Below are positions 1 through 64,000 of a stretch of DNA of 64,000 nucleotides, in pieces. The translations under genes were made by a program, and so were the position numbers. The DNA lies in assembly GCA_963807635.1 (NCBI GenBank), contig CAWEDJ010000071.1, positions 45,877-109,876 on the forward strand. Reading direction: 5' to 3'. This stretch comes from an uncultured cyanobacterium. GTDB taxonomy: Bacteria > Cyanobacteriota > Cyanobacteriia > Cyanobacteriales > Microcystaceae. The notes beneath the pieces were generated by a model. It saw nothing but the letters and a program-made list of their open reading frames with translations. It was not told the DNA's origin and did not search any database. Within the stretch, counting starts at the first letter, position 1, and each line of letters begins with the position of its first letter.

Positions 1-966
1 TGAAAAAAAGCAGACTAATCCTGGATATATCTTGGTAGCATAAAAAACGAAAATAGCAGAAGAACCTACTATTAATGTATCAGATAAATCACTTTCCGCA
101 CCATTGAATTTCATGTCAATGAGTCGTGATTCACCACTCCCATTACGATCTGCTCGTTCTGAAAGATTTTGAGATGATGCTTTTTCTAAACTTCTAATGT
201 AACTTTCTACTACTTTATTAGCCGTGTCATTAGCTAAAATAGTTCCTTTTCCAAGGAGAATACCATGAGTGCAAAGTGATTGTAATATTCCCAAGTTATG
301 ACTAACAAATAATATTGTTCTTCCCTCTTTACCAACCTCTTCCATTTTTCCTAAGCACTTCTTCTGAAACTGAGCATCTCCAACGGCTAAAACTTCATCC
401 ACAATCAAAATTTCAGGTTCCAAATGGACTGCCACAGCAAATGCCAACCGCACATACATACCCGAAGAATAATGCTTCACTGGTGTATCTAAAAATTTCT
501 CTACCTCAGCAAAATCGACAATTTCATCAAATTTTCTCGTTATTTCTGCTTTGCTCATTCCTAAAATTGCACCGTTAAGATAGGTATTTTCTCTTCCTGT
601 CAACTCAGGATGAAAACCCGTACCTACTTCTAATAAACTAGCGACTCTTCCCTTAATTGAGATTCGGCCAGATGTTGGCTCAGTAATTCGACTTAAAATT
701 TTCAATAGTGTTGATTTACCTGCACCATTACGTCCGATAATACCAACGCGATCGCCTTGTTTGATTTCAAAAGAGATATCTTTCAACGCCCAGAAATCTT
801 CTTTTTGTGAGTTTTGTACCTTGAATTTTTGATTGTGTATATTTTTTAAGAAAGATATGCTTTTATTCGTTATAACATCTCTTAAAGCAGTATATCTTTC
901 TTGCTTTTGATGTTTAATAATATACCTTTTACTTAAATTTTCAACTTGAATAATGGTATCAGACAT
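1..966 (-). CDS. wzt: Polysaccharide ABC transporter ATP-binding subunit (Wzt/RfbB-like); runs off the left edge
   Basis: Manual minus-strand translation from ATG at 966 gives MSDTIIQVENLSKRY...FWALKDISFEIKQGDRVGIIGRNGAGKSTLLK (Walker A)...YSSGMYVRLAF (signature)...EILIVDEVLAVGD (Walker B). Absent from the ORF track because it is truncated. Confidence 0.93.
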   Translation of the reverse strand, partial: MSDTIIQVENLSKRYIIKHQKQERYTALRDVITNKSISFLKNIHNQKFKVQNSQKEDFWALKDISFEIKQGDRVGIIGRNGAGKSTLLKILSRITEPTSGRISIKGRVASLLEVGTGFHPELTGRENTYLNGAILGMSKAEITRKFDEIVDFAEVEKFLDTPVKHYSSGMYVRLAFAVAVHLEPEILIVDEVLAVGDAQFQKKCLGKMEEVGKEGRTILFVSHNLGILQSLCTHGILLGKGTILANDTANKVVESYIRSLEKASSQNLSERADRNGSGESRLIDMKFNGAESDLSDTLIVGSSAIFVFYATKIYPGLVCFFS

Positions 967-1052
967 AATTAATTTGTTAAAATATTATTTAGATATTAGA
1001 TTAAAATGGTTTTTAATATTAGTACTACTGAGTTACTTAGCACAATTTCAGA

Positions 1053-1994
1053 CTATATACCCAACAATTCGGCATAACACCAATTGGCATAAACTTGGAC
1101 ACCCCGCTCTAAAGATACAAAATCAGTTATTCCTAGATTTCCTAATTTTGTAACATCAGCTTGCCAATTAAGAGGCATTCCCACAGGAACGATTCCATCA
1201 AATTCAACACTTCCTTTGTAATCTAAGGATTTAAACACCATATTCGTTAGTTCTGAAACAGTGATTTCTCTTCCACTTGCAATATTATATGCCTCTCCTT
1301 GCATGGGAGCAGAAGTTGCCACTACCATTAAAGCCTTGGCAATATCAAGTGCATGAATAAAATCACGACTTTCTCGACCCGATCCCTGTAAATTAACGAT
1401 AAATTGATAAATTGCTTGTCGGCAAATATCCCAAAGCACTTGACGGCGTAAACCTGGACCATAAGCGGAAAAAATTCGTACACTTGCAGTTTGTAAGTCA
1501 TAAATCTTGCTAAATTCTAAACATAGTTGTTCGCTTTGCAATTTATGAAAGCCATAAGGAGAGATGGGGTTACAGCCTTGAGTTTCTCCAATGGGTAATG
1601 ACTCAGGATTTCCATAAACGGCTGCAGTAGAAAGAAAAATAAATCGACAACTAGGAACGTTAATTCGTAACGCATTTAAAACTTCAAACGTTAAAGCTGC
1701 GTTAGATTGGAAGTCAATATCGGGATCAATTACCGACAATCCAACAGAAGCGCGCCCTGCACAATGAATACAAACATTAGGAGAATATTCCTTTAATAAA
1801 TTATTAAAAGACGGATCTGGTAATCTGACACGATGATAGGTAGTTAAGTTGTGAAGAGGAGCATTTTCAGGAGGCGAATCACCAATACCAATTACAGACC
1901 AACCTTGCTCTGAGAAATGTCGAGCAATATAACGGCCAATAAATCCTGCTACCCCAGTAACTAAAACCGATTGTAAGTTAGTATTCATTTCCAT
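1053..1994 (-). CDS. NAD-dependent epimerase/dehydratase (extended SDR)
   Basis: GVAGFIG Rossmann motif, STAAVYG and the catalytic YGFHK (YxxxK); lies in an EPS cluster. Confidence 0.9.
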   Translation of the reverse strand: MEMNTNLQSVLVTGVAGFIGRYIARHFSEQGWSVIGIGDSPPENAPLHNLTTYHRVRLPDPSFNNLLKEYSPNVCIHCAGRASVGLSVIDPDIDFQSNAALTFEVLNALRINVPSCRFIFLSTAAVYGNPESLPIGETQGCNPISPYGFHKLQSEQLCLEFSKIYDLQTASVRIFSAYGPGLRRQVLWDICRQAIYQFIVNLQGSGRESRDFIHALDIAKALMVVATSAPMQGEAYNIASGREITVSELTNMVFKSLDYKGSVEFDGIVPVGMPLNWQADVTKLGNLGITDFVSLERGVQVYANWCYAELLGI

Positions 1995-2077
1995 TATGTT
2001 GTAAGAATAATTTTACACCAAAAAATAAATAAATTTTTGAAAATAATTTTATGTTTTTAAAACTTTAGCTTAAAAAT

Positions 2078-2620
2078 TTAGATTTCTAAAATAGCTTTTT
2101 TCCACCAACCTTTTCGAGTTTTATTAAAATTAAAAGCATCTTCTAAAATTTGCTTATTTAATTTTTCTAAGACTTCTTTTTTAGATAAAGCGTCACAAAT
2201 ATAAGCGGCTGCTTCATGGGGTTTATTCATCTCTAAAATTGGTAAACCAGATAAATAGGGCAAAGCATTTAAGCAAGGCTGTGTTGCAAAGAATGGTAGT
2301 CCATAGGAAACACATTCAACTACTTTCATTTTGACAGAAAAATCATTATCAATAGGGCAGATAAACATATCGGAAGTCTGAAACAAATTTTCAAGCTGCT
2401 CTTGAGGAATAAAACCAGGAATATGGACGTTATTTTTAATAGTCCAATCTTTTGGCATATCATTATAATTTGTACCAGTAATGACAATTTTTATTTGATT
2501 ATTTAATCTTAATAATCTGGGAGATAATTCACTAAGTAACCATTTTACGGCTAAAAAATTAAAATAATAATTAATATTGCCTGCAAAGAAAACTGTTTGT
2601 GAATTCGTATAATGCCAACC
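2078..2620. repeat. Direct repeat copy A (3' half of the glycosyltransferase gene), near-identical to 3518-4060
   Basis: Collinear, nearly base-identical sequence at an exact offset of 1440 bp. Confidence 0.95.
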
Positions 2621-3325
2621 GACAATTTTAGGTGGTATAACTTGTGAGTTAACCAATACTTTCTTATTAGATAGCAAATAGTTAGGAATATCTGCTTCGG
2701 ACATAAATATACATTTATTAGCGAATTGACAGACTTTTTTTTCAAAGTTTTTTATTCTTAAAAAACTAATCAGGATATGAAATTTAGATTCATGGTAATA
2801 ATGTGGAGCAAGGGCTTTATAAAATTCAGCTTCTTTATCAGTTGCAAGATAAACTTTTTTTTGTTTAAGATCAAGAAAATTTTTAAACCATAAAATACTA
2901 TATAATTGTTCAACAATAACAACTCCAATGGAGAGTTGATCGCAAAGATCAGTTAAATATTTAGAAACGTTTTTCACTTGATCCTGATTATTACAAAGTG
3001 TTTTGCTTGCCTGCCAAAGGCTAAAGTGCAAAAAAAAAGATCGTATTTTAAGGTTTATACGTTGTAATAATAAGGATAATTTAGTCGGAAAAATTTGCGG
3101 TTTTGTTGAAGGAGATGGTGGCGTAGCAAAGTAATATTTTACTTGCAGTTTATCTAATTGAATACTAGCTCTCAATTGATTTTTTTCTTCACAAATAATG
3201 GCAACATAAAAATTGATATTTTCTATTTTTGACAATTGAAAAATATCATTTAAAATTGCCATTGCACCACCATCATTATTATACAAAGGATAACTTGTGA
3301 AATAAAGAATATTTTGCTTTTCCAT
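2078..3325 (-). CDS. Glycosyltransferase, GT-B fold (GT4-like), paralogue 2
   Basis: N-terminal YP...GG motif; C-terminal FAGNINY...KMKVVECVSYGLP donor-binding motif; EPS context. Confidence 0.8.
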   Translation of the reverse strand: MEKQNILYFTSYPLYNNDGGAMAILNDIFQLSKIENINFYVAIICEEKNQLRASIQLDKLQVKYYFATPPSPSTKPQIFPTKLSLLLQRINLKIRSFFLHFSLWQASKTLCNNQDQVKNVSKYLTDLCDQLSIGVVIVEQLYSILWFKNFLDLKQKKVYLATDKEAEFYKALAPHYYHESKFHILISFLRIKNFEKKVCQFANKCIFMSEADIPNYLLSNKKVLVNSQVIPPKIVGWHYTNSQTVFFAGNINYYFNFLAVKWLLSELSPRLLRLNNQIKIVITGTNYNDMPKDWTIKNNVHIPGFIPQEQLENLFQTSDMFICPIDNDFSVKMKVVECVSYGLPFFATQPCLNALPYLSGLPILEMNKPHEAAAYICDALSKKEVLEKLNKQILEDAFNFNKTRKGWWKKAILEI

Positions 3326-3517
3326 ATCTTCTCTCTAGAGCTATTTTGATATTAATACCTTTTAATACGTTGATATTTATATTTCATTAGAGGAATATGA
3401 AGAATATCTTAAGTATTAGTAATTTCTTCTCTTTTGTTTGATACTCCCGTATAAATATTTTTAGGTAAGATAACCCAAGTTTGTTAGTTTGTAGATCAAT
3501 ATTTATTGATTTAATAT

Positions 3518-4060
3518 TTAAGCATCTAAAATAGATTTTTCCCACCAATCTTTTTGAGTTTTATTAAAATTAAAAGCATCCTCTAAAATTTGCTTATTTA
3601 ATTTTTCTAAGACTTCTTTTTTAGATAAAGTGTCACAAATATAAGCGGCTGCTTCATCGGGTTTATTCATCTCTAAAATTGGTAAACCAGATAAATAGGG
3701 CAAAGCATTTAAGCAAGGCTGTGTTGCAAAGAATGGTAGTCCATAGGAAACACATTCAACTAATTTCATTTTTACGGAAAAATCATTATCAATAGGACAG
3801 ATAAACATATCGGAAGTCTGAAACAAATTTTCAAGCTGTTCTTGAGGAATAAAACCAGGAATATGGACGTTATTTTCAATAGTCCAATCTTTTGGCATAT
3901 CATCATAATTTGTACCAGTAATGACAATTTTTATTTGATTATTTAATCTTAATAATCTGGGAGATAATTCACTGAGTAACCATTTTACGGCTAAAAAATT
4001 GGGATGATAATCAATATTGCCTGCAAAGAAAACTGTCTGTGAATTTGTATAATACCAGCC
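3518..4060. repeat. Direct repeat copy B, near-identical to 2078-2620
   Basis: Direct sequence comparison. Confidence 0.95.
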
Positions 4061-4738
4061 AACCAGTTTAGGTGGAAGTATTGGGGAATTAATTAATACT
4101 TTTTCATTAGCTAGTAAATAATTAGGAATATCTGCTTTGGACATAAATATACATCTATCAGCTAATTCACAGACTCTTTTTTCAAAATTTCTTAGTCTTA
4201 AAGATTTAATAAAATTAAAAAACTTGGAAAATTTAGAACTATCATATTTCGTAAGATACTTGAATAGTTCTGCTTCTTTATCAAATGCAAGATAGATTTT
4301 TTTCTGTTTAAAACCAAGAAAATTTTCAAACCATAAAATACTATATAATTGTTCAACAATAATAACCTGAATCAAATATTTCTCGCAAAAATCAGTTAAA
4401 TAGTTAGAAATACTTTTGACTTGATTATGATTGTAAAATCGTATTTCCATTTCATACCAAAAACCAAAATATGATTGTATTTTATAAAATATTTTTTTTA
4501 AGAAGTTCTTTGTTTTTTTTGTTGGTATTGTTGGCGAAAAAAAGTGATATTTTATACCGAGTTTATCCAATTTTGCACTGATTTTCGATTTACTATTTTC
4601 TTGACAGCAAATAATAACATAAAGATTAATTTCTTCTATGTGAGATATCCTAAAAATATTGTTTAAAATCTCCATGCTACCACCATCATTAAGGTCTAAT
4701 GGATAGCTTGTGAAATAAAGAATATTACGCTTTTTCAT
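3518..4738 (-). CDS. Glycosyltransferase, GT-B fold (GT4-like), paralogue 1
   Basis: Same motifs as 2078-3325; the C-terminal half is almost identical. Confidence 0.8.
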   Translation of the reverse strand: MKKRNILYFTSYPLDLNDGGSMEILNNIFRISHIEEINLYVIICCQENSKSKISAKLDKLGIKYHFFSPTIPTKKTKNFLKKIFYKIQSYFGFWYEMEIRFYNHNQVKSISNYLTDFCEKYLIQVIIVEQLYSILWFENFLGFKQKKIYLAFDKEAELFKYLTKYDSSKFSKFFNFIKSLRLRNFEKRVCELADRCIFMSKADIPNYLLANEKVLINSPILPPKLVGWYYTNSQTVFFAGNIDYHPNFLAVKWLLSELSPRLLRLNNQIKIVITGTNYDDMPKDWTIENNVHIPGFIPQEQLENLFQTSDMFICPIDNDFSVKMKLVECVSYGLPFFATQPCLNALPYLSGLPILEMNKPDEAAAYICDTLSKKEVLEKLNKQILEDAFNFNKTQKDWWEKSILDA

Positions 4739-4853
4739 GTCTATTTTATTAAAATTAATTTTCAGTTTTTTCTAAATAGAGAAACAATAAGAAAGAAAAA
4801 TTCAGATCTAAATTTTTTAGGATATAACTTCAAAATAAAGCCCAAAAATCACT

Positions 4854-4949
4854 TATAGCGATATTCATAAAAGTGAGGTATAGCCAAAGCTTGATTAACA
4901 AGGGGCTTAAGCCCCTTGCCTGTACCTCATAGGACTGCACACCGCTATA
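4854..4949. repeat. Miniature nested-palindrome element with a REP-like core
   Basis: Outer IR TATAGCG/CGCTATA, inner IR TGAGGTA/TACCTCA, and a perfect 20-bp palindrome CAAGGGGCTTAAGCCCCTTG at 4899-4918. Confidence 0.8.
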
Positions 4950-5018
4950 TCTTTTTGAAATCAAAAGATATAGTATGGTTCGTCATTTTAATGTTTTATT
5001 TGGGAAAAATTGAATAAA

Positions 5019-5847
5019 CTAAATCACATCTGCAAAGGTTCGTTCGGTTTTACGGAAATACCAAATTCCCGTAATCATAAAAAAGGCAACTATAAATAAA
5101 GATAAAAGAAAGCCAGGTAAATAGATATTATATTGTGTTCCTAAAATTGCCCATCGAAACCCATCGATTACCCCAACCATCGGATTTAAGGAGTACAGCA
5201 AACGCCACTTTTGAGGAACGATATTACTACTGAAACCGACGGGAGAAATATAGAGTCCAAACTGAACAATAAAGGGAACAATATAACGAAAATCACGATA
5301 TTTTACATTCAGTGAAGCCAACCATAAACCTGCTCCCATTGAAGCGGCAAAGGCGAATCGCGATAAAAAAGGGTAAAGTCAGAATACGCCAACTGGGAAC
5401 AAAGTTGTACCAAGCCATTAAGCCCAATAAAATCATGCCTGAGACGAGAAAATCTACGAAACTCACGACGACGGCACTGGTGGGAATAATTAATCGAGGA
5501 AAATAAATTTTAGAAATCAGGTTGGAATTGGTAATTAAACTATTACTACATTCAGTCAATGAATTAGAAAAAAATTGCCAAGGTAACATGGCTGAAAATA
5601 CCAAAATGGGGTAGGGAACGCCCTGGGAAGGTAGTTTGGCGATACTTCCAAACACCACAGTAAAAACAATCATTGTCAGAAGAGGACGAATTAATGCCCA
5701 AGCAATGCCAATGAAGGTTTGTTTATAACGGACTAAAATATCACGCCAAGCGAGAAAATAGAAAAGCTCTCGATATTTCCAAATATCTTGCCAATACTGT
5801 TTTTCAGTTCGTTCAGCTTCGATAATAATAGTCGATTTAGCAGTCAT
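5019..5847 (-). CDS. wzm: Polysaccharide ABC transporter permease (Wzm/RfbA-like); one frameshift near 5355
   Basis: RDILVRYKQT..G.AWA and SNLISKIYFPR (ORF 5293-5847) join LNVKYRDFRYIVPF...LNPMVGVIDGFR (ORF 5019-5339). Confidence 0.9.
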
Positions 5848-5906
5848 GTTAAAAGAGTCTAAATAATTTAATTCGTAAGGTTTTGGACAATTGGTTGTCT
5901 GGAATT

Positions 5907-8145
5907 TTAATCTACATTGTTGACAATAATTCCTGCTATTTGGCTTTGATTTGTTCTCAGGTTTTCTAGGGTATCCAGGATGATCGCCCGCTCGGCACGT
6001 TTTAAATCAACAACAAATGCGACTTCATCCACTTTGGGAATAATGCTTTGGGCATCGGCTAATTCGGAAATTGCGGAAGTATCTATCAAAATATAATCAT
6101 ACACTTGTCGCCATTGTTCTAGCATGAGATTCATTTTGGGAGAAACTAACCACAAAAAGGAGCTAGTGATTTCGGGGCCTGCCGTCAGGACATCGGGATA
6201 ACCTTGATGAACGGGGGGAGTTTCTGCCATTGTGAGAACCGAAGCCTTGGTTAAAACCGAACCCGATAGAGCATTGGAGTTAGGTCTTGCACCATTAGTC
6301 GAATTTTCCGGAGAAAAATCGAAATTATCCCCAGTATAGAGAGATTCCTCTCTTTCTTGGGGGGCCGTTGATTGAACTAAGCTTTGCCAAGTTAAATCGG
6401 TCGCGATCGCGGTGCTGAGACCTTGGGAGTTGGGCAGGGAAAAAACTTGATGAATTTTAGGATCTGCAAGATTAGCATCCACAATCAAGACTCGTTTTCC
6501 TAGTTCAGCTAATACCCGTCCCAAGTTACAAGTCATGGTTGTTGTGCCTTCTCCCGTTGTGGCCGCCTGCAATCGCGATAGCCTGACCAATCCGATGAGA
6601 AGTTTGCAGAGAGAGAGAGAGAGCTAAAGAACGAATCGCCTCAGTAAAAGCATTAGATTTATTTACTAGACCTGACTGGGAATTTTTGAAAACAGAAACC
6701 TGCCCTTGGGCTTTAGGAATTAATCCCAAGATAGGCAAAGGAATCATTTGTTTGAGTTCCTGAAGATTTCTAAAACGTTGCTCAATTTTGTCTAGCCAAA
6801 CAGCCATCGCTGCACCAGAGATAATCCCCGCCAACAAAGCCAATATTAGGCCGCGATTGCGATTTTTATCCACAGGCATAGAAGATAACATCGGTGGTTC
6901 AATTACCTTCCAAGATGACGTTTCCTGAGCTTCCATGATGCGGAGTTCCTGGAGTTTTTTCTTAAAGGCATCAACAGTTTGCATATTGTCGGCTTCACGA
7001 CGCTGGAGAGTTTTATAGGTCTGTTGTAATTTAAGTAGGCGATCAAGGTCTAAATTAGCCAATTTTTCCTGCTGACGCAGTTGGGGTAACTGTTTTTCCT
7101 GAGTTGACAAGCTAATCTGAAGTTGAGATAATTGACTTCCTAATGCTTGTAAAATTTCTCCATTTTCAATGTTTTTGGAGGCTATGAGAGAATTCTGTGT
7201 CCCAATCACCTGCTGACTAGACTTGCTTAATAACTGATTGAGTTCATCAATTTGTTCTTTCAATAACTTCAAGCGGGGATGGTCGGGCGTATAAAGAGCC
7301 TTTTCCGATTGGTATTGAATATTTAGAATTTGTAATTGCTTGACAATAGACTGATAGGTACTATCTTGGCTTAAAACAGCATCAGCCAATAGGGTTTTAG
7401 CATTTTGTTGGAGAGACCTGATTTGACTTTGTAAAGCTTGGTATTGTTGTTGGGTTTGATAAAGAGTTAATTCAGCCTCTGCAATCTTGACTCGAAGATT
7501 TTCTTTTTGAGAATAGGCTAAATTGATTCCCGCTTCCCCGTCGCCCAGATTGTTACGAATCCGAAAATTAGTCAATTCACGGGACGATTTTTCTAACTCC
7601 GCTTGGGCTTGGGGTAATTTTTTCTCAATAAACCGAACCGCATTGGTAACTGGCGATCGCTGGGTATCCCGTCCATACTCCAAATAGGTAGCGACTAAGG
7701 CATCTAAAACAGCCTTCGCTTGGAGAGGATTCTCATCTTCATAGGAGATAGAAAGAACCGTCGTATCTTCGGGTTGGATCAGCCGTAAATTTTTAGCCAG
7801 TAATTCCAAAGAAATTCTTCGATAGCGAGCATCCAATTTGTTGATCGCCTTACTGAGTAGAGATTGACTTCTGAGGACTTCAATCTCCGTAGGCAAATTA
7901 GCCACTTTATCCTTAGAGGAAGTCGAACCCGATTCTTCCGATTGAACAACTGGCACTGAGACCTTATTCCCCACTAAAATCAAGGATTGGGTTTGGTATA
8001 ACGGTTTACGGAGAACGAGATATCCTACTCCCCCCAGAACCACTAGGGCGGTAATACTTGCAGGTAGCCAATGTCGCCTAACCGCAGTCCACCAACTAGT
8101 ATTAGAGGAGGCGAAATCCGAAACCATCATCTTCATATTTTCCAT
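5907..8145 (-). CDS. Polysaccharide co-polymerase / Wzc (GumC)-family protein; frameshift near 6565
   Basis: TM - long coiled coil - TM, followed by a CpsD/CapB-like P-loop domain (GEGTTT, LIVDANL, YDYILIDT) split over ORFs 6526-8145 and 5907-6590. Confidence 0.85.
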
Positions 8146-8192
8146 AAAGCATCAAATGAAATTACTGATCTGCTATCTTGACCCGAAAAATT

Positions 8193-9473
8193 TTACGGAA
8201 GAGTTACAATTTGAACCTGGGCTTGGGATTGCGGGAATTCCTCACCAATATTTAAAGCCGTTGCATACTGCTGGGCAATGATATCTAGGGTACATTGGGA
8301 AATTAAATAGTTTCGTCCCGCTTCACCCATACTTTTTGCCAACTCAGGATTAAAAGAAATCTGTAAAATAAAGTCGGCTAAACCCTGACTATTTTTATTC
8401 TTAAAAGTCACTCCACACTGAGTTTTTTCGACTAATTCATTTAAGTAACATTGCTGGTCACAAATCACTGCGATCGGTCTACCCGTTGCCAACAAACTAT
8501 AAAATTTACTAGGTGCAACAATCCCCCCCATTCCCTCCTCTATACTCACCAATGTTAAGTCACAAGCAGTTAGAGAATAGGGTAAAATGTCTTTATCCTG
8601 ATAGGGTAAAAATAAACAATTATCCAACCCATAGGTTTGAACAAAATTTCCTGAAGACCGATATTTTGGCCCACCACCAATAAAAACAAATTGAACAGGA
8701 TATCCCTGCAACAAACGCGCGGCATTGAGAATCGTCTGAATATCATGACAGCGACCCATATTGCCAGAATAAAGAATCGTAAATTTTTCAGTTAGATGAT
8801 ATTTTTGGGCAAACCAATTATCTTTCTTAGCAATGGGGACTATCCAGTTTGGATCAGACCAATTTGATATCACAGAAATCTTATGACCGAGCTTAGGCTG
8901 TTTTTTTAAGATTTGCTGTTTCATAGAAGTGCTTAGAACAATAACTTTTTTAGCCTTTTGCCAGGTCAGCTCATTCAAACGATTCCACAGTTTAATGATC
9001 CAGTTTTCTGAAGATAAAACCCCTAACTTTTCTGCAACGTCGGGATATAAATCATAAATCAAACAAACATAATTAGAACCTTTCGCAAGATGAAGCAAAT
9101 ATCCAATAAAAGGTAAAAATGGTGGTGCTGTTGTCAAGAGTAGAATATCGTCTTTTTTAAGATTTCTAAGAAGATGAAGAATTGCACGAACTGTAAATAG
9201 AAATCCATGAAAAGCTTTTCCTCGAATGTTATGAATAGATACCTGAGTTGCTCTAGTACGACGAATAACAACATTATTATGGATTTCTAGGGGTAAGGCA
9301 CTGACATCGTTAAAAGCGTAGGCAGGAAGTCCCGTAAAAACCTTAATTGGAGTGCCGTTATCTCCCAAATGGGAAACTAATTCATTAATTAGCTGTCCAG
9401 TGGGAGCGAAATCAGGCGGAAAAAATTGATTAACAACAAATAATTTTTTACCCTTGCGGAGGAGTTTTTTCAT
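8193..9473 (-). CDS. Glycosyltransferase family 4 (WbuB/WcaI-like)
   Basis: NQFFPPDFAPTGQL, YDLYPD, YSGNMGRCHD and PSKFYSLLATGRP motifs. Confidence 0.9.
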   Translation of the reverse strand: MKKLLRKGKKLFVVNQFFPPDFAPTGQLINELVSHLGDNGTPIKVFTGLPAYAFNDVSALPLEIHNNVVIRRTRATQVSIHNIRGKAFHGFLFTVRAILHLLRNLKKDDILLLTTAPPFLPFIGYLLHLAKGSNYVCLIYDLYPDVAEKLGVLSSENWIIKLWNRLNELTWQKAKKVIVLSTSMKQQILKKQPKLGHKISVISNWSDPNWIVPIAKKDNWFAQKYHLTEKFTILYSGNMGRCHDIQTILNAARLLQGYPVQFVFIGGGPKYRSSGNFVQTYGLDNCLFLPYQDKDILPYSLTACDLTLVSIEEGMGGIVAPSKFYSLLATGRPIAVICDQQCYLNELVEKTQCGVTFKNKNSQGLADFILQISFNPELAKSMGEAGRNYLISQCTLDIIAQQYATALNIGEEFPQSQAQVQIVTLP

Positions 9474-10717
9474 ATTATTTAACTCTCATCAATCCAAATA
9501 TTGATCAAAATATTGATGTATCAAGCTTTTTTTCCATCCACCCACTCGCCATTAGGATCAAAAACTTAAGATAGGCACTTTATTGTTTACTTAAAGTAGA
9601 TTAACAACAGAATCTACTATGTTTCATAAAATAAATAATTTTGACAATAAATCTCCTCTCTCTGAGAATCTTGGAGTGCACTCAATCGGTGTCTTCTCTT
9701 AGGATTCTTGGCAAGCAAAAGCTAGCCACACAGGTGGTTTGATTTTTCTAAAAATAAATAGAAACCCAACTCAGATTTAGGAGAAATATTAGTTGGAGCG
9801 ATTTATTTTAAATAAGTCGGTATCAAAAAAATAGATCGTCAAAAATAAGAAATAAGATATGCTCTATTTACTTTTTGACCTTAAAAACCTTGCAAAAACC
9901 TGTCAGCAAAAGAAACATTGCTAAACGATGGGAATTAGTTTAAATAAGAATCTACAACTCTACTGATATCGATCAGTACTAGCAGAACTCTTGATATTCA
10001 AGGGGAGATGAACAAAATAAGGCTTCATCCCATAGGTCAAGTTTGGTAAAACTGATGATTTTAAAAAAGTAGGAAAAAGAATTTTCTTAAAAAAATGACA
10101 GAACAAAGAATCAATTCAATTGCTTTCACCAATGAGCTGGAGAATAGTTAAAACGATAGAATGCTTTCCCAATAAATCAGGTAGATCAATAAGCTGAAGT
10201 CTTTTTACCGATCGCCTAAGCGAATAATTTTTTGTTGATTATGACTTCATACAAGAGTTATCGCCTAAAGAGTAGCTTCTTTCATCAAGTATAAAAAAAG
10301 AGCAACGAAAAGGCTGAACCCTAGTTGAAATCTATCTTCGACAAAAGAGAAGATCATTCTAAAGACAAAACTATTCTGAGAAGGTCAATGGAGGGAATAT
10401 TCTTTTATTGACTGAGATAATGAAATTTTATGATTGATTTTCATAGAGGTATAAAAAAATGGATGTTAAAAAGGATTGGTTTTAAAAGGTGAAAAAAAGG
10501 TTTTAATAAAAAGCAACAGTAAATTCATTAGTCTGTTTTTTCTGTGCTTCCTGAATGATATACGCAAAATCACGGAGGTGCAAGTTTTTTTTGTATTTTC
10601 TTTGCGTGGACTGTTTGGCTTCGGGCTTAAAGCCTTGCTAGCAAAGACTTTTTGTGCTTCTTGTCTTAGGAATTTTGACAGAAGGTTTGCGTAAGTTCAC
10701 TCTTCAGCGATGAATTA

Positions 10718-10783
10718 AGTATATCTTGGACTAAATCCACATACTGTGATCCAGATCTTTATTTTTGTGTGATCTGAATCACA
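10718..10783 (-). promoter_or_regulatory. Tandem CRP (SyCRP1)-type sites with a candidate -10 box
   Basis: TGTGAtctgaaTCACA at 10768-10783 has perfect half-sites; TGTGAtccagaTCttt at 10745-10760 is weaker; minus-strand TATACT at 10723-10718. Confidence 0.6.
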
Positions 10784-10821
10784 GCACGAATTCTTTCCAG
10801 TTTTAAAAGTCTGATGGTCAG

Positions 10822-10923
10822 TAAGCTATTAATTGTCTAAAACGCATACAGACAAAGGGATTAAGCCTCTTGTTAGAAGATTTTCAGCAGAATCATGATG
10901 CAATCTAAATTCGTGACAGCTTA
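10822..10923. mobile_element. 102-bp MITE-like element, copy 1 (degenerate REP core)
   Basis: Ends TAAGCT...AGCTTA; collinear with 37708-37809 and the same length. Confidence 0.8.
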
Positions 10924-10999
10924 TTTAGACAAAATCAAGGGTAAATGTCCATTCAAGTTGTTTTTTAAGCCTGAACGGGCATTCTTCCTAAATCCCTGA

Positions 11000-11715
11000 T
11001 TATTTGGCTTTGATTGCTCTCCAAATATAAAAAAGCAACACGGCGGAAAGAAGAGACCCTAGATTCCACTTGACGGATTTTTTGAGTAACTCTAATCGAA
11101 CATCCCGAAGAGACTGAGCTTGCTCCTTAAGCTTGACTTCTCCATCGGTCATCACAGTGGTTAGTCGATTTTTGAGGGTTTTGACCTGTTCGGGGTTCTC
11201 TAGCTTAGGGATGGGACCGTTATTGCCGAGGTCACGGGAGAGAATTTGTTGTAGTTCAGATTGGGTCTTGGTCGTTTTTAAGTTAGTCTGGGCTTTTTTG
11301 ACCTGGGCGATTTGGATATCTAGCTGGAGGAGTTGTTGATGATTGAGGGTGAGTAATCGGTTGGTATTGATGATGCCAATGGGGATCATCAGTAGATAGA
11401 TCAGTCCGAGGATAAGGGCTAACCAAGTAATCAGAGATAATAAAAATTGTTCTAAACGTTTGCGTCCAAAATTTGGCCCAGGTAAATCATGGCATAGGCT
11501 AAAAATAGAACAGGAACTTTTTCGACTAAGGCTCCAAAAGTCTGAAATTCCCAATTGGGATTGGTCAAGCGGAGTGGGATCAGGGTATCGATAAAATCAA
11601 AGAGGAAAAAGGCGAGAAAAACGTAACCAATGACTCGTATAAGAGCTAAAGTCCATAGAGTAGAGGTATTGGTCATAATAGGGTGGTTATGAACGTTACT
11701 TTCGTGAAAATTCAT
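11000..11715 (-). CDS. HpsJ-like membrane protein (cyanoexosortase-associated); frameshift near 11475
   Basis: IPLRLTNPNWEFQTFGALVEKVPV and KKSVKWNLGSLLSA motifs typical of the HpsJ family; adjacent to the exosortase. Confidence 0.75.
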
Positions 11716-11888
11716 TGTTTTGTTGGTTTAAATTAAGGTAAGTTATTGCGATATTAAAAACAGTCATTGAGCTGATCGCTGACATGATGAATGACTCCAT
11801 AATAATAAGGAGTAGGGTGAAAGGAAAAGATTTCTAAAAGGCGATCGCTAAGAAGTAAATGAGGACAATAGGAACACAATATGTCGGT

Positions 11889-12551
11889 TTAATCGGAGGA
11901 CGGATAATGGGAAACCCACCACTTAAACCAAGATTGCCCCGCGTTTTGGAGTATTTTTTGAGAGTTGTGATTTTCTGACGGTGTGGATAGGGTTAAATGC
12001 GACCAGAGACAGCGTTGATCCAGTAGATTGGATTTTCCCCAGAGCCACCCCAAGAAACCGTTTAAAGTTTTTCCTGTAACTAATTTCGTCCGTAGGAATT
12101 GATCCGCCGTCACCGTACTCGACCCCTGGGGATTGATGCAGGCACTCAAATAGGAACGATTCTGATGATTTCCTAAGGCGATCGCGCCCATCCCCTCTTG
12201 ATGAGTTATCTGAGAAATAGAAGTATCTCCAATATATTTACGCAAGAGATTAGGAATGTCCGCTTCTGCCGTATTCAAATAACGCATTTGAATATTTAGC
12301 GTCAAACCATCGGGCGAGAGGTATTGATAGGAGCGGCTGGCAATAGGGGTTAACTCATTGGAGCTAGGGAACTCTAAGGTATGACTCCTAACTTGTTTCC
12401 AGCCTGATAGAGGAACTTTTTCAGGAAAAGAAAAAGGCGCGACGGTCGGACGGGAAAGTAAGGGAGTTTTGATGCCCCAAAGAGAGCTGACTATTGTTCC
12501 ACCCAGGGCGATCGCTAAAACAGAGGGACGATAGAAATTCCAATGTTTCAT
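11889..12551 (-). CDS. Cyanoexosortase A system-associated protein
   Basis: F.FPEKVPLSGW, YLSACINPQGSSTVT..QF and D.RCLWSHL motifs; overlaps the exosortase stop codon. Confidence 0.85.
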   Translation of the reverse strand: MKHWNFYRPSVLAIALGGTIVSSLWGIKTPLLSRPTVAPFSFPEKVPLSGWKQVRSHTLEFPSSNELTPIASRSYQYLSPDGLTLNIQMRYLNTAEADIPNLLRKYIGDTSISQITHQEGMGAIALGNHQNRSYLSACINPQGSSTVTADQFLRTKLVTGKTLNGFLGWLWGKSNLLDQRCLWSHLTLSTPSENHNSQKILQNAGQSWFKWWVSHYPSSD

Positions 12552-13439
12552 TCTGTTTCCTCTTGCTCAGATCCTAAAGGATTAGGTGACTGGATGAGAA
12601 AATAAATCACAGTACAAAGGAGAGACATAGACATCATTGAAAACAAAAGAGAGCCTTCTCCAGAGTGCCAATACTCAAAACCAACTCGATTATGGTAGGC
12701 AACAATTACCGCTAAAAGTGCGACTCGGATACTATTCATGATAAAACCGATCAAAATTGCCGTAACGGGTAAAATGAACTTGGTTTTCCAATTACTCGGA
12801 AACATGAGAAAAAATAATAGGCTTAAACTCAACAAATCGAGCATAGAAGCTAGTCCTGAACATCCAGGATAAACCTCAACTCCATTAGAAGAACCTGCAA
12901 AATAGAGATTAACGCCCTCTCGAACGGTTTCAAAACCCGAATACCAAAGCAAATAGCCCGCCAATTTAGCCGTTAGAGGGGAGGGATCGAGGTTGCCTAA
13001 CAAGGACGTTAGAGGAGTAACTGCGCATAAAAATAAATAAAATCAAAAATTCGCGTTTGTATTGCCCTAAACCCTGAAACCCAGAAGCCAAAAGGGTCAA
13101 GGAAAAAAAAGCTATCAGGGGAAAGAGATATAAACTAGAGCTACTCTGGGTAATTAAAAAAACACTTTTGATTAATAACGGGAGCAAAAGTGCGATCGCA
13201 AAGCAACTAGAAAAGATGCTACTCTTCAGTTGCAAGGTCTCTCGTTTATCCCAAATCAAAGCGGCGACCGCCGACCAAAAGACCACACTAAGCCCAAAAA
13301 AACTTAAAGCCCCTACTCGCCAAATCATACTGAGATGAACCAAGCAAAGGCTAATTCCCAAGGAAGCCAACAACATTTTTGTTGTATCGACAAGTCGAGG
13401 CCTATTTGCCCATTTTTTGAAAAATTGGTCAATATCCAT
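12548..13439 (-). CDS. crtA: Cyanoexosortase A; frameshift near 13020
   Basis: Multi-TM protein with the exosortase catalytic triad: VYPGCSG (Cys), NSIRVALL (Arg), FEYWHSGEG (His). Confidence 0.88.
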
Positions 13440-13875
13440 TATTTAAAAAAAGAAATTTTCTAAAAGATCATTAAACAACAAGCTTTTTTGTGACTAAAAA
13501 GCAGAAAATTTAGGCTGTTCGTAATCTAAACTTCAGAATTGATCGATGCCCCAAAAAGAGCTTCAAAATCAAGATTGACAGTTAAAATGACGAAACAAAC
13601 CAAGCAGACATAACAGGTAAGTCGAGGTAAATCGGACTTTGTCAGTTGGCACGTGGTATTGATTGGATGTTAATAATTTGTTTTTGTTCTTAAAGTTGTT
13701 AAATGAGAATTTAAAAAAATTTTAGTATTATAAACGTTCCCTTAATGCGAATTATATCAGTAATAATGCGCATTGCCAAGGGTGAAAGGAAAAAAGCAAG
13801 TGTTATCACTGATGCTTCTATTGCTATCACCCCTGAACAGAGGTCGCGATCGCGCCCCATTCTTAGATCGAACAC

Positions 13876-14301
13876 TTATTCATAAAACCGTTGAAAAGCC
13901 TGTCCATTAGTCCGTCGGCTCATACGAAGCGTAAATTCACTAACCGATGGATTGGGCTTATCGGGGTGGGGAGTCTTGGTACTACGTTTCCAATCATGCT
14001 GGGATGCTAATTTTGCTTCCACCACTTGATCCTCTGTTTTTTTCAACTTCATCCACATTTTCCCGTGATCATTACAGAAAAATTCCTCTAACCAAGCTCG
14101 GCGGTCAACGACAGCACTGAATTGGGCTTGTCCTGTGACCAAACTTGCTTTTTTGTGACTCAGATTCATTTCTTGTTGAATTTCACTGGTTTCAGTATAA
14201 AAAACGTAATGTTTTTCGCCGTCCATGCGCCATAAACGCCGTTCACAATACGGACATTGCACTTTCAGAGTTTGTTTTCTGCGACTTCTTTTGTTTGGCA
14301 T
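13876..14301 (-). CDS. Conserved hypothetical protein with CxxC...CxxH (putative Zn-binding)
   Basis: CPYC, WLEEFFCNDHG and NPSVSEFT motifs; co-oriented between the acetyltransferase and crtA. Confidence 0.7.
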   Translation of the reverse strand: MPNKRSRRKQTLKVQCPYCERRLWRMDGEKHYVFYTETSEIQQEMNLSHKKASLVTGQAQFSAVVDRRAWLEEFFCNDHGKMWMKLKKTEDQVVEAKLASQHDWKRSTKTPHPDKPNPSVSEFTLRMSRRTNGQAFQRFYE

Positions 14302-14367
14302 AGCAAATGAGAAATGTGAATAAAGAGTATGAAGTGAAATTGAGGGACTAAAATTGATGGTTACATT

Positions 14368-14953
14368 TTAGGGTACTGGGAGACGTATTGGCTCAGATTG
14401 ATGGGACAAATCAGAAACGAGGTTACGTTGCTTGACGGGCTGGGCGGGATTTCCTGAATAAATTGTCATGGGTTTGAGAGACCGAGAGGCCACCGATCCC
14501 AACCCTAAAATTGCCCCTCGTCCGACCGTGACCCCTGTGCCGACCACAGAACGAGCCGCAATCCAACTTCCTTCCTCTATACAAATTTCTCCTGTGAGTA
14601 ATTTAAAATTGCGATCGTGCCAATCGTGATTGCCTGTACAGAGGTAAACATCCTGGAAACACAAACATGATCTTTAATGATGACGGGGGCAATGTTATCA
14701 ATCCAGACATTTTCCCCAATCCAAACGTGATCTCCCACTTTTAATCGCCAGGGAAATTTAACCTTAACACCAGGCTCTGATCACTACTCCTGTACCAATT
14801 TGGTCCAAAAGCTCGTAATAAAAAAACTTTGAAAGCCTTAATGGGGACAAGATGAGTCCGAAACAAAAAGTCACCTAAAAAAAACCAAAAAAGTTGTTTA
14901 AGAGTCGATGCACCAGGACTATAACCGCTAGGTTTGTAATTATTGAGGTACAT
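14368..14953 (-). CDS. WcaF/HpsU-like polysaccharide acetyltransferase (hexapeptide repeat); multiple frameshifts
   Basis: Fragments LLRAFG, VKFPWRLKVGDHVWIGENVWIDNIAPV, YLCTGNHDW and YSGNPA. Confidence 0.85.
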
Positions 14954-15335
14954 GATAATTAATTTAAAAAAAATTTCAAAAAAGTATTTAAAAGTGTTTA
15001 ATAATTTTTCTCTTATTTACTGACAAACTTTACTTTCAAAGCTCTCAATATACATTGTTATCCCAAATTCTACTGTGATACTCGTAAGTTCAATCAGAAT
15101 AATCAGAATACGGTAAATATAGAAAAAACTTGTGAATATTCTGTGAGTAAAATTCGATTACTAAAACGTTAAATATTACCCGCCGTTTAAAGTTGATCTT
15201 CCGTTAAGTAGGCGATCGCGGAATCTTTGCCCATAATTGTCCAGAAAACAATAAAGGAGACAAAACTACGATCAAATAGTCTTAATCTCCCTAAAAAAAG
15301 CAATTATTATTATTTTTGATTAATATGTCAGAAAA

Positions 15336-15607
15336 TCAGCCTTCAGAAAAAATCATTTTTTTTAACATAGAAGTTTCCATAACGTCATCAAAAATGGTTA
15401 GATTCTTGGGTTTACAGCGTTTAACTTGCACCTGAATCCCCTGGGCTCCTTCTCCTAATAAATCTTCCAGATAACCCTCTTTTGCACTCTCAGCCTCAGA
15501 TTTAGCCAAAAAAGGGCCAAGTAAGTACATCGCGGAACCGTTGTTCCAATCTCCACCCAAAAGGCTAAACCGAGTAAATCTAGTAGCTGTAAAAATTTTT
15601 CTTTCAT
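15336..15607 (-). CDS. DUF1816 family protein; frameshifted
   Basis: FWVEI.T..PRCTY + GPF...EAE....GYLEDL..EGAQGI....KRCKP..LTIF. Confidence 0.8.
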
Positions 15608-15708
15608 GTTTGTATTCCCAATGATGTTAGTCGAGTTGTTATTGTAACCTGAGTTCCGAAACATTTCGTAAAACTCCCAGCTAACGTCTTTAGTTATACT
15701 TCCGAATC

Positions 15709-16827
15709 CTAAATAGGGAAAGTCTTTGATGATACAGATATTGCGGTTGTCATATTTAATTTTTGGGAGCCTCGCTGACGATAGACTTCATAGAGCGTAA
15801 TTCCCGCCGCAACGGACGCATTCAAACTAGGGGTTTTGCCCGCTAGGGGAATCTCCATCAACTGATCGCAATGACGTTGGGTTAAAAGACTCAGACCGTC
15901 TCCTTCCGAACCAATCACCAGGCAAACAGGCCCCCGTAAATCTAAATCATGAATAGATTTGCCCTGTCCTGCGGCAGTTCCGTAGATCCAAAAGCCCTCA
16001 GTTTTTAGGGTTTCTAGGCATCGACTCAGATTGACGACCCGTGCGACCGAAAAATGCTCCAAGGCACCCGCCGCCACTTTCATGACCGCAGAGGTAATGC
16101 CAACTGCGCGACGTTGGGGAATGACTAGACCTTGCGCCCCAAAAGCTTCGGCTGTGCGGATAATCGCGCCCAAATTATGAGGATCGGTGATGCTATCTAA
16201 AACGATAATCACAGGATCGGTTCGTTGGGCTTTGGCCTGTTGAATTAAGTCTTCTAATTCTTTGTAGGTATAGGGGGCAACCTGGGCGACGACTCCCTGG
16301 TGATTCGCTCCCTGGGTCAGTTGGTTTAAGCGTAAATTTTCAACTTCATCAATAATCGCGCCATTGGCTTTGGCTTCTACTAGTAGGGAATGGAAACGGG
16401 GATCGTAGTGTAATTTGGCCGTAATTCAAATGCGATTCAGTTGGCGATTACTTTTCATGGCGGCAATCACGGGATGACGACCGTAGATCAGATCGTTATC
16501 TTCTTCGCTTTCCGATTCTTCCCTAGTATTTCCCTCCGAGGCGATCGCGTTAAGAGACGGTACAAACTTTCGTGTTTTTTCCTCCCGACCAGCCCTATCG
16601 ATATCGGGGATCACTTTTTTATCAGCTCTGGGAATTCTCGGTGTAATCTGCTCCGATGGGGAGTCACTGCGATCGGCCCGATTAATTCTCGGTTTATCCG
16701 TATTAAATTGGGGTTTATTCTCGCGGTTAAATCTAGGTTTTGGCGATCGGCTTGAGCTGGGTTGGTCGCCATCTTTACGGAACGGTTTGCGGCCAGCCTT
16801 CTGCCCTCTACGGGGTTTGTCTATCAT
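15709..16827 (-). CDS. rlmB: 23S rRNA (Gm2251) 2'-O-methyltransferase RlmB (SpoU); in-frame TGA at 16426-16428, probably an error for TGG
   Basis: [43 protein letters not shown] and SLNASVA; both ORFs are in the same frame. Confidence 0.9.
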
Positions 16828-17012
16828 GGAAATTTTAGTATTAGGATGAATTAGGAATTAGCAATAATTTATTCAGAAAAACACGCTTGTCGTATTTCCC
16901 TTCCGTTCAATATTTATCTCTTTTAGAGGGAATTCAGGGGAGATTTTTAAAACACGATAAGCTTAAACAACATAGGCACAAAAAATCAACAATCAATTAA
17001 ATATATTCAGCC

Positions 17013-17360
17013 TTAAACAATAATATTCAGATATTCTAACAACTCTTGTAAGCGGGTAGGATCGTTGATATAAAGATAACCTAACAATGTTTCCAAACTC
17101 GTTGCCTTTTGATACACTTTCGGAGACAACCGACGAGGACACCCCGACGCTGCATTTCTTCCACGCCGTAAAATATCTTTTTCTGTTTCCGTTAAATAAG
17201 GCTCTAAAAGCTTGAGAGACTCGGCCTGACTTTCGGCTCGAACGGTGGAAACCACTTGATCATGATAATCTGAGACTCGCTTGGGCGGAAAGAGAAAATG
17301 AGTGCGGACATAAAGTTCATAAACAGCATCTCCCAAATAGGCTAACGAACTGGGAGACAA
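17013..17360 (-). CDS. mrnC: Mini-ribonuclease III (true start probably upstream, across an indel)
   Basis: LAYLGDAVYELYVR, RRGRNA and YQKATSLETLLGYLY; adjacent to rlmB. Confidence 0.88.
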   Translation of the reverse strand: MSPSSLAYLGDAVYELYVRTHFLFPPKRVSDYHDQVVSTVRAESQAESLKLLEPYLTETEKDILRRGRNAASGCPRRLSPKVYQKATSLETLLGYLYINDPTRLQELLEYLNIIV

Positions 17361-17493
17361 TTGCCCAGATGACCTGGTTTCTTTTGCTCATGGGTTTTCA
17401 TCTCCGCTAGATTTGCTTCAAAAATAAGCTCTGAAGCATCCCCTTGTCCCTCTGACAAATCCGAAGCCTTGTTTTCAATTACAACATTCGTCA

Positions 17494-17874
17494 TCACTTT
17501 TTAGATGGCTTGGATGGCAAGGCCGCGATCGCATCATTGAGGGTGGCGTGCAGAGGCAAAAATTTCTCTAATCGAACTAACTTAACGGTTTGAGTAACGC
17601 GAGAATTAGTAACAATATGAAGATTTCCCTCTTGATTTTTAGCTTGTTTAGCTAATTGTACCAATGCGCCCAAGCCAGAACTGTCTAGAAAATCAATGCT
17701 AGAAAGATCGAGAATCACGTTAACAGGGCCTTTGCCCATCGCATCTCCCAGAACTTTGCGGAAAGTCGGCTCTGAAAAGGCATCTAATAAACCTGTTAGC
17801 CGAAAAATCTGATAGGTATCCTGTACATCGAGAGTTCCCCGCAAACTCACGGTCAGGTTTAGTGCTTCAGGAAT
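17494..17874 (-). CDS. STAS-domain anti-sigma factor antagonist (start GTG 17850 or ATT 17874)
   Basis: ILDLSSIDFLDSSGLGALV phosphoacceptor motif. Confidence 0.9.
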   Translation of the reverse strand: MPEALNLTVSLRGTLDVQDTYQIFRLTGLLDAFSEPTFRKVLGDAMGKGPVNVILDLSSIDFLDSSGLGALVQLAKQAKNQEGNLHIVTNSRVTQTVKLVRLEKFLPLHATLNDAIAALPSKPSKK

Positions 17875-18067
17875 AACTTCCCCCTTAATAACTGAGTATT
17901 AATAAATTAGGTCAATAGGTCATTGTATATCATTCTGTCGGTCATGGGTTAATCAATTTTCCTTGGAACCAGTCTTTCCTCCAGGCAGACCCATCCTAGA
18001 TCTGAATTTTTCCAAATTTTTCCAAAATAGTTTTTCAGGATAGTTTGTCGAGTTAGAAGGCGATCGC

Positions 18068-18105
18068 AAAAAAAATACAAGCAAAACAAACGTCTGCTTG
18101 TATTT
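18068..18105 (-). terminator. Intrinsic terminator downstream of gap2
   Basis: Stem AAATACAAGCA / TGCTTGTATTT followed on the minus strand by a T-run. Confidence 0.65.
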
Positions 18106-18186
18106 ATGCCATGAAACTTAACAGAAAAAATCGACCTAAAAACGAAAAACAGGGATCAATTCATTCATTACCTTTAAAATGGAGAC

Positions 18187-19199
18187 TTATTTCCATTTTG
18201 TCGCAATTAATTCAGCTAAATCAACAACCCGTTGGGAATAGCCCCACTCATTGTCATACCAAGCGATGACCTTAACCATGTCGCCGCCCATCACCATCGT
18301 TAAACTACCATCAACAGTAGAAGAACAATCTGTTCCCTTAAAATCACTAGAAACCAAAGGAAGTTCGGTATAATCTAAAATTCCTTTTAAATAAGTATCA
18401 GAAGCTTCTTTTAAGACCTGATTCACCTGTTCAGTAATCGTTCCTTTTTCCACCTGAACCACAAGATCGACCACAGACACATTCGGCGTGGGAACCCGAA
18501 GAGCAATCCCATTTAATTTTCCTTTCATTTCAGGAATAACCAAAGCCACCGCCTTAGCCGCTCCCGTAGAAGTCGGAACAATATTTACCGCCGCCGCTCT
18601 TGCCCGACGGAGATCCCGATGGCTAGCATCCAAAATCCGTTGATCCCCTGTATAGCTGTGGGTGGTCGTCATTGTGCCTTTGATAATGCCAAAATTCTCA
18701 TGAATAACCTTGACCACGGGGGCTAAACAATTAGTGGTGCAACTGGCATTGCTGATCACGTTATATTCATCGTGCTGATAGTCTTCATGGTTAACACCCA
18801 TGACAAAAGTTCCAATGTTTCGCCTTTACCTGGTGCTGTAATCAGAACTTTTTTGGCTCCAGCAGTGATATGTTTGGACGCACCTTCATTATCAATAAAT
18901 ACCCCTGTGGCTTCGATGATCAGGTCAACTCCCCAATCCGCCCAGGGTAAATTCAAAGGATTACGATCAGACACACACTTGATCGTTTTACCATTAACCA
19001 TAATGGAATTCTCATCCGCGCTAATATCGGCATCGAATTTGCCTAGCATGGAGTCATATCTCAACAAGTGGGCATTGGTACTGGGATCGGATGTGTCATT
19101 AATTCCAACAACTTCGATGTTGCTGTTCGTCCGTCCTAGCCAGCATCGTAAAAAATTGCGCCCAATCCGTCCAAATCCGTTGATAGCTACTCTAGTCAC
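18187..19199 (-). CDS. gap2: Glyceraldehyde-3-phosphate dehydrogenase, NAD(P)-dependent; frameshift near 18818
   Basis: GTG start then [44 protein letters not shown] (GapA/Gap2 type); WYDNEWGYS. Confidence 0.95.
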
Positions 19200-19539
19200 T
19201 GCTTGTTCCCCTCGTGGTCTTACTAAATACATTAAAAGGTTATTAATGAGACTAATCATATCCTGAAGACAGAACACTTCGATCCCCAACTTTATAATTT
19301 CTCATAAATTTTCTTTTGTGTCGGGAAATTTAGGGACTAGGACGCTTTCCTGGGTAGTCGTCTTTTGGATGGTTGTCAAAAATGGGTCTGAGACATACTG
19401 TATTGAATGGGTAAATACCTATTCATTTAGGAATAGCTTCTGGTACGATAGCGTGTAGTGTCTTACTATAAATAGCGCGTAGGGAGTGAGAGCCGCCTCC
19501 AATTAGTGACTACGTGCCGAATTTGAGGAGTGTTCGATA

Positions 19540-21070
19540 ATGAAAACCGTTGATTTTGAGGGTATTCCCTTCCATTTTATTGGAATTGGGGGAATTGGTA
19601 TGTCTGCCTTGGCCTACGTTTTAGCCAAGCGTCAACTGCCCGTGTCGGGGTCTGATGTTCGTCCTAGTCATATTACCGAGCGTTTACAGTCCGTTGGGGT
19701 TAAAATTTTTAATCAGCAAATTGCTAGTAATCTAGAAATTTTTCAGTCTGTCAATGGTTCAGTACCAGAAAAGTTGGCGGTGGGTCAGGGAGTGATAGAA
19801 CCCCACAATGCTCCTAATCATTCAGTTTCAGAACATAATGACACCAATGGAAAGGGAGATCATCCCTCAGAACGATTACCCAGGTCATTTGTTCAACGGC
19901 GATTAGTCATAAAAATGAGGAATACCAGGCGGCTTTGGAAAAAGGTTGCCCCATTTATCACCGTTCCGATGTTTTAGCGGCTCTCATCCAAGATTATTAC
20001 GGTATAGGCGTGGCGGGGACTCATGGAAAAACCACGACAAGTAGTTTAATTGGTTATGTTTTGTTGGAAGCAGGATTAGACCCCACGATTATTGTTGGCG
20101 GCGAAGTTGATGCCTGGGATGGCAATGCCCGCTTAGGTCTGGGGAAATACCTGGTCGCGGAAACCGATGAATCCGATGGTTCCCTCACTAAGCACCTCCC
20201 GAAAATTGGGATTGTCACCAATATCGAACTAGACCACCCCGATCATTACCAGAGTCTAGAGCAGGTTGTGGGAATTTTTCAGACTTTTGAGTCGAATTGT
20301 GAGACCCTGATCGGTTGCGCTGATTGCGAAGTGGTGATGTCTGCTTTAAAACCCCAGATTACCTATAGTTTACATCCTGAAAAACAGGCGGACTACACCA
20401 TTAAAAATATTTCCTATGCTTCTGGCCATAGTTCCGTTGAAGTGTGGGAACGGGGTCAATGTTTAGGGACGATGCAGGTTAGTTTGCCAGGAGATCACAA
20501 TATTAGTAATGCGTTGGCCGCCGTTGCAGTGGGTCGGCTCTTAGCGGTGAATTTTGAAACTATTGCGCCGCGATCGCGAGCTTTGGGGGAGCAAAACGAC
20601 GGTTTGAACTAAAAGGAGTTTGTAATGGGATCACCTTTATTGATGACTATGCCCACCATCCCAGTGAACTGTTAGCAACCCTGGCGGCCACCCGTCAGAA
20701 AGTCACTCACGGAGTTGACAAGCTCACCACAAGCGGTCAATATACGCGGATTGTTGCTATTTTCCAGCCCCATCGTTATAGTCGTACCAGTATTTTTTTA
20801 GAAGAATTTGCCACTTCTTTTAAAGATGCCGATTTAGTGATCTTGACCGATATTTATGGAGCGGGAGAAACCAATACCATGAATATTCAAGGAGAAGACC
20901 TGGTGAAAGCTGTCCGTAAGCATCACAAAAATGTGATTTACCAGCCTTCTTTGGTAGAACTTACTGAATTTTTAGGTAAAACTTTACAATCAGGAGATTT
21001 GACCCTATTCTTAGGGGCAGGCAATTTGAATCAAATTATTCCCGATGTGTTAGCAAACTGTTCCCCATAG
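19540..21070 (+). CDS. murC: UDP-N-acetylmuramate--L-alanine ligase; two frameshifts
   Basis: HFIGIGGIGMS, GTHGKTTT, E.DESDGS, DDYAHHPSE and FQPHRYSRT across three frames. Confidence 0.95.
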
Positions 21071-21259
21071 TCTTTATTAATCTTGAATATTGATTTTCAT
21101 GACAGATTTTAATTTATCAGGAACCATGCCTTAAATGATGAGTCTAGGGCTTCAAATAGGTTCTAAAATCTTTATCGCCCCTTTTCTTCCAGTTAACTTA
21201 CTCCTTTCCTAAACCTTCTTTTTTAACGCCTGACTTGCCGCAAAATTTCTAAACGCATC

Positions 21260-22198
21260 ATGACTTTTTCTACCCTTTCCCGTCCTCTCTCGGCTCCTAT
21301 TCAATTAGCACAGACCCAAACCCTCATTCATGCAAATACATCCCTAGCAGATTACACCTCCTATCGAGTGGGGGGGCGGACCAATGGTATACCGCACCTC
21401 GGACTCGTAATGATCTGTATGCAATTTTTGATTGGTTCGAGAAACAAGATTTACCCCTAACTTTATTGGGGGCGGGTTCAAATCTTCTGATTAGTGATCA
21501 AGGTATCCCAGGGTTAGTTCTCAGCACTCGTTACCTTCGTCAGAGCAAATTAGACATAGAGACAGGAAGGATTACGGCATCAGCAGGGGAGCCGATCGCC
21601 AAAGTTGCCTGGCAAGCGGCAAAACAGGGATGGTTGGGTTTAGAGTGGGCAGTGGGAATTCCAGGCACAGTGGGGGGCGCAGTGGTAATGAATGCAGGAG
21701 CGCATAATCAATCAACCTCTGATTGTTTAATTAATGCTGTGGTGCTATCCCCCGATGGAACCTTAGAAACCTTGACGGCGGAAGAATTGGGTTTCAGTTA
21801 TCGCACCTCTAATCTACAGGGCGATCGCCGATTGGTGATTGAAGCAACTTTTCAGCTAAAAATGGGATTTGATCGTCAAGAAGTGATGGCCCAAACCAGT
21901 CATAATTTACATCACCGAAAAAACTCCCAACCCTACGACAAACCCAGTTGTGGCAGTGTTTTTCGCAACCCCACGCCCCAGTATGCCGCTCGGATTATTG
22001 AACAATTGGGATTAAAAGGTCATCGTATCGGTGGTGCAGAGGTTTCCCATCGTCACGCTAATTTTATCCTTAATGCGGGAAATGCCAAGGCCACAGGATA
22101 TTTTTCATTTGATCTGTCATGTTCAGGAACAGGTACAGGCCCATTGCTCCCTATTGTTGGAACCCGAAGTCAGAATTATGGGAGACTTTTCTCTTTAA
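21260..22198 (+). CDS. murB: UDP-N-acetylmuramate dehydrogenase; frameshifts near 21380 and 22093
   Basis: TSYRVGG, GAGSNLL, GIPGTVGGAVVMNAGA, SCGSVFRNP, HANFI and LEPEV; corrected stop at 22196-22198. Confidence 0.93.
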
Positions 22199-22297
22199 AA
22201 AAGTTTAAGTTTCTTCAGGACAAAAATTGCCCACAAAAAAAGCAGGAAGTCATAGTACTTTCTGCCTTAGATTCCAACCTATCATTCAGGTGATTAT

Positions 22298-22942
22298 CTA
22301 TGCTTTCTCGGCCTTTGCTTTGCCAGCCTTTGCTATCCTTCGTTTGAAGCCAATACCAAATCCTGCGGCGGTCATTGCTCCCAACATCGTTAGGGGTTCG
22401 GGGACAGCCTGGTAGGTGTTAGAAACAGAAGTTAGGGAACCATTAGCGTTTACTGTGATAGTATCTGTAACGTAGAATTCATTCAGAGGAGGGACAATAA
22501 AACCTAAATAGGCAGAATCATTACTAACGATAGGAAACCCTGCAATATCAGCTCCACCAGGCGTTAAAGAAATGCTTTTCAGAGAAGAAGTCAGCTCAGC
22601 GTTCTGGTTTACAGTAACGCCGCCTATTGGCTCGCCAGTTTTTGTGACTTTGTAGGTAATGTTGTAGGAACCTGCTCCAACGGTAACAGGGCCAGTAGCG
22701 ACGGACAATTGCGGGCCTTTTGGTGCTGAAGAAGCGGTAATTACGTAATCAAGCCAATTCAAATTGGTGGTGGTGGTACTAAAGTCAGAGAAAGTCGTAG
22801 ATCCAACGGTAAGAGAGTTAGATCCAATTGAGCCAATCGTGAACGCATTGGCAGAGGGAGCCAGTAGTGCTGATCCAGAGATTACTCCTAGCGTAGCGAT
22901 CCCCATCACTAGAGATTGATATTTATTAGATGGAATGGTCAT
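22298..22942 (-). CDS. PEP-CTERM sorting-domain surface protein
   Basis: Signal peptide (...APSANA), Ser/Thr-rich body, C-terminal VPEPLTMLGAMTAAGFGIGFKRRIAK. The likely start is ATG 22942, not 23026. Confidence 0.9.
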   Translation of the reverse strand: MTIPSNKYQSLVMGIATLGVISGSALLAPSANAFTIGSIGSNSLTVGSTTFSDFSTTTTNLNWLDYVITASSAPKGPQLSVATGPVTVGAGSYNITYKVTKTGEPIGGVTVNQNAELTSSLKSISLTPGGADIAGFPIVSNDSAYLGFIVPPLNEFYVTDTITVNANGSLTSVSNTYQAVPEPLTMLGAMTAAGFGIGFKRRIAKAGKAKAEKA

Positions 22943-23367
22943 AATGGTATCGTGATCCAGAGAATAAAATTGTGTCAATAGTGTTTTGTGTCCAAGTTGA
23001 TTATGAATTATGTCATCCAAGGACATTTTATCAAGTCAACTAAAGGGATTAGGGAGACAGTCTCAAATTTTAAGAAATTTCCTAATCAGAGAAGCTAAAT
23101 ACAGATTTTACCATAAAAAAATGACCTGTCAAGCTTCAAAAAAATTAGAGAACTAAAATAAATTTTTTATCAAGAAAGATTCAAGCAATTACTACTTAGG
23201 AGAAAGAGTCTTTGGCACAGTTATTTGACCATGATTTACTTGCTGCTATTTTTGTAATTTTGTATCCAAAGTTATCGATTAACGCGAGAAGACTTAACCG
23301 TAAAAAGAGAGAGAGATTATTTAAGAGATTGTTTAATTGTCATGGGCAGATAAAAAACAATATTTGC

Positions 23368-24257
23368 CTAGTGACCAAATCGACAAACGACCCGAAAACC
23401 AATGTCATACAAGGAAGCATGGGGATCAAAGCGATCGCGTCTAGCGGAACGACATTTTTGGGGGCCTGACGTTCCAAGAACCTCCCCGAATCACCCGTTT
23501 ACTATCATCTCCGTTTATCTGCCAAATACTGCCATCAGTGGGCGCATTGGTATAATTACGATGCCAGGGATCGGCACACCATTCTCGAATATTACCGTGT
23601 AAATCAGACAGTCCAAAGGTATTTCCTACTGCAAAATGATTCACAGGTGTGGTTTCTCGGCGATCGCACCCCAAGAGGCCCCGCACCATAGGCTCCTTTA
23701 CTGCAAATTTTTGCTTGATATTCCCAATCTACCCCTGAATAGTTAGCGAGATCGGTGGTAAGGGTTTCCCCAAAGTGGAAAGGGGTTTGAGTATTTCCAC
23801 GACAGGCATATTCCCATTCCGCTTCACTGGGTAAGCCATATTTTTTATTGGTTAATTGGGACAATCTCGCACAAAACTCCATCGCTTCATACCAGGAAAC
23901 TTGCTCGACGGGACGATCAGCTCCCCGAAAATGAGCGCATTCTGGATCAAGAGATTCGGCAATTTTAGGGAGGCTTGCCACCACTGCCCACTGAGCCTGG
24001 GTAATCGGATATCGACTCATCCAAAAGTTGGGAATACTAACTCGATGTTGAGGCCCTTGGGAAGAGTGATAGCCTTCTTCGGTGTCAGGGGAACCCATCA
24101 GGAATTGCCCAGGGGGAATCGATACCATGTCCAAGAAAATTTCGTCTTTTAGTGGCTCTAAATAATGCTGGCTTGTTAGGCATTCCTTTTTAAGAAGTTT
24201 GCCCTCGGCATCAACCGTAATAGCTTCAAATTCAAAGAGAGAGGAATCTGTGATCAT
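23368..24257 (-). CDS. Formylglycine-generating enzyme (SUMF1/FGE-sulfatase) family protein; frameshifted
   Basis: FLMGSP, PVEQVSW, LPSEAEWEYACR, GL.DLHGN..EWC.D, RGGSW and GFRVV. Confidence 0.88.
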
Positions 24258-24739
24258 GCCTATTATTATCAGCTAGAAGGTTCGCGATCGCAACGACTCC
24301 AACGATCATTGGTCAACCATAATCCTTTCCATGACTAAAAATTGAATTTAAAATCTTGGCAAAATCACAGATGTGAGTTAAGATTAACCAGCCTCAAATT
24401 TTAATCCTCTTGATTTATTATTGTTTTATAAAATTAAGTCATCCTAAACGTTGAGTCAGTCGTTTACTGACTGGTAAAACCTTAAGGAAATTGATGGCTT
24501 TCTTGCCCTATGAAAATATATAGCCGCAATCATTATTGTCTATAATATCAATTATTACTATCTATGATACTTTGATGTAAGACAAGTTTTATGGGAACGG
24601 TAAACTGGTCGTAACAATACAAATGTTACCTAAATCATAGAATAAAGTCATTGATCATGATTGATTAAATCAAGTGATTTGTTAAAAAATTTGTTATTGT
24701 TAATTTCCCTTAGCGTTAATAATCGCCCCTATTGTATAG

Positions 24740-26164
24740 ATGACTGCTTTACCCAATCCCCGTCAGTCTTCTCCCCAATCCTATGCTGCAACTAGCCATC
24801 TTCCAGCCGAAACCTCTCCTATGTTGGCCTTGAAGGAACTTGTGGCGAGTTTGTATCGAGAACAGGGCAAGGTTCAAAATTTATTAAGTTCCCTCGGATT
24901 TGCCCTCAGAAGTTTTAATAATCTCAATCAATTTTTAGAACTCGCTCCTTTGATGGCCGCGAGAGTGACTGATGCGGAGGCGAGTGCCTTAATTTTATTC
25001 AAAACGAAGGCACAAATTACCCTAGAACAAATTCATGGTCAACCCCAACAATTGACCCAGGAAATTCGTCAAGCCTTAGAAGGGGTTCTCAAAACCTTTA
25101 ATGATGATAGCAACGCACAGGATCAAAAAACGTCGTTGACGAGTTTGGATGAACAAATTCGGTCTTGTTTAGGCTCTCGTATTCGACTGTATAACACGCC
25201 GATTTTAGTCAAAAATGAAGAACGGGGTAAGCTTTATGTTTTTAGTGTGGATTCCCAATATCTCTGGACTCAAACGCGACGGAAACTATTACAACTTGTT
25301 GCGGATCAAACGGCTGTCGCGATCGCCAATAGTGAATTAACGTCTGAATTGCGGGCTAAAGAAAGACAAGACCGAGAACTGGAAATCGCGTCAGAAATTC
25401 AAGACCGACTCTTGCCGAGACAATGTCCCCAAATTCAAGGATTAGACTTGGCGGCTCGTTGTGTGACGGCCAACCGTGTGGGGGGAGATTACTATGACTT
25501 TATTCCGACTAATTACGACCAATTACGCCAAGATGGGAAAAATGCCAAAAATGAATCCACGCCTTCTGTTCCCTGGAGTATTGTCATTGGGGATGTTATG
25601 GGAAAAGGCGTGCCAGCAGGCTTGATTATGACTATGACGCGGGGGATGTTACGGGCTGAAGTCCTCAACCGCCATAGTCCTGCCCAAATTCTCCACCACC
25701 TGAATCGCGTTATGTACGCCGATTTAGAAAACTCCCATCGGTTTGTCACGCTTTTTTATTCGGAATATGATCCTGACACCCGTGTTTTGTCTTTTAGTAA
25801 TGCGGCCCATAATCCCCCGTTACTGTGGAAATCAACTCAAGATCTCATCGGTTCTCTGGATACAGAAGGCTCTCTGATTGGATTAGATGGAGACTCCCAA
25901 TACGAAGATGCCCAGGTTCAACTCACCCCTGGAGATGTTTTGATTTATTACACCGATGGCCTGACGGATGCGGTCAACAATAACGGAGATCGCTTTGATG
26001 AGGGGAACTTAAAACGGGTTTTTCGGGAAGGGTGTGAACGGGGAACAACGGCCCAGGCTATCCTAGATTACATTTTTGATCGGATTCAGGACTTTATTGG
26101 GTCAGGAAATAATCATCAAGATGATATGACCCTGGTCATTATGCGGGTAAAATCATCGGAGTAA
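24740..26164 (+). CDS. GAF + PP2C/SpoIIE (RsbU-like) protein phosphatase
   Basis: VGGDYYDF, IGDVMGKGVPA, YTDGLTDA and DDMTL. Confidence 0.92.
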   Translation: MTALPNPRQSSPQSYAATSHLPAETSPMLALKELVASLYREQGKVQNLLSSLGFALRSFNNLNQFLELAPLMAARVTDAEASALILFKTKAQITLEQIHGQPQQLTQEIRQALEGVLKTFNDDSNAQDQKTSLTSLDEQIRSCLGSRIRLYNTPILVKNEERGKLYVFSVDSQYLWTQTRRKLLQLVADQTAVAIANSELTSELRAKERQDRELEIASEIQDRLLPRQCPQIQGLDLAARCVTANRVGGDYYDFIPTNYDQLRQDGKNAKNESTPSVPWSIVIGDVMGKGVPAGLIMTMTRGMLRAEVLNRHSPAQILHHLNRVMYADLENSHRFVTLFYSEYDPDTRVLSFSNAAHNPPLLWKSTQDLIGSLDTEGSLIGLDGDSQYEDAQVQLTPGDVLIYYTDGLTDAVNNNGDRFDEGNLKRVFREGCERGTTAQAILDYIFDRIQDFIGSGNNHQDDMTLVIMRVKSSE

Positions 26165-26189
26165 GACTTTATAATCTAGGATAAATGAA

Positions 26190-26452
26190 ATGCTTCTTGT
26201 AAATATGGTAGATATCTCAACCCTCAGCTTAAGTGGTATTGATACCCTCTTCGATCATCACAGCATTTCTCTCCTGGGTCATCAATTCTCTGACTTGACA
26301 ACTCTGCTTGCCCAAAATGCAGCAGACTTGAAAAAAATAGATATTATCGGCGATTTTCAAAAATCTTTCCAAAATTTTATCAAAACGGGTCAAGTCTGGC
26401 CCTGGGTATTGGCCTAGTTATTGGTTGGCTACTCAAGGGGTTTCTCGGTTAG
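26190..26452 (+). CDS. Small hypothetical membrane protein; frameshift near 26398
   Basis: The corrected C-terminus NFIKTGQVWALGIGLVIGWLLKGFLG matches a recurrent cyanobacterial small-protein pattern. Confidence 0.65.
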
Positions 26453-26510
26453 TTTATTAACCCCAAGTCAGTCCTACTAATTCATTATTTACAATTTACA
26501 GGGTTTTATC

Positions 26511-27900
26511 GTGACAACAGCAAAAAAAACGTGGAGCGATCGCTTTGAAGGGTCATTGCACCCCGCCATTGTGCTTTTTAATGCCAGTATCGGCTTTGAT
26601 ATTGAACTGATCGAGTATGACTTAAGCGGATCAGTCGCCCACGCCAAAATGTTAGGCCATACGGGGATTATTTCACCCACAGAGGCCGATCAATTGGTCG
26701 AAGGATTAGAAACCATCCGCCAGGAATATCGGGACGGTAAATTCACCCCAGGCATTGATCAAGAAGATGTGCATTTTGCAGTAGAACGACGACTCACGGA
26801 ATTAGTAGGGGATGTGGGCAAAAAACTCCATACAGCCCGTTCTCGTAATGATCAGGTCGGAACCGATGTTCGGCTTTATCTCCGCGCAGAAATAGACCAG
26901 ATTCGGGATTATCTTCGAGATTTTCAACGGGTTCTGGTGACGATCGCCGATAAAAATGTCGAAACCCTGATCCCAGGCTATACCCATCTCCAACGCGCCC
27001 AACCCGTTAGCCTCGCCCATCACTTTTTGGCGTATTTTCAGATGGCACAGCGAGATTGGCAACGCCTCGGAGAAATTCGCGCCCGTACTAATATTTCTCC
27101 CCTCGGATCGGGAGCCTTAGCAGGAACCACCTTTCCCATTGATCGCCATTATAGTGCTAATTTACTCGGTTTTGAAGGGGTTTATGCCAATAGCTTAGAT
27201 GGAGTCAGCGATCGCGACTTTGCCATTGAATTTCTCAATGCGGCGAGCCTAATCATGGTACATCTCAGCCGTCTGAGTGAAGAAATGATTCTCTGGGCTT
27301 CCCAGGAATTTAGCTTTATTAGCCTAACCGATAGCTGTGCAACGGGTTCTAGCATCATGCCCCAAAAGAAAAATCCTGATGTTCCCGAACTGATTCGCGG
27401 TAAAGCAGGACGAGTCATTCGGCCATCTTCAGGGAATGTTGGTTTTGATGAAGGGTTTACCCTTGGCCTATAACAAAGACCTCCAGGAAGATAAAGAAGC
27501 TCTCTTTGATGCGGTTAAAACTGTTAAAGTTTCCCTCGAAGCCATGACGGTTTTACTAGAAGAAGGGATTATTTTCCGTCAAGAAAGACTGGCAGAAGCG
27601 GTTTCTGAAGATTTTTCTAATGCCACCGATGTGGCAGATTATTTAGCAGCTAAGGGTGTGCCTTTCCGAGAAGCCTACAATTTAGTCGGAAAAGTGGTCA
27701 AAAGTAGTCTTGCGATCGGGAAATTACTCAAGGATCTCAGCCTAGAGGAGTGGAAAGCCTTACATCCTGCCTTTGAAAGCGATATTTATGATGCGATCGC
27801 TCCTCGACAGGTGGTTGCCGCCCGCAATAGCTATGGTGGCACAGGATTTGAGCAAGTCCGACTAGCCCTTGCATCAGCCAAAGCAGAAATTGGGCAATAG
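26511..27900 (+). CDS. argH: Argininosuccinate lyase; frameshift near 27418
   Basis: [34 protein letters not shown] and [14 protein letters not shown]. Confidence 0.96.
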
Positions 27901-27937
27901 GGTGACCATACTGGACTGAATCAGCCCTAGAAAACGA

Positions 27938-28234
27938 CTAAGGATTAGAAAGGAATAACTTCGCTGTAATGCCCAAAAGCGCACCAGCAACAATGACAAT
28001 CAGTGACCAGAGTTGATTTTTCTGGGTTCCGCCCAATTCTCTGACTTGACCTTCTAGCCCCGTCAATTTGGTTTCGACGGTTGCCAATTTGATGTTAGTT
28101 TGGTTGATTTCTTGGGTAAGTTTATCCAACTTCTCATCCGTCTTTTCAAAACGAGCATCTAATTTATCAAAACGCTCATTTATTGTATTTAGGATTTCCC
28201 TTAAGTCAGTCTCAACGGTCACTGGGCTTGGCAT
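27938..28234 (-). CDS. Small coiled-coil protein with a C-terminal TM helix
   Basis: Heptad-rich RFDKLDARFEKTDEKLDKL; hydrophobic end LWSLIVIVAGALLGI. Confidence 0.7.
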   Translation of the reverse strand: MPSPVTVETDLREILNTINERFDKLDARFEKTDEKLDKLTQEINQTNIKLATVETKLTGLEGQVRELGGTQKNQLWSLIVIVAGALLGITAKLFLSNP

Positions 28235-28348
28235 GGCTTAAACATCCTCGTACTGAAAAAGTTTATCAATGCCATTCTAACCCATGCTCTGATGAAAAAA
28301 AAGCATTTATGAGATAACCTGAAATTATTCTTTTTTAAATGCTTTTTT

Positions 28349-28804
28349 ATGCAACAAATTTGGCGATACCTCAAAACTTTTTTAAAAGTTGCCTTCCGTC
28401 ACCCTGTCACGGGGGTCACAATTGTCCCTATTTTGCCCGATGGACGCATCGCTCTAATCCAACGACGAGACTCTGGACAATGGGGTTTACCTGGCGGATT
28501 AGTCGATTACGGAGAAGATATTCCGACGACGGTAAGAAGGGAACTCACGGAAGAAACGGGACTAAATTTACTCAAAATTAGGCGTTTAGTAGGCGTTTAT
28601 TCCCATCCCGATCGCGATCCACGAATGCACTCCATCACCGTCTTAGTAGAAGCCGAAGTTGCAGGGAATTTAGCCACAAACGATACCCTAGAAGTATTAG
28701 ATGTCAAAGCTTTTACTTTGGAAGAATTACCCCTGGGCGATTTGAGCCATGATCACGATCGCCACCTGAATGATTTTTTACAAGGGTTAACGATTATTGC
28801 CTAA
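28349..28804 (+). CDS. NUDIX hydrolase
   Basis: Nudix box GGLVDYGEDIPTTVRRELTEETG. Confidence 0.92.
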   Translation: MQQIWRYLKTFLKVAFRHPVTGVTIVPILPDGRIALIQRRDSGQWGLPGGLVDYGEDIPTTVRRELTEETGLNLLKIRRLVGVYSHPDRDPRMHSITVLVEAEVAGNLATNDTLEVLDVKAFTLEELPLGDLSHDHDRHLNDFLQGLTIIA

Positions 28805-28826
28805 ATAATCTGATTTTTACTGTAAA

Positions 28827-28872
28827 ATAGAAATCTGTCAAATTTGATAGATTTCTATCTTTAAGATATAAT
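28827..28872 (+). promoter_or_regulatory. Sigma70-type promoter overlapped by a 32-bp palindrome
   Basis: TTGATA (28844-28849), 17 bp, TATAAT (28867-28872); palindrome ATAGAAATCTGTCAAA|TTTGATAGATTTCTAT at 28827-28858 with one mismatch. Confidence 0.7.
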
Positions 28873-28978
28873 CATTTTCAGAATTTCAGACTAAAATCAT
28901 TGTTTGTGATTATTGTCAATTTTTGCAACAAAGGACTATACCCCCTCACAACTAAATTGGATTTAAATTGAAATAATT

Positions 28979-29311
28979 ATGAAGAAATCACCAGTTAATC
29001 CACGCTTAACATTTGATTATGTGAAAAGTAGTCTATTTCGCACAATTCATGCTGATGGCGTAGTAGGAAGTATTACTCCAGCATCTAACATTTATATTGC
29101 TTTTTTTAATGAACGTTTTGCAATTCCCCAACAATTAGTATTTGAGATTCAACCTGATGGAGAAATCGGAGATGAAATTTTAGAATCTCGACGTTCCAGA
29201 GATTCGGTACTAAGAGAAATGGAGGTAGGAGTGACCATGAGTATTGATGCCGCAGAGTTTCTTCTGGAATCCTTACAAGAAATTATTAAGGAAGCAAAAG
29301 AACAAATGTAA
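28979..29311 (+). CDS. Hypothetical protein, DUF3467-like (cassette gene 1)
   Basis: FRTIHADGVVGSITP..NIYIAFFNER and REMEVGVTMS..AA..L..SL pattern; family call made by eye. Confidence 0.6.
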   Translation: MKKSPVNPRLTFDYVKSSLFRTIHADGVVGSITPASNIYIAFFNERFAIPQQLVFEIQPDGEIGDEILESRRSRDSVLREMEVGVTMSIDAAEFLLESLQEIIKEAKEQM

Positions 29312-29376
29312 GGAGACTAACATTTGTTTAAATTGTTAATCATCAACTTTAAAGATTCAACTAAGACAAAGCAATT

Positions 29377-29874
29377 ATGGCAACCACTTATCATAAGCCC
29401 AAAATTGAGAGTGTTTCGTCTGGGCGAATATATCGCACAAGATCTTTTCACGCAAGTAAGTATAGTCATTTCACTATTTCTAATAATATTGATTCTTTAT
29501 GGAAAATTCAACCCGCGTTAGATAATTTAGAAAAACTCTCCCTCTTGCCAAACAATTGGGACTCTTATGGTGCTGAATGTCCATCAACATTGGCCGTGGA
29601 GAATGCTCGTTCGTTTTTGTTTAAGTTGCCATCTTATTTTTCTTATTTATCGCCCCACGAAATTAATCCTTTTACAATAGTTCCAGTTTGTGATGGAGGG
29701 ATTCAAATAGAATGGCGTAATAAATATGCAGAAATTGAATTAGAAGTCGAATCTGATGGTAAATTTTCCTACTTACTTATTGATAAATCTCAAAAAGAAA
29801 GAGTTTTTCTAGAGAAACATGGAGTAGTTCCTTCAGATATAATTAAATTACTTGAAAAAGTATTTTATCATTGA
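29377..29874 (+). CDS. Hypothetical protein with a WDSYGA...DGGIQIEW motif (cassette gene 2; putative antitoxin)
   Basis: LSLLPNNWDSYGAECPS..AVENARSFL...VPVCDGGIQIEW...ELEVESDG, with a polar N-terminal extension of about 45 aa. Confidence 0.6.
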   Translation: MATTYHKPKIESVSSGRIYRTRSFHASKYSHFTISNNIDSLWKIQPALDNLEKLSLLPNNWDSYGAECPSTLAVENARSFLFKLPSYFSYLSPHEINPFTIVPVCDGGIQIEWRNKYAEIELEVESDGKFSYLLIDKSQKERVFLEKHGVVPSDIIKLLEKVFYH

Positions 29875-29903
29875 TTTTAAGTATCTTTTAGCTTCAATAT
29901 TAA

Positions 29904-30287
29904 ATGTTAGAAAGAATTTTAGACGAAGATGAGCTTTATCGGAGGCTACCTCTTATTTCTTTAAATAGTGACGGTACTGTTAATTCTGCGGCCTTTAAGC
30001 TTAGGGGTAAGCCAGATCCTAATATTTCCGTAGATCTCGCTAGATTGACAACTCCTCAAGAGAGTTTAAATAGAGTAGTAAATCCTAATAATTTTAGATT
30101 AGGAGCATTCCTTGCCAATACTCCACGAAATCTTGGATTGACAGTAATTCATGATCCTCTTAATGATAATTATGCTCATTCGCTCATTCAAGATAATGAA
30201 AACACACAAAATAGTAAAGTTATATGTCGTCTTCTTGCGGAATCTACCAAAGTTATTTTTCCTCCCGATGAGGTGATCGCAGATTAA
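29904..30287 (+). CDS. Small putative ADP-ribosyltransferase-fold protein (cassette gene 3; putative toxin)
   Basis: ELYRR (strand-1 Arg), NSAAF, ISVD (strand-2 Ser) and terminal NYAHSLI, spaced as in minimal ART/RES-like folds. Confidence 0.5.
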   Translation: MLERILDEDELYRRLPLISLNSDGTVNSAAFKLRGKPDPNISVDLARLTTPQESLNRVVNPNNFRLGAFLANTPRNLGLTVIHDPLNDNYAHSLIQDNENTQNSKVICRLLAESTKVIFPPDEVIAD

Positions 30288-30497
30288 ATGAAGTTTAGGT
30301 TACTCAGAATATTTTAATGGGAGTAAGTCTTGCTAATCTAAAGGATTTTCTTGAGAATATCTACAATATTTTCGTTATAAATTGGTCTTAAAATCCAGCT
30401 TAAGTAATAATTATAATCTGAGAAAAATTAACATTAATATCCTGATTCGGTGCATCTATTTTTGAACTAATTTTTTCCGTAATTCGGTTTTAATACC

Positions 30498-32033
30498 ATG
30501 AATTTTTCCCAACTTATCCAAGCAATGCAGGGGTCGAATTTTTATCCCCATTCAGTACACCCTGAAATTCGAGTTATTCAGACCCATTGCTCCATTGTCT
30601 TTTTAACTGGAAACTATGCCTATAAAATCAAAAAAAATGTTGATTTTGGCTTTCTAGATTACTCGACTCTCGCAAAGCGTCATTATTTTCTGCAACAGGA
30701 ATTGGAGATGAATCAAGCGATCGCTCCTGAGATCTATCTGGAAGTTTTGCCGATTAGTGAGATCGATACTTCTTTGGTTTTAGGAAGTTATAAAAACGTG
30801 GTGGAATACGTGCTTAAAATGGCTGAGTTTCCCCAGTCTGCTCTTTTAATTAGTTTGTTTGAAAGAGAGGAATTACAAGAATTCCATCTACGAGAATTGG
30901 GAGAAGTCGTTGCTAATTTTCACCAAAAAACCCATACAAATGATTATATTAAAAGTTTTGGAAACGTTGAAGTCATCAAAAAATCCATTGATGATAATTA
31001 TCAAGCGACCCAAAAATATATTGGGATTACTCAAACTCTGGAACAGTATCAGGAAACTCGACAATTTACCGATAATTTTTTAACTCAAAAAAAAGCTATT
31101 TTTGAATCCCGTTGTATCAATAATAAAATTCGGGAATGTCACGGAGATTTACACCTTAGAAATATTTGTTACTGGCACAATCAAATCCAACTCTTTGATC
31201 GCATTGAATTTAATGAACCCTTTCGCTTTGTGGATGTGATGTATGATATCGCCTTTACAGTGATGGATTTGGAGGCAAAGGGAAGAAAAGATTTAGGGAA
31301 TATTTTTCTGAATACCTATTTAGAAAAAACAGGAGATTGGGAAGGATTACAAGTATTGCCGTTTTATTTGTGTCGTCAAGCCTATGTGCGAGCTAAGGTG
31401 ACTTCTTTGTTATTAGATGATCAAAATATTACTGAATCAGAGAAAGAAAATGTGAAACAAATTGCGAAAAATTATTACCATTTAGCCTGGCAATATACCC
31501 AGAGTTCCCAAGGAAAAATGATTGTCATGTCGGGCTTGTCGGGTTCGGGGAAAAGTACCGTCGCCAAATATCTTGCGCCGAAAATAAATGCCATTCATCT
31601 GCGCTCTGATGCGGTGCGAAAACATTTAGCGGGAATTCCCCTAGATCAAGCTGGAGATGATAACTTATATAGTCCAGAAATGAATGAGAAAACCTATCAA
31701 TTTCTGTTAGAGTTAGGGCTTTTATTAATCAGTCAAGGATTTTCAGTGATTCTAGATGCGAAATATGACCGTCATCAATGGCGATCGCCTATTGTAAACG
31801 CGGCGGAAAAGGGTGATTTTTGCTTAAAAATTTTGTATTGTCAGGCTTCAATGGAAACCTTAACCACTCGGTTACAAACCAGGAAAGGTGATATTTCTGA
31901 TGCAACCCCTGATTTACTCGTTCAACAACAGGCAAATACTGATATTTTTAATGAAACGGAAAAAAAATACGCGATCGCAGTAAATACCGAGTCTGAGAAT
32001 TGGCAATCAGGTCTTGACTCTTGGTTAAACTAG
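30498..32033 (+). CDS. Aminoglycoside-phosphotransferase-like + AAA_33 P-loop bifunctional protein
   Basis: QTHCS.VFLTG.YAYKIKK, ECHGDLHLRNI, DRIEFN and C-terminal GLSGSGKST...RSDAVRK. Confidence 0.88.
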   Translation: MNFSQLIQAMQGSNFYPHSVHPEIRVIQTHCSIVFLTGNYAYKIKKNVDFGFLDYSTLAKRHYFLQQELEMNQAIAPEIYLEVLPISEIDTSLVLGSYKNVVEYVLKMAEFPQSALLISLFEREELQEFHLRELGEVVANFHQKTHTNDYIKSFGNVEVIKKSIDDNYQATQKYIGITQTLEQYQETRQFTDNFLTQKKAIFESRCINNKIRECHGDLHLRNICYWHNQIQLFDRIEFNEPFRFVDVMYDIAFTVMDLEAKGRKDLGNIFLNTYLEKTGDWEGLQVLPFYLCRQAYVRAKVTSLLLDDQNITESEKENVKQIAKNYYHLAWQYTQSSQGKMIVMSGLSGSGKSTVAKYLAPKINAIHLRSDAVRKHLAGIPLDQAGDDNLYSPEMNEKTYQFLLELGLLLISQGFSVILDAKYDRHQWRSPIVNAAEKGDFCLKILYCQASMETLTTRLQTRKGDISDATPDLLVQQQANTDIFNETEKKYAIAVNTESENWQSGLDSWLN

Positions 32034-32093
32034 AAAAAATCCATCCTATTGAACTCTTGTTATAGTGGGCAATGCTACTAGTTAAATTCTTTC

Positions 32094-33530
32094 ATGACAA
32101 CTCAATTTTTAAATAATCGTTATCAAATTGTGGCAACTCTCGGTAGAGGAGGGTTTGGGGAAACCTTTTTGGCGACCGATACCCATATGCCTTCAGCCCG
32201 AAAGTGCGTCATTAAACTGCTCAAACCCCTCGTCGAAGATCCAGAAATTCCCCAATGGCTGAAGGAGCGGTTTCAACGGGAAGCGGCAATTCTAGAAGAT
32301 TTGGGCGAAAATCATCCCCAAATTCCCCGATTGTATGCTTATTTTACTGAAAAAAATAATTTTTATTTAGTACAGGAATGGGTCGAAGGCTTTACGCTGA
32401 CTCAAAAGCACGAACAACAGGGAAATTTTTCCTCTGAACAAATTCAGGAGTTACTGATTGGTTTGCTGCCTGTTTTGGCTTTTATCCATGAACGCCGCAT
32501 TATTCACCGAGATATCAAACCCGATAACATTATTCTTCGTAATAGTGATGGCAAGCCTGTTCTGATTGATTTTGGCATTATCAAGGAAGCGATGGGAACG
32601 GTGGTTAATCCCGATGGTCGGAGTGCCTATTCCATTGCTTTGGGAACCCCTGGTTATATGTCCTCAGAGCAAGCCGCAGGTCGTCCTGTGTATTCCAGTG
32701 ATCTGTATAGTTTGGGATTAACGGCAATTTTTTTATTAACGGGCAAAACGCCCCAATATTTAGAGTCTGATTCTCGCACAGGGGAAATTCTCTGGCGCAA
32801 AGAGGCTCCCCAGGTTTCTGCTCAACTGGCCAATGTCTTAGATAAAAGTATTCATTTCCATCCCCGCGATCGCTTTACCTCGGCAGAAGAAATGTTAATG
32901 GCGTTGGTGAGTCGTCTGCCCAATAAGACCCAGAGTAGTTTTCAGAGCCATACCGAAGCGACCGTTGCTGTTGGTTCCAATCCCAAACGCCGCTCCAGTC
33001 GTCCCGTGACTAACCCCACCATTGAAATAGAAGAAGAAGAAACCGAAGAAAAGGGGAATCCTTGGATCGCTTGGATTGTCATGCCCTTAATTTTCCTCGT
33101 CATTATTGTCAGTGGATTAGCAGTGGGCTTTTTAATGGCGACGAAAAAACGGATGGAACCGCCCCAACCGTCTCCCACCGAAAGCATTGAACCCGCGCAA
33201 CCAGAATCATTCCCGACTCCTACTCCTTTAGTGATTCCCACCGTCAGACCCACTCCTGTACCGACCCCAATTCCGACCCCTGTGCCGACTCCGATTCCCA
33301 CTCCTGAAGTTTCTCCGAGTCTCGCTCCTGAAGTGAATCCCGAAAATCCCATTCCCCCCTTAACCCCGATTCCCAATCCAACCCCCTCGGCCAAGTCCAC
33401 TCCTATTTTTGTGCCGACTCCTGTCCCTGAAGCAAAACCGAGTCCCGTCTCAACGCCGACTCCTGAGATTAAACCGCTTCCAGAAAATGCTCCCCCCGCA
33501 CCGCCTATTGAGGAAAAACCTGTTAATTAG
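32094..33530 (+). CDS. Hanks-type Ser/Thr protein kinase with a TM helix and Pro/Thr-rich tail
   Basis: LGRGGFGETF, HRDIKPDN, DFG and GTPGYM; TM IAWIVMPLIFLVIIVSGLAVGFL; PTP(V/I) repeats. Confidence 0.93.
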   Translation: MTTQFLNNRYQIVATLGRGGFGETFLATDTHMPSARKCVIKLLKPLVEDPEIPQWLKERFQREAAILEDLGENHPQIPRLYAYFTEKNNFYLVQEWVEGFTLTQKHEQQGNFSSEQIQELLIGLLPVLAFIHERRIIHRDIKPDNIILRNSDGKPVLIDFGIIKEAMGTVVNPDGRSAYSIALGTPGYMSSEQAAGRPVYSSDLYSLGLTAIFLLTGKTPQYLESDSRTGEILWRKEAPQVSAQLANVLDKSIHFHPRDRFTSAEEMLMALVSRLPNKTQSSFQSHTEATVAVGSNPKRRSSRPVTNPTIEIEEEETEEKGNPWIAWIVMPLIFLVIIVSGLAVGFLMATKKRMEPPQPSPTESIEPAQPESFPTPTPLVIPTVRPTPVPTPIPTPVPTPIPTPEVSPSLAPEVNPENPIPPLTPIPNPTPSAKSTPIFVPTPVPEAKPSPVSTPTPEIKPLPENAPPAPPIEEKPVN

Positions 33531-33660
33531 GGCTTGCTGAAAAAGACAGAAAAAACGGAAAACCTGCCGAAGTAGGGCAGAAAGATTGATCTGATTTTTT
33601 CTGTTAAGTTTGAAAACGAGGATAGAGCAAGGGTTTCAAGTTTTTAGTTTTTTCAATAAG
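33530..33660. mobile_element. MITE / internally deleted derivative of the IS5-family element
   Basis: Begins TA|GGGCTTGCTGAAAAAG, as the IS at 62353 does. The next ~50 bp match IS 62495-62544. It ends in a degenerate right end TTTTTTCAATAAG. Confidence 0.75.
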
Positions 33661-33799
33661 TTGGTCTTAATAATAATAACTGACGACAGAATAGGGCTTT
33701 ACATATTAACCTATTAAAGATAGAGCCTTCCTCAATGACGGGATTTTAGACTCATTTTTCTGATAAACTAGACAATAATCGCAATAAAAAGAATTTTTT

Positions 33800-34234
33800 A
33801 TGATAATACGAGCCATTGTCAGCATTTGTTTAGCTTGTGTCCTGTCTCTCGGCAGTTTACTCATCTCTCCCTCCGCGATCGCCCTCACCGAAATTCCCCT
33901 CATTGATATTTCCTACAAAGAATGTCCCTCCGAATTAGCAGAAGGAGGCGTGGGGAGTGGTTCTAGTGATCCTGTCAGTTGTTTTCTGGTAACAGGAAAA
34001 ACCAAAAATACCACAGGAAAAACCGTCTATGATGCCGATGTTTTTGGCTGGATTTATGATGCGAATAATGAACCTGCTATGCAGAATCGCAATCGCGTTG
34101 GATCTATCGCCGAAATTGAGCCTGGTATCCATGACTTTGAAGTACGAATTAGTGTACCCGCCAATCAACCGACTCCTTTAAAACTCGAAAAATTTAAAGC
34201 CTCTGGATTTACAGGAAAGGTTCGGAAATATTAG
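33800..34234 (+). CDS. Conserved hypothetical exported protein
   Basis: Signal peptide ending PSAIA, two Cys, and DADVFG.IYDANNEP..QNR.R.G. Confidence 0.7.
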   Translation: MIIRAIVSICLACVLSLGSLLISPSAIALTEIPLIDISYKECPSELAEGGVGSGSSDPVSCFLVTGKTKNTTGKTVYDADVFGWIYDANNEPAMQNRNRVGSIAEIEPGIHDFEVRISVPANQPTPLKLEKFKASGFTGKVRKY

Positions 34235-34321
34235 ATTTTAGCTAAAAATCATAGTAGGGGAAATTCGTTTAGTAGAGGCATCTTCTCTCTTTTCCCTATT
34301 TTCTTACTCCTTATCACTACA

Positions 34322-35382
34322 ATGAAAAATCGACAAAAATTCATGTTAGATTATTGTCTTAAAGTTCCCGTGGTTGGCTTTTTTCTGCTTAACTTAAATG
34401 CTTGCGACTGGATTAGTCAGCGATTTTTCCCCTCTACCCAATTTACAGCTCGCAACTTGGGAGTAATTGTCAATACGGCTGATCCTCTGAGTGTGCAAAT
34501 TGCGGAATATTATCAACGACAACGGAAAATTCCTCAGCAAAATATTATTAAAATTTCCTTTCCTGCTAATCGTTCTGAACTTTCGTCGGAAGAATTTTTA
34601 GCCTTACAAAGGAAGGTTAAAGCCCAAACACCGAGCCAAGTGGAAGGTTATGCTCTTACCTGGGCTGCCCCCTACCGAGTCGGTTGTATGTCGATTACCA
34701 GTGCCTTTGCCTTTGGCTATGACCAGTCTTATTGTGCCAATGGCTGTCAGCCGACTGCCGTGAATCCCTATTTCAATCAGGAAACGATTCATCCCTATCA
34801 AGATTTTAAAATGCGTCCGACTATGATGATCGCCGCGACGAATTTTACTGAAGCGAAGGGATTAATCGATCGCGGGGTGGCTTCGGATGCGACCTATCCC
34901 CCAGGACGGCCTATCTAATGGATACCAGTGATAAGGCTCGTAATGTGCGATCGCAGTTTTATCCTGCTGTGATCAATTATCTGGGTTCTCGTTTGCGGAT
35001 TGTGACTCCTAAAAGTGATGCCCTGGAAAATAAGACTGATGTGATGTTTTATATTACGGGACGCGCCCAGGTTAACAAAATTAAAACCAATCAATTCAGA
35101 CCAGGTGCGATCGCCGATCACCTCACTTCCCTGGGCGGACAACTCACCGATAGCTCCCAAATGAGTAGCCTACGTTGGCTAGAAGCAGGAGTAACGGGTA
35201 GTTATGGGGCAGTAGTCGAACCCTGCAACTTTTTGCAAAAATTTCCCCATCCAGGCGTAGTCATCCAATCCTATCTCAATGGAGCAACGCTATTAGAAAG
35301 TTATTGGCGAAGTGTGGCGTGGCCAGGCCAGGGCGTATTTATTGGAGAACCCCTAGCGCGTCCCTATGGTCAAAAATCTTAA
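34322..35382 (+). CDS. TIGR03790 family protein; frameshift near 34905
   Basis: V.VN..DP.S.QIAEYY...R.IP, PGAIADHLTS.GG, GSYGAVVEPCN and GEPLARPY. Confidence 0.82.
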
Positions 35383-36012
35383 ACAATCCCTGATCGCAGG
35401 GCAATCACTGCGGCTTGAACCCGATCATCAACGGATAACTTATTCATAATGCCCCGTACATGGGTTTTGATGGTATTGGTACTCAGATAAAGCACTTCAC
35501 CGATTTCGTTATTACTTTTCCCCTCCACAATTAACTTTAAAACGTCCATTTCCCGTTCTGACAGATTCGCGACTCCCGAATCGGTTTGTTGGAAGGTGGG
35601 TTTGAGATTATCGACGACTAAACGGGCAATTTGGGGATCTAAATAGGTTGCTCCGTCTTTTGCCGCCGCGATCGCGGCCAATAATCTATCTAAACTTGCT
35701 CCTTTGACGCAATAGGCATCGGCTCCACTGGATAGGGCCGCAACGACTTCTGTTTGTAGGGTGTGGGAAGTGAGCATAACAATATGTACCTTCGGCAATT
35801 TTTCCTTAATTTGCTTGGTAGCCGCAATCCCATCTAAACGGGGCAGACCAATATCCATAATGATCAAATCAGGCTGAAGTGCGATCGCCTGTTGCACTGC
35901 CGTATAACCATCTTCGGCTTGTCCAATGATCGTAAAGCCAGGTTGTTCACTCAGGGCTTGTTCCAGGCCCTAATTGCATGAGCGGATCATCTTCGACAAT
36001 TAAAATTCGCAT
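35379..36012 (-). CDS. NarL/LuxR-family DNA-binding response regulator; frameshift near 35968
   Basis: MRILIVEDD start at 36012; MDIGLP; LSEREMDVLKLIVEGKSN.EI...L.LS.NTIKTHV HTH. Confidence 0.92.
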
Positions 36013-36112
36013 AAAGTTCGTACCCCATAGTTCGGTCATTGACGAGCGGAGAACCGTTTCACCCATTCGGGGGAAGTGCAACAATTACTAGTTTAGGCAA
36101 TCTTTAGATAGA

Positions 36113-37701
36113 GTGAATCGATTTCGGTTAAATTCTTTGCAATTATTTCACTTTTCTGGAAATATATGGGCAAAATTAGGTTCATTCTTAGGAAAATCTA
36201 TGATTTCTTTTCTTTCTAAGAAATACAAAAACCCTTGGCTTCTGCTTTTATTCATCGCGATCGCCTATGGAGGAATTGATTTCTTTTTTCTCCAGTACCA
36301 GCACTCACCCCAGGCTTTTTGGGTACTCCAGGCGTTTATGATAGTTACTGCCACAACAACCGTGCTTTTAGTCGTCGCGATCGCCAAACGTCAACGGATT
36401 GAACAGCAATTACGCCATACCCTAGAACGGGATCGACTGCTTGCAGAAGTTGCCCTGAAAATTCGACAATCTTTGGAATTAGGAGAAATTTGTCAAACCA
36501 CCGTGACAGAAGTGCGGGAATTATTGCAGGTGGATCGGGTCTATATCGGCTTTGTACAAGAGCAAACCTTTCGGGTGGTAGCCGAAGCGATCGCCCCTGA
36601 TCAAATATCTCTTTTAGATTGGCAAGAGCAAGTCCCCAGTTATGAAGAAATCGCGCCTTTTATTCCTCAAAAAGTGATTATTGCTGATAATATTGCTGAC
36701 TTGGATATACTCAAACCGTTAAAAACCTATTATCAACATTACCAAATTAAATCTCTCCTCGCCGTTCCCTGGTGACCCAGGATCAAACCCTCGGCTTACT
36801 GGTTGCCCATCAATGTTCTCGATTTCGACATTGGCAAAAGGGAGAAGTCCGTTTATTAGAACAATTAGGGACTCAAGTGGCGATCGCGGTGCAACAGGCC
36901 CAACTCTATCAACAGGTGCAAATTCTTAACAGTAATTTAGAAAAACAGGTGCGATCGCGTACTTTGGAACTCGAAGATCGAATGCTGGAACTCGAAGAGC
37001 TACAGGAAATGAAAGCCGTCTTTTTGCAAGCCGTTTCCCACGATCTCCGCACTTCTATGATGGGTTTATTGATGTTATTGAAAAATCTACAAAATCGACC
37101 TGGCGACAATATAAGCCTTTCCCGTTCCATCCTCGACCGTCTGATCCAAAGCGGCGATCGGCAACTTACCCTATTAAATGCTCTCTCTGAAAATCACTTT
37201 GCAGAAAATCGTCCCCTCCTCTTAAATCGTCAACCCATTAATTTGAGTAACTTTTTAGATCAAATTTTGCAAGAATGGCGATCGCCTTTTTCCCAAAATC
37301 AAGTCAGTATCACCCATAAAATTCCCGACACATTTCCCCCTATCTTTGCCGATGTTCAATTTTTAAAACAAGTGTTTGATAATCTCTTAACCAATGCTCT
37401 CAAACACAATCCGCCTGGAATTCAATTGGCGATCAAAGCCCATATCGAAGGAAACATGATGCGTTGTCTGCTTATTGATAATGGTGTCGGCATGGATCAA
37501 CAGCAATGTGAAAAATTATTTCATCTTTATCTCAGAAGTTTACATAATCAACGACTCACGGGAATTGGTCTGGGATGTTATCAATGTCGGCAAATTATTG
37601 AAGCACATGGGGGACAAATCGGGGTTTCCAGTATTCTCCAAAAAGGCAGTCAATTTTGGTTTACCTTACCCCTAGCTCAATCGGCAAAAACAGCTATTTG
37701 A
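36113..37701 (+). CDS. Membrane GAF-domain sensor histidine kinase; frameshift near 36770
   Basis: TM segments, GAF (IRQSLEL..I...TV.EVR), H-box VSHDLRT, N-box NLLTNALKH, DNGVG and G.GLG. Confidence 0.9.
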
Positions 37702-37707
37702 AACCTG

Positions 37708-37809
37708 TAAGCTGTTAATTATCTAAAATACATACAGGCAAGGGGCTTAAGCCCCTTGTTAAAAGACTTTCAAGAAAATCATTATGCAATCTAAATTTGT
37801 GACAGCTTA
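37708..37809. mobile_element. 102-bp MITE-like element, copy 2, with a perfect REP core
   Basis: TIR TAAGCTGT/ACAGCTTA; core CAAGGGGCTTAAGCCCCTTG at 37739-37758. Confidence 0.82.
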
Positions 37810-37861
37810 TCTTTTTATAAGCAACTCTAGCCAATTATTTTAACTAAAAAAATCAGACTAT

Positions 37862-38956
37862 TTATGCCTCTAAAGGTTTAATAGCAACCCAGTATTTGCT
37901 GACTAAATGATTTTCTATTTGTACTGTCCTAAAACCACATTCCTCTAGACGAATTACCAAATCATCTGTGATGTAATGACGATAATAGGGTTCATGGAAA
38001 AGCAGTGGAAAATTTTCCATCACAGGTTGAAAATCGGGAGAATCGATCACCTGAATCGAATCACAAATCACAAAGACTCCGCCAGGTTGGAGAACTCGAA
38101 AAGCTTCTTGAATAACATTTTGTCGAGCTTCGGGAGGTAATTCATGGAACAAAAAAACACTAGTAACCGCCGAAAAATAGTTATCTAAATAGGGTAACGT
38201 TTCTGCATTGGCTCGGATTAACTGGGGTAATTCTCCCAACTCTTGAGACAACATCTGATTGGCTTTTCGCAGATAGGTCGGGGACAAATCCACTCCAAAC
38301 AAAGATGCTTTCGGAAAAGTTGCCCGCAACATTTTCAGCGATCGCCCCGTTCCGCAGGCCACATCTAAAATTTTTGAAGATTGATCAGAAAATTCGGCAA
38401 CAGTAGGTAAATTTTCCTTAACCAGTTTCAAAATCCGACGACGCATCCCATCCGCCGCCCCATTGAAGAGAATTTCTACTTGTAAATCGTAGAGATTAGC
38501 CGACATTTCCCCCAAATAGCCGTCCGTTTGATAGTGGAAATTTTGCAAATAATAGGCGGGATAGCCTTCTAGATCAATATCTGGGGAAAAGTTTTGATAT
38601 TTTTTTTGCTTGACTCTTTGCCAAACATTTGGTAGATCCAGCCATAAAGCAGGATAATAACGCAAAAAATTCTCCCATTCATGATCAAATAACAAACTCA
38701 CGGGATATACCCCCGCCTGGGCATCTTGCCATTCAACGGCGAATAGTTCCTTCCTGAGAGTTTGGAGTTTCGCCGTCAATTCCGCCGAGAGAGGAGTCGT
38801 CTTTTTTTGGCAATCGGGCAGAAATAAATCCGTTAATCGATTCTTAAGCGTCTTATCAAGGAGTCCAAAGGCGGCCTTTCCATCCTGGAGGGTTTGATAG
38901 GCTAATTGAGTCCAATCGGATGGAATTAACTGGTCTAAATTTGGGAATGATTGCAT
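37862..38956 (-). CDS. Class I SAM-dependent methyltransferase
   Basis: ILDVACGTG, GVDLS and FLFHELP; cyanobacterial YYLQNFHYQTDGY motif. Confidence 0.9.
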   Translation of the reverse strand: MQSFPNLDQLIPSDWTQLAYQTLQDGKAAFGLLDKTLKNRLTDLFLPDCQKKTTPLSAELTAKLQTLRKELFAVEWQDAQAGVYPVSLLFDHEWENFLRYYPALWLDLPNVWQRVKQKKYQNFSPDIDLEGYPAYYLQNFHYQTDGYLGEMSANLYDLQVEILFNGAADGMRRRILKLVKENLPTVAEFSDQSSKILDVACGTGRSLKMLRATFPKASLFGVDLSPTYLRKANQMLSQELGELPQLIRANAETLPYLDNYFSAVTSVFLFHELPPEARQNVIQEAFRVLQPGGVFVICDSIQVIDSPDFQPVMENFPLLFHEPYYRHYITDDLVIRLEECGFRTVQIENHLVSKYWVAIKPLEA

Positions 38957-39006
38957 TTTTTCAAATTATTTTAAGTGAATCTAAATTAATGACTCGATAT
39001 CAATTT

Positions 39007-39354
39007 CTATAGACCTCTAGATTTCAGTAGATCAGTTAGATACTGAAATAACTCATGCGCAGTAAAGTACTGTTCTTCTTCCGATGCCTTAACTATCACA
39101 TACCAAGGTTTGGGTGAAACTTGTGTCAAAACAGTAGTTGTGTCATTTGACTTGCTGAAATCTAAGGTAGGATAAGGTACTAATTCACCACAGGAATATA
39201 CCAGTTTGGCTTCAACGGCACGAGTACACAAATCTAGTAATTTTTCTCTAGCTCCCAGAGAAGTGCCATCTCTTCGGTAAGGCATAACTTGACTGCCAGA
39301 AGGTTTTGGCGGATACTCTGGAACAGATGATGGATGTTGAGGAATACGAGTCAT
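39007..39354 (-). CDS. Hypothetical protein, divergent from and start-overlapping the next gene
   Basis: Open frame of 115 aa from ATG 39354 with a Pro-rich N-terminus and amphipathic C-terminal helix; no RBS seen. Confidence 0.45.
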   Translation of the reverse strand: MTRIPQHPSSVPEYPPKPSGSQVMPYRRDGTSLGAREKLLDLCTRAVEAKLVYSCGELVPYPTLDFSKSNDTTTVLTQVSPKPWYVIVKASEEEQYFTAHELFQYLTDLLKSRGL

Positions 39355-39898
39355 GGCAGAATTAGATGAAGAATCTAGCGATGTTAATAATCTTAACAAT
39401 TCGACTAACAATCTGGATTTAATTTATGAATACACTGCCTCTATTCTGAAAGCTTTCGACGAAGATACAAAGGCTATTAATGCGAAATTAGGGACTATAA
39501 TTGCTTTTAATGGAGTTCTTATCCGAATTTCAATGGATTTGCCAGATCAATTAACGAAAATCAGAGGGATACCCTGTTATTCCTGTTTGATTATCAAGAT
39601 TGTAATTTTTTTCCTACTGATCTGCTCAATTTGGATTAGTATTACTGGATTAAAAACTCGTCCCTCTTATTCGATAGTCAGACCAGGTGAACTATTGGAT
39701 AATTGGTATGCGGTAGATAGTGAAATATGCAAAATTTTTATTGTTAAGGGTTTACGAGAGGCTGTAGAAGGAGTCGATAGAGAAAGAGCGGAAAAATCCA
39801 ATCAACTTAATCGTTCTTTGACATCATTAGCTATTGCAGTGACTTTATATGGATTTGGCGCATTATTTCCTAATCTTGTTCACGTCATCACTAACTGA
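39353..39898 (+). CDS. Hypothetical multi-TM protein resembling Pycsar-effector (PycTM)-like membrane proteins
   Basis: RBS GAGGA at 39339-39343; Y...D...INAKLGTIIAFNGVLI, a second TM, and EKSNQLNRSL followed by a terminal TM. Confidence 0.6.
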   Translation: MAELDEESSDVNNLNNSTNNLDLIYEYTASILKAFDEDTKAINAKLGTIIAFNGVLIRISMDLPDQLTKIRGIPCYSCLIIKIVIFFLLICSIWISITGLKTRPSYSIVRPGELLDNWYAVDSEICKIFIVKGLREAVEGVDRERAEKSNQLNRSLTSLAIAVTLYGFGALFPNLVHVITN

Positions 39899-40013
39899 GA
39901 ACGACTGAAATATATTTACCGAAATTTAATAATTTGCTCAATAAAGTTTATTTTCTTGCTGAAGACGAATGATTTGAGTAAAATCTAATCACCGTAAACT
40001 TTCCTCGAATCCT

Positions 40014-40786
40014 ATGACCTCTGATCGCGATCGCACCATTCTTTCTGCCCATAACCTTTGTAAAAATTTTGGTGGACTCAAAGCCGTCAATAACGCCAAT
40101 ATTTCAGTCAAAGAAGGCAGTATCACAGGATTAATTGGCCCTAATGGCGCAGGAAAGACCACGATGTTCAACTTACTCTCCAATTTCATCCATCCCGATG
40201 AAGGCCAAGTCATTTTTAATGGCAATCCCATTCAAGACCTGACTCCCCATAAAATTGCGCGAGAAGGCTGTATCCGCACCTTTCAAGTGGCCAGAGTGCT
40301 TTCTCGTTTAACGGTACTGGAAAATATGTTATTAGCAAATCAACAGCAAACAGGAGAAAATTTCCTCAAATTGTGGATCAACCAGGGAAAAGTCAAACAG
40401 GAAGAAAGAAAAAATAAAGAACAAGCCTTATCAATTTTAGAATCCGTAGGATTAATTGAAAAAGCCCAGGATTATGCAGGAGCCTTATCAGGGGGACAGC
40501 GAAAATTACTGGAAATGGCAGAACGCTGATGACTAATCCAAAGTTAATCCTACTAGATGAACCCGCCGCAGGCGTTAATCCGACCCTCATTGGTCAAATT
40601 TGTGAACATATCATCAATTGGAATAAACAGGGAATTTCATTTTTGATTATTGAACATAACATGGACGTGATCATGTCTCTGTGTCATCACGTCTGGGTTT
40701 TGGCCGAGGGAACCAATTTAGCCGATGGTACACCCGAACAAATCCAGCAAAGTCCCCAGGTACTGGAAGCTTATTTGGGAGAATAG
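40014..40786 (+). CDS. Branched-chain/neutral amino acid ABC transporter ATP-binding subunit (LivG/NatA-like); frameshift near 40520
   Basis: GPNGAGKTT, RTFQ, LSGGQRKLLE, LLDEPAAGVNP and IEHNMD. Confidence 0.9.
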
Positions 40787-40849
40787 AAAAAATAGAGTAC
40801 AATAGTAGTTTTGGGAAAGTAATCCATCAGATAGGAGAAAAACGCTTAT

Positions 40850-41458
40850 ATGTCTCGTTATAGAGGCCCACGCCTTCGTATTACCCGACGCTTAGGAGAA
40901 TTACCAGGTTTATCCCGTAAAACTGCCCGTCGTGCCTACCCCCCTGGTCAACATGGGCAAAACCGTAAAAAACGTTCCGAGTATGCGGTTCGTCTTGAAG
41001 AAAAACAAAAACTGCGTTTCAACTACGGTATTACCGAGACTCAGTTGATTCGTTACGTGAAAAAAGCTCGTCGTGCGACAGGTTCTACGGGAGAAGCTCT
41101 GTTGCAATTGCTAGAAATGCGTCTAGACAATACCATTTTTCGCTTAGGAATGTCTGGTACGATTCCTGCGGCTCGTCAATTGGTCAGTCATGGTCACATT
41201 TTGGTGAATGGTCGAGTTGTTGATATTCCGAGTTATCAATGCCGTCCTGGGGATGTCATTGGGGTGAAGAACAGAGAACGCTCTCGTCAATTGGTGCAAA
41301 CCAACATGGAGTATCCAGGTCTTGCTAACCTGCCCACCCATCTGGAGTTTGATAAAAACGCCCTGGTTGGTAAGGTGAATAGTGTGATTGATCGTGAATG
41401 GGTTGCGCTACAAATTAACGAACTGCTGGTCGTTGAGTTTTACTCTCGGAAAGCTTAG
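40850..41458 (+). CDS. rpsD: 30S ribosomal protein S4
   Basis: [27 protein letters not shown] and LLVVEFYSR. Confidence 0.99.
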
Positions 41459-41518
41459 GTTTTGGGATTCGGAATTGGGAAGAATATTTAGTTCCCAGTT
41501 CCTTGTTTTCCCAAGGGT

Positions 41519-42142
41519 TTGATCTTTATCCGTTATTTTGTTGTGTTAGCTAACACTGTATCGACTATTAAATTGCTCAAAAGCGCGACCCAATCGGCTT
41601 GGATTGACCAGGCAATCGCGAATTTGGATGTTATTTTATTAGACCATTCCCACTGTGAACGAAAGGCGGCGGGCGTGGCCTTAAATTTTTTGTTTCGCTA
41701 TCCTGCCCATGAATTGTTAGTCCGTCGGTTAACGGCGATCGCCCAGGAAGAATTAGAACATTTTGAACAGGTTAATCAGTGGTTAGAAAAGCGGGGCATT
41801 CCCTTGGCTCCCTTGACTCCTTCTCCCTACGGCGGAAAATTAAAGGGACAAGTCCGACGGGATGAACCTGAGCATTTACTCGATTCTTTGCTGGTTGCGG
41901 CTCTCATTGAAGCCCGTTCCCACGAACGTCTGGGTTTGCTCGCCGATCATTGCCCTGAGCCTGCTTTAGCCCAATTTTATCGAGGATTAATGGCTTCAGA
42001 AGCTCGCCATTACGGTATTTACTGGGTTTTAGCGGACACCTATTTTGAACGGGAAGCAATACAATCTCGTTTGGAAGAATTATCGATATTTGAGAGTGAA
42101 ATTTTGGTTTCCCTACATTCCCAACCTCGCATTCATAGTTAA
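41519..42142 (+). CDS. miaE: tRNA-(ms2io6A) hydroxylase (ferritin-like)
   Basis: DHSHCERKAA, EELEHF, IEARSHER and SEARH di-iron ligands. Confidence 0.9.
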   Translation: MIFIRYFVVLANTVSTIKLLKSATQSAWIDQAIANLDVILLDHSHCERKAAGVALNFLFRYPAHELLVRRLTAIAQEELEHFEQVNQWLEKRGIPLAPLTPSPYGGKLKGQVRRDEPEHLLDSLLVAALIEARSHERLGLLADHCPEPALAQFYRGLMASEARHYGIYWVLADTYFEREAIQSRLEELSIFESEILVSLHSQPRIHS

Positions 42143-42450
42143 CGAGGTGATTGAGCGTTTAAAGCTAATTTTGAAAACGTAGGTTTCCAATCTAAACTGG
42201 ATATGGGATCAAATAGGATGTTTGGATCAAAATTGATGATCTACCTGATCAATATCCTAAGAGGTTCGGAGATCTACCCAGAAAAAGCGTTATTCTACGG
42301 TGTATTATCAAACTTGATGAGTCGGAGTAGTCCCCTGCGATCGCGCTCAGTGAGAGTCTATTCCCCATCGCTAAGATAAGCCAAAAAGTCTAATTTTTAG
42401 CGAAACCCCCCTTTCCTTTAGCCAAAGCATTTTTTAAGTCTAAGTGTCCT

Positions 42451-43186
42451 ATGAATGAAGAGCAAATTCCCGTCGAAACCTCCAACGAGTCTATGGAAAA
42501 TATTACGGCAGAAGTGCCAGCTCCCTCGGGCACAGAAACCAGCGCAGAGGTTGAGGTAATGCCCGAAAATCTGGAGGATTCATCTCCCCAATCTGAAAAA
42601 TCCCCAGAATCGACTCCAGTGATTTCTCCTGAAGAGGCGATCGCCGAATTACAGCAAAAAATAGCCAGTCATCAGCAAGAAATTGTCCAACAGGCAGAAG
42701 AACTAGATGGTTACAAAAAACGCTATATCACCCTAGCCGCTGAATTCGATAATTATCGCAAACGTACTCAAAGAGAGCAAAAAGATCTGGAACATCAGGT
42801 CAAACGCAAAACCATCACTGAATTATTGTCAGTGGTTGATAACTTTGAGCGGCCAGAACCCAACTCAAACCCAGTAGTGACGGTGAAATGGAAATTCACA
42901 AAAGCTACCAGAGTGTTTATAAAAGCTTTGCTGATAGCCTAAAACGCCTCGGAGTCTCGCCCATGCGCCCCGAAGGTCAATTATTTGACCCCAACTACCA
43001 TGAAGCCATGTTGCGGGAATACACCAACGATCACCCTGAAGGAACGATTCTTGAGGAATTAGTGCGGGGTTATTTGCTCGGCGATCAAGTCCTGCGGCAC
43101 TCAATGGTCAAAGTTGCGGCCCCCAGGAAACCGTTACACCCGCCGAAGAAGAAGCAACGGAATCTCCCGAAAACAACGAGTCCTAA
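42451..43186 (+). CDS. grpE: Nucleotide exchange factor GrpE; frameshifts near 42850 and 43120
   Basis: [25 protein letters not shown] and [14 protein letters not shown]. Confidence 0.95.
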
Positions 43187-43277
43187 AATTAAGCGGTTGA
43201 AATGGTTGCCCTTCGACTTTTTTTGGGCAAACTTGTAAATGAACCCGCAGAAAGACCATCTTTTTTTAATCGTTTAA

Positions 43278-45333
<2,056 letters not shown>

Positions 45334-45415
45334 TGATGTTTTGCCAGGAGTTTGCTACAGTAAACACTAAGCCGATGTAAACTAATCTTAACAAGAACAA
45401 TCAGAGTAAGGCCCT

Positions 45416-46549
45416 ATGGCAGCGGACTATTACGAAATCCTTGGCGTTTCCAGAGACGCAAGCAAAGAAGACCTGAAACGTGCCTATCGTCGTTTGGCGC
45501 GGAAATATCATCCTGACGTAAATAAGGAAGCAGGGGCAGAAGACCGCTTTAAAGAGGTGAATCGTGCCTACGAAGTGCTTTCAGAACCAGAAACTCGTGC
45601 GCGTTACGACCAATTTGGAGAAGCAGGAGTGAGTGGTGCGGCGGGGGCATCAGGTTTTGAATATGGGGATATGGGCGGATTTGCTGATATCTTTGAAACA
45701 ATTTTTGGCGGATTTGGGGGCGCGGCAGCAGGAGCAGGCTCGGCTAGACGACGGACAGGACCTACTCGTGGAGATGATCTGCGGTTAGATCTCAGACTCA
45801 ATTTTCGAGAAGCGATTTTTGGGGGAGAAAAGGAAATTCGTATTCCCCATTTAGAATCCTGTCAAGCCTGTCAAGGTTCGGGGGCAAAGGCGGGTACGGG
45901 ATCGCGCACTTGTGCCACTTGTAATGGGGCGGGTCAAGTTAGACGGGCGACTCGGACTCCCTTTGGTAGTTTTGCTCAGGTTTCTGCCTGTCCTACCTGT
46001 AATGGGGCAGGAGAGGTGATTGAGGAGAAATGTGAGGTTTGTAATGGCGTGGGTCGGAAGCAAGAAACTAAAAAATTAAAAATCTCTATTCCCCCTGGCG
46101 TGGATGATGGGACTCGGTTGCGGGTTTCACGGGAAGGGGATGCGGGACTCCGAGGCGGGCCTGCGGGAGATTTGTATGTCTATCTCATGGTGGAGGCGGA
46201 TCGAGAGTTTACCCGTGAGGGAATTAATATCCGCTCTGAAATTACCATTAGCTATTTACAGGCTATTCTGGGTTGCCGTTTAACGGTTAATACGGTTGAT
46301 CGGCCCGATGAATTGACGATTCCTTCTGGAACCCAACCGAATACGGTCTTAACGCTAGAAAATAAAGGCGTGCCTAAGTTGGGCAATGCGACCCTCCGAG
46401 GCGATCACCTAATTACGGTGAAGATCAATATTCCCACCCGTATTAATTCGGAAGAGCGGGAGTTATTGGAAAAATTAGCGGGTATTAAGGGAGAAGGTCA
46501 CGGAAAAGGTGGTTTGGAAGGATTTATTGGAGGATTTTTCCATAAATGA
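45416..46549 (+). CDS. dnaJ: Chaperone DnaJ
   Basis: J-domain HPD, G/F region and four CxxCxGxG repeats. Confidence 0.98.
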
Positions 46550-46815
46550 CGAGTTTGCCAGAAACAGAAACCAGTCCAATACCTGCTAAGGTTCTGCTCG
46601 ATCTCAGGGGAACGCCCTGTCCGATTAATTTTGTGCGGACGAAATTAAAACTCGCGCAAATGTCGGCGGGGGAAGTCTTGGAAGTTTGGTTAGATGCGGG
46701 TGAACCCATTGAACAGGTTCCCCATAGTTTGGCAATGGAAGGTTATACGGAGCAAGCTATCCTTGAGCAGGACACGTTTTTTAAAATGACGATTCGCGTT
46801 CCTGCTGATCTATAG
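46546..46815 (+). CDS. TusA/SirA-family sulfur carrier
   Basis: LDLRGTPCP motif. Confidence 0.88.
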
Positions 46816-46832
46816 CCGATGGTTCTCCTATC

Positions 46833-47901
46833 GTGAATAAGGCTGAATACGGAACTGTTATTGCGATCCAGGCGAATTATTATCAAGTCCGTTTGGAGAA
46901 TTTTTCTGATGAGTTGTTACTCTGTACCCGTCGATCGCGTCTCAAGAAAATTGGTCAGTCGGTGATGGTGGGCGATCGCGTTTGGGTAGAGGATGTGGAT
47001 CATCTCAATCAACAAGGGGCGATCGGGTCGGTGGAACCCCGTAGAAATGAGTTATCTCGTCCGCCGATGGCCAATGCGGATCAAATTTTGTTGGTTTTTT
47101 CCTTAGCCGATCCTCCTCTAGAGACTTGGCAATTAAGTCGTTTTTTAGTCAAGGCAGAATCAGCCGATCTGGAACTGTGTCTTTGCCTCAACAAACGGGA
47201 TTTAGTCAGCCAAGAGGAGCAAAAACAATGGCAAGAAAGACTGATCCAATGGGGTTATCAGCCGCTATTGATTAGTGTGGATACCCAAGAAGGCATAGAC
47301 CAACTGCGCCAGCAATTAAATCAAAAAATTACCTTGATGGCTGGCCCTTCTGGGGTGGGGAAATCTAGTTTGATTAATACTTTAGTGCCAGGGGTTGCTC
47401 AACGGGTGAACCAGGTTTCAGGAAAATTACACAGGGGTCGTCATACCACTCGTCACGTAGAACTTTTTGAATTACCGACGGGGGGACTGTTGGCCGATAC
47501 TCCTGGCTTTAATCAACCTGATTTAGAAATAGAAGCGGCTCAGTTGATTTTTCATTTTCCTGAAGCGAGAAGACAACTGGAAACGGGTCTTTGTCAATTT
47601 AATGATTGCTCCCATCGGGAAGAACCGAATTGTGTGGTTCGAGGCAATTGGGAACGCTATGAGCATTATTTGAAATTTTTAGAGGAAGCTATGGAAGAGG
47701 CGATCGCCCAACAAGCGAGGGGAGAAGAGGAGTCTGGTTTAAAATTAATGACGAAAGAGTCGGGAAAGCAGGAATATGAACCCAAATTAGCGAAGAAAAA
47801 AGTATCGTCAAACGTCCCGTCGCATTAAGCATCAACAATTGCATGAACTGTATCATGAACAATCTGCACGGTCTGAAGATGAAGATGAGCTTGAGGAGTA
47901 A
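46833..47901 (+). CDS. rsgA: Ribosome small subunit-dependent GTPase RsgA; late frameshift in an A-run near 47800
   Basis: NKRD, GPSGVGKSS, GRHTT, DTPGF and the CQFNDCSH..EPNC Zn finger. Confidence 0.95.
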
Positions 47902-47997
47902 GCATTATGGGCGATTTTTTTCCAGAAAATCCTTTGATACTGATGGAGTGAGCCAATTGACTCCTATGAGATAGAGTGTCTCTGCCCATCGGAAACG

Positions 47998-48036
47998 ATC
48001 GGTTATTTAATCGGTTATTTAATCGGTTATTTAATC
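47998..48036. repeat. 12-bp tandem repeat (ATCGGTTATTTA) x3 upstream of minC
   Basis: Three exact copies at 47998, 48010 and 48022, plus a partial copy. Confidence 0.95.
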
Positions 48037-48168
48037 AGTACCGCTAAACGGCAGAATATCGGTTAGAAAGCTGACTCAGAAACCGTTTTATGTCATTAAA
48101 TCAGCGTTAAAATTGGGATACGACCGAGCAGATGGTGGTAAGGTAATAGTCTGAAATTAGAAATTTTT

Positions 48169-48903
48169 ATGATCGATCAGATGGCTTCTGATAATCCCAT
48201 TCCCCCGACTGTCCAAATCCAATTGCAATCAGCGTTGGATAAACTCCTGCTGATTTTGCCTCCGCCCTCCAAGGCCGACCTCCCCAGTGATTGGCCGATT
48301 TTGGAACACGCCCTCAAAACTTTTATCAAAGCCAAAGAAGGATCTTGGCAGCCTGAAGTCCCCGTTCATCTGATTGTGGAAGACCGACTGTTGGATGTAC
48401 GTCAATTACAAGCGATCGCCGAAATTCTGGAATCTGTTCATCTCAATCTACGTTGGCTACAAACCACCCGTCGGCAAACCGCGATCGCTGCTGTGACCTT
48501 GGGTTATTCTGTAGATCAATCTCCGCGAATCCCCACCCTCCTGATTCCCGACCCTCCCCTCGCTCCCCCGTTATATCTCACCAGTCCCGTGCGGTCTGGG
48601 ACAGAAATTCAACACCCAGGCAATATTATTCTGGTAGGAGATGTCAATCCTGGCGGCAACCTAATTGCCAATGGCGATATTCTGATTTGGGGAACCCTAA
48701 GAGGCACAGCCCACGCAGGAGCCGAGGGAAACCAGGATGCCATTATTATGATTTTGAAGTTGGGCGCGAGTCAGTTACGCATTGCGGATCTGGTGGCTAG
48801 GGTCTCCCCCGAAGCGGCTGATCAAGGAGAACCCGAAGTGGCGTATATTACTCCTGACGGTATTCGGTTGGCTTCTGCTCGTAGTTTTAAAAAAATCAAG
48901 TAA
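48169..48903 (+). CDS. minC: Septum site-determining protein MinC
   Basis: VRSG.EI.HPG, GDVNPG and WGTLRGTAHAGA.G. Confidence 0.95.
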   Translation: MIDQMASDNPIPPTVQIQLQSALDKLLLILPPPSKADLPSDWPILEHALKTFIKAKEGSWQPEVPVHLIVEDRLLDVRQLQAIAEILESVHLNLRWLQTTRRQTAIAAVTLGYSVDQSPRIPTLLIPDPPLAPPLYLTSPVRSGTEIQHPGNIILVGDVNPGGNLIANGDILIWGTLRGTAHAGAEGNQDAIIMILKLGASQLRIADLVARVSPEAADQGEPEVAYITPDGIRLASARSFKKIK

Positions 48904-48972
48904 AATTCAGAAGACCCGTGATGTATTTGCTAACGACTAACCCTAAAAGAAAAAACCATTGATTATTGAACT

Positions 48973-49776
48973 ATGACTCGTATTATTGTTATAACTTCTG
49001 GAAAAGGTGGTGTAGGGAAAACGACCACTACGGCCAACTTAGGAGCATCCCTGGCGCGTTTAGGCAAAAAAGTTGCCCTGATTGATGCGGATTTCGGACT
49101 GCGGAATTTGGATCTCCTTTTGGGGCTGGAACAACGCATTGTCTATACGGCGATCGATGTTTTATCGGGGGATTGCACCATTGATAAGGCCCTGGTCAAA
49201 GATAAACGGCTACCCAATTTAGTCCTCTTACCCGCCGCCCAAAATCGTTCAAAAGATGCGATTAACGCCGAACAAATGCAATCCCTGGTGGATCAACTGA
49301 CGAAAAAGTTTGATTACGTTATTATTGATTGTCCCGCAGGTATTGAATCAGGTTTTCGGAATGCCGTTATTCCTGCCAAGGAAGCGATTATTGTCACCAC
49401 CCCTGAAATGTCGGCGGTAAGGGATGCCGATCGCGTGATTGGTTTATTAGAAGCCGAAAATATTGATCGCATTAGTGTCATCATTAATCGATTACGCCCT
49501 GAAATGATCCAGCTTAATCAGATGATTAGCGTAGAAGATATTTTAGAACTGCTGGCGATTCCTTTGTTGGGTATTGTTCCTGATGATCAAAAAATCATTA
49601 TTTCCACCAATAAGGGTGAACCCCTAGTTTTAGAAGAAAAACTATCCATTCCTGGTTTAGCGTTCCAAAATATTTCTCGACGCTTAGAAGGCCAAGATAT
49701 TCCTTTTTTAGACTTTATGGCGGCCCATAATAGTTTATTGAATCGTATCCGTCGCCGTCTGTTAGGGCCTTTATGA
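48973..49776 (+). CDS. minD: Septum site-determining ATPase MinD
   Basis: SGKGGVGKTTT, DFGLRNLD and DCPAGIE. Confidence 0.98.
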   Translation: MTRIIVITSGKGGVGKTTTTANLGASLARLGKKVALIDADFGLRNLDLLLGLEQRIVYTAIDVLSGDCTIDKALVKDKRLPNLVLLPAAQNRSKDAINAEQMQSLVDQLTKKFDYVIIDCPAGIESGFRNAVIPAKEAIIVTTPEMSAVRDADRVIGLLEAENIDRISVIINRLRPEMIQLNQMISVEDILELLAIPLLGIVPDDQKIIISTNKGEPLVLEEKLSIPGLAFQNISRRLEGQDIPFLDFMAAHNSLLNRIRRRLLGPL

Positions 49777-49829
49777 GGGAGATTTTACGGGGTTAATGCT
49801 GATCAAATTAAGTTTTCATGGGGTTGAAA

Positions 49830-50105
49830 ATGATACTAGAACTGATTGAACGTCTTTTTGGACGGAACAATAGTAGTGGAGTTGACGCAAAAAGGCGACT
49901 AAAATTGGTCATTGCCAACGATCGCTCTGGTTTGAGTCAGGAAATGCTGGAAATGATGCGTCGGGATATTCTCGAAGTGGTTAGTCGCTATGTGGAAATC
50001 GATTCTGAGGAAATGGAACTTTCTCTAGAAAGCGATCAACGGATGACGGCTTTGATTGCCAATTTGCCTGTACGAAGAGTGAAAAGGAAAAGAACCGCTC
50101 CCTAA
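49830..50105 (+). CDS. minE: Cell division topological specificity factor MinE
   Basis: [12 protein letters not shown] and ALIANLPV; follows minD. Confidence 0.95.
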
Positions 50106-50182
50106 CTGTTTTTTGAGCGTCGGTTGGCGATCGCGACTTTGTTGAGCCGCCTATTTGGGCTGTTTTTATGGATTACTAAAAT

Positions 50183-51356
50183 ATGCGAATTTTTATCAGT
50201 ACGGGAGAGGTGTCGGGGGATTTACAGGGAGCGATGTTGGTGGAAGCTCTGCAACGTCAAGCCACTGAGCGGGGTACAGCGTTAGAAATTAAAGCCCTTG
50301 GCGGCGATCGCATGGAAAAAGCGGGGGCAGATTTATTATCCAATACGGCGGGCATTGGTTCGGTGGGATTATCGGAATCCCTGCGTTTTATTTTGCCAAC
50401 CTGGAAAATTCAACAGTTAGTTAAAACCTATTTACAAGACAATCCCGTTGATTTATTAATTTTGATTGATTATATGGGGCCAAATTTGGCGATCGCGGAG
50501 TATGTGCGTCAAAAATTTCCCCAACTGCCGATTATTTATTACATTGCACCCCAAGCATGGATCTGGTCGCCTATTGCCAAGGATACCCAGAAAATTGTCA
50601 ATGTCACAGATAAATTGTTGGCGATTTTTCCTGAAGAAGCCGAATTTTTTAAAAATAAAGGCGTAGATGTCACCTGGGTTGGTCATCCTTTACTAGACCG
50701 CATTGCTAAAGCCCCTAGTCGAGAAATCGCTAGAGAAACCTTGGGAATTGCCCCTGATCAATTAGCTGTCGCTCTCTTACCCGCCTCCCGTATCCAGGAA
50801 ATCAAATATCTTCTGCCCGTCATTTGTGAAGCCGCTAAACAATTGCAGGAAAAACTGCCCCATGTTCATTTTTGGTTGCCGATTTCCCTCGAAACCTACC
50901 GCGATCGCATCGAACAAACGGTCAAGGACTACGGTTTAAATGTCACACTCCTGAAAGGCGAAACCTTAAACGCGATCGCGGCATCAGGATATGGCGATTA
51001 CCAAATCAGGGACAGTTAACCTAGAAATTGCCCTCCTAAACGTGCCTCAAGTCATTTTGTATAGAGTTAGTCCTTTAACCATGTGGATTGCCCGCAAAAT
51101 CCTCAAATTTGATGTCCCCTTCGTCGCACCCCCCAATATTGTCTTAGGGCAGGAAATCGTGCCAGAACTGCTCCAGGAAGCCGCTACTCCCGAAGCCATT
51201 TTCCAACAGGCCCTAGATATCCTCACCAACCCCGAACGTCGTCAAACTATTTCAGACAATTATCAACAGTTAAAAAACACCTTGGGAGAAACAGGAGTCT
51301 GCGATCGCGCCGCCCTCGAAATTTTCAACTTTATGGAAATCCAGACAAAAAAATAA
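50183..51356 (+). CDS. lpxB: Lipid-A-disaccharide synthase; frameshift near 50986
   Basis: GEVSGDLQG, YYIAPQAW, VGHPL, LLPASR.QE and KSGTVNLE. Confidence 0.95.
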
Positions 51357-51406
51357 AGCAGGGACAAAACCCCGCCTTAAAATCACTAAAATGTCGTTAA
51401 AAAATT

Positions 51407-51706
51407 TTAGTAAAGTTCTTCTTCCTTATGAGTTTCGATGGTGACATTAGAAGTAGGATAGGCCACACAGGTTAAAACGTAGCCAGCTTTGATCTGGTCA
51501 TCATCTAAGAAAGACTGATCCGTTTGATCTACAGTCCCAGAAACGATTTTTCCAGCACAGGTAGAACACGCACCCGCACGGCAAGAATAGGGTAAATCGA
51601 TGCCACTGTCAGCCGCCGCATCTAAAATATAGGTATCATCATCACAATCAATAGTTGTGTTGAGTCCTTCTGCTTCACAGACTAAAGTAACTTTGTAAGT
51701 TGCCAT
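51407..51706 (-). CDS. petF: Plant-type [2Fe-2S] ferredoxin I
   Basis: [13 protein letters not shown]...LTCVAYP...HKEEELY. Confidence 0.97.
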
Positions 51707-52079
51707 TTCAAGGATTCCTCTGATTTATCTTGCTTTGGTTAGGATTGGACTTAGGGGAAGGAAAAAAGTTTTCAAGCAAAAACCTAATTATGCTTCCCTG
51801 ATTAAAATCTCCCTTTGATACTACGGGAAAACCTTTGCTTGTTTAGCTTTCATTAGAAAAGAAATTCCAAAGCCGAATTAGAATAATTTTTTCTTATAGA
51901 ACTTGGTGACTAAGCCGCCAGATTTGTCAAGGTTCAATCGCTACATTTAGGTTGGTTAAGGGGACGTTAGGATAAGGAATAGCCCTTGGTCAGTCCATAA
52001 ATTCAGGTTATGACCTCAAGAGCATTTGAGTAGAGCGGGAAAGGCGGTTAACCTCAACAGAAAGAGTAAGATGTCGTTT

Positions 52080-52433
52080 TTAATCAAGATTACGAATGGC
52101 GACGGGTTTTTCCCAGATAATCAACACAATACAGCCTTGATCACTGATTAAGTTGTGATGACTGTCGGGCGGGTTAATCACTAAAGTTCCTGCTACATGG
52201 TCTCCATTGCGATCGCGTTGGGAACCCGACAAAATTAGCACTAATTCCGTACCGACATGATCATGCTCAGGAATTTTAGCCCCAGGCTCATAGCGTAACA
52301 AAGCCGCTTCTAATCCTGTGTCTGGATTTCGGTAGAGTCGATAAATATCAACGCCTGGACGAAAGGATTGCCAGGCTAATTGCTCAGGACGATTTGCGAT
52401 CGCAAGAATATCGGAAAAAATAAGGGATTGCAT
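52080..52433 (-). CDS. ChrR-like cupin domain protein
   Basis: ALLRYEPGA.IP.H.H.G.E...ILSG and NPPDSHH. Confidence 0.85.
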   Translation of the reverse strand: MQSLIFSDILAIANRPEQLAWQSFRPGVDIYRLYRNPDTGLEAALLRYEPGAKIPEHDHVGTELVLILSGSQRDRNGDHVAGTLVINPPDSHHNLISDQGCIVLIIWEKPVAIRNLD

Positions 52434-52499
52434 GAGAAGTTAACCAAGCCGTAGGAGATGTAATAAAATAAACGAAACTTTCTCGATAAATACACGGGC

Positions 52500-53357
52500 A
52501 TGATCAAATTACCTCCTTGGATCGTTTTAGATCCCCTCCTTCACCATTGGTTACTAGAAGATATCGGTAGGGGCGATCGCTCGACTCAAGGATTACAACT
52601 GGCCCAAAACGGAAAAGCGGTCTGGGTTGCCAAGGAACGGGGGATCATTGCGGGCCTCACCCTAGCGTACCGAATTTTTTATCTGTTGGAACCCACTACC
52701 ATTTTTACACCCTTGATTGCAGACGGGGAAACCGCCGAAAAGGGTCAAACGATCGCCGAAGTTGAAGGGCCATTAGAATGCCTTTTAATGGGAGAACGGG
52801 CCGCCCTCAATATCGTAATGCGTTTAAGCGGAATTGCCACTCTAACCCGTAAATATGTAGAAGTCATAGCGGATTTATCTACCCAATTAGTCGATACCCG
52901 TAAAACAACCCCTGGATTGCGGATTCTCGAAAAATATGCCGTCCAGATCGGTGGTGCGGTGAATCATCGCATGGGCTTAGATGATGCGGTCATGATCAAG
53001 GACAATCACATTCTCGCCGCTGGCAGTATCACCAACGCGATCGCCCAATTACGCTATTCCATCCCCTATCCCCTCACCATCGAAGTAGAAACCAGTAATT
53101 TCAGTCAAGTCGCCGAAGCGATCGCATCAGGAGCCAACACCATCATGCTGGACAACATGACCCTCGAAGAAATGAAACGGGCAGTAGAACTCATCCGACG
53201 AGAAAAACCCCACATCGATATCGAAGCCTCTGGAAATATTACCCTAGACAATCTACGCTTAGTCGCTAAAACAGGCGTTGACTATATCTCCAGTAGCGCA
53301 CCCGTTACTCGTTCCACTTGGCTCGACCTTAGTATGAGGCTGACCCCTCTGGCGTAA
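52500..53357 (+). CDS. nadC: Quinolinate phosphoribosyltransferase
   Basis: DTRKTTPG, HRMGLDD.VMIKDNH, EVE, MLDN and EASG. Confidence 0.96.
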   Translation: MIKLPPWIVLDPLLHHWLLEDIGRGDRSTQGLQLAQNGKAVWVAKERGIIAGLTLAYRIFYLLEPTTIFTPLIADGETAEKGQTIAEVEGPLECLLMGERAALNIVMRLSGIATLTRKYVEVIADLSTQLVDTRKTTPGLRILEKYAVQIGGAVNHRMGLDDAVMIKDNHILAAGSITNAIAQLRYSIPYPLTIEVETSNFSQVAEAIASGANTIMLDNMTLEEMKRAVELIRREKPHIDIEASGNITLDNLRLVAKTGVDYISSSAPVTRSTWLDLSMRLTPLA

Positions 53358-53615
53358 CTATCCCGCTTTAAATAACCTATTACCTTGATTTTCTTTAACA
53401 ATTAGTATATTTCACTTAAAAATAAGACTAATGGAGTCATTCAGTCACAATCAAAATAAACACTTATTGACACAAAAATAGCTTAAAAAGTAACAATAAA
53501 GTATTAGACTCCGCCGAAAGCGTTACAATTCAAAAAATAATTTAAACTCTACTCACACACACCACAATATGATCACCGTTGCGAATCCTGCATTCGTTTA
53601 TCTTGAGGAGGAGAT

Positions 53616-54204
53616 ATGGACTTTTGCCTATCGGCCTCTAATCTAACAAATCAATCTCCTATTCCCAGTAAATCTATTCAGAACACCAGGGTTCACATTC
53701 GTTTTGCTGATCTCAAAGATGTCAAAGCTCTAGCCGATATACTGGTTCAGAGTTTTCATGTCTCAGAAAACTGGTTTTCTTGGTTTTATCCGTTGTTAAA
53801 ACTCGGTATTTGCGAAGATCTACGGACTCGTTTACGTTCCAAATCCCCCTATTATCAATGTCTCGTCGCCCTGATTTTAGAAAAAGAAGAAGTAATCGGC
53901 ACGGCTGAAATTTCTCTACGGGATTGGTTTCTCAGTCAAAAACGGGCTTGCTATATTTCCAATCTGGCCGTTAGTGGTTCCTATCGCCGTCAGGGAATCG
54001 CCAAACAACTATTACTCAAGTGCGAAAAAGTGGCAGGAATGGAATTGTGAATTATTGCATTTACACGTCCTCGAAGACAACCTCCCCGCCAAGCAACTCT
54101 ATTTAACCAATGGTTATCGATCGCAACGAGTTGAAAATAGTTTACAAAGTTGGCTATTCAAACAGCCCAGACGGTTACTCCTAGAAAAAAAAGTTAAACG
54201 TTAA
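53616..54204 (+). CDS. GNAT-family N-acetyltransferase; frameshift near 54033
   Basis: YISNLAV...YRRQGIA and LHVLEDN..A..LY...GY; RBS GAGGAGG. Confidence 0.88.
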
Positions 54205-54260
54205 ACATTAGATCACCCCCCTAGAATTCTTCCGATGGATTGAATGTTGCAGAATAATTA

Positions 54261-54695
54261 ATGAATGATCCCGTAGAAATTCTCTCTCAAATCCGTCGAA
54301 AAGAGTCCTTAATTGTTAATCCCCGAAAACGTAATGGCGTTATTCTGATTAAGGCCTATCATGCTGAATTTGCGGGGCCAGGCTCAGTTATTGGGGGAGA
54401 ATTTGATACAGAGGTTATTCGAGTCTTAGCTGTAGGAAATCTATCCTTACTCCATCCGCAATCTACCGAGGAAAAAATCAAAGCCTATTTAATTCGTCGT
54501 CAATGGATTCTCTTGACTAAACAAATTGCCGATAATCCCACCCCTCAGCAACGCGCCCAAATCATTCTTAATCAATTTGAAAACTGGTTCGATTCGGCGA
54601 TCGCCTCCCAGGTTTGTGATGAAGCCTTTTCCCTACTGGTCGGCGTGTTACCCAAAACGATCGCCTCTGCCCGTCGTGAAATTGAAAATTTTTGA
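54261..54695 (+). CDS. Conserved cyanobacterial hypothetical protein (possible truncated Crp-like fold)
   Basis: HAEFAGPG..IGG and LLVGVLPKTI motifs; the fold call is an inference. Confidence 0.6.
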   Translation: MNDPVEILSQIRRKESLIVNPRKRNGVILIKAYHAEFAGPGSVIGGEFDTEVIRVLAVGNLSLLHPQSTEEKIKAYLIRRQWILLTKQIADNPTPQQRAQIILNQFENWFDSAIASQVCDEAFSLLVGVLPKTIASARREIENF

Positions 54696-54881
54696 TACAA
54701 AATATTAAAAATCAGCGATGGAGTGGAAATATTGGAATGGCGAAAACGGAAGACCTGAGTGATCACCGCCATAAATATTACAGAGTGTAACTAAGTCATC
54801 GCCTGACGAGAATAAGCATGATAGGTTTTATAAAAGGTTAGTTGATGTCTGTTACATTTCATTAGAGGAGGATAACTGACT

Positions 54882-55076
54882 GTGCCAGCTACTTCAGTAA
54901 ATAAGTTCCAGAATCGAGAAGATATCCGCGAATACGTTGCCGAGCTACAACTTCACATGACGCTACAGGCTCGCAACCTCGTCCCGACCTTTGCCCAATC
55001 GGGGGATAGTCGTCAACAGCTTTTACAAGAAACCCAAGCAGTCGTTGAAAAAATGGTTTCCCGTCAGGTTTTTTAA
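54882..55076 (+). CDS. Small conserved cyanobacterial protein
   Basis: RBS GAGGAGG, GTG start, and ELQLHMTLQARNLVP. Confidence 0.7.
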   Translation: MPATSVNKFQNREDIREYVAELQLHMTLQARNLVPTFAQSGDSRQQLLQETQAVVEKMVSRQVF

Positions 55077-55112
55077 TTTTGTTTTTGTTAGTGTCTGAAG
55101 AGTTATGTCGAG

Positions 55113-55143
55113 CAGGATTGGATTTATTTCTATCCTGTTTTTT
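55113..55143 (+). terminator. Probable intrinsic terminator
   Basis: CAGGAT...ATCCTG stem followed by a T-run. Confidence 0.5.
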
Positions 55144-55329
55144 ATTGTCAAAAAATATGAAAAATATTCACAATAATGATAGAACCAGTTCAATGTTGCG
55201 CGATTTTAAGGATAAACATTAAAATACAGATAGTTCATTAAACCAACCTTATAACTAAAATTCTCCAAAACTTGACCTTGGAATTAGAATTACACCCTTT
55301 TGATTTAGACATAACGTAGCAAAATTCCT

Positions 55330-56007
55330 ATGTTCTTCCATCCCTCATTTTTAATTCTTCTACCAGGCACAGCCCTCATGATGTGGGCGCAATTCCGCGT
55401 TCAAAATACCTACCGAAAATACGCCCAAATTCAATCTAGTCTGGGAATGACTGGCTCGCAAGTTGCCGAAACAATTTTACGACGAATGGGAGTCGAAGAT
55501 GTGCGAATAGAGCCTGTCGGGGGAGAATTAACCGATCATTATGACCCCAGTGCCAAAGCAGTTCGTCTGTCTGAAGTGGTCTATGGCTCGACTTCTCTAG
55601 CGGCGGCGGCAGTGGCGGCCCATGAATGCGGTCATGTTTTACAGGATGTGCAGGGTTATAAACCTATGAACGTGAGGGCGGCCCTCGTTCCTGCCGCTAA
55701 TATTGGTTCAAATATCGGGCCTTTGCTGGTTATTGTGGGTATCGGTTTGGGAGCGGCGGGCGGCATTTTTATTAATATTGGGATCTTGGTTTTTCTGGCG
55801 GTTATTTTGTTTCATGTAGTGACGCTTCCCGTCGAATTTGATGCCTCTAGTCGGGCCTTACGGTTAATTGATGAATTTGGTATTTTACAGGGGGAAGAAA
55901 ATCGAGGAGCGCGTAAGGTTCTCAATGCCGCCGCCTTAACCTATGTGGCAACGGCTTTTTATGCGGTCTTACAACTCATTCAATTACTGTTAATGCGTCG
56001 AGACTAG
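55330..56007 (+). CDS. Membrane zinc metallopeptidase (YugP-like)
   Basis: LTDHYDP, AAHECGH (HExxH) and LPVEFDAS.RA. Confidence 0.92.
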   Translation: MFFHPSFLILLPGTALMMWAQFRVQNTYRKYAQIQSSLGMTGSQVAETILRRMGVEDVRIEPVGGELTDHYDPSAKAVRLSEVVYGSTSLAAAAVAAHECGHVLQDVQGYKPMNVRAALVPAANIGSNIGPLLVIVGIGLGAAGGIFINIGILVFLAVILFHVVTLPVEFDASSRALRLIDEFGILQGEENRGARKVLNAAALTYVATAFYAVLQLIQLLLMRRD

Positions 56008-56069
56008 CTAATTCATCGAAAATAAAGATAAAAACCGATTCCTGTCGTCAGGAGGTCAATAGGTTTAGC

Positions 56070-56651
56070 GTGCAAATTGAAATGGATATTGATTATGTGA
56101 TCAAACAATATGCCCAGGGCTATTTTTTAATGGCGGAAGATCACGGTGAATTGGGCTGGTATAGTAGTCGCCGCCGAGCCTTAATTCCCCTAGATGATCG
56201 TTTTCGATATCCCAAATCTCTCCAACGGGTTTTAAATCAAGAACGCTTTCAAGTTGCCATTAATCGGGATTTTCGAGCGGTTTGTGAGGGATGCGCTAAT
56301 CGCGAAACGACTTGGATTACGGATGAATTAAAAGAAATTTATTGGCGTTTATATCAGGCAGGTTGGGCTTATAGTTTTGAAACCTGGCAGGGGGATGAGT
56401 TGGCGGGGGGAATTTTGGGAATTGTAATTCGGGGAGCTTTTATTGGGGAATCTATGTTTTATCGCATTCCTGAAGGTTCCAAGGTGGCAATGGTTAAACT
56501 GGTGGAACATTTACGCCAAAGAAAATTTACGCTCTTTGATGCCCAGTTACAAAATGTCCATTTAGAACGATTTGGTTCCTATTTAGTAACCGATGAAGTT
56601 TATCAAGAATTATTAACAAAAACCCTATTAAACCCCTGTTCTTTTACTTGA
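56070..56651 (+). CDS. aat: Leucyl/phenylalanyl-tRNA--protein transferase
   Basis: YAQGYFLM, TWI, GESMF, SKVA and DAQ...HL.RFG. Confidence 0.93.
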   Translation: MQIEMDIDYVIKQYAQGYFLMAEDHGELGWYSSRRRALIPLDDRFRYPKSLQRVLNQERFQVAINRDFRAVCEGCANRETTWITDELKEIYWRLYQAGWAYSFETWQGDELAGGILGIVIRGAFIGESMFYRIPEGSKVAMVKLVEHLRQRKFTLFDAQLQNVHLERFGSYLVTDEVYQELLTKTLLNPCSFT

Positions 56652-56688
56652 AATAAGGCTTAAATTCCTAAGTTAACAATTTTTATTT

Positions 56689-58298
56689 TTAATTCACGGA
56701 AGAAAGGGGAGAACAAGCAACAGGTTCTGGTTGAACATTGAGCGCAGGGGGATAATGGATCATGGGATCATAACCTAGTTGTTGGCTGATTCGTTCCCTC
56801 GCGATCGCCCGATATTCCCAAAAATGTTCTCCCGTTGCACACAGGACTAAATAGATCGTTAAGGATTGGGGTTTTTGGCGAAAAATTGTCCAGAGTTGTT
56901 GCCAAAACTGCTTACGAATCGGCGATCGCGTTATTCCTTGATGCCAAATAATTTGAGCCACCAGTCGCAATTGTGTCGCCCAGGGAATTTGTAATGTTTG
57001 CTTGTTGGAATTTAAAGAACCCAGTTTCATACATTGCAGAAAACATCGTCGGAGATAGGCGGATGGGTCATACATTTTCCAAAATGCTTCGACATACTCT
57101 TTACCAATTTCTGCGATCGCGCGGGTAGGAATAAAATTCATTAAACTATTTTGATCGCCCAATTCTGTAACCCCAATTCCATCCAATAAACGGTTTTCTT
57201 GCTTGAGACGATCCCAAAGAGCGGTATTAGGTAAAGCTTGGAGGATTCCTAACATCGGCTGAGGAATACTGGTTTGTTCTACAAATGCTTGAATGCGTTC
57301 CCCCGCTCCCGATTTTTCCCCATCAAAGCCCAAGATAAATCCTGCATAAATCACTAATCCTGCTTCGTTGATTTTGTGACAAGCTTCTACTAAGGGATTG
57401 CGGGTATTTTGGACTTTGCGAGTCACTGCTAAGCTATCTTGATCGGGGGTTTCAATACCGAGAAAAACGGCATAAAAACCTGCTTGTCCCATTAAGGCGA
57501 GTAATTCTTCATCTTCTGCTAAATTCACTGAGGCTTCCGTGATGAAACTAAAGGGATAATCATGTTCTTTCATCCAAGGAATTAATTCTCGTAAAAAGCG
57601 TTTGACATTACGCTGATTACCGATGAAATTATCATCCACAATAAACAACGAACCGCGCCAGCCTAAATCATAAAGAAACTGTAATTCGGCTAAAGCTTGA
57701 CTGGGTTCTTTGGTGCGGGGTTTACGGCCATAGAGCGAAATAATGTCACAAAATTCACAGTTGAAAGGACATCCCCGTGAAAATTGAATGGCCATGGAAA
57801 AATAGGCATCCCGTTGCAACAAGTCAAAACGAGGCAGGGGACTGGTGGTGACATCGGGTTTTTCCTCTGCTCGAAAAATTCCGTTGGGCAGACCCTCGGC
57901 GATCGCCTCCAAAAATAAAGGAATGGTCATTTCTCCCTCATCCAGAATCAGATAATCAGCCCCCGAATTTAGTGCATCCTGGGGAACAGAAGTGGGGTAA
58001 GGGCACCCACTGCCACCTTTTTACCTAATCGAACGGCTTTTTGAATCAGGGCATGAAAATCGGGCTTTTGCACTAACATGGCGGAAAGAATGACCAGATC
58101 GCACCATTCCCAATCCGCATCAGTTTCTAGGCTTACATTGCGGTCATAAAATCGAATTTGCCAATCCTGGGGTAACAGAGCGGCTACCGTAATGATTCCC
58201 AAGGGCGGAATGTGTGACTTCAGGCCAGCCATTGCTAAAGTGCGATCGTATGACCAAAAAGATTGCGGAAATTGAGGATAGAGTAACAGTGCTTTCAT
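56689..58298 (-). CDS. B12-binding radical SAM protein (DUF4070 C-terminus); frameshift near 58003
   Basis: PPLGIITVAALLP N-terminal domain; RGCPFNCEFC (CxxxCxxC). Confidence 0.92.
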
Positions 58299-58672
58299 GG
58301 GGATTTCTGCGTCTTTTAAAAATAGGGAATAGAGAATTTGATCAGAGAGTTACTCATTTTTGTTTTTGACTGTGTAAGGCGATCGCCACTCAAAACCTAA
58401 ACTTGGAGATATTTCGTAATAGCAATACAACTGTAGAGACTAAATGTGCAAAATCTGTGAATTGATCTCAATTATTAACTTCTATAAATTTATAATCATT
58501 CATAAATATCGATTTCACTGAAATTGGCGATCGCTTAATTCAAAAGCTTGACATCGAATTGTTTGAAATCGAGTATAAGACAACGATAAATTTAGGTATC
58601 ATTTGTATAAAATGATGAAAGCGTTGATATTTATTCACACAAAATTTCATTAGTTAACAAATTAATAACAAT

Positions 58673-60312
58673 ATGTTTTCAGTCCACAAAAAAACAGTTT
58701 CTTTTCTCACTCGCGATTGTGTCCGACTTGATGCCGATTTGTACTATCCCGATAGCCTCGGAGAATTTCCCGTTTTATTAATGCGTCAACCCTACGGACG
58801 AAAAATTGCTTCCACCGTAGTTTATGCCCATCCGTCTTGGTATGCTTCCCAGGGCTATTTAGTAGTTATTCAAGATGTTAGGGGAAGAGGCACGTCGCAA
58901 GGAGAATTTAAACTCTTTGAAAACGAAATTGAAGATGGATTAGAAACCATTAATTGGGCCGCCCAATTGCCCCAAAGTAACGGAAAAGTCGGGATGTATG
59001 GCTTCTCCTATCAGGGAATGACCCAACTCTATGCCGCCGTGCATAAACCTCCTGCCTTAAAAACCATTTGTCCTGCCATGATCGCCTACAACTTGTACCA
59101 AGATTGGGCCTACGAAAATGGTGCATTTTGTTTACAAATGAATCTCGGATGGGCTATTCAATTAGCCGCCGAAACTGCCAAATTAAAAGGAGATCCAGAC
59201 ACTTTTCAAAAACTTTATGCAGCGTCCCGTAATTTACCGTTACTCGATAAAATTCCAGTCAATCCTTCTATTCTTCAGGAATTAGCAGCCGATTCTTTTT
59301 ATCATGATTGGTTAAATTACCCTGAAAATGATCCCTATTGGCAAAATTTATCCCCTGAATTTTTATTAGAAAAAGTAGATTTACCCATGTTGCATATTGG
59401 CGGTTGGTTTGACCCCCATTTACGGGGAAATTTCAAGCTTTATCAAAATATGAAAAATAAAAGCCAGTTTCCTCAGCATTTAATTATTGGCCCCTGGGGA
59501 CATTTACCCTGGGGACGAAAAACACGAGAAATTGATTATGGGAAATCAGCTAGTAGTTTTATTGACGCATATCAAATTGCTTGGTTTGATTATTTTTTAA
59601 AAGGGAAAGACGCTCAATTATTAGAAAAATTACCGATACAATTATTTGAAATGGGAAGCAATCAGTGGCGTAATCTTGAAACCTTCAATTCTCATCAACC
59701 ACAAATTTTTTATCTCAAGAGTAATGGGTTAGCGAATATTCAGGAAAATGCTGGTCAATTAGTAACCAATTTATTATTAAATAATTCTGAAAATGCTGAA
59801 ATAATAGATACAATTGTCCACAATCCCTGGCGACCCGTTCCTTCTTTAGGAGGTCATGCCGGATTTCCATCAGGCTCTTTTGAACGTTCTGGTATAGATA
59901 CTCGCTTTGATGTTTTAACCTATACATCCCAACCTTTAACCGAAGATTTATTTTTACAGGGAGAAATTCAAGTTGAAATCAATGTGCAAGGCGATACTCC
60001 TAGTTTTGACCTCTGCGCTGTTGTTTCGGAAGTTCATTCGGATGGTTCTGTGTATAATTTTTCCAGGGTTATCGGCGCGTTAATGCTTCTGAAACTAAAG
60101 AAACGATTACTTTTTCTTTACAACCTATTTGCATGAAATTAGCTCAAGGAAATGCCATTCGATTAAGTCTAAGTGGAGCAAATTTTCCTGCCTATGGGAT
60201 GAATTCTGGAACGAACCAATTGCCCCATGAAACCAAGTTAATAGATTATCAAGTGATTACCCTTAGTGTTTATTCAGGTGGAATAACATTATCAAAAATT
60301 ATTTTTCATTAA
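58673..60312 (+). CDS. CocE/NonD-family alpha/beta hydrolase; frameshift near 60062
   Basis: RQPYG, QDVRGRG.S.G, GFSYQG nucleophile, GGWFD and IGPW.H. Confidence 0.92.
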
Positions 60313-60482
60313 TCTAAAAAACTTCTGACTAATCTGGGTAAAGTAATCATAAAAACAGATGTTTCTATTTTTTACAACTTGGGAATTCGGGGCGATCGCA
60401 TGACCCAGGTTTTGGAAAAGCCAGAACTAAGGCTATCAACAAGGCCCAAATAACGGTATCTATCGAGCGATCGCCTTCCCGA

Positions 60483-61724
60483 TTAAGTCGTATATTCAGC
60501 ATTAATGCGGACATAATCATAGCTCAGGTCACATCCCCAAGCTAGACCCGTTCCAGAGCCGTTCCCGACACAAACTGCAATTAAAACGGTGTCATCCTGT
60601 AAATAAGCCCCTTCAGAAGCTTGCTTGAGGTAATTACTCGCGGCGGCACGGTCAAAGGCAATGGGTTGACCATTTTCCATCATCAGAAAATCCCCTAACT
60701 TAATCTGGAGATCTTCTTGATTGAAAATTACTCCCGCCCGTCCAGCGGCCCCTGCAATTCTTCCCCAGTTGGGATCACGACCGAAAATAGCGGATTTCAC
60801 TAGGGAAGATCCCGCGATCGTTCGGGCAATTTTTCGTGCCGATTCGTCATCCACTGCACCAGTGACCTGCACTTCCACTAAACAAGTCGCTCCTTCTCCA
60901 TCACGGGCGATCGCCTTAGCTAAATGTTCACAAACGGCGGTTAACATGGCTTCCAATTTTTGAGCATTCGGCCCCATTTCGGTGATGGCAGGGGTGCGGG
61001 ATTGACCATTCGCCAACGCAATCAAACTATCATTCGTACTAGTGTCACCATCGACGGTAATTTGATTAAAGGTTTTATCCGCCGCCCGACTCAACATTTC
61101 TTGCCAGAGGGAAGTCGAAACCGCCGCATCACAGGTGACAAAAGCCAACATCGTCGCCATATTGGGGTGGATCATGCCCGATCCCTTGGAAATTCCCCCA
61201 ATCCGAACGGGACGACCCTCAATCATCGTTTCTAAAGCAATGGATTTGGTGACTAAATCGGTAGTAACAATGGATTTCGCCGCCGCATCCCCACCTGTTT
61301 CCGATAAAGCTGCAACCAACGGCGCGATACCCGCTTTTAAAATATCCATTTTGATCCGTTGACCAATTACGCCAGTAGAAGCCAATAGAATGGAATCTGC
61401 TGACAAATTCAAAGCTTGGGCGAGGGCATCGGCGCAATCGAGGGCATCTTGTAAACCCTGTTTTCCTGTTCCTGCGTTTGCCTGACCTGCATTAACCAAA
61501 ATTGCTCTGGCGTTACCTTTCGCTTGTAATTTTTGTCGGCAATAATCCACACAAGCCGCCCGCACCTGACTGGTCGTAAACACCCCCGCCGCGATCGCTT
61601 CTGTTTCGGAGTAAATCAGGGCTAAGTCTGGGGAACCAGAGGGCTTTAGTCCTGCGGTGATACCCGATGCTTTAAAACCTTTCGGAGCGGTAATGTTGCC
61701 ACTAATAACTTGCCAGTCTGTCAT
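60483..61724 (-). CDS. argJ: Bifunctional glutamate N-acetyltransferase / ornithine acetyltransferase
   Basis: KGSGMIHPNMATML, DGDTSTND, DGEGAT, DPNWGR and GCDLSYDYV.INAEY. Confidence 0.97.
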   Translation of the reverse strand: MTDWQVISGNITAPKGFKASGITAGLKPSGSPDLALIYSETEAIAAGVFTTSQVRAACVDYCRQKLQAKGNARAILVNAGQANAGTGKQGLQDALDCADALAQALNLSADSILLASTGVIGQRIKMDILKAGIAPLVAALSETGGDAAAKSIVTTDLVTKSIALETMIEGRPVRIGGISKGSGMIHPNMATMLAFVTCDAAVSTSLWQEMLSRAADKTFNQITVDGDTSTNDSLIALANGQSRTPAITEMGPNAQKLEAMLTAVCEHLAKAIARDGEGATCLVEVQVTGAVDDESARKIARTIAGSSLVKSAIFGRDPNWGRIAGAAGRAGVIFNQEDLQIKLGDFLMMENGQPIAFDRAAASNYLKQASEGAYLQDDTVLIAVCVGNGSGTGLAWGCDLSYDYVRINAEYTT

Positions 61725-61994
61725 GGGGGATAGATCCTGCTTGTAGATTCAAGGGCTAATTATAACCCCAAGTGATGGTGGTCAAGGTTCCTAAACTGCT
61801 AACGGTTAAGGTTTCTTAACTTGTTTAGTCGTTTTTCTGTTACTTTCCTATTCTTTAGTTGGAATCTTTTCTGTTGTTGGCGATCGCGGTTCAGAGTTTG
61901 TCGTGATCGTTGACAATACAATATTAATCTTCAATTGACGAGTTGATGATTTTTATTGCTACAATGGGATTATTGATCAGTAAAAAGAGGATTT

Positions 61995-62312
61995 ATGACG
62001 GATTCTGAACAATTGGCAGAAATTAAAGCTTTGATTAATCATCTCACGGAAGATGTCGAGTCTTTAAAGCAGGAGACGGCCAAAACGAATGAGCGGGTGG
62101 AAGCTTATCAAAAAGACTCTCAACAGTCAGAAATCAAGGCTTTGATTAATCATCTCACGGAAGATGTTGAATCTTTAAAGCAGGAAACGGCTAGAACGAA
62201 TGATCGGGTAGAAACTTACCAAAAATCCTCTCAACAAGTGGTTAACTTGGCATTTAGTTTGATTTTGGCGGCAACGGCAGCAATCGTTATTCCGACGGTT
62301 TTGGGTCGTTGA
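61995..62312 (+). CDS. Small coiled-coil protein with an internal 37-aa duplication and C-terminal TM
   Basis: RBS AGAGGA; EIKALINHLTEDVESLKQET... occurs twice (111-bp period, 62019-62237). Confidence 0.75.
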   Translation: MTDSEQLAEIKALINHLTEDVESLKQETAKTNERVEAYQKDSQQSEIKALINHLTEDVESLKQETARTNDRVETYQKSSQQVVNLAFSLILAATAAIVIPTVLGR

Positions 62313-62352
62313 TGCTAAATATTATTTAAAAAAACTCTAATTTTTTATGTTA

Positions 62353-64000
62353 GGGCTTGCTGAAAAAGTCAAAAAACAGGAAGAGGGGATTAATTTATGA
62401 ATTTAAGGCGAGTAAAACATAAGGGTTAAATGAATTGTCAACACAAAGCATAAGCTGGGCTAATAAGAGGGCAGAAAAATAAGCTCTTCTTCCGAAAAAG
62501 ACAAAAAAAACGTAAAACCTGCCGAAGCAGGGCAAAAAGATTGATGACTAAAAAGGTGATAGCAATAGCGGTTTCAGAGGTATCAGGAAGTTTTGTCATA
62601 ACTCGATTGAGGCTAAATCGTCTCTTTGCTTGACCAAATTTGCCTTCAATAGCATTACGGTCTCTTTCATCTTGAAGAGCTTCTTTCTTTTTTTCTGGAC
62701 TAATATTTGTGGGTCGTCTTCCCAAGGGTGGGCCACTCAATCGAATTCCCTTCTCCTTACAAAAAGCGCGATTTTCCCTTGTGCGATAGATTGCATCAGC
62801 ATGAACAGACTGGGGATAGTAGCCTGTCTCACGTTTAAACTCTTCTATTTGTCCTTTGAAGTCGCCTGATTCATTATAATTATCCCAACTTAATCGGTAT
62901 AAATAAAGATATCCATTCACATAACTTGCTGATAGTTTTGCACCAAACTCTACTGGCGTTCCCGCTTTTCCTCTAACAATGGGACGAACATGAGGTTGAG
63001 TCAAACTCACAATTCTATTTTCTACCTTATTTTCTTTATTTTCATACATTCCTACTTGTTGCTCATAGGCTTTTTGTATTATCGACAGTATCTTTTCGTC
63101 TTTTTTACTTAATTTTGCGACCTCTTTATCTTCTCTTAATTTTTCTATATGGGAAAGGTTTCTTTTGATATATTGGATTTGTTTTTTTATGCCCTTTCTC
63201 CTTTCTTTTCTCGACGGACGGCGTTTTTTTGACAATTTTAAGTAATCTTTTCTGGCTCTTATTCTATAGGTTCTTGGTTTTTTTCCTTTTTTTTTAGTTT
63301 TTTTATACAAGTTGTCTATTATTTTTTCGGTTTTTTCTCTTGCCTCATTCAAGATTCCTATATCTGTTGGATATTTGATGTCTGCTGGTGCACAGGTTGC
63401 ATCTATTAATAGCTTTCCTCTATTCTGATTTTCCCCTTCACTTTTTTCTTTTACTTCTGATAATATTTCTTCTTCTTTTTTTACCATTGCTTTATTTATT
63501 TGATTCACCAAGTCCATTCCTATTCTTTGACGGAAATGTACTAACAGTGACGCATCAAATGCCTCCTCATTTTCATATACTTCTAGTCCTATAAAATATT
63601 GTAAGTAAGGGTTTTCTTTTATTTGTTCTACTGTTTCTCGGTCACTTATTCTCAATATTTCTTTTATTATTAATGACCCTAATGCCATCCTAAATGGTTT
63701 GGCTGTCGCTCCTTTATTTTCTGAAAATTGTTTTGCATATTCTTCTTCAAATTCCTCCCACGGAATTATTTTTGACATGATTACCCAACGATTTTCTTCT
63801 TTTGGCTTCCACTCACTTGGTATTTTGAAGTTTTCAACAGTCGATTTTTCGGATTCTTTTTTGGGGTACATCGTTCAATGCTCTGGAAGGGGAGGGGTGC
63901 AAGCCTTTTCACTCATTTTAGACCTTTTTTTTGCACTTTTTTTGCTCTCTAAATCCCCTCATCTCTTTTCTTATAAGGCTTTCAGCTTTTTTCAGCAAGC
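62353..64000 (-). mobile_element. IS5-family insertion sequence; the right TIR reaches the window edge
   Basis: Left TIR GGGCTTGCTGAAAAAG after TA; complementary TTTTTTCAGCAAGC at 63987-64000; encloses a transposase. Confidence 0.92.
62438..63871 (-). CDS. IS5-family DDE transposase (intact)
   Basis: SDRETVEQI.ENPYLQYFIG, IDATC.PADI.YPTD, RGKAG..VEFGAK, ADAIY and RNAIEGKFG..KR. Confidence 0.93.
   Translation of the reverse strand: MYPKKESEKSTVENFKIPSEWKPKEENRWVIMSKIIPWEEFEEEYAKQFSENKGATAKPFRMALGSLIIKEILRISDRETVEQIKENPYLQYFIGLEVYENEEAFDASLLVHFRQRIGMDLVNQINKAMVKKEEEILSEVKEKSEGENQNRGKLLIDATCAPADIKYPTDIGILNEAREKTEKIIDNLYKKTKKKGKKPRTYRIRARKDYLKLSKKRRPSRKERRKGIKKQIQYIKRNLSHIEKLREDKEVAKLSKKDEKILSIIQKAYEQQVGMYENKENKVENRIVSLTQPHVRPIVRGKAGTPVEFGAKLSASYVNGYLYLYRLSWDNYNESGDFKGQIEEFKRETGYYPQSVHADAIYRTRENRAFCKEKGIRLSGPPLGRRPTNISPEKKKEALQDERDRNAIEGKFGQAKRRFSLNRVMTKLPDTSETAIAITFLVINLFALLRQVLRFFCLFRKKSLFFCPLISPAYALC

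Follow-up and report, generated by a model that had tools for sequence, protein, structure and literature searches.

A three-gene cyanobacterial cassette with an ART-fold putative toxin, a tailed putative antitoxin and an exchangeable upstream gene

Introduction

Toxin-antitoxin-chaperone (TAC) systems are the closest described relatives in design of the locus reported here. In the available text of two reports, the TAC systems CmdTAC, HigBAC and MqsRAC are described as combining a SecB-like chaperone with a C-terminal tag, and the third components of the known systems protect the antitoxin (PMC11618068; 10.1101/2024.02.24.581848). The same text describes the antitoxin CmdA as having helices at its N-terminus and, at its C-terminus, an unstructured ChAD with a terminal ClpXP degron (PMC11618068; 10.1101/2024.02.24.581848). 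A second point of comparison is the PADLOC candidate PDC-M32, which belongs to a set predicted on the grounds that its members lie embedded within defence systems (Payne et al., bioRxiv 10.1101/2024.01.29.577857); M32 is unnamed in the accessible main text of that preprint, and its supplementary tables may annotate it. PDC-M32 is otherwise named, in the portion of PMC12429752 available, for PADLOC matches in a prophage.

In the current study, we characterized a three-gene cassette within a 64-kb window (the whole stretch of DNA analysed, 64,000 nt) from an uncultured cyanobacterium and compared it with these systems.

Results

The cassette lies between a NUDIX gene (PF00293) on one side and an AAA_33/APH-like gene (APH-AAA) on the other, and its genes are spaced by 65 bp (genes 1-2) and 29 bp (genes 2-3) (Table 1). 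Open reading frames and Pfam searches bore out the first-pass annotation's description of three co-oriented genes of 110, 165 and 127 aa between these flanks, and the motifs that it quoted for genes 2 and 3, among them the WDSY motif after which we name the gene 2 domain, are present in the translations.

Table 1. Features of the cassette, in window coordinates
Feature	Coordinates	Strand	Description
Accessory insert	28805..30477	.	Takes the place of a 48-bp spacer at the empty site (G218, G408)
Palindrome	28827..28858	.	16-bp arms, 1 mismatch; candidate operator or hairpin
Sigma-70-like promoter match	28844..28872	+	11/12 consensus bases, best of 13 sites; -35 box within palindrome
Gene 1	28979..29311	+	110 aa; beta-meander and C-terminal helix; putative controller of antitoxin stability
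Gene 2 ORF	29377-29874	+	165 aa; tail and WDSY domain
Gene 2 N-terminal tail	29377..29502	+	42 aa, S/T-rich (29%), scattered aromatics (14%); putative addiction/degron element
Gene 2 WDSY domain	29503..29874	+	PDC-M32A C-terminal match, alignment, complex model; putative antitoxin
Gene 3	29904..30287	+	127 aa; minimal ART-fold protein with R13/R14, S42, H92; putative toxin
Degenerate copy of dispersed intergenic repeat	30283..30392	.	Inside insert

The block had been called AT-rich, and its GC content is indeed low, 0.33 against 0.41 for the genome, which places it at the 4th percentile of genome tiles of equal size; GC3 of the cassette genes is 0.21-0.23 vs. 0.40 and 0.33 in the flanks. The HIP1 octamer had also been reported in both flanking genes and missing between them. 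The APH-AAA gene does hold three perfect copies, whereas the NUDIX gene holds none, only two CGATCG cores. Since 538 of 2708 tiles of block size across the genome are free of HIP1, we dropped its absence as a strong sign of foreign DNA. A foreign origin is better supported by the empty site in congeners: in two of the five (G218, G408) the flanking genes stand 68 bp apart. The NUDIX and APH-AAA genes occupy separate locations in the other three, and DNA resembling the three cassette genes was absent from all five. No target-site repeat was seen at the insert. The cassette was covered in all four environmental sequencing runs, with one 2091-nt contig bridging 28456-30529, and contigs from two of the four runs skip it, joining 28804 to 30489 or 30497. 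The three-gene cassette is a polymorphic accessory insert of ~1.7 kb.

The block was also credited with a palindrome and a promoter of its own. The palindrome stood out as one of only two of such kind in the 4.03-Mb genome, and RNA of 28805-28880 is predicted to form a hairpin of -20.7 kcal/mol; the promoter is a consensus match only, because the 13 sites of the sigma-70 scan do not exceed the 9.4 +/- 3.5 found in shuffles. The dispersed repeat has 73-77% matches on three other contigs of the genome and in two congeners, and its other copies bear a GGGCG...CGCCCC hairpin that we take to be REP-like. Housekeeping genes surround the cassette in the window, with no neighboring defence genes there. 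A 98-aa coiled-coil protein with a C-terminal hydrophobic helix is encoded at 27938-28234 (- strand) and has a weak, below-cut-off match to XhlA. Several genes appear split or frameshifted (26511-27473 and 27436-27900; 23441-24257; 34322-35382; 21466-22293); these are presumably argH-like, formylglycine-enzyme-like, TIGR03790-like and murB-like, and could be products of assembly errors or decay.

Of 194 candidates, 182 proved to be relatives of gene 3, and a gene 3 model built from 118 sequences reached a pLDDT of 89.6. Foldseek returned no match to this model at E<=0.001. In a wide fold search, nearly all of the 50 matches listed were ART-superfamily proteins, led by KptA/Tpt1 (Z 7.5, 92 aligned, rmsd 3.5) and including HopF2 (Z 7.0), Tse2 (Z 5.4), DarT (Z 4.7) and RES toxins (Z 3.0-4.7). 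The scores are moderate, the best lying below the tool's comfort mark of 8, but the ART matches are consistent, so we assign gene 3 with good confidence a predicted split beta-sheet ART-like fold, in line with the first-pass annotation. Its conserved residues make up an R-S-H triad: strand 1 carries R13/R14, strand 2 carries S42, and H92 is found on a late strand. An R-S-H triad is also present in Tse2, whose inhibitor covers the cleft. The strand-2 serine motif proposed earlier exists as S42 of ISVD; S28 of SAAF, by contrast, sits in a short helix of the model. Conservation of S42 in L011-L112 is circular, because the retrieval pattern contained it; an Arg on strand 1 as well as the Ser and His persist in L127, L128, L169, L203 and L204, distant members found via gene 1 or gene 2. 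Because the top fold matches include Tpt1/KptA phosphotransferases as well as NADases, ADP-ribosylation is not the sole possible chemistry. On this modelled fold, gene 3 probably encodes an NAD-using toxin whose target could be RNA, DNA, protein or plain NAD cleavage, and it may possibly bring new ART chemistry. A scan of IMG/VR found no gene 3 relatives.

Gene 2 was assigned to no family by Pfam, PDB sequence search or Atlas, and no PDB chain matched the gene 2 or gene 3 families by sequence at a meaningful E-value. In the alignment, the WDSY domain conserves L57, W61, Y64, P103, G107, G108 and W113. When gene 2 was modelled as the partner of gene 3 in a job that also held two copies of gene 1, the complex scored 0.83, vs. 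0.01 for the best of three controls. Of 157 solved complexes, 116 score this high, as do 2 of 215 mismatched pairs; the benchmark is rough here because user-made alignments and more than two chains went into the job. Runs had at least 38% of contacts in common, and partner pLDDT was at least 70. R14 and S42 of gene 3 are part of the modelled interface, as are residues 61-64 of gene 2. A gene 3 relative lies directly behind the WDSY domain in 96 of 102 loci, which is linkage from gene 3's side, since most loci were retrieved by gene 3. Taken together, the complex model and the gene linkage led us to read gene 2 as the partner of gene 3, as the earlier annotation had done; its WDSY domain is predicted to bind gene 3 and cover the catalytic cleft. 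Genes 2 and 3 probably constitute a toxin-antitoxin core.

The WDSY domain also occurs in other settings. In four loci without a third gene it is fused behind VapB, UPF0175 or DUF433 domains; gene 2 itself shows no DNA-binding domain, whereas some pair-only loci fuse known antitoxin domains to it. The only longer gene 2 relatives among 7999 scored candidates were three proteins (P0275-P0277) with the domain at the C-terminus of type I HsdS, and these fusions suggest a toxin guarding a restriction enzyme. A divergent cyanobacterial version with an acidic motif in place of the WDSY loop was found in L009, L177 and L178, with an ART-like gene behind it in L009 and L178. On an Acetobacter plasmid (L202:3920-5225), a protein with two tandem WDSY-like domains is followed by a gene annotated as an SspB adaptor; no ART gene was detected there. 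On a Hymenobacter plasmid (L205:1947-4740), a DUF4209 protein, a long-tailed WDSY protein and an ART-like gene, whose ORF is missing from the record's gene table, are followed by a HipA-type pair.

The first-pass annotation had suggested a conserved triplet. Genes 2 and 3 are indeed linked, whereas gene 1 can be exchanged for other upstream partners, and at many loci no such partner is present. Across the 102 loci in which the WDSY domain start is present, the upstream slot is occupied by at least five different families or by nothing: TIGR04255 (29 loci), SDH-type ClpP-like protease (PF01972; 8 loci, all with tails of 58-90 aa), DUF6941 (6), two unnamed 240-aa families (6 and 4), DUF3467-like proteins (5, labelled by eye) and the gene 1 family (5, the studied locus counted), with a fused domain in 4, nothing recognizable in 20 and a contig end in 15. 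The slot's cyanobacterial DUF3467-like proteins had no Pfam match at E<=0.001. Profile comparisons (probability <=3.6%) gave no firm link between these proteins and gene 1, and no support for kinship between TIGR04255 and the two 240-aa families.

The length of the gene 2 tail tracks the presence of a third gene. Tails of at least 35 aa were found in 34 of 37 clusters with a third gene vs. 5 of 18 without, a count that ignores kinship, and the medians in the same clusters were 61 and 18 aa. Clusters were drawn at 70% identity, with contig ends and fusions set aside, and tail starts were taken by rule as the longest ATG, which tends to inflate tail length in the pair-only group. Sister contrasts in a quick gene 3 tree (124 columns) set loci without a third gene, L007 (9-aa tail), L018 (9 aa) and L019 (23 aa), against relatives with one: L008 (83 aa), L005/L014/L015 (61-75 aa) and L033 (68 aa, on a long branch), respectively. 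Ser/Thr content is 22% in the tails vs. 11% in the WDSY domain; no common motif was seen by eye among the tails, which are alike in composition. Three of the four environmental runs have an in-frame 9-bp insertion in the tail, at 29386. Because tail length tracks third-gene presence in these sequences, we infer that the antitoxin comes to depend on the upstream protein through its tail.

The gene 1 model (pLDDT 95.4) is a beta-meander with a single helix at its C-terminus. Among the best 50 of 176 fold matches with Z>=2, the top six were COMM domains (Z 5.4-4.7, 59-61 residues aligned, rmsd 2.9-3.9), the bacterial COMM domain 9q6a matching at Z 5.0, and Pur-alpha/PC4 came next (Z 4.1); neither SecB nor SspB was among these 50. 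Z values in this range may reflect a common arrangement only. SecB is likewise absent from the six Pfam families matched by 131 gene 1 relatives (E<=0.01), and gene 1 itself had no SecB match at E<=1 in Pfam or NCBIfam. The earlier suggestion of a non-SecB protein is supported in that the best fold matches of gene 1 are COMM/PC4-like. As for its description as DUF3467-like, gene 1 had no match to DUF3467 (PF11950) at E<=1. Weak matches to that family occur in 7 of 131 gene 1 family members (best E 0.0011), and an Atlas cluster with 43% DUF3467 members scored 0.84 for gene 1, which is a lead only; by sequence, DUF3467 would be a distant relative at most. The family alignment shows conserved K16, R21 and R46 and an invariant R79. 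In the complex control in which gene 3 was replaced, genes 1 and 2 scored 0.01, with almost nil tail alignment depth, and the confident modelled interface lists no gene 1 residue, which counts neither for nor against binding of gene 1 to gene 2. A fusion of the two genes was also sought, and the WDSY profile matched none of the stored gene 1 relatives.

The gene 1 family is large (1480 clusters at 50% identity, E<=0.001). It was not found in 400 other genomes of the same phylum and was matched in 44 of 787 genomes from four other phylum-level samples; of the 44 loci returned, one weak match was dropped, leaving 43. In 18 of these, by labels given largely by eye, the gene lies upstream of an N-extended protein, and 17 of the 18 have a small toxin-like gene next. 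The gene 1-WDSY-ART order occurs in L127, L128 and L169 (WDSY E<=7e-8; ART weak by profile, motif present), with divergent versions in L157 and L158, and L170 has genes 1 and 2 only. In twelve of the 43 loci the gene stands ahead of a different pair, the first protein of which is extended at its N-terminus. The partners are PemK by Pfam (2), an aspartyl protease with DUF5678 (1), DUF7689 (1), unknown (2) and, by eye, HicB/HicA-like in six, with one weak HicA match (E 0.04). Modularity is thus seen on both sides: third genes change ahead of the pair, and pairs change behind gene 1. The family is not specific to toxin-antitoxin loci, because 25 of the 43 loci are solo genes in housekeeping settings. 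Solo copies occur at conserved housekeeping positions (L139-L145, L129-L130, L134-L136, L148-L151), for example directly ahead of a gene that we take to be miaB-like, and possibly represent the ancestral role of the family. The gene 1 tree, from which L156 was omitted as a weak match, has poor resolution and does not trace the toxin-antitoxin-linked copies to one origin. A 112-aa siphovirus protein (BFVD A0A8S5TBT1) matched the gene 1 model over its full length (E 1.8e-4, TM 0.70) and is, on structural likeness, a putative phage-borne copy or mimic.

The earlier suggestion of defence-island neighborhoods held for 4 of 15 widened loci, where type I RM, DUF262, LeoABC and a TIR effector adjoin the cassette, and not for the remainder or for the studied window. 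Near the end of the record of Ralstonia phage YO139_2 (Peduoviridae, P2-like; L203:368-2058) lie TIGR04255, WDSY (48-aa tail) and ART-like genes. The PDC-M32 match described below, this P2-like phage triplet and the HsdS fusions are indirect pointers to a defence role, and the odds lean slightly toward the cassette having an anti-phage role.

Discussion

The reading that we favor, to which we give an even chance, is that the cassette was acquired horizontally and is a toxin-antitoxin module of three parts whose order and polarity run opposite to those of a TAC system. The NAD-using ART-fold toxin encoded by gene 3 would be held by the WDSY domain of gene 2, which would plug the catalytic cleft. 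The unstructured tail of gene 2 would leave the antitoxin unstable or insoluble unless an upstream protein handles the tail, and gene 1, probably as an oligomer, would bind and shield it. A phage protein or a stress that diverts gene 1 would then expose the tail, the antitoxin would be cleared, and the toxin would halt the infected cell. The shielding and trigger steps are drawn from the analogy with CmdTAC and HigBAC. That gene 1 acts through the gene 2 tail is fairly probable; whether it protects rather than degrades is evenly balanced.

A different role for gene 1, which would leave the toxin-antitoxin pair chaperone-free, is that of a PC4/Pur-like nucleic-acid binder, acting either as an operon repressor at the palindrome or as a sensor of single-stranded nucleic acid from phage. 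Nucleic-acid binding is frequent among PC4-like folds, and Pur-alpha, PC4, MRP and Whirly are among the gene 1 fold matches (Z 4.1-2.8). The PC4-like fold together with the rare palindrome, which overlaps the -35 box, keeps such a role in play; the conserved basic residues K16, R21, R46 and R79 fit it, as does a gene 2 that shows no DNA-binding domain when some pair-only loci fuse known antitoxin domains. We nevertheless consider it unlikely, since COMM outscores PC4 in the fold search, and it leaves unexplained both the tracking of tail and third gene and the protease and other families in the same slot. Those proteases could instead point to gene 1 as a proteolysis adaptor that, on a signal, binds the tail and delivers the antitoxin for destruction, so activating the toxin. 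A ClpP-like protease in the slot at eight loci, always with long tails, fits degradation better than protection and is why an activating role is considered, and the tandem WDSY protein ahead of an annotated SspB adaptor on the Acetobacter plasmid is of the same kind. Such an adaptor is nonetheless improbable. SspB was not among the best 50 of 176 fold matches of gene 1. Known TAC third components, as far as the accessible text of the reports describes them, protect the antitoxin (PMC11618068; 10.1101/2024.02.24.581848).

It is also conceivable that genes 2 and 3 are an ordinary selfish or stress type II pair, possibly with an NADase or phosphotransferase toxin, and that gene 1 is a passenger in a cassette with no anti-phage role. 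The pair stands alone at 20 loci, most neighborhoods consist of housekeeping genes, solo gene 1 copies are common, and PDCs are predicted candidates only. On the other side, the gene 1-WDSY-ART order recurs in three clear and two divergent loci from other phyla, and tail length tracks the third gene even in sister pairs, so we hold this explanation to be as improbable as the adaptor.

The reversed module may belong to something broader. It is possible, with the balance somewhat against it, that there is an undescribed, widespread class of reversed TACs in which interchangeable upstream proteins read S/T-rich N-terminal tails as plug-in phage sensors, the readers being the COMM/PC4-like gene 1 family, TIGR04255, DUF6941, DUF3467-like proteins, the ClpP-like protease and the two 240-aa families. 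If so, the gene 1 family would be a non-SecB toxin-antitoxin chaperone for ART, PemK, HicA-like and protease toxins, antitoxins of several folds would have gained a tail, and gene 3 would be the founding member of a class of defence ARTs with an R-S-H triad. The cassette hints at a novel means by which bacteria could arm a self-destruct defence. A mirror image of TAC with swappable third components would, if true, make chaperone addiction a general, repeatedly invented wiring from sensor to toxin; it would also give testable functions to TIGR04255, DUF6941 and DUF3467-like proteins and a mechanism to the candidate PDC-M32. Sister pairs with and without the tail and third gene are natural material for a direct test.

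Compared with described systems, the gene 2-3 core is already catalogued, being a distant relative of the candidate PDC-M32. The match of gene 2 lies in the C-terminal part of PDC-M32A (~90 positions, about 257-347; E 1.9e-8), and gene 3 matches PDC-M32B (E 1.7e-4), as do 105 of 118 gene 3 homologues at E<=0.01; genes matching M32A and M32B are adjacent and in the same order as genes 2 and 3. The earlier statement that no characterised system of this composition is known needs the qualification that the core pair is already listed as a candidate; the PADLOC PD-T4-9 models had no match in the cassette genes. PDC-M32A models span 375-384 positions vs. the 165 aa of gene 2, and their long N-terminal part is replaced in the cassette by a 42-aa tail and a separate gene. 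One 377-aa M32A example has no third gene, and the ~260 residues that precede its WDSY domain match none of the third-gene profiles; PDC-M32A as a fusion of third gene and antitoxin was unsupported in that example.

Among ART-fold proteins, Tse2-Tsi2 of Pseudomonas aeruginosa (PDB 5ako), KptA/Tpt1, HopF2, DarT and RES toxins have an ART-like fold akin to that modelled for gene 3, but share only 7-14% identity with it, and no secretion context was seen at the cassette. COMMD and prokaryotic COMMD-like proteins, in the available part of PMC13392464, have the beta-meander and C-terminal helix in common with the gene 1 model; unlike gene 1, COMMD proteins have a helical N-terminal domain, and only ~60 of 110 residues align. 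The words "toxin" and "phage" are absent from the main text of that source. No description of the cassette architecture was found in literature on TIGR04255, DUF3467, DUF6941, SDH protease and TAC or non-SecB chaperones, in which few subscription papers were covered, or in the available part of PMC11980606.

CmdTAC, the system detected as PD-T4-9, is likewise built from three small genes: its toxin has an ART fold, its antitoxin contains an unstructured segment with aromatic residues, and a third protein completes the set. It differs in several respects. As far as the accessible text describes it, the triad of CmdT is H-Y-[E,D,Q] (PMC11618068), in contrast to R-S-H in gene 3; CmdT is an mRNA ART of the diphtheria-toxin class. 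The unstructured ChAD of CmdA is C-terminal, whereas gene 2 has an N-terminal tail and a folded domain that runs to its C-terminus; CmdC is SecB-like, whereas gene 1 lacks a SecB family match; and the gene order is reversed. The cassette probably works like a TAC system while not being a member of the TAC family, and its novelty lies in the architecture, a swappable upstream slot joined to a tail, rather than in the catalogued core pair.
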